A stretch of DNA of 64,000 bases, from positions 32,607,440-32,671,439 of the forward strand of contig NC_081371.1 of assembly GCF_030684315.1 (NCBI RefSeq). The letters run 5' to 3'. The translations under genes and the position numbers were made by a program. The DNA is from Stegostoma tigrinum (Eukaryota). This document shows positions 1-64,000 of this stretch, piece by piece. Under the pieces are notes generated by a model. The model was not told the origin of the DNA. It was given only the letters and a program-made list of their open reading frames with translations, and made no database searches. The stretch's first letter is position 1. Each line of letters starts with the position of its first letter.

Positions 1-88
1 CGTGATCATGATGAGGTGATTGTGAGGAATGGCAGAGCAGGCTTGAGGGGCTGAATGGCCTTCTGCTCCTATCTTCTGTGTTTCTTTA
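1..88 (+). mobile_element. CR1 LINE 3' UTR fragment
   Basis: gaatggcagagcaggcttgaggggctgaatggccttctgctcctat matches the 3' ends of the CR1 copies at ~47000-47060 and ~60215-60280. Confidence 0.7.
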
Positions 89-1669
89 TAAGACCAGTGA
101 ATAGTTGGTGCAGTTGATCAAAGCCAGTACTAAATGTAGAATGCCTTTTGTATTTATTCAAATTCATGAAAGGGAACAGCTTTGATGCATTTTGAGATCT
201 TCAGAGTGGTTAGAAAACCAATGTATAACTTTTAAGTAGTATAAGAGGAAAGCTTATAAAGAAACCTTTAATACTAATCTATGGAAATGGAGTCCTGGGT
301 GGTACAGAGGGTGTCACAATGGGCTGCTCTGACACTTGTGTGATGCTGCATCTTCACACTTTAGACCTCTTGACCCTCAGCCTATTAAAAATTTCAGCTA
401 CTGGATTGAGGTGCCTTTTAAACCTTGTTTAAAAATATGCAAGGCTACTTGCCACATTATTGTGTTATCCCTTTAATTGCTGCTGTTCCATCAAATGTAA
501 TTTATATACACTTTTTTTTCCAGTTCCAGTACTCTGCACCTGGCTCTATGCATGATTATGGAAACAATTTGCTCTGTTAAAACTGGGTACAAATAGTACA
601 TGTCCATTCACATCAATATAAACCTCACTTCTAGAATTGCAGGTACAAGATCTATCAGATTAGAAAATATAGGACAGCTGAGTCTAACTCCTTTGAGTTG
701 ATCATTTTGTAGTATTTTGAGTCCCAGATGTTGTCAAGACAGAGAGGATTTTTCATCAATCAGTGACCAAACTTTATAATATAATTTCTCATTTCCACCT
801 TAGTGAAATTGTGGTTCATCATCAGGATGGTAGCATAGCTGGCCTCCAGCCCATGCACCCAGATGACTTTAGAGATTTAGAGCACAGTGGTGGTGGGGGT
901 GGGGGGGAGGGGTGGAAAGAAGCTTCCCAGGCATTAATAATTCAACGTAGAACAGGGTAGGACAATGCTTCTAGGGTAAGCCTCAATGTCTGCAATAGCC
1001 TAGTGTTGCCAGTGATATCCATACTGCTGCTAAGCATGGAACAAAACAGAGTTTGACATTGCTGGTCATGCATTAACTGAAGGGAGGCATGTCAATCCTG
1101 TAAAGTCTAAATAAATATGGGAGACCACAAGAGCACAAGGTGTGAGAGATGTTACATAGCAGGGAAATACATTCCCAGTGGAACACTGAGACTTGACAGA
1201 CTTTTCACCATTGCATTGGGCAGTTGATAGACAATAACAACAAAATGTTTCTCACAAGCATGGACAGTTAATAGAAAACTAAGAACCATCACCCTGATTG
1301 AAAGTTTGTGACTGATGCAAGATTCTACCATGCATCATATAAAATGTTGATTTTTGAAAAAAAAAGGGCTTAGTTATTATATCTTTGTGGCATCCAAAAC
1401 TAACTGTGTTTTCAAATTGCATGATTGCTTGCACTCAAATCTGTATCATCTAGGCTAATGGCCTGTACAGGTTTTGTTTACAACCACACCAGAAAGCAAA
1501 ATTAAATGGGAAAATTGAAATTAGTTATAATGGATACCTCTTATTTTCAGAACTTTATGCTAGCTATCTAGGACAGCAAAAAAAAGGAGTAATAAAACCG
1601 AGCTTTGCAATTATATTTGCCAAGAGTGCAGAAAGACTTACCAAGGCATCATTCTCATATAATGATCAT

Positions 1670-2588
1670 CTTAGAGTCATAGAGTATTGCAAAATGGAAA
1701 AAGGCCCTTCAGCCCAAACACAGGCCCGTGATGACCATGGTGCCCACTTAGCTAGTTCCAGTTGCCCGCATTTGGCCCATATCCCTTTAAACACATCCCA
1801 TCCATGTACCTGTCCAGATGTTATTTAAATGTTGCTATTATACCTGCCTGAAATGCTTTCTCCAACAGCCCATTCCATATCCGCACCACTGTCTGCATGA
1901 AGAAGTTGCCCCTCAGGCCCCACTTAAATCTATTCCCTCTCAGGTTAAACCTTTGCCCCCTCCTTTTCAATTCCCTATCCCTGGGAAAAAGGCTATATGC
2001 ATTCATCTTGTCTATGCCCCTTATGATTTTATACACCTCAATAAGGCCACCTGTCATTCTTTTACTTTCCAAGGAATAAAGTCCTATCATGGCCAACCTC
2101 TCCCTGTAACTCAGACCTACTAGACCTGGCAACAACAACATAAATCTTATTTGCACACTTTCCAGTTTAACTATTCTTTCCTATAACAGTTCTGAGGAAA
2201 GGCCACCAGAACCGAAACATTAACTCCGATTTTTATTTTCTCCACAAATGCTGCCAGACTTGCTGAGCTTTTCCAGCAACTTCTGTTTTTGTTCCTGATT
2301 TATGGTATCTGCAGTTCTTTCAATTTTTATTTAGATCAAATCTGTACACAATGCTCCAAGTGCGGCCTCCCCAACAACTTAAACGACTGTAACATGACAT
2401 CCCAACTCCTGTACTGAGTTCCTGGACCGATGAAGGCCAGCGTGCTAAATGCCTTCTTCACAACCCTGTCCAGCTGTGATGCCACTTTCAACAGTTGTGT
2501 ACTTGTACTCCTTGGGTTGTCTGTCCCACAGCACTCATCAGGATCTTACCATTGACTTTATAAGTACTGCCTTGGTTTGAGTCCAAAG
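1670..2588 (-). mobile_element. 5'-truncated CR1 LINE (RT C-terminus plus 3' UTR), interrupted at 2191-2332
   Basis: ORF 1821..2156 (LSYRERL..GLYSLE..R..GGLIEVYKIIRG...NFFMQTVVRIWNGL) is a typical CR1 ORF2 C-terminus. Collinear CR1 sequence resumes at 2333. Confidence 0.9.
2191..2332 (+). mobile_element. PLE terminal-repeat fragment with degenerate HHR, inserted into CR1
   Basis: ctgaggaaaggccaccagaaccgaaacattaac...gatgctgccagacttgctgagcttttccagcaac-like sequence is homologous to 62776-62905. Confidence 0.8.
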
Positions 2589-3605
2589 AAAGAGAAGAAG
2601 AGTTGGACAGACAAATGAGTGGATAATGAACAGCCTAGGAGAATGAATACCTGCTAATGGGGACTATTAGTAGCAAACAATAGGTTGTGTGTAATAGCTG
2701 ACCATGTGATAAGAAGGCCTGGTGTGCGCGGGTTGGGTAAGGACATTGGAGAAGGTGACTCAAGTCCTAAAATTGTTAAACTCACTATTGATTCCAGAAG
2801 GATGTAGAGTTCCCAAATGGAAAATGTGTTGTTCTTCCAGCTTGCGCTGAGCTTCATTGGAACACTGCAGCAAGCCTGAGACAGAAATGTTTCCCAGAGA
2901 ACAAGGTGGTGCATTGAGGGGCCAAGTGCTGAGAAGCTCAAGATCATTTTTATGGACAGAACATAAGTGTTCTGTGAAACGGCCACCCAGCCTATGTTTC
3001 ATTTCCCCTATGTAGAAGAGACTGCCTGCACTTCACTCAATCAAGGCTACTGCATTCGCTGCTCACAAGGTAAAGTGCTGCTTTGCCTAGAAGATGTGTT
3101 TGGGTCCTTGCATACTGAGGAGCGAGGAGGTAAATGGGCAAGCGTTACACCTTCTCAGTTGCAGGGGAATTTGCCAGGGCGGGGTGGGGGGGGGTGGTGG
3201 GGGTGGTGGTGGTTGCTGTGAGAGGTATTGGGAATGAAGGAGGAGTGGACCAGGGTGTCCTGGAGGGAACAGTCCCTGCAGAAGGTGGACAAGGGAAGGG
3301 AGGGGAATATGTGTCTGGAGGTGGTGGAAATGGCAGCTAATGATCCTGTGGATGTGGATGCTGGTGGGATGGTAGGTGAGGACAAGGGGAATGCCATCAC
3401 TGTTGTGGGAGGGAATGGAGGGCCCTGTAAGCTACGGTGCTGGGGAATCCTCAGTTGAGGAAGAATGTGAACATTTTGGAAGCCCTCAGTCAAAGTTGTA
3501 ATTATGGGAACAGATGCACAAGAGATGGAGTAGAATTTTCATAGGAAGCAGGGTGTGAGGATGTATAGTCAAGGTAACTGTAGGAGTCAATTGGTTTGTA
3601 CTGGA
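2589..3605 (-). mobile_element. Penelope-like retroelement fragment (linker plus GIY-YIG endonuclease, decayed)
   Basis: ORF 2760..3002 (KHRLGGRFTEHLCSV...RKLEEQHIFHLGTLHPSGINSEF) is homologous to the endonuclease ORF at 54259..54588. The linker RHIFPSLPLSTFCRDCSLQDTLVHS (ORF 3155..3493) matches ORF 54662..54886. Confidence 0.9.
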
Positions 3606-3990
3606 TTAATTTTCTTCCCTGATTAATTTCAGGGCAGAGAAATGTATCATGCAGCCCATTGCCATTTGAGGCCCTCTGACGGGCAACTAGAAATGAAATC
3701 AGCTGGCAAGGGACTTGACCATTTCAGAAGCATGATAGGGATTGTTTGTGAGCTTCAAGGGGTTCTTCCTCATCAAAGATACTTTGTGCTTGATTGGGAT
3801 AGCCGTCATCGGGGAGGGTTGCCCATTGTAAGTAATTTCCATCATTACTGCTGCCCCATATTCTCTGACCACCGCACTGTGATTTCGCTTCCACCATGCC
3901 GCCTGTGTCCCTTGGTGATCCAAGGCCTTGGATGGATGGCACTCCAAAGCATCCACCGCCTCCCCAGTCATGCTGCTGAGTGGAGATGAG

Positions 3991-4168
3991 GTCAGAAATC
4001 ACATGACACTGGTTTTATTTGAAAATGCAAGCTTTCAGAGCGGAGCCCAATAAAGGGTCTATGTTCCAAAAGCTTGTCATTTCAAATAAACCCATTGGAC
4101 TATATAACCTGGTGTTGTGTGATTTCTGACATTATCCATCCCAATCTAACACAGGCACCGCCACATCA
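3991..4168. mobile_element. Inverted-repeat PLE-derived mini-element with decayed HHR core (separate lineage)
   Basis: Left arm gtcagaaatcacatgacac..ttatttgaaaatgcaagctttc is the reverse complement of right arm aaagcttgtcatttcaaataa..gtgttgtgtgatttctgac. A ~38 nt tail is present on the right only. Confidence 0.65.
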
Positions 4169-5154
4169 AGAGTAGAGGGGAACTACTGGTTTCTGACCAA
4201 TAGGTGCCCAAAACCGCTGTCACCTCATGTGGATCCATCTATTGAGTATGCACCAAGCTTTACTACCTATTACAAAGATCATGAATACATACGGTTAACA
4301 TCATGCTCTACTCTTTCAGGGATAATTCAGTGGTAATGGAATAAATCACTTGTTATCATTTTATGTAGATTACTTTTTTTTGCCATTTATTGTGTGCATA
4401 ATGCTGAGTTTCAGTTGATAAGAGGTATGGGCTGACCATGGTCACCTTTTTCAGTGAGCACAAATAAGGAATATTGGTGTGTAATCTGAAGGCCCCCACT
4501 ATTTTTCCACATCTATTTATTGCTGACTAGACAAATTAATTTCATTGGCACTATTACACTGTACTTCTTAATACTAAATTGTAAGTTTTACTAATTATGA
4601 AATAGTCATCCTGCATTAATGACTACTTTATTGGAATAAAGCATAAAATCTGTATTTGAAAAATTAAACCTTTTTGAGGCTTTTACTATGATGATTTGAA
4701 ATGCTTTCTACAACTAATAATTAAATAAACACAATGTTAAAAATAAACTCCTGTGCCTAGAAGGAACAAAGAATAATGGCTCAATCAATGCAAATGGTGA
4801 CAAACAAGAGCCACATTAGACCAACAAAGCTAATACACTTCACTACTCAACAAATATTTTGCAATGTTCTATAAACAGTCTCTAAAAGCTTGTTGACCAG
4901 ATCAGTGCTGTTTTCATTATATTGACTACAGTTCTAAACATTAATTTAATGAATGTATCACATAATGGCAGCTGCACGTCAGTAAATAATAAATAATGAT
5001 TTTTAAATGGAATACACTCGTAAAACAAGCTTATAAAGCTGTTAGGTATCATATGCAAAACATGAAGTCATGAAGTTCTTTGAGTATTAGTGGGAGTACA
5101 ATTTGTACAAAGGTATAATATGCGGTAAGGCATGTTTAATTCACGATTGTGGCT

Positions 5155-5318
5155 NNNNNNNNNNNNNNNNNNNNNNNNNNNNNNNNNNNNNNNNNNNNNN
5201 NNNNNNNNNNNNNNNNNNNNNNNNNNNNNNNNNNNNNNNNNNNNNNNNNNNNNNNNNNNNNNNNNNNNNNNNNNNNNNNNNNNNNNNNNNNNNNNNNNNN
5301 NNNNNNNNNNNNNNNNNN
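5155..5318. other. N-run, 164 nt (gap or masked sequence)
   Basis: Directly visible run of N. Confidence 0.98.
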
Positions 5319-7164
5319 TTGTAACACTAAGTAACCTTCGAATTCAAGTTGTTTAGGAAGGGGAAAATTCAATCTTGTACATATAGTACTCCTGTCACTT
5401 TGGTAGATGGTCTGAAAGCCTTAAGATTAATTACAGTGATAGAGACTTTCAAATGTAAAATATAGTACTTATCTTTGAAGAGATATTGTAAAGTATATAG
5501 CAGCATATGATTGTCAGATAATACATTTCTGCTTTAATTTGAGAAGTGTTCATTCTGTGATTGAAAACGTAGTTTTAAAATATGGATTGGCCTACAACTT
5601 GCACCAACAGACTAAAGGTTAAGAAAATATCATTTTCGCTCAAAAATGAATGTTCTTTCCTAACTGAGCTGTAGTACATGTATAGTCATGAAATAAAATT
5701 TTATTATTTCAATTCCAAGTTTTTAAACTTGTATTATCCATCTGCTCCTGTTTTTTTTTTAACTGCATTGATCCATTGAGTATGATTTATAAGGGTTATC
5801 TGCATCCATCTCAATGTTTTTAACTTGGGAATATTAGCATACTAAACTGCTGCTATGGAAAAATTTGTGGAAAATCTAAAGGCGTGTTCGTAAACATGCT
5901 GAGAGGGCATTCATGGAAATGTCAGCACAGCATCAGAAATATTGTGATAAATTGAAAACTCAATTCAACTGCAGATGTTTGCTAACTGTATATTCTTCAG
6001 AAAAAAAAACCTTTGACAGACATTTTCTAATTTACAAATTGACAATCTAATGACATGTCACATCAAATGCATTATGAACTCATCTCTGCATTAAGTCGGT
6101 GGTAAAAGTGACAAACAACTCTCATGAAAGATTTTCGTGAAGAGACTGACTACATACCTAATGAATAATGGAAACAACCAAAGTGTCAGTTATACCATGT
6201 TTTGTGTGCATACACATATGTTGAACAGATTAAATAATTGTTGATAGATTTATCATTGCAATGTTGTCGGCAAAATGGGTAGGATTGGCAACGGTGGACA
6301 TGAATTTCAGTGCCAGGAAACTTATCTAACGTCTCATTGGGTTATTGTTGCAGAACAGAGCCAAGGGACACTTCAGATCATTTCACTCAATAATTTTGTC
6401 GAATAAGGTAGGACCACAAACAAAATATTGTTAAGAAACAGAAATATGGTTAACGTTTCTGTATAGATTACAATTTTGCTAATCTTCAACTTCAGAAGTT
6501 GAATTAACATTTTATCTAGCTCTTTTTATATCTGTTTACTTTTTAAAGATTTAGTTGTAAATATTTTGTGTTTTTTAATGAAAGGAGAGAGGGCAAGTTT
6601 CTCCTCAGTAATAGTAACCACCATCATTTTGCCTACAATTAAGACAAACATTTTCCTTGTCTACTGCACTCTTACTGCTAAATTAGTTTAATCAATCACA
6701 TTTTCTTGCTCCTGTTTTGGAGAAGCCTATGACAGAATCTAATTGTAACAAGAGCAGGGGAACGGATTTGCATGAATTAAAATTAAGAGGAGCAAGCTAG
6801 GGATGTTGCCAGTTTAGGGGGACAAAGAGCTGAAAAGCAGGACATGTTGAGCTATTGATACCAAAAAAAAATTTTAAGTAAAAAGAAGTTTTTAAATTGA
6901 AATTGTGAAATTGGTCTTGGATAAGAGCAATAACAGGCAATAGGTGTGCCTCCAGCTCTGCCTACCAAATTTTATTTTCTATGTTCGTCCCTTAAAGTAC
7001 CTGTTTCAGTGGGATATACAAATGCACACAGAGGCAACTTGGTAGCAATGTCAGTTTCTCTGTCCTTTTTATTATGGCAAGATATGATATTTTTCTTAAA
7101 ATTCAGGAAACTACTGTGTATATATACAAGAATACATTGCTGCCTTTGCTACCTGTCTGGTAAC

Positions 7165-8940
7165 TGGGGTGTGCATTTTCCCAAAATGGGTTGGTTATGG
7201 GGAGTTGTATAGGGGACTCCACCACCCCTCAGCCCCCACTATGAGATCCAGCAAGGATTTTCATGCAATTTTACACTACTGACCTCATTATGCTTGCACC
7301 ACACCTCTACAGCACTGCGCCGTCATGCACTCACCAGACACAAAACTACTCACTATGACCGGGATCATCTTGGGTTTTGCTGCTGAGGTCATATTTACGC
7401 TCCAGCTACTCACTAGGTCAAACACTACCGGCTTCAAATAGCCCTTCACAGTACAAGTACTGAAGGGAAATGATAAAGAAATGTTTCTGAGGATACACGG
7501 GTGGCATCTCATTGCAAATACAAGCTCGTAAAGGCGTTGTTATTCTACATCACTACCTGTCAGATCAACGATCATTGCAACTGCAACTACATGAATCGAG
7601 CGATGCAAGCTATCCATCCTTATCAACACAACATGTTAGAACCCTGTCTGAAGGAGAGCTACTCCTTTCCTAATGTCGAGCATAGCATAACTTATTGTCA
7701 TTGCAATGCTTCCGCATTGAACATTTTGGAAAGCCTTCAAACAGTTAAAAACATGAACTTTTATTGAACAACAAAAATGAAGGAAACAGCGAATAAAAAG
7801 AGCTGCATTTGCTTATAGGAATAAATGGTCTGCTTTCTTTTTTTAAGCATCAACAAATTTACAGTCAATGAATGATCACTGCACCCAGCATCTATTGGAA
7901 CCGGGCGAATCCTGCCTGGCTGGTGTGCTTTATCATTCTGAAGGTGATGTTCCTCCTTTTCAGTGTCCTCATTTTCTCCTCAGAAGACTGAACCCACTCT
8001 TCCATCTGTTCAGTGGCCATCATGCCCCCTCTTTGCCAGCTTCAGTTTTTGGAGAGCACAGCCTACTAGGATAATGCAGCACACTCTGTCTGGACAATAC
8101 TAGAAGGCCTCATTCCAGGTTGATCCATTTATTGGCACCTCACCTTCAGGTTTATCATCTGCTCCCTTACAGAAGAATGGGCTCCATTGAATCTGCACAC
8201 AGCCTCAGTTGGGCTTGTGTAATGGAGTCATCAGCCATAGTTGCAGAAGGTAGCCCTTGTCTCCCGATAACTGTCCTTGTGAGGCACACACCCCTTGAAA
8301 CGCAAAGCAAATGGTATTGAGGATGAGGTATTAAGGTTGATTGCCAAGGGGATCAAGGGTTAGGGGGAGAAAGTGGGAGAATGGGGTTGAAAAACTTATC
8401 ACCCATGATTGAATGGTGGAGTAGACTTGATGGGCTGAATGGCCTAATTTCTGCTCCTCTATCTTATGGTCTTATGATAAACTCTGGGCCTCCTGTACCA
8501 TCTCTGTGTCCTAAAGGGGCCTTCAATCTGTGCATTCATGCAGAGTTTCTTCAGTGGCTACTTGAGGTTGCTGTTAGTCCTGGGCATATTGGCGCATTTC
8601 ATTCTCCTCAACTTTTATCTGTACCTTTTGTAACACCCCAGCCCACATTGATGATAACCTCTTGTGTCTGGATTTACTGGTCATGTTTCCAGTGAACCTC
8701 CGTGGTACATTATCAAAAACAGAATAGGTTCTTAGTGATGTGAACAGTCAGCATTCATATCAGTTACAAATGATGGTTTCGCATATTTCTCCATACAGTG
8801 GTTCATGGAGGACTCTGAGAAAGAAATGCCTCTATATGGATCTTTGATATACCAGATCTTCTTCCAATGTATGCAATACAAACCATGCCATTATGGCACA
8901 AAATTGTAAATGCGGAGGATTAATAAAATCTTGCCCCCCT
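7165..8940. mobile_element. Possible highly decayed PIF/Harbinger DNA transposon remnant
   Basis: GC-elevated block with GGG../..CCC terminus-like ends. ORF 7501..7767 KLVKALLFYITTCQ weakly resembles the HARBI1-type VKVTxALxFYAxGSFQ motif. Confidence 0.3.
8335..8477 (+). mobile_element. CR1 3' end fragment
   Basis: ggggatcaagggttaggggg...gatgggctgaatggcctaatttctgctcc with a (tcttatgg)-type tail like that at 60265-60282. Confidence 0.85.
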
Positions 8941-9105
8941 CATGTACACCTCCAACATCACTTAAGAAATGGTGCACTGCACATTATCATTGTTTGTCAC
9001 CAAATACTTATTCACGGTTAGAGGAAATCAGTCTTTGTGTAGCCTTTGGGACCTTGGATTGTCTTTGTCGCATTATGGGCCAAAATTCACAATAACGCCA
9101 CCTGT

Positions 9106-9226
9106 GATAATGAAGTGTAGAGCTGGATGAACATAGCAGGCCAAGCATCAGGTGAACAGGAAGGCGTTCATCCAGCTGTACCCCAAATATCTCAGATTCT
9201 CCAGCATCGGCAGTTTCTACGATCTC
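9106..9226. mobile_element. Inverted-repeat PLE mini-element with centre (HHR cores) deleted
   Basis: Arms agctggatgaac / gttcatccagct are homologous to 25909-26130. Flanked by an imperfect 14-bp TSD ataacgccacctgt (9092-9105) / atgaagccacctgt (9227-9240). Confidence 0.8.
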
Positions 9227-12200
9227 ATGAAGCCACCTGTATCTACTTCTGCTTCACAGAGGTGATGAGATCCATTTGCAATGACCAATGACCTGGTCAA
9301 GATTGCCTTTGACCAGTATTTGTATCCTGCACGCTTAGACACATGATTCACATGCAGCATACAATGACTACAGACATCTTCAGTCTGTACTACCTAATGT
9401 CTGCTCATTGTAATTGCCCCATTTGCAGGGCCTTGTATCACTCAAATGCTGCAAATTCACACAAAAATAAAACACTTACTCCACCCAGTGCAAGTATGGT
9501 CACAGCCATTTTCCATTTCCATTACACACTTGTGATTTGGATGAGGATGGAAGGCAGCACAGGTCACATATCACCAAGTGAATCCCAGGCTCAGCCTCGT
9601 AATGTAAATCACCCCTTCGTAGTTTAGCCATGCTAGCCATCATACTGCATTACCTTTCCATTGAAGCTAGGGTGATGACTCAGCAGTAACCCATGTTCTC
9701 GAATGCAGTGTTGCACTACAATCTCCCACCTGTATATGTTCAGATCCCTCTTTTCATGTTTATTCCCCTCTTTATATCTCCGCATGCTGCTGCAAACCCC
9801 AACTTCCTTCCCACAGTGATAGTCCCTGGTAGTTCTTCCCTTCCACCCTTTTATTTTCAGTGAATGAACCCCTAGGACTGACAGTGGCCCACTTCCCACA
9901 CTAATGATGCAGAACCACTAACCCTGACCACACAATTATGTCCAAATCCCTCGACTGAGCTTGGATGCTGCGAGCGACTCTGTGGTGGAACCACTGAATT
10001 GACAATGGTCCCTTTTGACTTCAATGAAGACCGCATTCCTTAGCCACTGGGACACCATTTGGCTGAAGCACATACAGTATGTTTGTCAAATTAGGGGCAG
10101 GTGAATGCCCCAGGTGTGACTTTGATTTTGCATTGTGCTGTACAGCAAGATGTTCACCTCCCTTGACTGATCACTGCTGGCAACTGTAACAAGCTGTCTG
10201 GCTTTGTGTCTACATTAAAAAGTAGGAGAAGACACAGTGAGTTTGTATGTTCTGAGTGAGGCAGCAAGGTGCAAAAAGGCAAGTGGGAAATGCTGCGAGC
10301 ATCCAAGTAAGCACAAAGTGAGTGAGCACCGTAAGAGCAAGTGAAGAACCCTGGGGTACGCTGTGCTCAAATCCAGGGGTGGGTGCTAGTCCCAACACAG
10401 AAGATGCCCTGGTAGCAGCACTACAATGGAAGGTGCCAGTGTGGTCCTAAATGCAGATTTGCAGTAGACAACCTGTATTCTAAGGGGGTGCATAGATAGG
10501 TTCTGATGATGTGGTGAGGCTGGTGCATGATCGTTGGAAACCTTTGTGGATGGGGCATGCAGCCAGTCACTGCCCGTGGAGTGTAATCTGAAATATTGGG
10601 GCCTGCTGTCCAAGGTGTAGGCTGGAGGAATAAGTGGTGAGCTGGAGCTGCCAGAGACCTGCCTTGACTTTCATGTTGGGGATTATTGCTAGCTACTTTC
10701 ACTCTACTGTGTGGGAGAATATGAAATGACAAATAAGTGAGGCGAGATGATGTGCCGATGAGATGTAAGTGTATGCACGTCAGCCTGTCACCCCTCGCTA
10801 GTGAGATTTTCATCTCGCTATTCAAACCTTGGGTGTAAAATTGGACTTATTTCCTCAATATTGAAAATGCAATTTTTAAAAATTTACCATAATTTCCCAA
10901 CTGACATACCATTACCCATATTCAGGGACTCGGAAAATAAATCTTTTGATTTTCAGTTAATTGGAAAATTGTTCCTGTTCTATAAATGGAAGGTGATCCA
11001 CTCCAACAGATTACTTCCGAGGTGGAAAGGAGAGAAATCAACCCCCCTTTGTCCATATTCAAATTTATGCTTTTAGTGCACTGGTCTTGTGGCTGGTAAT
11101 GGCATTGGCCAGTTCTAACTGAATTCTTTCCTTCTGTGTAATATTATGCCTTCCAACTGATAACAATGGGGCTGCTAATAATTTATACCCTTAGAAATGT
11201 TCAGCATGAAAAAAGAACATTCAACGCAGTCTTAGTGCCAGTTCTTTGCTTTTTTAAAAAAATATTTAAATTGTTTCTCTGCCTCCCCATTACCTTTTTA
11301 TACCTCATAATATATCCTCCATTTTCTATGCTACATCTGTAAAACAGTGCCTTTGTTGGAATATTGCAGCTGTTGGTTTAATTTGGAGGCAAATGCTACA
11401 TTATCCTAATTTTCCTGTTTTAATTCTTGTCTTGTGGTTATTGCAACATTTAACTGATGGTAAGTTACTTCGGAGTCCTGTCATCAGAACAGAGCTTTCT
11501 GGCTATTTATTTATCTCACCAGACCAATGGATTTAAGTTTTTTTTTCTTAACATGTAACTTACTTTATTTTTTGTTTTATATGCACCAAGATATTGATTG
11601 ACCAAACTTTGATATTCATTATTAGAAATACCGGTAGAGATAATTGGTTTAAGACCAGGAGATAGAAATTTAGCTTATTTGTACTGATTTTTATTTATGT
11701 TCTATGTGTGCCCTTCATGCTCCAAAAATGGTTCTGTATTCACAATGCCTGTGCAGACTTGTAGAGTGAAAAGCACCAGATTCCAAGTTATGGTGTACCA
11801 TTAGTATAAGCAGACACAGTAACTGTCCGTGAAACATACTGATGTTGTGAGTTGTGATGTATCTGCATTCAATCAGCGTGCACAGTGGATATAGTACCAG
11901 TGGTACCATTTTGGAGCTAAGCAGTGTAGCCAGTGTGTGCTCATATTTCACACAGCTGAATGCATATTCAATTGGAGAAGGACACTCACACCCCCATCTT
12001 TTAAATTGATTGTCAACTACGGGTTCATTGATGTTTAATTTCTTGTGGCTATTGCAGCATTTTCTGAGTATTTGCTGCTTACTGTACTCAGTTCAAGTTA
12101 CAAAATTCTGCAGGAATAGTATGGTGAATGCTCACAAACGTTGCCTTGACTTCAAGACTTGTGGACAAACCAGTTTCTCTAAATATAGCTTGCGCAGAGT

Positions 12201-12654
12201 ATACATTCCCCTTGGATGCAGAAAAATGTTGAGAGTAAGCAGAGGTCACATTTAGCATAGGAAACCGCTGGAACACGATGAAGGAAGAACAGGAGTCTCA
12301 GCAGGAGGCCATATCCACCTAAAAGTTTTCAGAGGACAATTCTCCACCAGACTGCAGTGAAAAGCAATCTATGAGATGGCTGTACTTCAGTAATGCGGCT
12401 CTCACTGAAATCAGACACCTGCAGTGACTACACATACAAACTCTAACTTTATAGACGGGTGAGAATGGCATCACCTATGTCTCTGAAACTGATCATGACC
12501 ACGAATATTTAGTCATTAGTTTCATTTTGATAAGAGGCACTATATTTGTAGTGTCTTTTCATTTGCCTTCCATTGTTGTAAGAGCAAAGTTACTGAGGCT
12601 TCTTGTTCTTAAAGACCTTACTACAGTTTATTTTCTTTCACCAAAGACAAGCAG

Positions 12655-12743
12655 ACAGAGTGGAGCTGGAGGAACACAGCAGGCCAGGCAGCATCAAAGA
12701 GCAGGAAAGTTGATGTTTTGGATTAGGACCCTTCGTCAGAAAT
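12655..12743 (-). mobile_element. PLE terminal-repeat arm with decayed HHR (left arm of composite)
   Basis: Reverse complement reads ttCTGACGAagggtcctaatccAAAAcatcaactttcctgctctttgatgctgcctggcctgctgtgttcctccagctcc. Confidence 0.85.
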
Positions 12744-12748
12744 TGCAA

Positions 12749-13135
12749 GTGCTTGTTGACCAACAGGCTAGACATCAGAATTTTTAACATGGAAGTCAGA
12801 CTAAGCTGACTTCTTTCTTCAAAGGACTTCCAAATTGGACACCTCGTGCCAACACTTCAGGGCCTGCTGCATGGGCACCAGCCACATGAGCCCCATAAAT
12901 ACAGATATTGACATTTGACATGTGACAATCTGTAAGAACCTTCATGACACATCTTCGATCCAGAGCATTACAGTTGCACCGGCAATTATCACTGCAGTAT
13001 TGTGCAGCAAGTACACTAGCATTCATACACAAGTACCCAAACCATGGACTGGACCAAACTGCATCTCCGGGCTCTTTGCTTACTCTCTTACCACTCACTG
13101 GTTCTGTCTAGATACTTGGAGCATCCTTCTCTCAC
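12749..13135 (+). repeat. ~390 bp direct copy of 14807-15196, enclosed between inverted PLE arms
   Basis: Collinear match, roughly 80-85% identical by eye, e.g. ctgtaagaaccttcatgacacatcttcgatcca and cacaagtacccaaaccatggactggacca in both copies. Confidence 0.95.
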
Positions 13136-13264
13136 ATTTCTGAAGAAGGGTCCTGACCCCCAACATCAACCTTCCTGCTCCTCTGATGCTGCCTGGCCTA
13201 CTGTGCTCCTCTAGCTCCACACTGTGTTATCTGTGACTCCAGCATCAGCACTTCTTACTATCTC
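13136..13264 (+). mobile_element. PLE terminal-repeat arm with decayed HHR and 3' tail (right arm of composite)
   Basis: ttCTGAAGAagggtcctgacccccaacatcaaccttcctgctcctctgatgctgcctggcc followed by the tail gactccagcatcagcacttcttactatctc. Confidence 0.85.
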
Positions 13265-13999
13265 AGTGTGAATGTGCAGTTTTGCGAGAGATTGTCATTC
13301 TGATGGTGTCTTAGACTGTATGCACATTTGTGGGCACCATATTGTCAACCATGCCTTATTTGAGACCTCTAAAGAGTTTCCATTCCTCTTCATCCTGTGG
13401 AATGTGATCACAGTTAGTGAATCACCAAGATGGAAGCTAGTATCTGGGAATGTAATCATTGCCTTCACTCTGTGACCTTTCCAGTGGTGTTTGAGCAAAC
13501 TCAGTGAATTACAGCTTGGCTACTGAACAACAAGGCAGGTCTGGTGGCGTAAGACACTCAACTCAGTTGCATGACCCATGGACAGATACTCCGCATCCTC
13601 AAAATGAAAGCTGTACTGTGACAAAAACGATCAACACATCCATTGTTTGAGCAATGCAGTACTTAGTTGAGTGTCGATGAAGGTTTCAAAAGGCCTGCAA
13701 GATGTTGCACAGCATCATCATGAAATGATTGCTCTTTTCAGCAGTACTAAGTGTGCAAGGGTGTGGTACAGCATATGAATGTTTGATTTGAGGCTTGTTG
13801 GTAGAAATTGCATTACTGTGCGCTGGGCTATGGTGATTTGAATCTTGGTTGTGGCTGTGGTGCACTTGGTAAGATATTTAATTTGTGGATTCACTCATTG
13901 ACCTTTTTACTTAATTGAGGCCAATGAATTTCTAGTCATATCAAATTCAAGTCCTAGGTGCTTAATGCCTGACACTGACCTTCATAGTTATCTGTTCAA

Positions 14000-14190
14000 G
14001 TTATATTTGCGCCTGGAAGACAGCCTCTCTCCCCAGCACTCCCCAGAAAAAAAGCGAGATCTCTCATCCTTTTGTTCTCCTCCACCAAGATCTCCAAAGC
14101 CACATCCAAAAATCTTGTGGCCTTCTCTTTCCACTGGTGTGCCAGGTTTTCAGCTGGGAATTTCACCAAGCTTGATTGCCCCAGCATCGG
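14000..14190 (-). pseudogene. Harbinger-type Myb/SANT-like ORF N-terminal remnant
   Basis: KEKATRFLDVALEILVEENKRMRDL resembles the RxPRFSxxxLExLVEEVxxRRDxL start of Myb/SANT-like (Myb_DNA-bind_5) proteins encoded by PIF/Harbinger elements. Confidence 0.55.
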
Positions 14191-14759
14191 CACTAACTAC
14201 AATGCAGTGTGGGCTATCTTTAACCGATGTGGTCTAACTTTACATGCAATTAGCCGGTTCATGATTTTGGGCCCCTACTGACGTGCCTGGCCAATAAACA
14301 AGTAGTCTATGCTGGCTGGATGCTGAGTTCATTCAAATGCAATGTATTTGAAGACCTCAACCAATATTTAAGGCTGGTAATTTGTTGAGCATAAGTTTCC
14401 CTGGTTCACAATAGCAAATTCTCCTGCTTTCGAAGTTGGGAAAAAAAGTGTCAGCAATAGAAAATCAAAACATTACGATGAGCAGCATTAAACCCTGAAG
14501 TTTTAGATATAATTAGAAAAAATGTAAACCTAAGAGGATGAATGTATTACCATAGATAATAGCTGATGTCTGTTCAACATCATGTTTGATAGCTAAAATA
14601 GACAGAAATATTGCTGATATAATGTCTAAACAAGCAGAATCTTACAAGGGGGTATGATTGACGTAATCTGTAGCAACATTTGTGACAGAATCATGTGTCT
14701 GGTGAGAGCTGTTTTAATGTAGGGAGCAATTTGCAGCACCTCTTGTGCATTTTGCCAAG

Positions 14760-15720
14760 AGGCGAGGCACATTTCCACTGGGACGTGGTGAGTTGCCAAT
14801 TTAAAGGTGCTTGTTGACCAACAAGCTAGACATTGAGAATTCTCAACATGGAAGCCAGACTTCCACTCACATCTTTCTCCAAAGGACCTCCAAATTGGAC
14901 ATCTGTCGTCAACACTTCAGGGCATGCGCTGTGGTTACTAACCGCATGAACACCAATGCCTACAGATATTGGCATTTGACATGTGACAACCTGTAAGAAC
15001 CTTCATGACACATCTTCGATCCATTGCATTACAGTTGCACTGGCAATTATCACTACAATATTGTGCAATAAGTACACTTGCATTCATGCACAAGTACCCA
15101 AACCATGGACTGGACCAAGCTGCATCTCCAGGCTGTTTGCTTGCTCTCGTACCACTCACTCGTTCTGTCTAGATGCTCAGACCATCCTTCACTCACTTGC
15201 CGTGCCTTTTGAACCTTGCTCCCTCAGCCAGAGGTATCAGAGAGAAGATGATGGCACTTGCTGTGGTGATGTGGAAAAGGACATTGTCCTTCTTCCCACA
15301 TTGCACTGCATTCCTCCAGATGGCTGAGACTTCACTGGCCTGGCTGGCAACCTCAGATCAGGCAGTTGTGATCCAGTGTTGTGGCCTCCTATGCAGTTCC
15401 TGGGGATGAGGCCATCTTACCTGTGAACCAGATTGTGCAGTCGGACCTCTATATTCCTGCCAACAAAACCAGGAGCCAAGCTCCCATTTTCTAACATGCC
15501 CAGGACAAATGTCAGGGACCATGCAGGCAATGGCCTTTTGAAGACAGTGTTGCCCCAAGGGAAGCCAGTCAATTCGAGGATGTTGTGGCAATGGCAAATA
15601 GTTCTGGGAATGGCACATGGTAAAATTGGGTTACATTAGAAGAGAAGGATGTCATTAGGGCAGGGTATGTGGTTAATGAGGTGAGTTTGGTAGGATAGGG
15701 CAAGGCCGAGTTAGACTTCA
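14760..15720 (-). mobile_element. Decayed Harbinger-family element with Myb/SANT-like remnant at ~15250-15495
   Basis: Minus-strand reading across frameshifts gives SLAPGFVGRNIEVRLHNLVHR*DGL...RRPQHWITTA*SEVASQASEVSAIWRNAVQCGKKDNVL, matching the trihelix pattern AWxEVAxxVSxVSxxxRxxxQCxKKxNDL. Confidence 0.65.
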
Positions 15721-15899
15721 TGGTGAAAACCCCTTCTCCAAACTTTTCGGAACGTGTACTTAGCCAGAAAAGTAAGATTCAGCTTAACATCTCTGTTAAA
15801 ATGTCATTTCAGCCAGGGAAATTGCAATTTAAAAGTGCACATAAAATCTCAGCTACAATATTAATATATTTAATTGTTCTAAAAACATGAATTAATCTC

Positions 15900-15927
15900 T
15901 CAGAAAATCTTTTTAAAGATTTTCTGA
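15900..15927. repeat. Perfect 13-bp inverted repeat with 2-nt spacer
   Basis: tcagaaaatcttt-tt-aaagattttctga. Confidence 0.9.
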
Positions 15928-17348
15928 ATTTCTGTATAATTTAGAAGTTTGTTGCTGTTTGAAAATAAATACTTGCAACAACTTCTTGTGTTATCTAATT
16001 GCAAAACATTAGTCCATCAGCTATTAGGGTGTGAGGGAGTTTAAAAACAGTGCTTTGAATGGCAGAGAACTCCCTCAACAAATATTTTTAGAAAATTTGT
16101 GTAAATTTCTGCTGTGTTTAAAGGGAACTCCCTCTCTACCAGACCATTAATACTCTAAAAAAGTCATCTCATCACTGCCAGCCTTAGTTTCTATTTCTAA
16201 ATAAACTTGTAGACATTTGAATATTTGTGTTAAATCATCCAATAATGTCACTTTGATGTGACTTCGGATGTGAGATAGTATTTGTTGATTTTGATACATT
16301 TCTCCCCGCCAGAAAGCATTGCACTTTATTCTGTCAATGGCACTGTGGTTTTCCAGTACCCTCTTGAAGTGGCAGTGACTTGTGTAGGAAATTGACCGTG
16401 AAGTTTTACAATTTTTGTTTGTTGCTTTTTCAAAAATAATTCTGTCTTGTGGCTAACCCACAGCAAAACTATTCTGTCTTTTCTATCTCTTTCGATCTTT
16501 CTAACTTTTCTAAATCATTTAAAAATGCTTTGCTTGTGCAATGGATATGAGTGATCATTAGTGATGTGTTTCTGAAAATGTGCATGCTTTATTCTTTTTC
16601 TTGTAAGAGCCGTCAACATCAAGTGTCACATTTTCCATTCCTATTATCTTTTTAGTTAATGTTCAATAAGAAGTATAACCTGGACTGTTGGTTCATAAAC
16701 ACATCTGGTTCAGCAGTTGTTTACTGTAGCTAGAGCGGCTGTCACCTTTTGTGTAACTACTTGCATATTTGTTTTATTTGTACCCTGTACATTCTCAACG
16801 ACACCTGGCAAGTAATGGAAAATGAAGCTTCTGCTCAGGGGTGTCCACCTTTTATTTGTGCATTTTTTTTTCAGTTACGTTTATAAATATGCTTTGTGGA
16901 TTTTATTTGTAGTTGTCTGGCAGAAATATTGTACATGAGAATGCAAGTAATATTATTTGATTCTGATTTTATTGGCCTAGTTAACAGAATTAACAGAGCA
17001 CATTATCGTATGTGTATTTTGGGTGTGAACTTAGTTTGATATAACTAGCAGAGGGGAAATGCATTGTAGAATGTCTGAGTACTTCAGAGAACAGTGGACT
17101 TTATTTAAAAAAAAGCCAAGTGGAGATTCTTTTTGTGTTTGGAGTGCTACGTGATTTCTCAAGTATAAGGTCTTTGGGGGAGAAAAGTGACCCCAAGAGT
17201 CAATGGAGTGCAGGTACTGGATCTTCAGGTTGCAGTTTTTGAGGTCACTGTGGGTATTATTTACTGTAAGATTTCAACTGATCTTAGCAGGACATCTCTT
17301 CTCTATCCTCAAAATACAGTACAGCTATGCAGTGAATAAAACATTTAT

Positions 17349-17560
17349 NNNNNNNNNNNNNNNNNNNNNNNNNNNNNNNNNNNNNNNNNNNNNNNNNNNN
17401 NNNNNNNNNNNNNNNNNNNNNNNNNNNNNNNNNNNNNNNNNNNNNNNNNNNNNNNNNNNNNNNNNNNNNNNNNNNNNNNNNNNNNNNNNNNNNNNNNNNN
17501 NNNNNNNNNNNNNNNNNNNNNNNNNNNNNNNNNNNNNNNNNNNNNNNNNNNNNNNNNNNN
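17349..17560. other. N-run, 212 nt (gap or masked sequence)
   Basis: Directly visible run of N. Confidence 0.98.
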
Positions 17561-18310
17561 CCGACGAAGGACAGTATTAAATGTTTTAAATGTCACAAAA
17601 ATAAATGAATATCAGCCAGTAGATTTAAAACTAGGCAATATCTGTGATGTTTTCAGCAAGAGCCTTTTTTTCTTCAAATGCCTTTGAGGCAAAATTTTAT
17701 TTAGTCACCCAAAAAAGAAAGCCCATTGCACTATTTATCACAGGCTGATACTGCATGATTTGTAACTCACTTACAAAATTTTAATTTAGTATGATTAGCT
17801 GTGCATCATTAAACAACAGTCTTTCATAAAGAATGCTGTAAAATCCTGACAGAATCAAGATACTGAATATTTTAAATAAGCTACAGTCATTCACGGTTGT
17901 CGAAGCTGGATAATACTAGATAATACATGAAATAGAGTGTTTGAATTTGTGCTTTCAGTTTGAGGTGCTTTTAAATGCAAGGCTAAAAACATGTAAGTTG
18001 CTTATATTCTGTTTAACGTTACAGTGTTCCTCTATTTGATGTATCTTGCAGTTCAAAAAAAATGACAAAGGTATACTCATCTAAATTTAGAAATCAAATG
18101 TCTTGCATATATTTAACGAATTGCTTGGCTGTTTTATTTTTAAAGACATTTATTTGTTGGAAGACTGTACCACGCTTTCCCTTTCTGTTCTGGGACTGCC
18201 TCTGTAATTGGCAGAATGGGACCATCTTGATAATGGAAGTGTAAAGGTGTAACGAGTGTGTTAATTGATGCTTCTTAATCACTTTTAGGTATTAAGTCAT
18301 GATGCAAGAA

Positions 18311-18490
18311 NNNNNNNNNNNNNNNNNNNNNNNNNNNNNNNNNNNNNNNNNNNNNNNNNNNNNNNNNNNNNNNNNNNNNNNNNNNNNNNNNNNNNNNNNN
18401 NNNNNNNNNNNNNNNNNNNNNNNNNNNNNNNNNNNNNNNNNNNNNNNNNNNNNNNNNNNNNNNNNNNNNNNNNNNNNNNNNNNNNNNNNN
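18311..18490. other. N-run, 180 nt (gap or masked sequence)
   Basis: Directly visible run of N. Confidence 0.98.
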
Positions 18491-18807
18491 GCCTTATTTC
18501 ATTTTCACCACATTTTACTTACTGTCTATTGAAAAAAAGCTTTCTCTTAGGACTAAAACATTCATTTTGATCGCTTTTAAGATTTTAATCTTTAGTGTTG
18601 AAAACAAATTTCACATTCATTATTCTCCATAATCTAGATATTCTTCTGCCTGAGTATAATAGCATTGTGTTTTACTATTGTGATCCAATAATGATATTTT
18701 GTTGATAAATATAGGCATGCTTAGTTTTAAATAAAGCAATGCTAGTCAGCTTTATTATTTATAAAGCTTCAGTTTATGTCTTGGACACTTCAGATGCAAT
18801 CTGTTAT

Positions 18808-18826
18808 TTTCCACCAGAGGGCCACA
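18808..18826 (+). promoter_or_regulatory. Candidate CTCF core motif
   Basis: CCACCAGAGGGCCA closely matches the CTCF consensus CCASYAGRKGGCRS. Motif match only. Confidence 0.35.
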
Positions 18827-19166
18827 TTATTTGATTTCTGATCTACTTGTAACATAAACTGAACATGTTTGTTATGAAGTGGGGATGAGACATCAGATGA
18901 GAGATGATTCTGTTGCAAATAGTTTTAAATGAATGAGTCAGGTTGAATTTAACCCTGGATTCCAGAAAGGAGGAAATGGATGAATGTGAAATACTCTTGC
19001 GAGCCTAAGTTTCAGGCCCAGAATATTTTAACTCTTGAAGGACTTTTTGAATCTAGCGGTCTACTTTGCATGTATTCTGGGCAGGAGGGGCTACAGAGCA
19101 GTAGCGCGTTTGGCCTGCTTGCAATTAAATGACTGGGTTCGCGTTTTGAGAGCGACTTCGAGAAAG

Positions 19167-19186
19167 GAGAGAGAGAGAGAGAGAGA
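19167..19186 (+). repeat. (GA)10 microsatellite
   Basis: Direct reading. Confidence 0.95.
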
Positions 19187-22100
19187 CAGACACGTCTGAG
19201 GGAGGACACAACTTTCCTCATCGGTCTCAAAGGAAAACCTCTCTTCTTATTGGACCCATGAAGAAAGTTTTTTGACTTGATCGGTCAGGGTCCCTTTTAT
19301 CTTCAGCTTCTGGAGTTGTTTCAGCCTTGCAGAAAAGCTATTGTGGGATTTCTGCTTAGCACCCTAATTGAAATACAACTGAGGTGTTAATAACATAACA
19401 GGATCCCAGTTTTCAAAGAGTCAAGGAATCCTCACCAAATTTAGGAGGGCATTTTAACCAGTGGCAGAACCTTGAAAGTTAAAATGAGAAATTATGTGGA
19501 TTGTTGGGGAGTGTGAAACCTGCTCAGGTTCTGTCACTTGGCAGGGTTATAATGAATCCCAGTGTGTTCTATGAATGCAAAAACATTTGCTTTCATCCAT
19601 ATCTGAAAACTACTGTAAGATATCATTTAAAGTGAATAATTTCAGAAAGTAAACTATTAATGTCCTAAGGTTTTTTGCACACAGTGGTACTGTGTTGTTA
19701 CATTTTATTGTTTCATTATGTTTTTCTAAAAGTATAATTTAAGGGAAAATGCAGGACAACATTACAATTAAAGCAACATGTACAATGTATTTTCATTTGC
19801 ACTATGGTTGATTCTAGATCCAGAATGAACAATAGATGTTGGACATGTCTCTGTAGGTTATACAAGAGAAAAAGTGTAGTAAATTAGTGGTCTTAGACTG
19901 CAGGGAAATGCTGTTCTCTTTAAGAAACAGAAAGTGATTGTTTGGACCAGATAATTATCTGTGCAGCATTTATAAAGTGAAAGAAAACACATTCCTGTTA
20001 GGTTCATAAAAGGAAAATGTTACTTAGATGTCTATTTATATAGCTAGTTGATCGTAGCATTTTTGTATGCTCTTGATTCAGTAAACACGTGCATAGTTAG
20101 CCTACCCAATGTTCTAATTTTATTCACTATGATTTTATAGACATCTTGATGAAAATATTATGTATTTTGGCATATTGTTCAGAGCATTTATCAGGTTTTA
20201 ATTGCCTATAATTTGAAACTTATTTGTAACTAACATATAAGGAATTGGATTAAGTTGGATTTGATTATACTGAATAGAATGTTGCAGAAATTTTAACTGT
20301 TATTTCTTTCTATATAATTTTTCTGTAGGGATGATCAATTATGGTTATAAAGGTCTCAATATAATCTACATTGGAACATTTAGTCTTATTTCATGAATTT
20401 GTATCTGTTAAGACTTCTAACCGGAGTGTAAAGGTTTTCTAAGTTGTTTTTATGGATTCCACGAATGTGTTGCAAAAATAAAAGTTTCTGTCTACGATTT
20501 ATTTAAAAATGAGAGATCATTAATGTTGATCACATGAATTCACGTTCTGCCTTAGCATATTTTTACATGGCAAGACTTTCAGCTTGAAATACCTGTTTGC
20601 TGTTCCATTTCTGGTCATTATACTCACAAAAAGGCATGTGGCATTGAAAAGGATTTGTTTATCAAAGAGACAATAACATTACACATCCTTGAATGGATTA
20701 AGGGGGAGAATTATTCAATTTGCTACACTGTGAGATTCTCTCAAAGATCTATGGGGCATGGCTCACAGCTAAGGTGAAGGAATACACTTAAAGCTAACTA
20801 GTTAATATTTCAACTTGTTAATGCACGGAAACATTGGTTCTCTATTGAATATGGATAAGTAATTGATTTGACAGGTTTAGATGACTACCTTGGCACAAAA
20901 GCAAGAAAGGATGAAAATGTTATGTGTAAATTTTAGATGTAGAGGTGACAGAATAATTGGGTGAGTTTGATGACTAGATGACCTTTTTTGACTTCTGCAA
21001 TTTGATGAACTAGTTGATTTTGAAGAAGAAAATTGTCTAATTCATAAAACTGATAGGTGCAGTACCTAAATCTTTCATCTAGTAATCTAATTACACTGAT
21101 TCCAGAGAATTAGACTACCTTTAATTCAAATCAAATATCACTTCAATTTGGTTACAATCTAAAAAAGTGAAAGAGAAGAGTTTCCACTCATTTGAAAGGT
21201 TAGTACGATTGAAAAGAGAAAGATATACATTTGTGTCACTTGAAGATAATTTGGCATATGATGTGAAGGCATTAGCCTTAATGCCTGAAAGAAAACTGTC
21301 AGTAAGTAATGGGAAAATCTCTATTTCAAGGAAAACAATGAAACCTTTACTTAATGCACTTTCCTTGTTTCATCTCTTAACTGTTTCAAAATGCCACTTT
21401 GTCAGCAGATTTATGTAGCTTTCCTGGAGGTTAGGGAGATGCACAGCTATAACATGAAACGCAGTCAGTTTTGATGAGCTTGCACATGCGTGTTACCTGA
21501 ATTAGTTGTTGTAAAATATTTACAGAGCAGCCTGGAATCACTTTGAACCAGAGTATTTGTGTTCTTATGTGAACAGTGATCATGACCTTGAGAAAATAAT
21601 ATAAAAGACCTTAGTTATCAGTTTAGACAGCCAGGGTTAAAAAGAAAAAATATCTCCTTTTTAATGCCCTTCACATGGCACCTATACCCACCACTTGAGA
21701 CGCATTCAACATTTTGACAAGACCACTCTGTTTTTCATTGTTCAGACTTGAGAAGAAACCTGAGTCTGCTTTACCTCAGCCTGCAAACTCTTTATATCTT
21801 ATTTCTCATTTTCTGATCCTCATTAGATACAAACAATATAATTGTGTGTCTGTGACATTTTAAAAGTGGTTGGGAGCCACTGTAGTAAAGATGTTAAATG
21901 ACTAAATCTGAAAATCGCTTCAGTTCATAAATAGTACACATTCCCCAGTCTCATCACACAAATCAATTACTGAGGACCCAATTTTTCAAAGGTGTGGATA
22001 ACCTTTTGTTTCAATATGAGTATTTTGCAATACTTAACATTTTATAGCTGAAAATTAATTGGCATCTGTATTAAATTGAACAAGTGTTTGACCAAAAAAC

Positions 22101-23149
22101 TAATGGGAAGTTATCAGAATGATTTCCTCACAAAAAAAGATATAAATATGCATAAGTGCCTGACACAAAGGCCAGACCAAGCCTTTTCCATGGATTTTTC
22201 TTTATTTTTGCCTCATATCAAGAGCTAGTTATTCCTCCAGATTTCATGTAATCACCTGGGAAATGTGAAAAGCTAAATGAAAAATCCAAGACCAAATATG
22301 TGGATAACGTATGAAAAATTCCTTTCTAACCCCTCCAGGTGATCTTTATTGATCCAGTAGGCATGTTGACACTGACATAACATTGGCACCTACCGCTTAT
22401 GTGATGCAGTCATGGTGTCAGCCTGTCGTTGAACCGTTCTGTTCCCTCTAAACTGTACAGGCAAGTGGCCATTTCTTCAGATGTGTCTCAGAATGCGACA
22501 ATGCTCAACAAAGAAACTAATGGGGAAATTCGCTTTTGTAGAATCCAGAATAACACATATTTTTCCTCTTATCCCTGCAATAATAAAGCTGAGCTCCCCT
22601 CGGGCTGTGCAATCGGCAGTGGGGACAGTATGTATGGTGCACATCTTGCAGTGTTGTTTGAAATGATTCATACCTATGTAATTCATTTGCCCATCAACTG
22701 ACTCAAGGGCATGCCGACCACCCAGAGAAAGCAAAAATGGCTACATCGTCAACAGGAATAGTCAGGGAGGCCCCTCTCTCCTCCCACCACATCATGCCCT
22801 GTTTTCTCTGGGCAGGAAACCTCAAAGCAGCCACCAAAGAATGTAAGACTTTCACAACATTTTAACTGCATGCTTACTGTCCCAACACTTCTTTGTTAGC
22901 TAAAAGAAAGTGAGGGCATTGGTCATTTTAGAGCTGCTTGATAGGACAATAATAGATTTTCTTCAACATATCTAATGAGCTGCTAAAATGGCTGCACAAC
23001 TTTGAGTAAACAAATGTTATATCATTATAAATGGATATTTCTTATTGTGAAATATCTATGCTGTGGTTAATCTGAGAATCATGCTTGATTATTCTATGTT
23101 TTACATTATTATTAATGTACTGATGGATATCAGCAAAAAGTAAGTGTTC

Positions 23150-23480
23150 TCTTTTCTGATGACTCCACTCTCGAGTAGTTCAGTTCTCATCTGAAATCAA
23201 GTAGCATCTGAATCACTTCAGGTGGACATAGACAAAATTAGTGAGTGGCAAAATAAATGATATGTACCATCAGTGCACACGAGATCCGAGTAATAGCGCT
23301 ATCAAGAAAGATTGACCATAATGTTGCCTATCCATCTATGCTGTATCGGATAGCAACTACATTTTAGTTATAAAAACTCACCTGCTTGAAATTGCAATTT
23401 CACTGGATAATCACGAGAAAAAAACAAGTGGATATCTGGGAAAAGTAACATTATAGTTTAAATCATGAGCCCTCCTTGTC
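23150..23480 (+). mobile_element. Ancient LINE RT fragment
   Basis: FSDDST (YADD-like) followed by SLQVDIDKISEWQNK (LQxDLDxIxxW motif). Confidence 0.45.
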
Positions 23481-24346
23481 GTTGATTGCAACATGAATAG
23501 TACAGTGATCCTATATGTGCCAGATGATGGGATATTACAGCCCAGCTTGTCACGCATCAAAGGAAACCAACTTTTCTCTCGAAGATGTCAGTTTCAGACT
23601 GTGGACTTTGTCTATCTCTGGTTGGTTAACTGTCTCTAAACTGAAGAAGTGTTGAGGGCCAGAGTCTCATAAAATTATAGTTGAATCCATACCATAGAAT
23701 CATTTCTGTTTAAGGCAAACCTCACTGTTTACACCAGAGACACAATCTGTGTCATGTTCTTGCCCTGGTTTGATAAACTGAGAGTTATAGTGCTTTAACC
23801 AGCTATTGATATTCCCTAGTTCCACCTGCTGATAGTAGTATGGTTATTTACATCAGAATTTTGTTTTTGGTAAACTTATTGGCACAGCCACTGGAGTAGT
23901 GATTGGTCTAAAATACATAAAATGGGTGTATTCAGAGTGCTGTCTCAGTTGTGAATTTCAGCAACTTGATGGATAGGTAAGAAAGGCACACTATATTGCT
24001 CACTTTGACTACCTGTCACCCTGACTACTTGAATGAGCAATATTTGTGTACCAATTTTCAAGAATGTTTGACTCTGGATCAGTTGGCACAGGCAGGGTCA
24101 AGATACAGCATGGAGCTAAAGATTAAATAGTGCAAAAATGGACAGTGACCTTGATATCTGCAACAAGAAACCTTTTAAAAATATGACCCGTGGCATTTCG
24201 AAGGAAGAGAATCAAGCACTTATTTATCTATGGAATAGTAGATCAATGTCACTCAATGTTTTGATGATCAGAATAGTCAGAAGAGGATATATGTTAGCTG
24301 ACTTTTTTTAACTCCTTGGATACCTTGTACACCAGCAGACTGACAC

Positions 24347-24483
24347 CACACACACACGCTCTCGCCCTCTCGCGCGCGCTCTCGCCCTCTCGCGCGCGCT
24401 CTCGCCCTCTCGCGCGCGCTCTCGCCCTCTCGCGCGCGCTCTCGCCCTCTCGCGCGCGCTCTCGCCCTCTCGCGCGCGCTCTC
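24347..24483 (+). repeat. CpG-rich minisatellite: short (CA)n then six exact copies of a 20-bp unit
   Basis: ctcgccctctcgcgcgcgct x6 at 24361-24480. Confidence 0.97.
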
Positions 24484-24489
24484 TTCCCC

Positions 24490-24935
24490 CATACACTCAC
24501 TCCTTCACGCTTCACAAACAATCTGGTTAGGGCTGCTGACGGCACACAAAATCAAATATTTACACAACTTCTACAAGCCACATTAACAACAATTACTGTT
24601 ATGCACAGCTCCAGATCATCTTGCACTTCTGAGAACATTTACAAGAAATACCAGTTAGACACTAACTGACAGTTAACTATCAAGCATTGTTTCAGTTTGG
24701 AACCAAACAGATTGATTCTGTTCAAAGCATTGCCCTGAGGAATAAATTCTTAAACATTCACAGGCAACACTAGAGTCCCCTTGTCAACCAACGTGCTCTC
24801 GCTTCTCATATACTATAAATACTGTCTTCTCTTTACATGAATATTTCTTGCAAATTTTTCTGATGAGTAAGACAAAAAGCTTCAGTAAAATATGTTCCTT
24901 TTCAACAATACCCAAGTTGTGAACTAACAAAAGAC
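24490..24935 (+). mobile_element. Probable PLE-related element end with decayed HHR at 24860-24883
   Basis: CTGATGA-GT-AAG-AC-AAAA-AGCTTC has HHR core order with G12>A (consistent with CpG decay) and a palindromic AAGCTT stem III. A TATAAA lies ~45 nt upstream. The 5' boundary is uncertain. Confidence 0.5.
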
Positions 24936-25362
24936 TGTCATCACGTATTTTACTCATTCATGTTGCAGGGAAAACATATTCATAATGTAGATTGTTAATA
25001 AGGTAACTGTTCCCAACAAAGGAGATGGTGGGTTAGTGAGCATGTGTGGGGAGTTTTAACATGAAGAGGTGAGTGTGGTTGGGAGAAGTTCGAAAGTGCT
25101 AGTATTGCTGGCAACAATCCACAAACATTTGGATTTAACTTCATCACTTTCGGTTATGTGCAGGGTATTCCCTGGGGAGAGGCAGATTCCAATTATAATA
25201 CTGTACACAAAAGCCAATTGACAGCTGTTTAAACTGTGTCTTTCAGAATTTAATTGTGATGGCTTTCTGTGCTTCGTGGAAGTTACTAGTGATAGAATAG
25301 TAACAAATCACCTAGGAATTGAGGGACTGAACAAATGCTATGCCAAAAAAAGTCTTCTAAAT

Positions 25363-25476
25363 CCCCTTCTCCTCCCCCATTTCTGAAGAAGGGTCTAAGC
25401 CCAAAACGTCAGCTTTCCTGCTCCTCTGATGCTGCTTGGCTTGCTGTGTTCATCCAGCTCTACACCTTGTTATCTC
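25363..25476 (+). mobile_element. Solo PLE terminal repeat with decayed HHR and 10-bp TSD
   Basis: CTGAAGAagggtctaagcccAAAAcgtcagc. TSD tcttctaaat at 25353-25362 and 25477-25486. Confidence 0.85.
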
Positions 25477-25908
25477 TCTTCTAAATGTGCACTCTCTTTC
25501 TGTCCACGTGAAAGGATATTTCTGACAGGACTTATTCTGAGAATGTGACTTTGCTATTTTGGAGATGGTTTCCATTTTCTTTGAGAGAATTTCTACTGCC
25601 TTGGAGTTTTGTACATCTGATTTATGTTTAGCATCTACCAAGCACCAGTGCAGCATGGATTCAGTTTTACTTTGGACCTCAGACTGGGACTAAGATGAGC
25701 TTTAGGACCAACAACTAACTTCTACTGTTGCACACGAGAGAGGTGACAAACAGTGAAAGCCAGCTCACAGGAGATAATATCCTCAAGACTCAATTTCCTG
25801 AACATCACTACGCATTAGAGACTCAGGAGACTCTCAGGGTATTGTTTGAGGTGGTCACTGACATTTACAACCTCCTGGAAGAAGTAGATCAGGTGGGCAA
25901 AAGTTGTC

Positions 25909-26130
25909 TCAGTGATAATGGGAACTGCACATGCTGGAGAATCCAAGATAACAAAGTGTGGAGCTGGATGAACACAGCAGGCCAAGCAGCATCTCAGGAG
26001 CATAAAAGCTGATGTTTTGGGCCTAGACCCTCCTCTCTGATGAAGGGTCTAGGCCCGAAACGTCAGCTTTTGTGCTCCTGAGATGCTGCTTGGCCTGCTG
26101 TGTTCATCCAGCTCCACACTTTGTTACCTC
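25909..26130. mobile_element. Palindromic PLE mini-element (two inverted HHR-bearing arms) with 14-bp TSD
   Basis: ~85 bp inverted arms with a ~35 nt tail on the left only. TSD gggcaaaagttgtc (25895-25908) / gggtaaaagttgtc (26131-26144). Confidence 0.92.
26035..26067 (+). ncRNA. Minimal type I hammerhead ribozyme motif (intact core)
   Basis: CUGAUGA-A-GGGU(CUAG)GCCC-GAAA-CG-UC^AGC. Conserved boxes, stem II and a GUC cleavage triplet are present. Stem I is only ~2 bp because the 5' side is truncated. Confidence 0.75.
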
Positions 26131-28829
26131 GGGTAAAAGTTGTCACTGACTTTGAAAGTTGTCATTGTCCTTGATCAGTTCACTTCTGCCTCTTTCCAGT
26201 GATCAGCAGGAGATATTTGCTGAATTTCACAATTTACAGTCCATGAATGAATCATCCAGGTAATCACAATCGTGCACATCAGGACCTAGAATTATGTACA
26301 ATTTGCAACCAATACTGCCAGATATCAAAATGACTCTGTAGCTTTCCACAGGTTTACGGAGTCGTTCACTGTACATGTATAGCAACCCGCATCAAGAGCG
26401 TCCTAAAGTCTCTGTTAAACATCTATGTACATTCACTTGATCTGTCACCACATAAATGTCGTCTTCCATGTTTGTACAAGGTTTTCAGGGCACCATCATG
26501 ATGACACTTTGACCCTGTAACAGCCAATGATGAGAGATTAAGTCAGAGCTGTCTGATCATGAAAGCTATGATTAAGCCAGCAGTCAGGATGCTACTAATA
26601 GGATTCCAGTGGTTGTACAGATCTGGAGCTGCCCACCAATCTGCATAAATTCTAGTACCCAGAATGAAGAAGGTGTGTTGCTCTTTCTGCAGCATGCTCC
26701 AGCACAGAGGACTGAAGCTCCAGAAGGAGGAACGTGTTGAACACTCTATCTCCTCAGAATAAAAAAAGGAGCCACGAAGGCTCGACAGGATCAGGGATTT
26801 GATGTACTAAGGGACAAAGCAGTGGTGCACCTTAATGTCTCGGCTGGTCCAATTTTGGCACACTTCAGTCAAAGTGATGCAGTGAACCCATCTGGCTTCA
26901 CCTCCCAGCTCAAAGCAATCCTATAGTCCACAAAGCATTCCTGTTCGATCACCCATTTTTCATCTTTATGTCTTCGTTACTCTCTGTCGCAAGTCAGGCA
27001 ATATAGGAAATTGGTAAAAATACACAGTTTTAATTTTAGAGAAAAATTAAGCAGAAAATTGATAACCTAGTGCTGTGTTAACTGCCCAGGCCCATACCAT
27101 TGTCCAAATTCACTTCTTTACTGTTCCTTTTTCTATCAGTCATCTGTTTCCTTATTCTGTGCTTTCAGCAAAGTTGAGAGCCAGATATCTAGAGAAAATG
27201 GAGTGAAGAAAAGATGCCCTGTTCCACAACACATGTACTGAACAGAAAAGAATAATGTTTGAGGAATATTCTATCTCTGTGCCAGCAATGAGGTTATTCT
27301 CTAACAATGCGCTGCAGCTGATGGGTGATTCATGTCTGAGGGTCAGAACTTGGTTATAACCCATTCTAAATGACATAACCCACAGTGTGCTAATTGTGTG
27401 CACCCCAGTTAGAACAATTGGCTGTCCCCATAGTTGGACACTGAACTTCATCATGTGTGTAAGCTTCCTGCCTCTTTATAAACATTTATGTTGGTTCTGT
27501 TTTTATCTTTGAACCACCCCAAAGATAATTTCTAGGGGCAAGGGAGCAGTGATAATCACAATTATGGTCCTGAACATGAGCCCATGTGGATTTCCACCTC
27601 TTTCTGTGCAAGATTCCAATGGAATTTTCATCATTGTTTCATCTGTAAACAATGAAAATATTATTGATTTACATCTGCATGAAGACTATATCCCTCTTAA
27701 TATAAACAATATCAAACCTGTGTGATGTGATTTATGTCTGTTAAGTGAGCTGAAATAACTGGATCTGACGTGTGGTAGTTTGCAACCAAGTCAGGGTTAT
27801 AAATTATATTCTGCTATTTTTGGTTTATATTTGTGCTATTATGTTAAGAAAATATTTGGTGAAAAGTTTTAAAAAATGTACAAAAGTGCAGTGCATTCCA
27901 TTGTGACTTTGTTCCTGTATGGACAGAGGCACTAAATGCTTTGTGTTGTGCTGGTGGTTCAGCTTGTTTATATTTTGAGAGGATTTTCAATGGAAAAGTA
28001 AACCAATAATTAGAATCTAATGTGGTGGTATGGATGAATATGACATTCATTATGTAAAAATTACAGTGTTTGGTAAAGTATAAATTCAGGTTTGGTCGGT
28101 ATAATTCTAACGTAATACTTCAGGTGTTTAGCGCATGTTGGCAAGTACATGAAACAACTGAATTTTACATAGTCCCTATCGGGGACTGCGGCACACTTGC
28201 ACCAAAGGGAACTGCACCTATACCTGAACTGGTTGATGTCAGCAGACAATGCAGAAACAGCTTGCAGAACATCATATCATGGTCTCATAACCTGCTCACC
28301 ACGCTCTGTTTGGATTCCCACAGAACCATTCCATATCAGGCATCATTGCAGAATTCATTCTGACAGGAATGGAAGAACTGAATGCATAGAAAAGTTGAGC
28401 TGAAGCCAATATTCAACTGAGTATGCCACCAAGGAGACTTGGCAATGCTGAAGCCAATGAGATCAAAGGGATATCTGTTCAGAAAGATAGCTGTAGTTTA
28501 TGGATGCCAATCATCACAGACAGGGGGCAAAGTTGCATAAATTCAAATACCCTGACAATTTTCATCCTATTGATATTTTTGCTAACTGTTTCCATGTCAT
28601 AACAATGAGATGAAACTTCATGGATGTGTATTGTAATTTTTAAAAATGCAGTTAAAAATAAGCTGAAATAAGCTTTTAGATAATATTTTGATTCCAGAAA
28701 ACATTTGAAGTAGTATGGAATCATAGTATTCATTTACCAGAAGATATCTAGCCTACATTTCTCCCCTTGTCCCCATGTTATTGAATGCTAGTTGGTATTA
28801 GCATGCAAAAAAGGAGATCATCAGATGCT

Positions 28830-29110
28830 GCTGTTGTCAGCAGGCCAACACTTATTACCCATCTTAATTGCACTTGGAAGAAGCTGAAGTATGCCAGTTT
28901 CTTAAACATGCTGAGTGACTAGACTGTTAAAAGTCAATCACACCATCGTGGTCGAGACTCACATTTGGGCCTGACTGGATAAGAATGACAGATTTCTTTC
29001 CATTAGGGGATTTTTTTTTGACAATTGACCTTTATTGATATGGTATTTGATCAGCTGTATTTAAATTCCCCAATAACCATGCTAAGTATTGAGCTCGTGT
29101 TAATACTAGC
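28830..29110 (-). mobile_element. Old shark SINE/LINE-derived fragment
   Basis: caggccaacacttattacccatcttaattgcacttggaagaag is shared with 36940-37000 and, reverse-complemented, with 33490-33545. Confidence 0.5.
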
Positions 29111-31063
29111 AGCAGTAGAATGAGGTCCTCAAGTGGACATTAATTGCCTGCTTAACGGCCTCAATTGATGGCAGGGTGGGAAGAATTTGAGTGGTCCCCC
29201 TTATAGTGGACTGAACTATGGCATTGATGGGAAAATGGTAAGACCCACACCACCATTACATGCCCAACATCATCACTACCAGCACATGCAACACAGATGA
29301 GAGCACAAAATTCACCCTTAGTTCAGATTTTCAACTTGCTACCTGGACATAAAACAGCTTCTTGTAAGAATTCCGCTAGATTCTCTCAGTATCTGTTCCA
29401 ATGTGATTTTCCTTACCATTTCTTTTGAAATGGTTCCATTCCCTATCCCCATCCACAAATCTCAATCTCCCAACCTCCCTACATTCCTCCACTTTCACAA
29501 GATCATTCTCTGCTACTTCTACCACCCCAGGATGATGGAGACCCATTTACATGCATTTTATGCCCCGGCCAGCATTTTAATGATATGAAGCAAACTCACT
29601 GCTGCTGCAGACTTCACCATTCTAATTGCCATGTCTGCCTACCTAGCCCCAGCACATTAAAATATAATCTCTCCAGCCCTTTGGAAATGCCTCAACATGG
29701 AATTCGACCCTTCTCCAGCCTAAACAGCACCCACTTCTACCATTGCATTGCCAGGTTGCTGGTCCTCTGGGTCCATACCTTCAAGAGGCAGACTGCTATT
29801 CATAATGGGATGGTAATCAGATAACCGTTAATTGGCTTTAGTTGATAAAATTGTACCCATCGTCCCCCAGTTCACCTGAATGTGAATGACTCCTGAAAAG
29901 GATGGGGAGAAGGCCTGTAAAATTCAGGCAGTGTTTCTGAAAAACTAGTTAGTAACTACATGGGAACGGAATGTGTTGGTAGTTCATATTCTTACTCTTC
30001 GTCACTGCAGTCTGTCACATCTCATTGAAGTTTCGTTTTAGACATGTGAAGGTGACAAAGTGTCTGTGAAAGACTACTAAAATATTTGTCTGTACTTGAC
30101 AATAGGATTGTATGTCTTTGCTTGCTGTATTAGTTTAGGAATCATTTTGATATAGTTTGGAGTGTACAAGTAACAGAGGTTACAAGCAAAGATGTCTTTT
30201 TGGTGACATATTTTGACTGATAAAATTATTTTCAAGTATGCTTCATTAATCAAGAAATCACGAGCAATCAAGAAATAGATAAATTGAGTAAAATCAATTC
30301 GCAATTTGACTTTGTCTCAAAAATGTGAAATAAAATTCTTCTCTAATTTTATACTTGGATATAAAAGGACAATCTAAGTTGTGGAATAGCAAAAAAGCTG
30401 ACAAAAATAATTTGAAGATTCCTCCATCGTAAACCTAGAGTGGGAATTTCCAGTAAGCATAAATTATTCTGTCTGTTTTCCTTTTGGCTTTCCTTCAATC
30501 TTTTTTTTTGTACAGTTGAATTTAATTAAAAATATTTTGGAAATTTTGTCCATATATACCGCCTGTCAACAGAAAATACTTGCCGTTTTAAATTCTGTTC
30601 ATGTTTTTGTGTCGCGTTTACCATTATAAATTTTTTGTCCTAATTTTCCATTTGATTTTACAATACCGCCTGTCAGCATACATGCACTTAGTGAAGAGTT
30701 TGCCATCTAGTATATGTTTGAATCAAATATAGTCAATAACTACCCGTGAACAACATTTTAGATTTTTGGTTTTGAGGCTAGAGAATGTAATTTATAGTTG
30801 TTTATATTGGTACTTACAAGGTGTGTGTATATATAATATATATATATATATAAATCTTACAATATAAAATAGCTAGATTATAGTTGGATATGTAGATATA
30901 ATATAATATAGATAGAGATACAGAGATATAGATATGTCAAATCAAATGCTGCCTAAAATGATGCATATTTGAATTGAAAATGGGGAGTTAGTTACTTCAG
31001 TATATCCAGGACCACCTGAACTTTAACTTTAACTTTGCTGCCTGACATGTGAATAAATGGACC

Positions 31064-31209
31064 ACTGGTAGTAGATTTGACAACTTTAGGTACATTTAAG
31101 TCGTCATTGGATAAGCATATGGACGTAGGTTAGATGGGCTTGACATCGGTATGACAGGTCGGCACAACATTGAGGGCCGAAGGGCCTGTACTGTGCTGTA
31201 ATGTTCTTT
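31064..31209 (+). mobile_element. CR1 3' end fragment
   Basis: acatttaag..ttggataagcatatgga...gggccgaagggcctgtactgtgctgtaatgttct, similar to 57830-57985. Confidence 0.8.
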
Positions 31210-31829
31210 GGTGAATACATTTGAAAATCAACCATTGTGATTACTATATGGAAATAATCTAAGTAGTGTCTCAGTAGTCTTTGCTTCAGTACTTTAAAAC
31301 ATTCTCAATGTTCATATTAATACTTGCAACAAGTTATCTGGGATTAACCTTCTGTCAAGACTAGAATTTTACGTCGCAGAAAAATAACAATATTAAGTCG
31401 ATAGAAATTGGTTCACTTTGTACATTCCAGCCTATATTAGAATAAAATTGCTTTCTCTACCCAGTATATCAAGGATGTATACAAATTAATACCTGATGTA
31501 GTTCTGTATTCTTCAAAATAATTTTGTTCAAATTCATTTTATATTTTAAAGAGAAAATATTGGGGTGATTTATCACTATTGGTACAACACGAAAGTCCAT
31601 CGGTGACTCACAGCACATGTATGCAGAAAAGAAAACATCCTGGCATTTTATGAAAATTAATATTTTTCGGCACTCTGGCATGGATGTGCCTTGCTTTAGA
31701 TTTGTAGAGGAAAAAATGGATGGGTTACTCATTTCGACAGCGCACAATAGCATTAAACAGGAGCTTGCGTTTCTGTGCCGTGAAATTATTATTTTGTCTT
31801 TTTTTTGAAAGGTGACAGAGTTGAGTTTA

Positions 31830-32175
31830 ATCATTGAATTCCTACAGTCTGAAAGCAGGCCATTTGGCCCATCAAGTCAACTGTACCCTCCAAGAAGGAT
31901 CCCACTCAGACCTACCCACCCCCTACTCTATCCCTGTAACCTTTCATTTCCAATGGCTAATTCATCTGGTCTACACAGCCCTGGACACTATAGGCAATCC
32001 ACCTAACCTGCACAGCTTCAGTCTGTGAGAAGAAACCAGAGTGCCCAGTGGAAACCCATGCAGAGATTGGGAGAATCTGCAAACTCTACACAGGCAGTCA
32101 TCTGAGGGTGGAGTTGAACCAAGGTCCCTGATGCTGTGAGGCAGCAGTGGTAATCACTAAGCCACAGTGCTGCCC
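31830..32175 (-). mobile_element. tRNA-derived SINE, HE1/V-SINE type
   Basis: Reverse complement starts gggcagcactgTGGCTTAGTGAtt..GGTTCAACTCC (Pol III A and B boxes), then a V-domain-like gagtttgcagattctccc..tgggtttcc..ctctggtttcttctcacag and a CR1-like 3' tail. Confidence 0.88.
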
Positions 32176-33649
32176 AATATGACATTACGAGTCTCGTGGG
32201 TGATGTTCTACGAAGAAGCAAAAGCGAGTTTCCATCTTTGTTTTGGAAGAACACTTCGAAGATAGCTAATGGGTTACATGCTGAAGAAGCCTGCAAGTCA
32301 GATGTGCAAGATGATTAGCCTATTAAAGAACCTTGCCCTGTAAAATGATAGTGCCAATGAAACTGCAAGGAAGATTTGGTCAGAGGCTGAGTTTGAACCA
32401 CCAAATTTCAGGAATGATGTCATTAAGGATCAGCATCAGTTAAGTAATTCAACTTACGGTGTACTGTCATTTCATTGAGCCTTTTGAGAGGCTTTGAAGT
32501 ATCCATAAGTTATGGCAGTTGGTCCACTTGCCTCTCTCTTTCATTGCTGCAGGGAGCTGTTATAATTCCAGCAGATACTTTTTACTGAATAAGTCAGAAC
32601 CCAATCAGGAATCTGGCTTGAGAGATCATATTTTTATTTGGTTTCATTTTAAAGAAGCATTCTCTCACTGAACCATAAGCCTGCAATGCTGCAGAGTTTG
32701 CTTTAACAATAAAACAGAAATTTATTATGAAAGAAATGAAGATCACTTGAGAGTTCGATTTTTAAACTCAAAATGCAAGGGCTTCTTTCTGGAAGTATTG
32801 TACACTTGAGCTTCACTGCACTTCATTTAAAAATACACTTCCAGCTTTTTACCCGCTCTGGAACCAACACCAGCACTTCACTCTAAAGAGCTAACTCACT
32901 GCATGTGACTCTTCTTCTTCTGAGAAGAACTGCTCCTTACAGCCATCCTGTTCCAAGCTCCTCACATGTCCAAAAGTGCTCTCCGATGTTAAAAGTGAAA
33001 TTATAAGTTACTCACAAGGGTGCATCCCCAAACTTAATAATAACAGATTCCTAGATACTCTTACAAACCTTTTAAGGCACTATTATTTCAAGGTAAAGTC
33101 ATTGTGGTCTTAACCAAACTATAGAACTGCTGTCTTGTTAGAGAAAGATGACTGGTGGTGGTTTAATCTCAGACAGGCAGAAAATCTCGCCAGTTACTAA
33201 GTCAAACCCAGAAATCCAAGCTCGTGGTAACATTGAAACTCATATACGTAAATTCCAGAGTTTACATGCAAAATGAAAGTCCATTGTTAGCGCAGGTCCT
33301 AAGATCAACGTATGTTCTGTCAGGAATCAGTATGAAGGTTATTGAAAATGTATGGTCCACTGAACATGGAATTGCACGGACAGGACTCTGACACGGGGTT
33401 TTAACAATGTAATGACATGTGGACTTGTAACAAGCAGAGCATTGTGGGTCTACTTATGCCACGTAGATGACATCAATTCAGGAAGAAAGCTCACCACAAC
33501 CTTCTCAGGGCAACTAAGGATACGTAATAAATGCTTGACCAGTTAAATAAAAAAGAAATGCACAGCACTAGCAAATTATGGCCCTGGGTGGTGTTATGTA
33601 AAAGTAACACTAGTGTAGCAGCAAACATTATCCAGATACTGAATATTTG

Positions 33650-33777
33650 GATAACAAAGTGTGGAACTGGATGAACACAGCAGGCCAAGCAGCAACTCAG
33701 GAGCACAAAAGCTGATGTTTTGGGCCTAGACCTTTCACCCATGGCCTGCTGTGTTCATCCAGTTCATCCAGTTATCT
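33650..33777. mobile_element. Inverted-repeat PLE mini-element with asymmetric central deletion
   Basis: Left arm is nearly identical to 25947-26030. Right arm tggcctgctgtgttcatccag is its reverse complement. Confidence 0.85.
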
Positions 33778-35904
33778 GTGTGCTTTTTTTTTCTGGTTTA
33801 CGAAGTGCACACACAACCAGTGTATGACTCCCTACACAATACTTGTCTTTTCACACAGTAGGCTAGGTTTGCTACACAGTTTGAGAGCTCTACTATGTGG
33901 ATGAGGAGTGTGAGGACAGTCTGCAAGACAGCATCCCAGCTTCTGATAGTACCCTCTGAACCTTATTCCTTCTTCACTAACCCTCACCTCCAAAATGTTG
34001 CATGGCAGCCCATGCCCCTTCAGATCACTTGTTATACCTTTTATTATTCTTATTTCCAATCCACTTCATTTGTTGTCCATAACCACTCACCCAATGTCGA
34101 CTGTGTATACGTAATCCCCAGATGTCTTGCGATATTAATGGGAACTATTTTATATACCTTGGGAGCTGGTAGAGAGAGTTAAACCTTTCACAAGCTAATA
34201 AAACCTCCATGTCATTGATACTTAGGAAGAATGCCATCTGCCTGGGGAAAACAGCCTTGTAATGTTTGTACATGAATGGAAAATGCCAAAGAAACTGAAC
34301 AGATTTGGCATCAGAATTTTTGGAGAGAAAAAACATAACATTTTGTCTGGGATTTGGCTGTTGTTCGTTATTTGCAATACCTATAGTCTATTGACTTCTG
34401 TCAGCAAACCAGAAACTACATCAAAGTAGCAATCTGTTATTACAGATTCTTGAAGGTATCATTCATGTAGAGATGAAAGGAAGGTCTACCAAACTTAAAA
34501 TCCATAGGATTGATAAAGGCCATAGCTGTTCTAATGATTTTTTTTTCAGAAGAAAAGAACAGAAGGTGCTCATTTCAGTTTTAAAATGGAAGGTCTGTCA
34601 ATTTTTCAAATCAAAACTAGAGTGTATGCCAGCAGGTGCTTCCTTTCCAAGTTTCAAAACCAGTTTTTTAATCGTCCAGAGCCATCTAGATTATGGTAGT
34701 AAAGATGACAGCGTAGTTTAATAAGACCTTTTGTAACACTTTTTACACTGTGATCTAGTGTTTTTTTCATTCAAAAAGCTGTGTAATGCTTGTGAACAGT
34801 TACAAGAGTCTGAAGAATGTAAGGGTCAATTTATCTTTAGATGCTCGATCCTTGTTTTAAAAAAAATCCATGCATTAACCACATATCTGTGTTACAATAC
34901 ACTGCTTCATAGTGACATTTGAAAGTGTGAATGCATTTTATACTTACCAATAGAAAGTTCCATACTCCTCCACAGGCTTTCCTCTTGTTTTACGAGCTCT
35001 CAAGCCTCGTGGGTATGGAGTGGACTTTAAAAAAATCTTCATCACCAGACAAAAATGATCAATGGGAAACAATCTAATTTTTATCTTCCTATTAAAAAGA
35101 GGAACCAACTTTAGAGGAGGAGAAGTGTACATTTTTCACTTTAGTCTGTCCAACACACACACAAGCCACAGAAAATGGCACGTTGAGAAATAGGGAAGAA
35201 AAAAAAATTGGATTTCCTCAAAATGTGAATATAATTGTAGTCACTGGCAATTTTTTTTTTGGTTGCTGATAGATCCAACAAGATCAAACATTCTCTGCCA
35301 ACAATAATTAGATAAAAAAACTTGACCAACAAATTTCAAGAAAAAGTTGATGTAAACAGAGGCCCATAGCTGAGGCCCTTAAAATACTAAAAACTTTGGA
35401 GAACGATAGTTAATGTAAAGGTGATCAGGTTTACAGTTACAATGTATTCTAATAAATGTTGAACCTTGTGTTCAAAGATGATATTTCAAGACTTCGTAGA
35501 ATTTGTATTTGAATAATGTGTTGAGTGTGAACATAAGCTTATGGACTATCTGATGAGTAGAACTAATTCCTGAACTGTGAATGTCGGAAAGCAAAATGTA
35601 GTTTGGGATGGGAGTGTTTCAAAGATGCTTCATAGTTTGTCTTCTTTTTTCAATGTCCTACTGAAAGTCTTTCTGTGATTTAATTCCTTGGGCGGCAAAC
35701 AGCTATTTTCACTACTTTGCCCAAGGACCTGTTACGGTTGTGGAAAATTTGACAATAAGTATTGTAATTGGCTTGTTATTTAGCTATAGGAAGAAACACA
35801 GGTGGGGTCTTTTTTAACAGCTAGGCCTCATTAGATTTTACTGGCTTGTTTCCACCCAGTTCACTATCATGTTTGGAATCACTCCACTTCCCCTGTGTAA
35901 AGGA

Positions 35905-36580
35905 AAGCTGGTGGTAATTTTCCTGGACTCAACAGATTCACGCCAAACCTTCAGACACATGGGTTCAAGGGCCAGCCTAGAAGATATTCTGGTTTATATG
36001 TGATTCAGTTTCTGCTGCAGTTGGAATTTCAACTGCATTCTGAAATGGCTTAATACTGTCAGATACAACTGTAGTCAGTTGTTCAACCACAACAGAAAAG
36101 GCAAGTAGGAATAAAATTGATAGAATCATTCAGCATCAATCATGTGCTGCCTCATTAACATCTGTAATTTTGTGCCAAAATTTGGAGAACTGTACCATTG
36201 ACAAGTAACAGCCTTGATTTTGACATTTTTATAGCCTCTGAATCAGTACCTGACAGCTGATTCCCCAGAGTGCTCCAGCACCATTTCTGACGGTAGCTGC
36301 CTCATCATCAGAGCTGGCCTCCCACAGGTGGCTGCATAGCGGTATGTACAGTAAAATAGAGTGGCCCTTGGAGTCTTCAACATCGCTAAGACACCACAAA
36401 GTCTCAATATCAAGTCAAACTTAAGGAAGGAGACCTCTTATCGATTATCATCGTCTTTCCTCCAACAAATTATGAGTCACTTCTTCTCAATGTTGAACAC
36501 AATTGTGAAGAAACATTAATGTGAGAGAGACAGAATGTATCATGCCTGGGGAACTTGAATGTATGTCACCAAGATTGTCT
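35905..36580 (+). mobile_element. Ancient LINE 5' region and APE-endonuclease remnant
   Basis: Decayed translation VPKFGELYH...VALGVFNI...LLLNVEHNCEETL...GNLNVCHQ, the last resembling the GDFNxHH motif of APE domains. Confidence 0.6.
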
Positions 36581-37380
36581 TTGTAGCACCACTGAGAGTC
36601 CTGAAAGATAGAATTGCCATCATAAATGTTTGGATCCACGTTCTTTTGGGGGCAGAACCCTGTCCTTGCGTTGAGGACACCTTCCATTGTGTTGTGTGGC
36701 ACTGTCACTGTACAAAATAAGTTAGATTCAGTCTAGATTTGGCAGCCCCAAACTGCACAACAGGACAAAATGAGGACAAATAGCAGCAGCAGAAACACAT
36801 GAAAAAAAATTAGAACTTTGTAACGTGGATTTTCCCTCATTCTGACTTTGCTATCAAGGCAGTATTTGACCAAGTTTACCATCAAACATTATATGAAAAA
36901 CACTTTTTTTTTGTTTTTGTTCTTGTTCATTCATGGGATATAGGCATTGCTGAGTGGGTCAGCATTTATTGTCCACCTCTAGTTGCATTTGAGAAGGTTT
37001 TCATGAAGGCTAATGGAGTACAACTCTATTATATGTGTCATGTCCACTCAATGACTCTTGCTCCCTCATACTCTGCAAATCTTTCCTGCCCTCTGTGCTT
37101 CCTGTTCACTCACTAGGGAAACCTTTTTTTTGCATCACCACTAACTGTTCTTTCATCCACTTCCATCATACTCCGTCCCACCCTTTGACTCATTGGAGAA
37201 AAACTTGGTCCACCAACTGGCAAAGAGGCCTGCAGCTAGGAAGAGGTTTGGGGAGGCAGACATCACACTCCGTACTTCATGCAAGGAGTGGCAATTGTCA
37301 AATTTGCCGGAGGAGAGTATGACAACTTGTGGAGATGGGGAGGCGTGACGTTTCACAAGGGTAGTGCGCTGGAAATCAAA

Positions 37381-37431
37381 CCCCACTCAGTGCATAGTTT
37401 TAAATGAAGCTTTGCCATAGACAAGGCACTA
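37381..37431 (+). repeat. 51-bp direct repeat, copy 1 (copy 2 at 39990-40040)
   Basis: ccccactcagtgcatagttttaaatgaagctttgccatagacaaggcacta, 3 mismatches to copy 2. Confidence 0.92.
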
Positions 37432-37839
37432 TCAAAGTCTGCAAGTTACCTGTAAGATAAACCAAAATTCCAGGGCAGGTTTCTGTACTGAGTGAGAGCA
37501 ACAAATTATTTCAAATAAGTAGGTTTTAACCATCATTAAATGCCTATAAACTGTTGATATATGATTGAACTTGTTAAAACTTTAACACTCTTTTAAGGCT
37601 TCACTGTATGCATGTACAGACAGAAAGCAGCATAAATACATTTTACAATGAGGTTACAATGGCAAGATCCTGAAGTTGACATTTGAGACATGGGAAAATA
37701 ACCACAAAAAATTATCTTGACGTTTAGGTTCTCATTTTCTTCATTCCTTCTGTATTTTCTGAAATTTCTCATTATTGCTTATGCCATACCAGGCAAGGGG
37801 AAAACCTACCCTGGAAGCCTGTAAGTTTGCTATCTTTTG

Positions 37840-38307
37840 TGGGGAGGGTGTTAAAAAATGGATCATTAAAGCTGAGAACTTAAATCTCAAGGTAATCAGA
37901 GTTTGCATGGATTTTTGAAAGAGAAATCATGAGTAACAAATTTATTAGAGTTCTTTGAGGATTAACATGTGCTGTGGATAAAGGGGAACCTGAAGAACCT
38001 CTGTACTTGGATTTCCAGAAGACATTTGAAGAGTTGCACCATGAACCAAATAAATGTGTAAAGTAGGAACTATTGGCGTAGGTTGCAACATATTAATTTG
38101 TATGGAAGATTGGTTGTCTGAGAAAATGAAGGGTATGCATAAATGGATCTTTTCCTAATTGGCAGGATGTGACAAGTAGGGAACAGGATGGACCCTCAGT
38201 ACTTCACAATTTATATCAATGACTCTGAGTGGAGTAACTAAACTTGCAGATGACACAAAGGGAGGTGGGAAAGTACATCATGAAGGGTCCACAAGGAAGT
38301 TACAGAT

Positions 38308-38310
<3 letters not shown>
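37840..38310 (+). mobile_element. Decayed CR1 RT fragment
   Basis: TNLLEFFE..VDKGEP..LYLDFQKTF..KLADDTK motifs. Confidence 0.8.

Positions 38311-38342
<32 letters not shown>
38311..38342 (+). repeat. (TA)16 microsatellite
   Basis: Direct reading. Confidence 0.97.
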
Positions 38343-38345
<3 letters not shown>

Positions 38346-39199
38346 TAGTGAATGCAGCAGATGTCATTGCTGGATGAATCTGATCCCAGACTGAAATCTG
38401 GATTGATAGATGCAAGTTTGTTTGTCTGAAGCACATGCATGCAATACTGCAGGACTCATTTCACCAACAAAATGAGGCTCTAATACACAAAAGAAAAGAC
38501 AAGATAGATTAAACCGAGCTATTTATACAAAACAAAACTTGAAATATTTTGAAACACAGTAAAAATACAATTTTATCTATCCCAATGCCATCATGGCACA
38601 ATACTTAAACTCCAATGAGAATTCCTTTCTCTATCACATTTATGGGTTTAATTTAATAGTTTATTTTAATTCCCAGTCTTGCAAGTTTTATAGCTCCCAC
38701 CTTGATCAATTGAGTTTATTCTTTCTCAATTTTGACTATCTTCTCCAGAGTTCTAACCAAACACTGGGAATATCAAGCTAAAATATTTGCTACAAGAGAG
38801 CCTTTTTAAAAAAAAACATTCAGAACTAACTCCTCTTTCTGGAAGAAACTATTTCATACAGGATTTCTGCAAAATGAAAATACAAAAGCTTTCTAAGCTT
38901 TAGGAGTTTACCTTGAGTAAATAAAAGTGCTGATCCTTCTGAATAGACAGCAAGCCACTGCTCCTCGATGTTTACTGTGTCCACTGGTAAAACACCTCCA
39001 ATGCAAACAAATCCCATTGTCACTCCAGAGGCTACCTTTCTCACACTGGTTTTGAAAATAACATTGCTGGTGTTATCACTAAACCTCTGGATATACACAA
39101 ACCAAAACCTACATGCCGCTAATTCAAAAAAAACCTCTAAAATAAATGATATTGATCTTCATATAAATCAAACACCTTAGGACAGCAATGAGCATAATT

Positions 39200-39416
39200 A
39201 TTTTTCTGTTCAAAGGCTGTGTGACTTTGGGACTCTTTCAGAAAGCAGTGGTGGCAGTAACTATTTCTCAGTTGGTGGTAGACACATTCTTGTTAAACAA
39301 GTGAGTTACAGGTTATGAGGAATGTGGAACACAAACAGATGAGCTATCATCTTACTGAATGGTGGGTTGGATTTGACGTACTGACTGGTCTACCTGTCCT
39401 AATTCATATGTTTGTA
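39200..39416 (+). mobile_element. Decayed CR1 3' end, probably the continuation of 37840-38310
   Basis: cagaaagcagtggtggca..gtagacacattcttg..ggttatgagg..gaatggtgg..tcctaattcatatgtttgta. Confidence 0.65.
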
Positions 39417-39989
39417 AGTCGGTGGGCTAAACCATTAGTCACAAAGTTCATGAGATTTCAGATGTGACATTGTTATCATGTGCTATTATCAGATTGATGT
39501 TGGAGTAATTTTTGGTCCAAGAATAGTGTGATGTTAATGGTGAAAATAAAAATTAAAGTAATGTAATTTCCTGCTAATGTTGCCATCTCTCAGACGCAAC
39601 AATGTTTGTGTGTATTTAAAGGAGCCATCATCCCATTTTAAAATAAGCAGGTTTACATCCACATAAAAATAAAGGACAGAGAAATGTCATACAAAGACAT
39701 CAAGTGCACATCTAGTATGATTGCTGAGAGTAATTCCTAGTCTATAATTGTCTGACCTGATATATAAAAGAAGTTTATTTTCTAATTTAAAAAAAAGGTA
39801 CCACAGGGATTTTCTTTAAAAAAAAGACAAGTAAATAAAGGTACATTTTCTGGATACAGATGGTAAACCAATGTCTGTTCTTGGCTCAACCGGGCTGAAT
39901 CCCCGAAAGCTGGGTTTCCTATCCAACAGACTGTTCTCAGTTATCAGCAACAGATCTCTGATTTCCTCATGTTTCTTCATAGATTGACT

Positions 39990-40040
39990 CCCCACTCAGT
40001 GTATAGTTTTAAATGAAGCTTTGCCAAGGACAAGGCACTA
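39990..40040 (+). repeat. 51-bp direct repeat, copy 2
   Basis: ccccactcagtgtatagttttaaatgaagctttgccaaggacaaggcacta. Confidence 0.92.
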
Positions 40041-40269
40041 GAAATGTAATTGTCAACAGATCTGAGTCAAGTCCTGAGGAATAGCCTTTTCTGATCGGAA
40101 TCCCAACTTCTGACACCAGGCTTGGAAACAGTCAGTCTGTTGCTCGGGGCATTCAGGTGAAAGTGAGTAAGGAAGGATGTTGTCGGCATTTGTGAGTATC
40201 ATAGAGCTTGAGCCCTGGTGGCAGAGGAACACTGTAGCAGAGATAACGTGAGTTTGAGATATCAGCAAA

Positions 40270-40500
40270 GATGGCGGCACTTAACCAGTGGAGAGGAAAA
40301 GATCACTGGGCAATCCTGCCCCCAGGTGAGACTGCGCTGGTGTTGGACCAGGCTGGCGTGGTCTAGTATTATGGCCTCCACTCTTTGGCCTGGGACAAAA
40401 GGAAGTGCTCCCATGCACCACTCAGTCTTGTAGGACCTCCATGTTTGTGCCAATTTGCCCCCAGATGTGGCAGAGAAGAGGGAAATGTCAGGAACCATGC
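40270..40500 (-). pseudogene. Harbinger Myb/SANT-like remnant related to 15250-15495
   Basis: Minus-strand fragments GGKLA..NMEVLQD*VV..TTPAWS..SAVS..RIAQ parallel the 15.3-kb copy. Confidence 0.45.
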
Positions 40501-43500
40501 CAGGTCAATCTAAACTGACAGTGCATGCCTGAGTGCACAACAGGCTTTCAAAGATGGTGTGGGGCAATGGTTGTCACACCTGCAGCACGTGTCAGCATTG
40601 TATGCAACAAAAACATTGTGCATCAATCAAACGACTGTGCCTCCAATTCTAAAGGGACAATGCTCAGTCAGTTCAAGAGTGACTGTCAGTAGTCAAATGA
40701 TACCTGCATAGTGAGTCAATTGCATTGTCCAGTATTAATTCGGGTGCTTTAACCCGGCTAGTTGGGAACTTGAGGCAATCAGAATCACGGGTTCTCAGTC
40801 ATTTATAGTCTGGGGAGTAGGCCACAGTTGGTCCTTCAGGTACAGTGCAACCGAAGAAAAGGAGTAGTGCGTAGTCAGTCAGGAAGCTATGCACGGGTCA
40901 GTCAGCAGTCTGGCCACTCATCAGTCAAGGCTGTCCATCCAAGTTGGTCAGGAATTGCACCACTGTCAGTCCTGAACAATAGCAAAATGTTATGCTACGT
41001 ATTTGGGAAACAGTAGCCATCCCTTAGACTGTAGTTATTGTTATGATGACTGTCACTCCGACATGTGATGATGTAAAGTGGCAAATGGAACTCTCCAAAA
41101 TTGGCCTTTAGCTGATTTCTGGTGATCTTGATCCCATTGTTTTGACTGACGTGTCCAGGTTAAGATTGCACACTTTTACAAACAACTTTTCAATTTGATT
41201 GATCGTGGAGAATGCGTTCATACAAGTTCCAGACGTTAAGTGTGGTGCATTTTGGTTGGTTGGATAAGAGCTTACTGTATAAAATCCATTAAAGGTCTAA
41301 AGAAAAGTTGGCACAGGCCATTCACTAATCTGACCAAAACCCGGCCTCTGGGTGTATTCACACTAAAAATTGTGCTAATCTATCTCAAAAAAGCTTTTGC
41401 AGTTTGTTAAAAGAATGAGCCATCAGAGAAGGCTCCAGCCAGACATGCCCCCTTTTGGAGGGAATTTTTCTTTTGAAAAGTTATATTTCACTACCTTGCT
41501 AGTAAATTGTAAGTTACCCAGACAAATTTCAATAAAAATATGTGCATATGAGATTCTCGAATTCATTTAAAAATATTTCTGCCCCAAGCTTGTCCAGAAG
41601 GAACAGTCTGATAGAAGACTATGATGGAGCATGTAAGGAGTCTATCAGAAACTCCAAATGGTCTGGTTGGATCTGACAGTCCTGAGCCCGACCTTCCAAC
41701 TGACCTTGATAACCTTCAACCCAGATGAAAAAGGCCAACAATTTTTGAACCTCTAACAAGCTGAATTTTGGATTAAAATGTTGACTGTCAGTTTAAAATG
41801 TTGATGATTGACATATTGGAAGTAGGTACATTAAACTATTTCTTCTTCCAACTGGAGGGTGACTGGTTGGGCCTCAAGGAAGAAATAGAGAACTCTGAAC
41901 TTCCCTGGTGTGGGATGCAAATATAAAGGAATAGACTGCCCATGGTTACACCTTAGGGCAAGGAATCTGTGCTGGAGATCATTGGAGGAATCATGGATTA
42001 AGACAGTAAAAACTTGATCAAAGGGAGAAGAAACTGAGTTGGAAAGAAAATGATTCAGTGGGCAGAAACACAAAATCCTTACAGTGCGTAAGCAGACCAC
42101 TCAGCCCATCCAAATGACTCTCTGAAGAACATCCCACCCATTATAACTGTAGCTACAGAGGCTACCCATCATTAGAGCCACACCATGTTAGAATCTAGTC
42201 TAAGGGATGGCTACAGTTTCCCTAATATGTAGCGTAACATCTTGACATTGTTCAGGACTGACTGTGGTGCAAATCCTGACCAACTTGGGCAGACAACCTT
42301 GACTGATGATATTTATGCTAGACTCGTAATTCATACAGCTTTATAGTATATAAGGATACCTTCTGCATAAGTGACATTGATAATTTTTCCAGTAGCTTGA
42401 GATTTTTACTGATTGTTTTAATAATGTAATCTTATGAAAGTTATTTGATGAACTTCAGTAAGTACTCTTTTTACTGTTGCTATATTGTAACAGTACTTTT
42501 ATTCGGCTGATCCCTGAGGTTGGCTGCATGTTGTGGGCATGACTGATGATACGCTAGCAAGGAGATTCCATTGGAGTATGAAGGAGAAAGGTAACTTTAG
42601 TAAAACAAGAACAAAGCTGTCATATAAATATACAATCTACATAGAATTATTTTCTGGACATCTGAAATTTCCTTAGTCTTGTTGGATTTTCTATTTGGAC
42701 AGAATAGAAATACCATAAGTGTTTGCCATTCTAGCTTTTTGGAGTTGTGTGCAGCCTTTTTGGTACGATGAAAAATGAACAGTTGTTGAATTTGTTTCTA
42801 AGTATTTCGCAAAAACTGAAAACAATGAAAAGCAACTTAAATGTTCTACCAATTTTTTTACAGAAGTTAATGAGTGGGTAATGTATAAAAGTCTTTTTGT
42901 TGAAAGTAAATATCTGGTTAAAAACACTACAGCCTTCTTATAAAGAAATTCCACAGTGCCTTACTCATCATTTTTAAAGTTATATGGTCTGTAATCTCAC
43001 AAACTCAGACGTGCACACTTCTAAAAATGTGTTCCATACATTAGTTATAAAGACACGTCAGAACCTGGAGAAAATGGCAAAGCATTGCAAGATTGCAACA
43101 TTAGGTGAGAAAAGTCAATCTTGAACATATATATTTCTTTGTGGTAAAGAGATTGGTCACAATAGTAACCTGCTTATTCAATTTATTGTTGACTTATTCA
43201 TCAGTTGTACCTTATCAATACTTGATTTTTTTTGTGACTTTAGCTATAATTGCTTAAGTTTCAATGCATTGTGGAATTAGAATATATTCTGTGATGAATT
43301 CGAATTGGTGAATTCTTTTATCCTAGTCATTAGGAAGACCATTTAGCACATAAGTAAAAATATCATAAGTGAAATGCAAATACCTTTCAGTGAATGGAAT
43401 GAAATATGTATTCCATGACAAAACTGCAAAAACTCCACGAGATCCATACTTCAGAAAAATGGACAGAATTATTTTGTTGAAGAGCTATTATTTTTGTTCT

Positions 43501-43974
43501 TGTCATAATTCATATTATGGTTCAGCTGGGATAACAGTTTTGCATGGAGAAGAGAGCTTATGTGACGTCGAACACGAATATAATTTTATACAAGCATGCG
43601 TATGAAATCAATTATGGCAACAAGCTATATTTTAAAATGGCATATTCCATCATCTGCACATTGTTTCATTATATTTAATGTTAAGTCACATATAGCGTGC
43701 AACAGACAAAAATAAGCTTCTTTTTAAATTAAAATTGAGCTTACAATTCAAGCATCAAAAAACTACCTAAATGTTATTAAATTTGCGCTTTATCCCAAAT
43801 ATTTAATGGAAGCTATTCACAGCTGTTGTACCTCCTGAATTATTTATGATGAAGATGTATTTTAAAAGCTCTAATGGTGATTTCATACAAAAAGTGTTAA
43901 CTCATGAGTCCGCCGTGCAGCATTGTGTTTTCAGGAAATGTGCGCGCACTGCATGAATATCACCCATGACTATC

Positions 43975-44150
43975 ACAGATCACAAAATTGTTATGGTTCA
44001 AAAGAAGGCTACTCGGCCAACTATGTCTATACTGGCTTTCCATAAAAGTGTCATTACCTGGTGCTAATTTCCTGCTTTTCTCCTAATACCCTTGCACACT
44101 GTTTCTATCCAGATATTCATCCAGTTCCCTCTTGAATACCTCAATTGATC
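43975..44150 (-). mobile_element. CR1 3' end fragment
   Basis: agaaggctactcggccaac...cttttctcc..tacccttgcac..tccagttccctcttgaatacctcaattga. Confidence 0.6.
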
Positions 44151-45155
44151 TAAGTTTAATTAATATTAAACTAATAACTTTGCTTAATTACCTTACATTT
44201 CAACTTGTAAATATTACATACAGTAGGAAATCGTGGAAATTCACTGTTTAGAAGCAGTCCAATTATATTTTCTTCGGCTCTGTTGTAGCAATCAAAAACT
44301 CACAAAATGTCTTGCACTCTCCCCAAAACACAAAATCAGTAAAAGCCGATACTGGAACTAAATGTCGGGTTTCATTTGACTGTTTTGAATTGTGTGTTCA
44401 TTTAAATTTGCTTGTGAAAATTTTGCTTCATGCTTTGTTTTATTGAGATGATTTAATTTATACCATTAAATAGTTCGATGAATTTTCAAGCAATCAGAGA
44501 CTTCAGTGTAACGAGTGGACAATATCTTTAACAAGTCGGATTTAATTTTCATGCACCCCATATCTACAATAGAACTTCTGCTTGAGTTACAATGAATATT
44601 TATCTGAGCTTGACTACGTGATTTTGATATGGAGGAGACTTAATAACCTATTTTCATTGGAAGATATATTATGCACTTGAGTAATGTAGTCGTACTAAAA
44701 TTGGCAATCGAGATAAAATTGGATGTTTTGTTATCAAAATCATAATATCTTTTCCCAAAATATAAAGAAAATATTTTTGGTGAGTTTTTGTTATTGCCTT
44801 GTACTTTCTATCTACTGAAAAATAGGAAATCTGTATTGGTATTGATGGTATTATTCTTACGTTGAAACTCCCCTAGAATGCTGTTGCATTGAGGATAAAA
44901 ATAAATCCCAATTTCACAACAAATCTTTGTAAAACATTATAAATGTATGTTTCTTTAGTAATGAACATGTACTATCTATAGTGTTTTTAACATCAAAACA
45001 AGTATTTGTGTTTAGAAGAGATTATACTAAAACTTTGATATATGTTATGTTTTCACATTGTTTCACAATACAAAGAATCCTGAACTTCTCTTAAATGTTT
45101 TGATTTGTTTTTGGTCTAGACAAACTCAAGAATTATGGTTTTGTTGTTATTGTTC

Positions 45156-47057
45156 AGTGTGGAAAAAATGAGCTATGAAGGAAAACTGGCCAAAAATATA
45201 AAGGAGGATAGTAAAAGTTTTTTTTTTAAGGTGTGTGAAAAGAAAAAAGATGGTTAAGACTAAAATTGGGCCCTTGAAGTCAGAAACGGGTGAATTTATT
45301 ATGGGGAACAAGGAACTGGCAGAAGAGTTGAATAGGTACTTTGGATCTGTCTTCACTAGGGAAGACACAAGCAATCTCCCAGATGCAATACTGGCTGAAG
45401 GACCTCGGGTAATGGATGAACTGAAGGGTATTTATATTAGGCAGGAAATGGTGTTGGATAGACTGTTAGGTCTGAAGGCCGATAAGTCCCCGGGACCTGA
45501 TGGTCTGCATTCCAGGGTACTTAAAGAGGTGGCTCTAGAAATTGTGTACGCATTGGTAATTATTTTCCAAGGTTCTATAGATTCAGGATCAGTTCCTGCA
45601 GGTTTGGAGGGTGGCAAATGATGTCCCACTTTTCAAGAAAGGAGGGAGAGAGAAAACGGGAAATTATAGACCGGTCAGCCTAACATCAGTGGTGGAAAAG
45701 ATGCTGGAGTCAATTATAAAAGATGAAATTACGACTCATTTGGACAGCAGTAACAGAATAGATCAGAGTCAGCATGGACTTACGAAGGGGAAATCTTGCT
45801 TGATTCATCTTCTGGAATTTTTTGAGGATGTATCTATGAAGATCGACAAGGGAGAGCCAGTGGATGTAGTGTACCTGGACTTTCAGAATGCCTTTGATAA
45901 AGTCCTGCATAGGAGATTGGTGAACAAAATTAGGGCACATGGTATTGGGGGCAAAATACTGAGTTGGATTGAAAATTGGCTGGCTGACAGGAAGCAAAGA
46001 GTAGTGATAAACGGGTCCCTTTCGGAATGGCAGGCAGTGACCAGTGGGGTACCACAAGGTTCGGTGCTGGGACCGCAGCTGTTAAAGATATGTATTAATG
46101 ATATAGACGAAGGCATTAAATATCTGCAAATTTTCTGATGACACAAAGTTGGGTGGCAGTGTGAAATGTGAGGAGAATGTTATGAGAATATAGGGTGACT
46201 TGGGCAGGCTAGGTGAGTGGACGGATGCATGGCAGATGCAGTTTAATGTGGATAAATGTGCGGTTATCCACTTTGGTGGCAAGAACAGGAAGGCAGATTA
46301 CTATCTCAATGGAGTCAAATTAGGTAAAGGGGAAGTACAATGATATCTGGGTGTTCTTGTACATCAGTCAATGAAAGCAAGCATGCAGGGACAGCAGGCA
46401 GTGAAGAAAGCTAATAGCATGCTGGCCTTCATAACCAGAGGAATTGAGTATAGGAGCAAAGAGGTCCTTCTGCATCTGTACAGGGCCCTGGTGAGACCGT
46501 ACCTGGAGTATTATGTGCAGTTTTGGTCTCCCAATTTGAGGAGGGACATTCTTGCTATTGAGGGAGTGCAGCGTAGGTTCACGAGGTCAATTCCCGGAAT
46601 GGCGGGACTATCATATGTTGAAAGATTGGAGCGACTGGGCTTGTGTACACTTGAGTTTAGAAGGATGAGAGGGGATCTGATTGAGGCGTATAAGATTATT
46701 AAGGGATTGGACAGTCTGGAGGCAGGAAGCATGTTTTGACTGATGGGTAAGTCCAGAACCAGAGGACACAGTTTAAAAATAAGGGGTAGGCCATTTAGAA
46801 CAGAATTGAGGAAAAACTTCTTCACCCAGAGAGTGGTGGATGTATGGAATGCTCTGCCCCAGAAGGCCGTGGAGGCCAACTCTCTGGATACTTTCAAGAA
46901 AGAGATAGATAGAGCTCTTAACAATAGTGGAATCAAGGGTTATGGGGATAAGGCAGGAACAGGATACTGATTGTGGATGATCAGCCATGATCATAATAAA
47001 TGGTGGTGCTGGCTCGAAGGGCTAAATGGCCTACTCCAGCACCTGTTGTCTATTGTC
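45156..47057 (+). mobile_element. 5'-truncated CR1 LINE, ORF2 RT broken by frameshifts and stops
   Basis: [71 protein letters not shown]. (tctattg)n tail. Possible 8-bp TSD tattgttc at 45148-45155 and 47058-47065. Confidence 0.97.
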
Positions 47058-47985
47058 TATTGTTCTGCTCATACGCTGCTTATTTGAACTGTTGTGATGA
47101 TTTTCTTGCGTTCTAAAGTTGGTATCTTTACCATGCAATGCACATGCACTTACCAGAGTGAGGCGTATTCTTTTATTTCTCACAGCTAGTTTGCAGTATA
47201 CATTTAAGAATCATGCATGCGATATCATCAGTATATCATGGTCTGTGACCTGAGGATTTCAAGGTCTCGGTCTCCATTTTAATTGAGGCCACTTGGAGCT
47301 TGATGTGCTGGTGAAAGCCTGCTACTGTTTATCACTGAATAGTTATGTACTAGGTCTGACACTGAAATGCCTATGAATGTAATATCTGTCAATACGAGGA
47401 GCTATAATAAACATCAATTGAATCTTTGAGTATCATGTTCCTCACATCAAGTTCTTAGGCTGACATCACTATACCTCATGTGTACAAATAGCCTACTAAA
47501 AGCAAAAACCTGCATTACAGTAACAAATCAAGGTCTGAATGTCATTAACAGGTCATCGGTAGGGTGAGGCCTTGTTGGGGATGAGAATCGCAAAAGAGTG
47601 CAGTGAATAGGTCACATGTAAGCTGGTTCTAATATTGACTCTCAAAAAGAACTCCTCCTTGGCCCATAGCACAGGGAATAAAAAGAATTGGATGTCACAG
47701 GGATTTTTTTGATGAGTGGTCATTTGAAATAAAGTCGGATCTTGACCTGCAATTTAAGCAGGTTTTTGGTTTTAAGTGGAAGAGTCCATCAGGACGATAT
47801 TGACTTTTTTTCAATTGCTAAACATCCATTTCTTTGGTGAGAAATGGACAGCTCGTGGTTCGATATCTTCCCAGCCAAATTCTGTTGAGGAAGCCATTGA
47901 ACTTTTCACATCCTGAATCTGAAAAAGAAAATCATTCAGATTATTGCATTATGAATAGTAACCAATTTTGGAGAAATTCTTTTGC

Positions 47986-48980
47986 TAAGACCAGATGATG
48001 TAGGAGCAGAAGTAGGCCATTTGGCCCATCAAGTCTGTTCTACATTTCGATTATTGTTGATTTGTTTCTCAACCCCAGTTTTCTGCTTTCTCCTTAGAAC
48101 ATTTGATCTCCATACCAGTCAAGAACCTGTCTATTTCTGTCTTAAATACACTTTAATGACTTGGCCTGCACAGTTTTCTGTGGCAATGAGTTCCACAGAT
48201 TAATCACAGTGTGACTGAAGAAATTCCTCCTCATTTCAGTTCTGAAGGGTAATCCCTTCACTCTGATGATGTGTCCTGGGGACCTAATCTGTCCCACATG
48301 TGGAAACCTCCATGACCGCTGTATCCAGCCCTCTTAGTATTCTGTAAGTTTCTATCAGATACCCCCTTAACCTTCTAAACTCCAAGTAAAGATCCAGAAT
48401 CCTCAACTGCTCCTCATATGACAAATCTATCTTCCCTCGCATCTATTTTATAAACCACTTGTGAATCCCCTACAAAACCAACACAACCTTCCTTATGTAC
48501 TGGACCCAAAACTGCTTTCAGTATTTCAGATGTGGTCTGACAAGAGCCTTACACTGCCTCAGAAGCACATCTCTACTATTGTATTTTAACCCTTTTAAAA
48601 AGAATACTAACATTGCATTTGTTTTTCTACCTGCCAACTGAACCTGCATGTTAACCTTAAGAGAGTCCTGAACTAGCTCTTGCAAGTCCCTTTGTGCTTC
48701 AGATTTCTAAAGCCATTCCCCATTTTAAAAATAGCCTACATCTTTATTCTTCCTTCCAAAGTGTATAACGTCCCACTTCCTCACATTGCATTCCACCTGC
48801 CACTTCCTTGCATACTCTCCTAACCAGTCCAAGTTCTTCTGCAGCCTTCCCACTTCCTTGACACTACCTGTCCATCCATCTATCATTGCATGATCTGCAA
48901 ACTTAGCAACAGTGCCCTCAGTTTCTCCATCCAGATCCATAATGTATAACATGAATTGTTGTGATCCCAACACTGTACCG
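47986..48980 (-). mobile_element. 5'-truncated decayed CR1 LINE
   Basis: ORF 48725..49069 TVLGSQQFMLYIMDLD..VAKFADHAMI..LQKNLDWL..WQVECNVRKW. CR1 3' UTR at the left end. Confidence 0.9.
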
Positions 48981-51900
48981 AACACAAGTACTGAACAGTG
49001 TCTTGACATAATTGTGCGACTTTGCAAAAGTTGTGTGATAAGTAATTTAAGTTTTGAAGTGAAAAGCAATTAAAATGTATGCATGAAGCATGCTGTGATA
49101 TCATAATCACATTTTTTCATCGCTAAACTGCAATTTAATGGCTAAAATAATATTTTTGTGCAGTAGTAGTTTTGCTGAAATTAAATGTACAATTAAGAAA
49201 CAAAGCAACCTAATTTTCAGCCATGAATTTTAAATTCATGCCATTTGTGAGGCACACGTAGGTTTCCTCAAAGTTTGGCATGCATAAATCATTTACTTAT
49301 TTTGTTGATGTGTTAAATCTCAAATTTAGCTCTAAAGATTCAGCTCTGAGATTCCATGTGGCTTTCTACAATGTCCCATTGCAGAGGCAATAACAGAATC
49401 ACTCTCCCCAGTCCTCCAGTAAAAGACAGGGGACCCTTTAAAATTCCAGTGCCAGATTTTCCTCCGTTTTTTCATTGTGATATATGAATGTGCAATGAAT
49501 GCGACACATTTCTTAGATAATTAACAAACACTTTTGTTGCGGAGTTAAGGAAAAAAGCTCTCATGCTACTAACCTGATATACACTCGAGTTCTACCTTTT
49601 ATGTGATCAGAGTATTCTCAGTTGCTGCATGTTAAGGTACAAAGAGTCACTTATTCATTGTGCCTGTCTTGCATGAAAGCATTTACAGAGAAAATATGAC
49701 AGGAACATGTTCAGCTAATGAGGTCGAATAGTTGTAACATTAAATTTAGGCTGTGTTTTCTATTAGGTTTTATTTATCAGTACAGTATTTGCATTCAGTC
49801 CTTTCACATTTGTTATCTCATGCACAGTTCTGGGGATGGGGCACCTTTTCTCATTTCCCAGCCGATTGTCACCCTGCGCTGAGTCTGTAAGTTGCTTGTG
49901 AATATAAAAGTGACTGCAATTAACCTGACTTTGTTGCTTGAGGAGAATTTGAGATGAGAAATCTGACAGGAAATGACAGGCATTTTTCTGGGTTTAGCAT
50001 AGAAGAAAGTATAAGTAACATTACAAAGAGAGGCATTAGGGAGCAGGTACCTGCAAATTAAGTGGCTGACACTGTCTATTGAGAATTTAGATAGCGGTGT
50101 CTGGAATTTTTATGTTAAGTTCACATTATTTTAAATTCGTAGTGTGGTTGCCTTCTTTCATTACCATTGTAAATATGTGAACTCCTATATCTGTACATTT
50201 TGATGACTTTCAGTTTGTGTACTTCATTTTTTGTAAGTTGTAAATATGTTCTCTTTAATGGTATTTGTAAGTGGCAAGCTGCCACTGAAAAATATCTAAT
50301 ATAAAATGTAGTTTTGAAAAAATGTATTTTATTATAGTTTTTAAAAAGAAATCGTTTTATTTGGTGATGGCCCATGAGTTAGTGTTGATTTTCTCTTTAT
50401 GATAGTCATCGTAATGTTGCCTGCAGGCTTGCTGATTTTCTTTACAATCCTGATTTTAAAGCACTAATCATAGCATGGTAACATCTTCTGTTAGCACACG
50501 GCACATTTATGCAACATTTATTGTATTTGTCAGGTGTTTAGGAGACCACTGGGAGTTTTAATTAATGTCAGTTAAGAAGATACATCGTTCAGCTGATACC
50601 AGCTTGGCAAGTTTCTCATTTTCCTATAATCCATACACTCCTCCGTCTTTAGGGAAATATGCAAAATTAAAAGTTACACTGCATGCTGTTGTCTGTACAG
50701 CATGCAGCTCATCAAGCTAAAACTCTCATGCAAATTTTAATTTGCCCTTGAGCATAATTTAGAAACCATAATCATTGAGGTTTTATGCAGCACAGATACA
50801 GGAAAGATACTCCATTAAACCACATGCTCTCATTCAGAGTTACATTCCTTACGCAGTACAATCTTAATTTATCATGCAAAAATTTGTGATCATGACAACA
50901 CAAAATATTTCATTCACATGGTAATGAAAAGCTGTAAAAGAAAAAAAAGTAAAGGTGTTTAGAACTTGGATTTTGGTGTAATCATTTGTTTTTCGGAGCA
51001 TAGCATTTTTTGTATTTCTGTCGCAATCCCTAAAGTCCTGTACACTTGGCCTGACATATAGAGTCTTCTACACGAGGATGACACTAAAAGATATGTAGAA
51101 TGACTGACAATGTAGCAGATGCATGGCTCCTTCCCCAGACAAAACAGAAGGTATTGTTCTATTATCAACTACTGTGAATTACCATTGTGTGCCCATCTGT
51201 GTTAAGACATATTACATGACTTCATGGAATTTACAGTGCACTCCTTCTGTAACTCGATTTTTCAATGTTTGGTCCCGGGAGATTTTACAAAATGTCAAGC
51301 TGTAGCTTGTAAGAGAAAAGTGAAATCTACTGGAAACAAACACTTATGACCATTTCATGCCTGATCTCCTTTGTGATGTTGTTTAGGGGGCAGGTGTTAT
51401 ACTGAAGTATCTTAGTATAGTTGTAAATCTTAAGTATTTTGGATATTAAGACATTTAATGAATATACAGCTGAAGGCTGAATGGTAAGTATTTAAATATT
51501 TGTTACAGCTCTCTAACAAGGTGCAGCTTGACATTGTTACAGTAATTAAAAATTCTAATTCTAGACATAATATTGTTATGATTTATTTATTCACATTCTC
51601 TATAACTTTATTTTACATTCTTAAAGGTTCTGGTACTTGCAGGTATGACTCATGTTTAACTATTTTCATGTGGGTGTAACCTTAAATAAACTTAATTATA
51701 TTTTCAGTGTACATTTAAGCTAAGTTAAATTTTGTTGATAAATTGTCGAAGTATTCATTGATATTTTGTAAAGCTTTCTTTTATTGTCAAGCCCGTTTGC
51801 CAATAAAATATGAAATATAATCTATTCTGTGTTTCAATAACACTTTTTATTTATATAGTGTCCTTTAATGCCATGCCAAGATATTTCACAAGAGCATTAT

Positions 51901-52096
51901 AAAGCAAACTTAGAGATGTCTTCTAAATAAAGAACTGAACCAAAGCAGTGTGCAAGTTTTTTTTTCAACATTAAAAAAAAGCCAACACATATTAATAATG
52001 TGATCAACAAGTACTTTAACAATTAATCCTTGGAATTTGTCAATAGTTCTCCTTTCGAGTGAGTAAATAAACCACCCTGACAGTTTGTTACATGGG

Positions 52097-52991
52097 GATG
52101 TGAACATAGGAGGTATGGTTAGTAAGTTTGCAGATGACACCAAAATTGGAGGTGCAGTGGCCAGCAAAGGTTACCTCAGAGTACAATGGGATCAGTGGGC
52201 CAAGGAGTTGCAGATTGAGTTTAATTTAGATAAATATGAGATGCTGCATTTTGGAAAGACAAATCAGGTCAGATTCAAAGGGTAAAATCCTGGGGAGTGT
52301 TGCTGAACAAAGACACCTTGGAGTAAAGGTTGATAGTTGCTTGAAACTGGAGCTGCAGGTGGATAGGATAGTTAAGAAGGCATTTGCAATGCTTGCCTTT
52401 ATTGGCCAGTGCATTGAGTACAGCAGCTGGGAAGCCATGTTGCAGCTGTACAGGACATTGGTTAGACTGCTGTTAGAATATTGCATTCAGTTTTGGTCTC
52501 CATGCTATAGGAAGGATGCTGTGAAACTTGAAAGGATTCAAACAAATTTATAAGGATTTTGCCAGGTTTGAGAATTTGAGTGAAAGGTAGAGACAGAGTA
52601 GACTGGGGCTATTTTCCCTGCGGCATCAGAAGCTGAGGGGTGACCGTACAGAGGTTTGTGAAGGCATGAGGGGGCATGGACAAGGTCTTTTCCCTGGGGT
52701 GGGGGAACTAGAGATTACAGGTTTGTGGTGAGTGGGGAAAGATTTAAAATGGACCGAAGCAGCAACTTTTTCACGCAGAGGGTGGTGTGTGTATGGAATG
52801 AGCTGCCAGAGGAAGTGGTGGAGACTTATATTACAACATTTAAAAGGCATCCGGATAGATAAATGATTAGCAAGGCTTTAGAGAGATGTGGGCCAAATGC
52901 TGGCCAATGGGACTAGATTTATTTAGGATATCTGGTCAGCGTGGACAAGTTGGACCGAAGGGTCTGTTTCTGTGCTGTATATCTCTATGAC
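52097..52991 (+). mobile_element. 5'-truncated CR1 LINE
   Basis: VSKFADDTKIGG, LYRTLVRLLLEYCIQFWSP, FFTQRVVCVWNELPEEVVE, then 3' UTR. Confidence 0.93.
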
Positions 52992-53540
52992 GTCATGAAC
53001 TAGCAAAGAAAAGGAAACAAATCAATAAGCTAATTAACACCAAATGTTGCTACATAATGGCACAATGTAAGTAGACTTCACAGTTAAAAAGTGCCAAAGT
53101 TACAAGAGAGATTGCATGTCAATCATTGATTCTCATCTAAGTCATCGATTCTTAAGCAATCAATTGAACATCATCTTCTGCATTGCAACAATATGATTTG
53201 TGATATCTCAATGACCAGAAACTATGTTACAGATGATCATTAACTACTTTGTAAAGAATATTATATCAGCATTCATTTATTTCACAATTCAGACATCATG
53301 CCTAAATGCAGATGTTACAGTGCCCTTTTTAAGCCACAATGCTGATGCTGTTTGCCCATGAAATACCAATTAACCTGTTTTTGTCAAAGGTCTTTTTTTT
53401 TCAAACATTTCAAAGTTTTGCCTTCAGGACAGAAAGAATTGAACTTGTATAAGTGGCTTTCATGACCGTAGACCATCCCAAAATCAATACCATATGGAGC
53501 TAGAGGAACACAGCAGGTCAGGCAGCATCAAAGGAGAGAA

Positions 53541-53578
53541 CAGTCACCGTTTCAGGTTGGGACTGTTCATCAGGACTG
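53541..53578 (-). ncRNA. Decayed hammerhead ribozyme motif
   Basis: Reverse complement CAGUC-CUGAUGA-acagucccaaccu-GAAA-CGGU-GACUG. The 5-bp stem I and core boxes are retained; stem II and the cleavage triplet are mutated. Confidence 0.6.
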
Positions 53579-53964
53579 GTGCGGTATAAGGGAGCTTGCA
53601 AATAAATTGGAGGGGGGGGCTGCTTGGGCCTGGGGGAAGGTAGGTGAGATGGTGATAGGTGAACGTAGGGTAGGGGGTTGTGGAGATAGGCCATGGGAAG
53701 GTTAGGGCAGATAGGTGAGAAATAGATGGATAGATTGTCTCAGGTCAAGGAGGCAGGGATGAGAGGGAGGGTTGGATATGGGATGAGGCCAGGGCTGGAG
53801 ACACTTTGAAACTGGTGAATTCTGTGTTGAGGATATCAGGTTGTAGGGTCCCGGGGCAGAATTTAAGAATAAAACCAAAGGAGCTGTGGATACTGTAAAT
53901 CAGGAACAAAAACAAAGTTGCTGGAAAAGGTCAGCAGGCCTGGCAGCATCTGTGGAGGAGAAAA

Positions 53965-54006
53965 CAGTGTTAACGTTTCAGGTCTGGTGACCCTTCCTCA
54001 GAACTG
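53965..54006 (-). ncRNA. Minimal type I hammerhead ribozyme in PLE 3' terminal repeat (near intact)
   Basis: Reverse complement caGUU-CUGAGGA-A-GGGUC(ACCA)GACCU-GAAA-CG-UU^AAC-acug. Stem I, core, stem II and palindromic AACGUU stem III are all present. Confidence 0.8.
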
Positions 54007-54258
54007 ATGGTGGCTGCGAAAACATCAGTTTATATGCAGAAAATATGCAGGTGGGTGGAGTAGGGAGTAAACAATAGGATAGAGCCCAAAGAGAGAGAAA
54101 GGCAGTTGGACAGACAAAGGAATTGCTAACAATCAGGCTGGGAGGGTGAATAGTTGTTAATGGGGACTGTTAGTGACTAATAACAGCGGGTGTGTAATCG
54201 CAGGCTATGTGGTAACAAGGCTTTGTGTGTGGGCTAGGGGTTTGGGGCAGAGGAGAGT

Positions 54259-54588
54259 TTAGACTCTAAAGTGATTGAACACAATATTGATCCTGGAGGG
54301 CTGTAGGGTCCCCAAGCAGAAAATGAGGTGTTGTTCCTCCAACTTGCGCTGGGCTTCACTAGAACACTGTAGCAAGCCAGAGACAGAGATGTTGGCCAGG
54401 GAGCAAGGTGGTGCATTGAAGTGGCAGGCAACAGGTAGTTCAGGGTCTGTTTTGTGAGCAGAATGTAGATGTTCTGCGAAGCAGTTGCCAAGTCTACACT
54501 TCGTTTCCCCAATGTAAAGGACATCACATTGTGAGCAGCGAATGCAGTAGACTAGATTCTGGGAAGTGCAGGTGAAGTGTTGCTTCAA
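54259..54588 (-). pseudogene. Penelope GIY-YIG endonuclease domain (open frame in a truncated element)
   Basis: NLVYCIRCSQCDVLYIGETKCRL..FAEH...VACHFN...RKLEEQHLI..LGTLQPSRIN contains the VY/YIG motifs, catalytic R and E, and the PLE-specific CCHH residues. Confidence 0.92.
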
Positions 54589-55059
54589 CTGGAAGTTATG
54601 TTTGGGCCCTTGGACACTGAGGAGGGAGGAGGTAAATGGGCAGGTGTTGCACCTTCACCAGTTACAGGGGAAGGTGCTGTGGGGAGGAGTTGGGGGTGAA
54701 GGAGGTATGGACCAGGGTATCCCAGAGGGAATGGTCCCTGCAGAAGGCAGACAAGGGAGGGGAGGGGAATATGTGTCTGATGTTATTATTCCTCCAGTTT
54801 ACATGTGGCATCATTGTGACACTGAAAGAGGCCCAGGATGGATATGTCACCAAGGAAGTGGGAGGAGGAGTTAAAATGGTTGGCACCGGAAGGCGGTGTT
54901 GTTTATGGCGTATGGAGCACAGATGCTCTGCGAATTAGTCAGCGAGTCTGTACTTGGTCTCACCAATATAGAAGAGACTACATCGAGAGCAATAGATACA
55001 GTAGATCAAGTTGGAGGATATATATGTGAATCACTAATATTATAGCATATGTGAGTCAC

Positions 55060-55372
55060 TAATGTAATAGCAGCCTATTTGTGCACAACAAGTTCCCACA
55101 AAATAAATGATCAGATAAATCCAGTTTTGGGGTATTGATTAAGTGACAAATTTTGACCAGGACACCCCTTGAAATGATGCTGTGGGGTCTTGAATGTCCA
55201 ATTGAGAGGGCAGCTAGGGTTTCATTCAAAAGTGGTACCTCTGACAGTGTAGTGCAGCATTCTCCTTGCACTATCAGCCATGATTTCTGTTCTCACAGCC
55301 TAGACTGAGACTTGAACAAATAGCTATCTGACTCAGTGATGAGATCCTACTACCTAAGCCATAGCTGACACC
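55060..55372 (-). mobile_element. Ancient tRNA-headed SINE, Deu-domain (SacSINE1-like) type
   Basis: Reverse complement ggtgtcagctaTGGCTTAGgtagtagg..tgagtcaga..GTTCAAGTC, then tgctgcact..tgtcagaggt..ggggtgtcctggtcaaaattt..ctgatcattt..tgtgggaacttgttgtgcacaaataggctgc. Family assigned from recalled consensus. Confidence 0.7.
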
Positions 55373-55424
55373 TTGAACATTTCTCCACCTTTGCATAAAA
55401 CAAATATAAAGTACATTATAATCA

Positions 55425-55830
55425 TAACTGTCTCACTTGAAGATTCCATAACCCAGTACGTTGAGCTGCCAGACCAGCCCTCAAACATGCCACCAAGATA
55501 CCACATCTCCATGCCATGAGCGGCACCTTCAACTCATCTGCCTTACTTACAAGACTTCTTGCATTAAAACAATTCAATCCAATTTTGACAAGCTCCCTTG
55601 ACCACGTATGTTCTGTTTGCCAGGTTGACTTGGCTTTCCTTCTACATTTTCTGTACATCATCTTATATTGTTCCTCTGCCCCACCTTTCATTCCCCTGCC
55701 AAATTAGTTTAAAACCCTCACTAGCAGCACTGGAACACTCTCCCTGCAAGGATGTTAGCCCTTTTTCAGTTTATGTGCAACCTTTAGACATATACAGGTC
55801 TCAACTTGGATAACTTGTCTGAAGCAGCTC
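55425..55830 (-). mobile_element. CR1 ORF1-end / ORF2 APE start fragment
   Basis: LNCFNARSLVSKADELK is the APE N-terminal motif of CR1 ORF2. Confidence 0.75.
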
Positions 55831-56339
55831 ATTAAAGCACAAAGGTGTTCAAATCAAATTACAAATAACTAGAGGCTGTATTACTGAGACAAAAAGTTAC
55901 AACTCACTCTGGAAGCTGTCTTCACTCCTAAATATATTGAGAGAGGCATTCAGAAGCATTTTAAAATATGCACCTGATCAAAATTAATGCTATTAAGTAG
56001 GTATACTTACCAGGCAATGTGTGCTCCAGGGTGACAAAGGTGGGATTTGAAGCACATGAAAGAATACTCCAACTGTGAAAACTTTGTATATTGTTACCCT
56101 CTGTCACCATCACCAAACTTCGTCCTCCACCATTGTCTGTTGATTCATAGTGTATACCTCATTTTTGACAGACCTATTCTGCAACCCTTCTCCCCAGAAT
56201 TAATTTAGTATGAATCAGTCAGTAACATTGGGTGGAATTTGCACCTTCTTGGTGTGGCATGAGCAATGCCGAGAAAGTTTAGAAAATGCATTCTAATGAA
56301 AATATTTGAAATTTGATCTTAAGAAAAGGTTTTATGATT

Positions 56340-57130
56340 TTCCCTCAACCCTCCACCATCACCCTTTGCCTTCTGTTTGCAAGCCAGTTATTGATCCAAT
56401 TTGTCACCTTAGTTCAGATACCATGGGCTGTTACCTTTTGGACCAGCTTTCCATATAGAATCTTCTCAAATGCCTTAGTGAAGTTAATGCAAACCACATC
56501 AACGGCAGTACCCTCATCAATATATTTAGTCACCTTTTCAAAAACTGAATTAAATCAGTCAGATAGAATCTCCCTCTAACAACTCTGTGCTGACTATCTC
56601 TGCCACCATTCCTACTGAAATCTCCAACGACAGTATCTTTTTCCTCTGAATGCAGATGAGAAATATTCATTAAGATCTCACCCATGTCCTCAAGCTCCAC
56701 ATGCAGGTTGCCCCTTTGATCTCATTCTCTGGTAATCCCCTTCATTTGGGGTGTCCTTATAAAATTCCTTAGCGTTTTCCTTGATCCTATCTGCTGAAGA
56801 TATTTTGTGGCCCCTCTTTGCCCTCCTAATTTCTTTTTAAAGCACTCTGTACACACTGTATACTTCTGCAGGGCCTCCCCCAGTTTTAATGGACAGTATC
56901 TAACTTATACTGCCCTCTTTTTCTTTATAAAACTTTCAATATTCCTTGACATCCAGGCTGCTTGTGACCTTCATTCTTAGAGGAACACACTGGCCCTGAA
57001 GAATCATTGCACTACTTTTTAAAGAATCCTACTTTGCAAATGTAGACTTAGCAGCAGTCTATGTTTGCTAGATCCTATCCAACAATATTGAAATTTAGAC
57101 ATTTAATTTTTGCACTTTCCATAATGACGA
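56340..57130 (-). mobile_element. Fragments of an old CR1 ORF2 (RT and linker)
   Basis: Reverse complement gives YIDEGTAVDVVCINFTKAFEK..LVQKVTAHG..WINNWLANRRQRVMVEG. Confidence 0.75.
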
Positions 57131-57224
57131 AATTTATTTGTGATCAAAATACTTAGCCACGGAATCTTCAAGTACTTTATTCCCTGGGGTTAGATCTACC
57201 GATGCCCATCTCTAGTTGCTTACT

Positions 57225-57985
57225 GGCACAATGAGAGCAAACTATACAGTAAATGGAAAAGTGCTGGGGAAAATTGATGTAAGGAGAGATCTGGGTGTTC
57301 AGGTCCATTGTTCCCTGAAGGTAGCACCGCAGGTCAATAGGGTGGTCAAGAAGGCATATGGCATACTTTCCTTCATCAGACGGGGTATTGAGTACAAGAG
57401 TTGGCAGATCATGTTACAGTTGTATAAGACTTTGGTTCGGCCACATTTAAAGTACTGTGTACAGTACTGGTCGCCACATTACCAAAAGGATGTGGAGAAG
57501 GTGTAGAGGAGGTTCACCAGCATGTTGCCTGGTATGGAGGGCGCTAGCTATGAAGAGAGGTTGAGTAGATTAGGATTATTTTCATTAGAAAGACGGAGAT
57601 TGAGGGGGGACCTGATTGAGGTCTACAAAATCATGAGGGGTATAGACAGGGTGGATAGCAAGAAGCTTTTTCCCAGAGTGGAGGACTCAATTACTAGGGT
57701 TCATGAGTTCAAAGTGAGAGGAGGAAAGTTTAAGGGAGACATGTGTGGAAAGTTCTTTACGCAGAGGGTCGTGGGTACCTGGAACGCGTTGCCAGCGGAT
57801 GTGGTAGGCGCAGACACAGTAGTGTCTTTTAAGATGTAGCTGGACAGGTACATGGATGGGCAGTGAGCAAAGGTATGCAGGCCCTTAGAAAATAGATGAC
57901 AGGTTTAGACAGAGGATCTCGATCAGCGCAGGCTTGTAGGGTCGAAAGGCCTGTTCCTGTGCTGTAATTTTCTTTGTTCTTTGTT
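57225..57985 (+). mobile_element. Young 5'-truncated CR1 LINE
   Basis: ORFs 57216..57506 and 57522..57839: RDLGVQVH, LYKTLVRPHLKYCVQYWSP, LRGDLIEVYKIMRG, FFTQRVVGTWNALP. (ttctttg)n tail. Confidence 0.95.
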
Positions 57986-57999
57986 AATAAGCTCTCTTG

Positions 58000-58725
58000 A
58001 TTCACTTTAAAAATTTCACCCTGTCTAATCTTTTTGCACTAAGGCAATCCTGGTTAATCTCAGCAAAGTTGAAATCCTGCACAACTATATTGCTGTTTCT
58101 GCCATGTGATTTGCATATTCATCTGCTTCTCTATTTCCCTCTGACCATTGGGAGGCATGGAGAATAACCCTAGCAAACTAATTGCCCCTTTTTTAAAAAT
58201 TCTGATCTTTACCCAGATGGCTTCATTTGAAGATCTCTTTAGAATATCGTCCCTTATTACAGCAGTGATGATTTCCTTTATCAATAATGAAATGCCAGCC
58301 CCTCCCCTCCCCTCCCCCACCCCACAACTGCATCTCTCTTAATTCCCCCTGACTATCGTGCCTTAAACTTCTAAACCCTGGAATATTGAGCTGCCAGTCC
58401 TGTCGTGGCTTCAACCAGGTCTCGGTGATTGCAGCAATATCATCTTCCTACATGCCAATCAATGCTGTAAATTCATCCACCTTACCAGTCAAGCTCCGTA
58501 CATCAAGGTAAACACAGTTTAGCTTTCTGCACCTCCAGCCTGCCTTAATATGCCCGTAGCGTCTCCATCCACTGAACTGTCCCAACAGAGCTCTTACTTC
58601 TGATTGGACCTTGCTCCTGACTTTACATTTACTCTGTGCCCTATCACCCTGAGAATTAGTTTAAACGCTACTCAACAGCGCAGCAAACCTCCCAACAAGG
58701 ATGTTGGACCTATTCCAATTAAGCT
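58000..58725 (-). mobile_element. Old CR1 APE endonuclease region; its 5' part continues at 60283-60380
   Basis: AAITETWLKPRQDWQLNIPGF..GGAGISLLIKE..EAIWVKI..LGLFSMPPN. Confidence 0.85.
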
Positions 58726-60282
58726 CCTAGAGTTCTGAGGGAGGTAGCTGAGGAAATAGTGGAGGCTTTGGTCGTGATTTTTCAAAAGTCACTGGAGTCA
58801 GGGAAAGTCCCAGGTGATTGGAAAATTGCTGTTGTAACCCCCTTGTTTAAGAAAGGATCAAGGCAAAAGATGGATAATTATAGGCCAATTAGCCTAACCT
58901 CGGTAGTTGGTAAAATTCTAGAATCCATTGTCAAGGATGAGATTTCTAAATTCCTGGAAGTGCAGGGTCAGATTAAAACAAGTCAGCATGGTTTTAGTTA
59001 AGGGGAGGTCGTGCCTGACAAACCTGATAGAATTCTTTGAAGAGGTAACAAGTATGTTAGACCAGGGAAACCCAGTAGATGTTATCTATCTAGACTTCCA
59101 AAAGGCCTTTGATACAGTGCCTCACGGGAGGCTGCTGAACAAGGTGAGGGCCCATGGTTTTCGAGGTGAGCTACTGGCTTGGATTGAGGATTGGCTGTCT
59201 GACTGAAAGCAGAGAGTTGGGATAAAAGGCTCTTTCTCAGAATGGCAACCGGTGATGAGTGGTGTCCCGCAGGGTTCAGTGTTGGGGCTACAGCTGTTCA
59301 CCTTATATATTAATGAGCTGGATGGAGGGACTGTGGGGGCATTCTGGCGAAGTTTGCCGATGATACGAAGATAGGTGGACAGGCAGGTAGTGCTGAGGAG
59401 GTGGGGAAGCTGCAGAAAGATTTAGACAGTTTAGGAGAGTGGTCCAGGAAATGGCTGATGAATTCAATGTGAATAAATGTGAGGTTTTGCACTTTGGAAA
59501 AAAGAATACAGGCATGGACTATTTTCTAAATGGTGAGAAAATTCGCAAATCAGAAGTGCAAAGGGATCTGGGAGTGTTGGTTCAGGATTCTCTTAAAGGT
59601 TAACTCGCAGGTAGCGTCCGTAATTAAGAAAGCGAATGCACTGTCGTCGTTTATCTCAAGAGGGTTGGAATATAAAAGCAGCGATGTGCTTCTGAGGCTT
59701 TATAAAGCTAAAGTTAGGCCCCATTTAGAATACTGTGTCCAATTTTGGGCCCCACATCTCAGGAAGGACACACTAGCCCTGGAGCATGTCCAGCGGAGAT
59801 TCACATGGATGATCCCTGGAATGGTAGGATTAGCGTATGATGAATGGCTAAGGATCCTGGGATTGTATTCATTAGAGTTTAGAAGGTTGAGGGGAAATCT
59901 AATAGAAACTTACAAGATAATGTATGGTTTAGAAGGGGTGGATGCAAGGAAGTTGTTTCCATTAGGCGGGAAGACTAGGACCCGTGGGCACAGCCTTAAA
60001 ATTAGAGGGGGTAAATTTAAAACTGAAATGAGACGATATTTCTTCAGCCAGAGAGTGGTGGGCTTGTGGAATTCATTGCCGCAGAGTGCAGTGGAGGCTG
60101 GGACGTTGGATGCCTTCAAGGCAGAGATCGACAAATTCTTGATCTCGCAAGGAATCGAGGGCTATGGGGAGAGTGCAGGTAAATGGTGCTGAAATGCCCA
60201 TCAGCCATGATTTAAATGGCGGAGTGGACTTGATGGGCCGAATGGCCTTACTTCCACTCCTATGTCTTATGGTCTTATGGTC
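58726..60282 (+). mobile_element. Young 5'-truncated CR1 LINE (RT) with 6-bp TSD
   Basis: [50 protein letters not shown]. (tcttatgg)n tail. TSD taagct at 58720-58725 and 60283-60288. Confidence 0.97.
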
Positions 60283-60449
60283 TAAGCTGCAACACATCCA
60301 GCTTCTACAGGTCCCAGAAGCTTCCCCAATGATCGAAAAATCTAAAACCCACCCAACTACATCATGCCTTTAACCACAATTTCATCTGACCTTTCTGACA
60401 CTACCACTGTGTCACAAGAGGGCCTAGAAACCACTTTTTCATTTACAGG

Positions 60450-61582
60450 GTCATAGAGTTAAACAGCATGGAACCAGATCCTTCAGTCCAACTAGTGCTC
60501 GCCAAGCATGTTCCCAAACTAAACTAGCCCCACGTGCCTGCATTTGAACCATATACCTCCAAACCTCTCCTATTCGTGTACTTATCCAGATGTCTTTTAA
60601 ATGTTGTTACTATAACTGCATCTGCCAGTTCCTCTAGCAGTTCATTCCACACATGAAACATATTCTGTAAAAATAAAAGTTGCCCCTCGTGTCTTTTTTT
60701 TAAAAAACTTTCTCCTCTCACCCTAAAAATAAATACCCTAGTTTTGAAATCCCCTTCTCTGGGGCAAATATCTTTTCTGTTCAACTTATCTATGCCCCTC
60801 ATGATCTTTTAAACCTCTATCAGGTCACCCCTCAATCTTGTAAGCTCCAGTGAAAAAGTACCAGCCAGTCCAGCCTCTCCTAAATAATTCAAACCCTCCA
60901 GTCCAGCAATATCCATGTAAATATTTTTAAAACCCTCTCTAATTTAAGAATATCCTTCATACAGCAGGATGACTAGAACTGCAGTCCAGAAGAAGCCTAG
61001 CCAATGTTCTGCGCAACCTGAACCTGACATTCCAGCTCCCATATTCAGAGGTCTCAGCAATGAAGGCAGGCATGCCAAACACCTCCTTAACCACCTAGTC
61101 TACCCGTGATGCAAATTTCAAAGAATTACCTCGGCCTGCCTGTTCTACAACATTATCCAGGACCCTACCAGTAATTATATGAGCCCTGCCCATGTTTGTC
61201 TTACCAAAATGCAATATCTCACATTTATCCAAATTGAGCTCCATCTGCCACTCATCAGCCTATTGACCCAGTTGAATGAGATCTCTCTGTAATCTTGGAT
61301 AAACTCCTTCCCTGCCCACTGTACCACCAATCTTGGTATCATCTGCGGACTTACTAATCATGCCTCTTGTATTCTCATCCAAATCATTTATATAAATGAC
61401 AATCAAAAGTGGACACCATACAGATCCCTGTGGAACATCACTGGTCACAGCTTCCAGTCCAAAAGAAACCCTCCACCACCACTCTCTCTCTTACCATCAA
61501 GCCAATTTTGTATCCAATTGGCAAGCTCACGCTGAATCCCATGTGATCTAACTTTACTAATTTGTCTATCAAGTGGAAACTT
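60450..61582 (-). mobile_element. 5'-truncated CR1 LINE
   Basis: ORF 61260..61448 (DVPQGSVWCPLL..YINDLD..SADDTKIGG) and ORF 60524..60802 (C-terminus). Confidence 0.92.
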
Positions 61583-62249
61583 AAGACAGCTATTGATTAT
61601 TTTTGTTATTTACACTGCATAGGAAATAACATTAGGAATATCCCAACTAAGATGGACTTTGGCTTAATTTTTTAAAAAATCTTGTTTTTAATATAGGTGC
61701 TGTCATGTGTTAAGTTAAACACACTTTTATTGTCATTTGTTTTTTTGACAAAAAAAACAACTATTGTGTTCTACTCTAAACAGCTTCAGGCTTCTACGTT
61801 ACTGATTAGATTATATAAAGAATTATTGAATGTTCATAATATTCTAACCTTTCTCACTGAGAATAATGATAAAATAATCACTGTGAAGATGCCACTGTAT
61901 TTATCAGGCTGTGGTGTGAATTCTCATATTTAACAGTCTAACCTTTAGAATACTTATGGAATAGGACTATGAACAGTCAACCATAAAAGTGCTTAACTGG
62001 AGGATTCCTAACTTCATTGAATTAGAAAGGAATATTGCCTAGGTGGTTTGGAATCAAAAGCTGGTAAGCAAAACAGTGGCACAGAACTATGGCAGAAAAG
62101 GTGTGTGGATAAAGTTATTCTCACAAGGGGAAATGAAGGACATCCCAAAGATAGAGATCCGTGGATGATTACATACAGTGAGATTATAATAAAACAAAAT
62201 AGACATATTTATGAGTTAATGCAAGGCTTATAACTGAGTAGCTTCAAAC

Positions 62250-62510
62250 AGTCTGTTCATGAATTAATGGAGACAAATGATGTTTATTTGAACTTTTAGA
62301 AGATTTTTGCTAAAGGATGCCACAGTAGATTTGTTTGTGAAACTAAAGCAAATAGGATTAAAGGGGTAGTTTCAAAATTTGTAGATGAGAGGACACTTGA
62401 AAATGATGTAAACTATATGGAAGCTAGTCATAGAATTCAGAAGGACATGGCCTGGTGAAATTGATAGAACAATGGAAAATGAAATTTAGTGCACAAAAGT
62501 GTGAAATGGT
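62250..62510 (+). mobile_element. Highly decayed CR1 RT fragment
   Basis: DVYLNF*KIFAK..KFVDE..IQKDM..WKMKFSAQKCE motifs. Confidence 0.55.
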
Positions 62511-62721
62511 ATCAGTTTGCAGTGTTATCAACTCTGGGAGAGAAACATAAAGCCGAATTAACCAAATTTACCAAAATTCAAAATTATCAATGGAAATTTT
62601 ATTTTTCTAACTTTACAGAATCAATCTACAGTAAATATGAATTAACAGATGAATGATGGAACAAAAACAAAGTTGCTGGAAAAGCTCAGCAGGTCTGGCA
62701 GCATCTGTGGAGGAGAAAACA

Positions 62722-62760
62722 GAGTTAACGTTTCGGGTACGGTGACCCTTCCTCGGAACT
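62722..62760 (-). ncRNA. Hammerhead motif, left arm (U4>C variant)
   Basis: Reverse complement AGUU-CCGAGGA-A-GGGU(CACCGU)ACCC-GAAA-CG-UU^AACU. Confidence 0.6.
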
Positions 62761-62773
62761 AAGATTTTTTTTT

Positions 62774-62809
62774 TCCTGAGGAAGGGTCACTGGACCCGAA
62801 ACGTTAACT
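62774..62809 (+). ncRNA. Minimal hammerhead ribozyme motif, right arm (intact core)
   Basis: CUGAGGA-A-GGGUC(ACUG)GACCC-GAAA-CG-UU^AAC. The 5' strand of stem I is truncated. Confidence 0.72.
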
Positions 62810-62999
62810 CTGTTTTCTCCTCCACAGATGCTGCCAGACCTGCTGAGCTTTTCCAGCAACTTTGTTTTTGTTCCTGATTTGCAGCATTCACAGTTCTTTT
62901 GGTTTTTAACAGATGAATGATATTTGAAATCAAAAGGTAAACTTTACCTTATGTAGTCAATAATACATGGATACATCTTCAATAGCCACAAATGCTTGC

Positions 63000-63360
63000 A
63001 ACACACCTCAGCCCAAGGTGTTTCACAGGAGCAGTACAAATTCAAGGACACAGAGACAGATAAGAAGATATGCGGCAAGATGACCAAAACTTACATGTGG
63101 CCCCAAAACAACAAGTCATATGAAGTGTCTTAAAGGAAGTAAATGGGGCATAGTGGTGTATGGAGGGGATTCCAGAGCTCGAGATCTCGGCACTAAAGGG
63201 AAATTCAGCAATGGTGCAGCAGTTACGACTGCGAAAGCAAAACCGGCCAGAATTAGATCACAGCTGTCAGAGAGGGCTATGTAGTGTTAGATTTGGAAAC
63301 AAGGTTAAGAATTTTAAAATCAAGATTGCTGTTGACAGTGTAGGTCAGCAGCAGTATCAG
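63000..63360 (-). mobile_element. Ancient L2-like LINE 3' end
   Basis: cccaaggtgtttcacaggagc..gatgaccaaaac..gtgtcttaaagga..ggaggggattccagagct resembles an L2 3' end (recalled consensus). A short related piece lies at ~51845-51910. Confidence 0.55.
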
Positions 63361-64000
63361 ATTTAGGCATAAGCTAAAGTAGGACCACTTGGACTTTACA
63401 TTATGAGGGGTTTCTGCATGAAAACTAAAAGACTGAATTCACATTTTACATAACGTGTTGAAACCAAAGGAGACAGGGGGGGACAAAAAACTCCCTTAAA
63501 ATGACATTTTTGTTGTATTACAGAGTTGTACTTGTATGGCTGCTCAATTATCAATGGCTACACAAGTAGCATTTAAAATAGTTCTGCTTAGATATTAAAC
63601 ATAATCAGAAAGCTTTAATATAATTGCAGGCTCTCTTCAAAAATGGAGCACTCAGACTGTCAGGCTCCTTTATTGCACAATGATTTGAGTCAAAAATCAC
63701 TCAAGCTGCATCTTCCTTCGACCTTTGACAATCATGCAGTCTATTTACACATTACCATTTTGTGAACATTTACAGAATGTGCACTAGCTTCAGGGGGCAA
63801 TGGAAAGTTTGGTTCACCACATGACGGGAACTTCCTTGGCTTAACAAATCTCATTACTAAGTGTGACTAAATATTATTGTAAAATATGTGCCACTTGATG
63901 GTTTTTCTCTGGACTGCTTTCTAACTTTACTTGAGTTAGAAAAGCATGATAGTGAAAGTATGGCCAATCTGGTGTTAGATTATCCATTCATCATAGCCAA

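Follow-up and report, generated by a model that had tools for sequence, protein, structure and literature searches.

Endonuclease-bearing Penelope-like elements (PLEs) leave insertions with head-to-head pseudo-LTRs (pLTRs), a tail of 30–40 bases on one side and a target-site duplication (TSD) (PMC8557442, PMC3846280), a layout to which the insertions described here bear a close likeness. With a purified PLE protein, both strands are nicked and extended, and the use of two start sites accounts for the tail (PMC11167929). Two cDNA ends that cannot be joined to each other would result. Completion of a PLE insertion once the first cDNA has been made is acknowledged as unresolved (PMC11167929, PMC8557442). 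In Adineta, capture of unrelated sequence between solo pLTRs, with TSDs, has been mentioned in a few instances (PMC3846280). Among other retroelements, templated insertions are known for L1, with 22 cases in about 3,600 insertions in one study (bioRxiv 10.1101/2024.08.27.596794) and 3 cases in a second (PMC11702581), and iterated snippets have been reported in Pol theta junctions (PMC2895639).

Our literature search, which reached only a minority of subscription papers, returned no published report of locally templated patches in PLE insertions, and the available portions of PMC9977147 and bioRxiv 10.64898/2026.07.22.740005 contain nothing on them. Here we analyze a head-to-head PLE insertion whose centre is a copy of DNA located nearby. 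New here are a controlled count of such patched insertions, their distance scale, the concordance of TSDs and ages, and cases with a DNA template, and we find that patching is a real, recurrent and rare by-product of PLE insertion.

Results

Two inverted arms enclose a copy of downstream DNA

All coordinates follow the numbering of the window, the whole stretch of 64,000 nt that was analyzed. The left arm (12655–12743, minus strand) is a 5'-truncated PLE pLTR without a tail, the outer few bases of which are possibly target DNA. The right arm (13136–13225, plus strand) begins 4 bases ahead of its hammerhead core and, in the right arm only, is followed by approximately 39 extra bases (13226–13264, plus strand) that correspond to a one-sided tail as defined in PMC8557442. 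The two arms are identical in 78 of 89 aligned columns (87.6%; K2P 0.137, 95% CI 0.06–0.24). Between them, behind 5 bases (12744–12748) that are either junction filler or a decayed start of the cargo, lies the cargo itself (12749–13135, plus strand), a collinear 387-base copy of the donor at 14807–15196 on the same strand, 1.7 kb downstream of the unit, with 333 of 387 positions identical (86.0%; K2P 0.156, 0.11–0.20). Homology to the donor begins 5 bases past the left arm and stops at the first base of the right arm. Arm divergence and cargo–donor divergence do not differ (Fisher p 0.86), and the two are of the same age within error. On all these points the alignments bear out a reading made from the sequence only, which had proposed inverted PLE arms around a cargo copied from downstream, homology edges within a few bases of the arms, and similar identities for arms and cargo. 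The possible microhomology aatt that it noted at the left junction is weaker than described, being at most AAT(T) beside mismatches and indistinguishable from chance at such an age.

Both arms terminate at the same inner base, with no central loss. At its outer end the left arm is approximately 10 bases short; it aligns to position 85 of the reference arm, and arms without a tail usually reach 97–103. The length of the tail and the inverted 5' copy both match the form of endonuclease-bearing PLEs.

Evidence for the identity of the element comes from L138–L143, where the arm aligns directly upstream of the start of an ORF and again past its end. This ORF displays reverse transcriptase motifs, and Pfam RVT_1 was matched weakly by element frames with E values of 0.005 and 2.6e-5, both matches scoring below the curated cut-off. 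By eye only, GIY-YIG-like text is seen at the ORF end in L141, and linker-like cysteines (CX2-5CxxC type, a feature of the Neptune clade) in L141 and L142; Pfam gave no GIY-YIG match in the element or window frames searched. We conclude that the arms are the pLTR of a PLE.

Each arm carries a hammerhead core box CUGANGA, recognized by sequence and family motif, at 12733–12739 (minus strand, with no Rfam match) and at 13140–13146 (plus strand); the GAAA box is decayed in both, at 13160–13164 in the right arm. The proposal that both arms hold decayed hammerhead cores is thus upheld, with CUGANGA kept and GAAA lost, and neither arm has the box pair of a minimal type I hammerhead, which is further marked by an additional base ahead of helix II, the remnant of a palindromic helix III, and helix I. 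Both arms fold no better than shuffled sequences, and an Rfam search of the window found no hammerhead, only microRNA hairpin look-alikes at 62704–62828 that scored below their thresholds. Younger copies of the family retain both boxes (CUGANGA and GAAA), as in described minimal hammerheads (PMC4209133), and helix I looks weak. The ribozymes seem only to mark the arm ends.

Two sibling insertions in the window, at 25914–26132 and 62675–62857, are also head to head, with no cargo, spacers below 20 bases and arms that are 92% and 98% alike, respectively. The architecture described earlier for these siblings is confirmed, but they belong to other, younger subfamilies than the arms of the locus, 62675–62857 to a third one. 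Additional PLE arm fragments from several subfamilies are present at 9100–9227, 25369–25475, 33650–33765, 53495–53573 and 53932–54037, and 146 arm matches were counted in 464 kb around the window.

The insertion is older than the split from a relative

Short-read contigs of the same species, possibly from the source sample, span both arm–cargo junctions with 0 differences. In a relative that is approximately 6–7.5% diverged, a single contig covers the left arm together with 240 bases from the start of the cargo; the insertion therefore predates the split from this relative, which rules it out as a source of an empty site. Flank paralogues did not provide one either, the right flank being single-copy and no fetched locus matching either flank. 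The insertion seems to split single-copy DNA (12290–12654 and 13265–13720) that has no Pfam match and that, from motifs seen by eye, may be a decayed plus-strand relic of a Harbinger-type transposase.

No TSD is visible at the locus, where only AGTG is found at both outer ends. The relative, however, has 24 extra bases, in three runs, between 12656 and 12674. A deletion between the two AGTG motifs would take out those 24 bases in this lineage, and we infer that they fit a lost TSD in size and place, as 10 TSD bases plus 14 arm bases. The AGTG at 12659–12662 (plus strand), which is common to the start of the right flank, is then likely a remnant of the left TSD after a lineage-specific loss of 24 bases, and 13265–13279 (plus strand) would be the putative right copy of a TSD of 14–15 bases.

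The nearby donor is the closest match of the cargo

In a search of the 3.2 Gb genome, in which 40 of 207 candidates were scored, 14807–15196 was the best match of the cargo, with 436 bits versus 97.8 bits for the next copy. The donor is part of an old, dispersed repeat with at least 41 matches in the genome that runs on at both sides. An alignment of 30 copies yielded a tree in which the cargo is sister to the donor (support 1.0), and the two share 33 derived sites in 268 conserved columns, with branches of 0.084 and 0.070. The donor is the original copy, since it continues into the repeat family at both ends and the cargo is cut off at the arms.

The 5' third of the cargo–donor alignment is more diverged than the rest (21% vs 9%, p 0.021). 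Overall, changes were polarized as 22 cargo-derived versus 21 donor-derived, and the excess in the 5' third is donor-derived, for which reason error-prone copying of the cargo was rejected. Much of the uneven identity is due to 8 donor-derived substitutions that are clustered in a stretch of 17 bases at approximately 14925–14945.

Only two close copies of this cargo were found genome-wide among the 40 of 207 candidates scored, with no further arm–cargo–arm units, and the cargo of L194 likewise has only two close copies. We see no sign that the cargo was re-mobilized in these two cases. A trans-mobilized cargo of the Adineta type would have a distant source or further arm–cargo–arm units, and neither was found. 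The label 'Harbinger-derived', given to the donor repeat by the sequence-only reading, could not be confirmed, as neither 12 read-through frames of the window nor 9 frames from related copies gave a Pfam match to a Harbinger domain, such as a DDE_Tnp_4 transposase or Myb/SANT. The repeat does show text that by eye resembles decayed PIF/Harbinger motifs. The cargo here contains nothing but a dead repeat, and the unit is likely a dead scar that records how PLEs complete their insertion.

Patched insertions recur across the genome

We fetched, with 5 kb on each side, every place in the genome (n=49) where arms of this subfamily lie head to head, 62–504 bases apart, without direct run-on of element sequence. 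The spacer consists only of element sequence in 18 of the 49. For 11 of the remaining 31, a donor within 5 kb surpasses every match in 59 other loci, as compared to 32 of 600 random control segments with such a local donor, some of which are donors themselves (p 1e-6). When spacers are wholly non-element, a local donor is present in 9 of 14, and of the 5 without one, 2 look by eye like other PLE subfamilies. The 20 negatives include 15 with element sequence at one end of the spacer, which look like neighbouring separate insertions. Local donors were also found for 4 of 9 short, hand-picked spacers.

For replication, 20 spacers were chosen by eye as non-element before the donor search, one of the source lists consisting of 50 of 91 places. 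Clear local donors were identified for 9 of the 20, one additional weak match being left uncounted. They were found for 7 of 10 hand-picked spacers of the young subfamily, with identities of 94–100%, for 1 of 7 in the third subfamily, and for 1 of 3 short spacers. Mapping spacers to their best matches thus revealed a genome-wide bias toward local donors that was replicated in a younger subfamily. Neither of the two outcomes that had been named in advance as speaking against local capture and that fell within the tests run, a better non-local match for the cargo and an absence of local-donor bias, was seen.

Non-element spacers L078, L112, L122, L199 and L209 gave no donor within 5 kb. L122:4895-5134 (G000:C43:3518467-3518706) is a 240-base non-element spacer between two full arms that is single-copy in the genome; its donor may have been deleted, or its arms may be independent. 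In many other matches to the pattern (including L097, L104, L108, L074 and L121) two PLE insertions lie 60–400 bases from each other, their 3' ends being separated by unique DNA.

With the same exact anchors, 828 pairs have 0–60 bases between their arms. The rate of patched insertions is therefore 11 of 877, or approximately 1%, a rough figure because overlapping junctions and long element run-ons are missing from the denominator and the majority of short spacers were left unscreened. An unselected survey of 464 kb of contiguous DNA and the off-centre parts of 60 loci found, among 87 head-to-head pairs, this locus alone with a local non-element cargo; tail-to-tail counts with negative gaps in this survey are alignment artefacts and were ignored.

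Patch age tracks arm age across subfamilies, and a TSD encloses about half of the units

Across the 25 cases (this locus included), patches are 28–387 bases long and the median distance to the donor is 559 bp, with 24 of the 25 within 2 kb and 3 within 100 bp. Donors lie on either side of the insertion (11 of 25 downstream) and in both orientations (14 direct, 11 inverted). In 13 of 25 cases the outer ends of the arms bear a direct repeat of 11–16 bases, 15 having been scored and 2 dropped as arm or internal matches, with 46 of 600 cross-pairs scoring equally high; all 7 young-subfamily cases have a TSD. Across subfamilies, the divergence of the arms is correlated with that of the cargo (rho 0.77, p 8e-5, n=20), a relation that is nil inside the old subfamily alone (rho 0.08, n=13), and L066 is discordant, its cargo being more diverged than its arms (p 0.004). 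Only 5 of 36 junctions overlap the arm by more than 1 base, and microhomology was discarded as a marker of the priming end, being too short and decayed.

Two apparent trends did not survive replication. The donor lay on the tail side in 10 of 14 cases of the first set and in 4 of 8 of the replication set, and in direct orientation in 12 of 16 and 2 of 8, respectively; both predictions, which had been recorded in advance, failed.

Three other loci deserve mention. L197:4458-5221 and L191:4834-5256 are very young, with arms and cargo 99.6–100% identical, and are candidate polymorphic sites. At L206:4976-5024 (G000:C42:21331689-21331765) the spacer between inverted arms ends in degenerate CCCTAA telomere-type repeats, which suggests that the central junction involved telomerase or a telomeric template. 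We also observed an open frame at L025:1973-2434 (minus strand) that is unrelated to the insertion and contains text resembling a myosin head exon.

DNA served as template in two informative cases

The cargo of L197 starts within the tail of the new left arm, runs across the TSD into flanking DNA, and halts on reaching an older arm, whose sequence would provide homology to the second cDNA. At L203, where the two ends are folded back on their own arm and flank, the copy likewise starts within the newly made arm and reads on into flanking DNA. Nascent RNA is excluded as template in both, because a template with the cDNA–flank junction exists only as DNA, after the cDNA has been attached, and it is unlikely across the whole class. 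The earlier proposal is supported as regards local sequence capture in a single insertion event, and is not supported in these two informative cases as regards a nascent RNA template. The cargo of L068 (L068:4110-4498) is in two pieces, because its donor was later split by a repeat of approximately 300 bases, so that the cargo keeps the state of the donor before that insertion; splicing of this cargo was rejected on the same grounds.

Discussion

The anatomy of the unit, the local origin of its centre, the direction from donor to cargo, the equal ages and the recurrence of the pattern are established, and other loci add TSDs and a DNA template. We consider it likely, with moderate confidence and on sequence comparisons, that the locus is a head-to-head PLE insertion whose centre, a copy of local DNA, was written by host repair synthesis during closure. 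The element endonuclease would cut both strands approximately 14 bases apart, and each 3' end would prime reverse transcription of the pLTR, one of the two starts yielding the tail, with both cDNAs stopping just beyond the hammerhead. As the sequence of one cDNA end is identical to that of the other, the two are unable to pair; an unjoined break would remain between them, and its flanks would probably be resected. The left cDNA end, which we infer to be the one that primed, would then anneal to the bottom strand exposed 1.7 kb downstream, sharing little or no homology with it, and extension by 387 bases would be followed by release and joining to the right cDNA. The polymerase would presumably be an SDSA-like activity of the host that is primed by microhomology, and the junction would be closed by end joining of the Pol theta type. 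In this family, short spacers contain repeated snippets of arm ends, fillers that look like the products of host end joining. Pol theta alone would fit poorly, because both the length of the patches and their distance from the donor are far outside the values reported for TMEJ.

A different polymerase could have done the copying. The PLE reverse transcriptase itself may have reached the end of its RNA, moved onto single-stranded DNA in the vicinity and copied it, and then either returned or dissociated; the scarce microhomology at the junctions and patches that exceed TMEJ norms would both be accounted for. A study of L1 that cites ORF2p as capable of copying DNA leaves open whether ORF2p or host factors are responsible (PMC11702581). 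Landing at internal sites hundreds of bases away, however, probably needs prior host resection, the iterated short fillers just mentioned speak for host end joining in the same family, and the available text on PAc reports no DNA-templated activity (PMC11167929). We thus regard this alternative as unlikely, while keeping it in serious consideration. It is similarly doubtful that a telomerase-related PLE reverse transcriptase closes double-primed insertions by switching to DNA that lies hundreds of bases to kilobases from the cut; if it did, PLE-rich genomes would carry a distinct class of local duplications of 30–400 bases, on a distance scale unlike that of L1 or Pol theta.

Another possibility is a break at the centre of a palindrome. 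The insertion could first have been closed as a near-perfect palindrome, with extrusion of the hairpin, a break at the centre and repair by a local patch soon after, a course of events in which intermediate and TSD would be identical to those of repair during closure, and the age almost identical. Several observations make it improbable: at the locus, which was chosen independently of the pattern, the arms end at the same base; the near-identity of both arms and cargo in L191 and L197 leaves almost no room for a delay; and thousands of short-spacer palindromes appear to persist, 828 of them counted with exact anchors. The discordance of L066 does not favour it, as it runs in the wrong direction.

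That two independent single-arm insertions came to flank an older local duplication would agree with the missing TSD, and chance head-to-head neighbours do occur, as seen in approximately 10 of 87 unselected pairs with long, donorless, non-element spacers and exemplified by L200. This is nevertheless highly improbable at the locus, where homology stops 5 bases from one arm and directly at the other, arms and cargo are equally old, only one of the arms has a tail, and the extra bases of the relative fit a lost TSD; elsewhere, the same anatomy carries TSDs. Scarcely any credence is due to a switch of the reverse transcriptase to a nascent transcript of neighbouring DNA, for which the proposal that PLEs mobilize unspliced host sequence in trans (PMC3846280) offers a basis, but to which donors clustered within 2 kb on both sides, the new cDNA–flank junctions copied in L197 and L203 (impossible in an earlier RNA), and L068, the sole two-piece cargo examined, split by a later repeat in its donor and not by an intron, are all opposed.

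The value of these scars lies in what they reveal about the mechanism of PLE insertion, and they carry little functional weight. They speak for extension of both ends, for a centre that is an open break flanked by the two cDNAs, and for the availability of template DNA at distances of up to about 2 kb, and specific predictions can be drawn from them for the in vitro PLE system already in use. Patching contributes little to the duplication of host DNA, as it concerns approximately 1% of head-to-head insertions with a few hundred bases each.

How do these patches compare to known systems? In Adineta, the captured sequences are read as trans mobilization from elsewhere, and the available text reports no local origin (PMC3846280), whereas the source is local here. 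The patches resemble the products of TMEJ in that foldback and cross-junction templates are about equally frequent there, as are the 14 direct and 11 inverted cases in our set; TMEJ templates, however, are typically below 10 bp and within 20 bp, and the patches are one to two orders larger and further away (PMC11541566). The locus itself, with 387 bases from 1.7 kb, is far from a short template within approximately 20 bp, and it shows no clear counterpart to the microhomologies of 2–3 bases that serve for priming and resolution in TMEJ.

The closest likeness is to the templated insertions of human L1, where nearby genomic DNA is also copied into a new insertion at a low rate and an SDSA-like model has been proposed. 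Their distinguishing features are present at the locus, which was copied from DNA near the site, has its donor retained, and is of the same age as the insertion. Human L1 templates are typically below 250 bp and within 15 bp of the site, in contrast to the PLE cases, of which 22 of 25 have donors beyond 100 bp and patches reach 387 bp; L1 patches lie between cDNA and target, and PLE patches between two cDNAs; and, unlike the L1 cases, the PLE patches in this genome are fixed germline events (bioRxiv 10.1101/2024.08.27.596794, PMC11702581, in the parts available). The templated insertions of human L1 are the precedent for the PLE patches described here.
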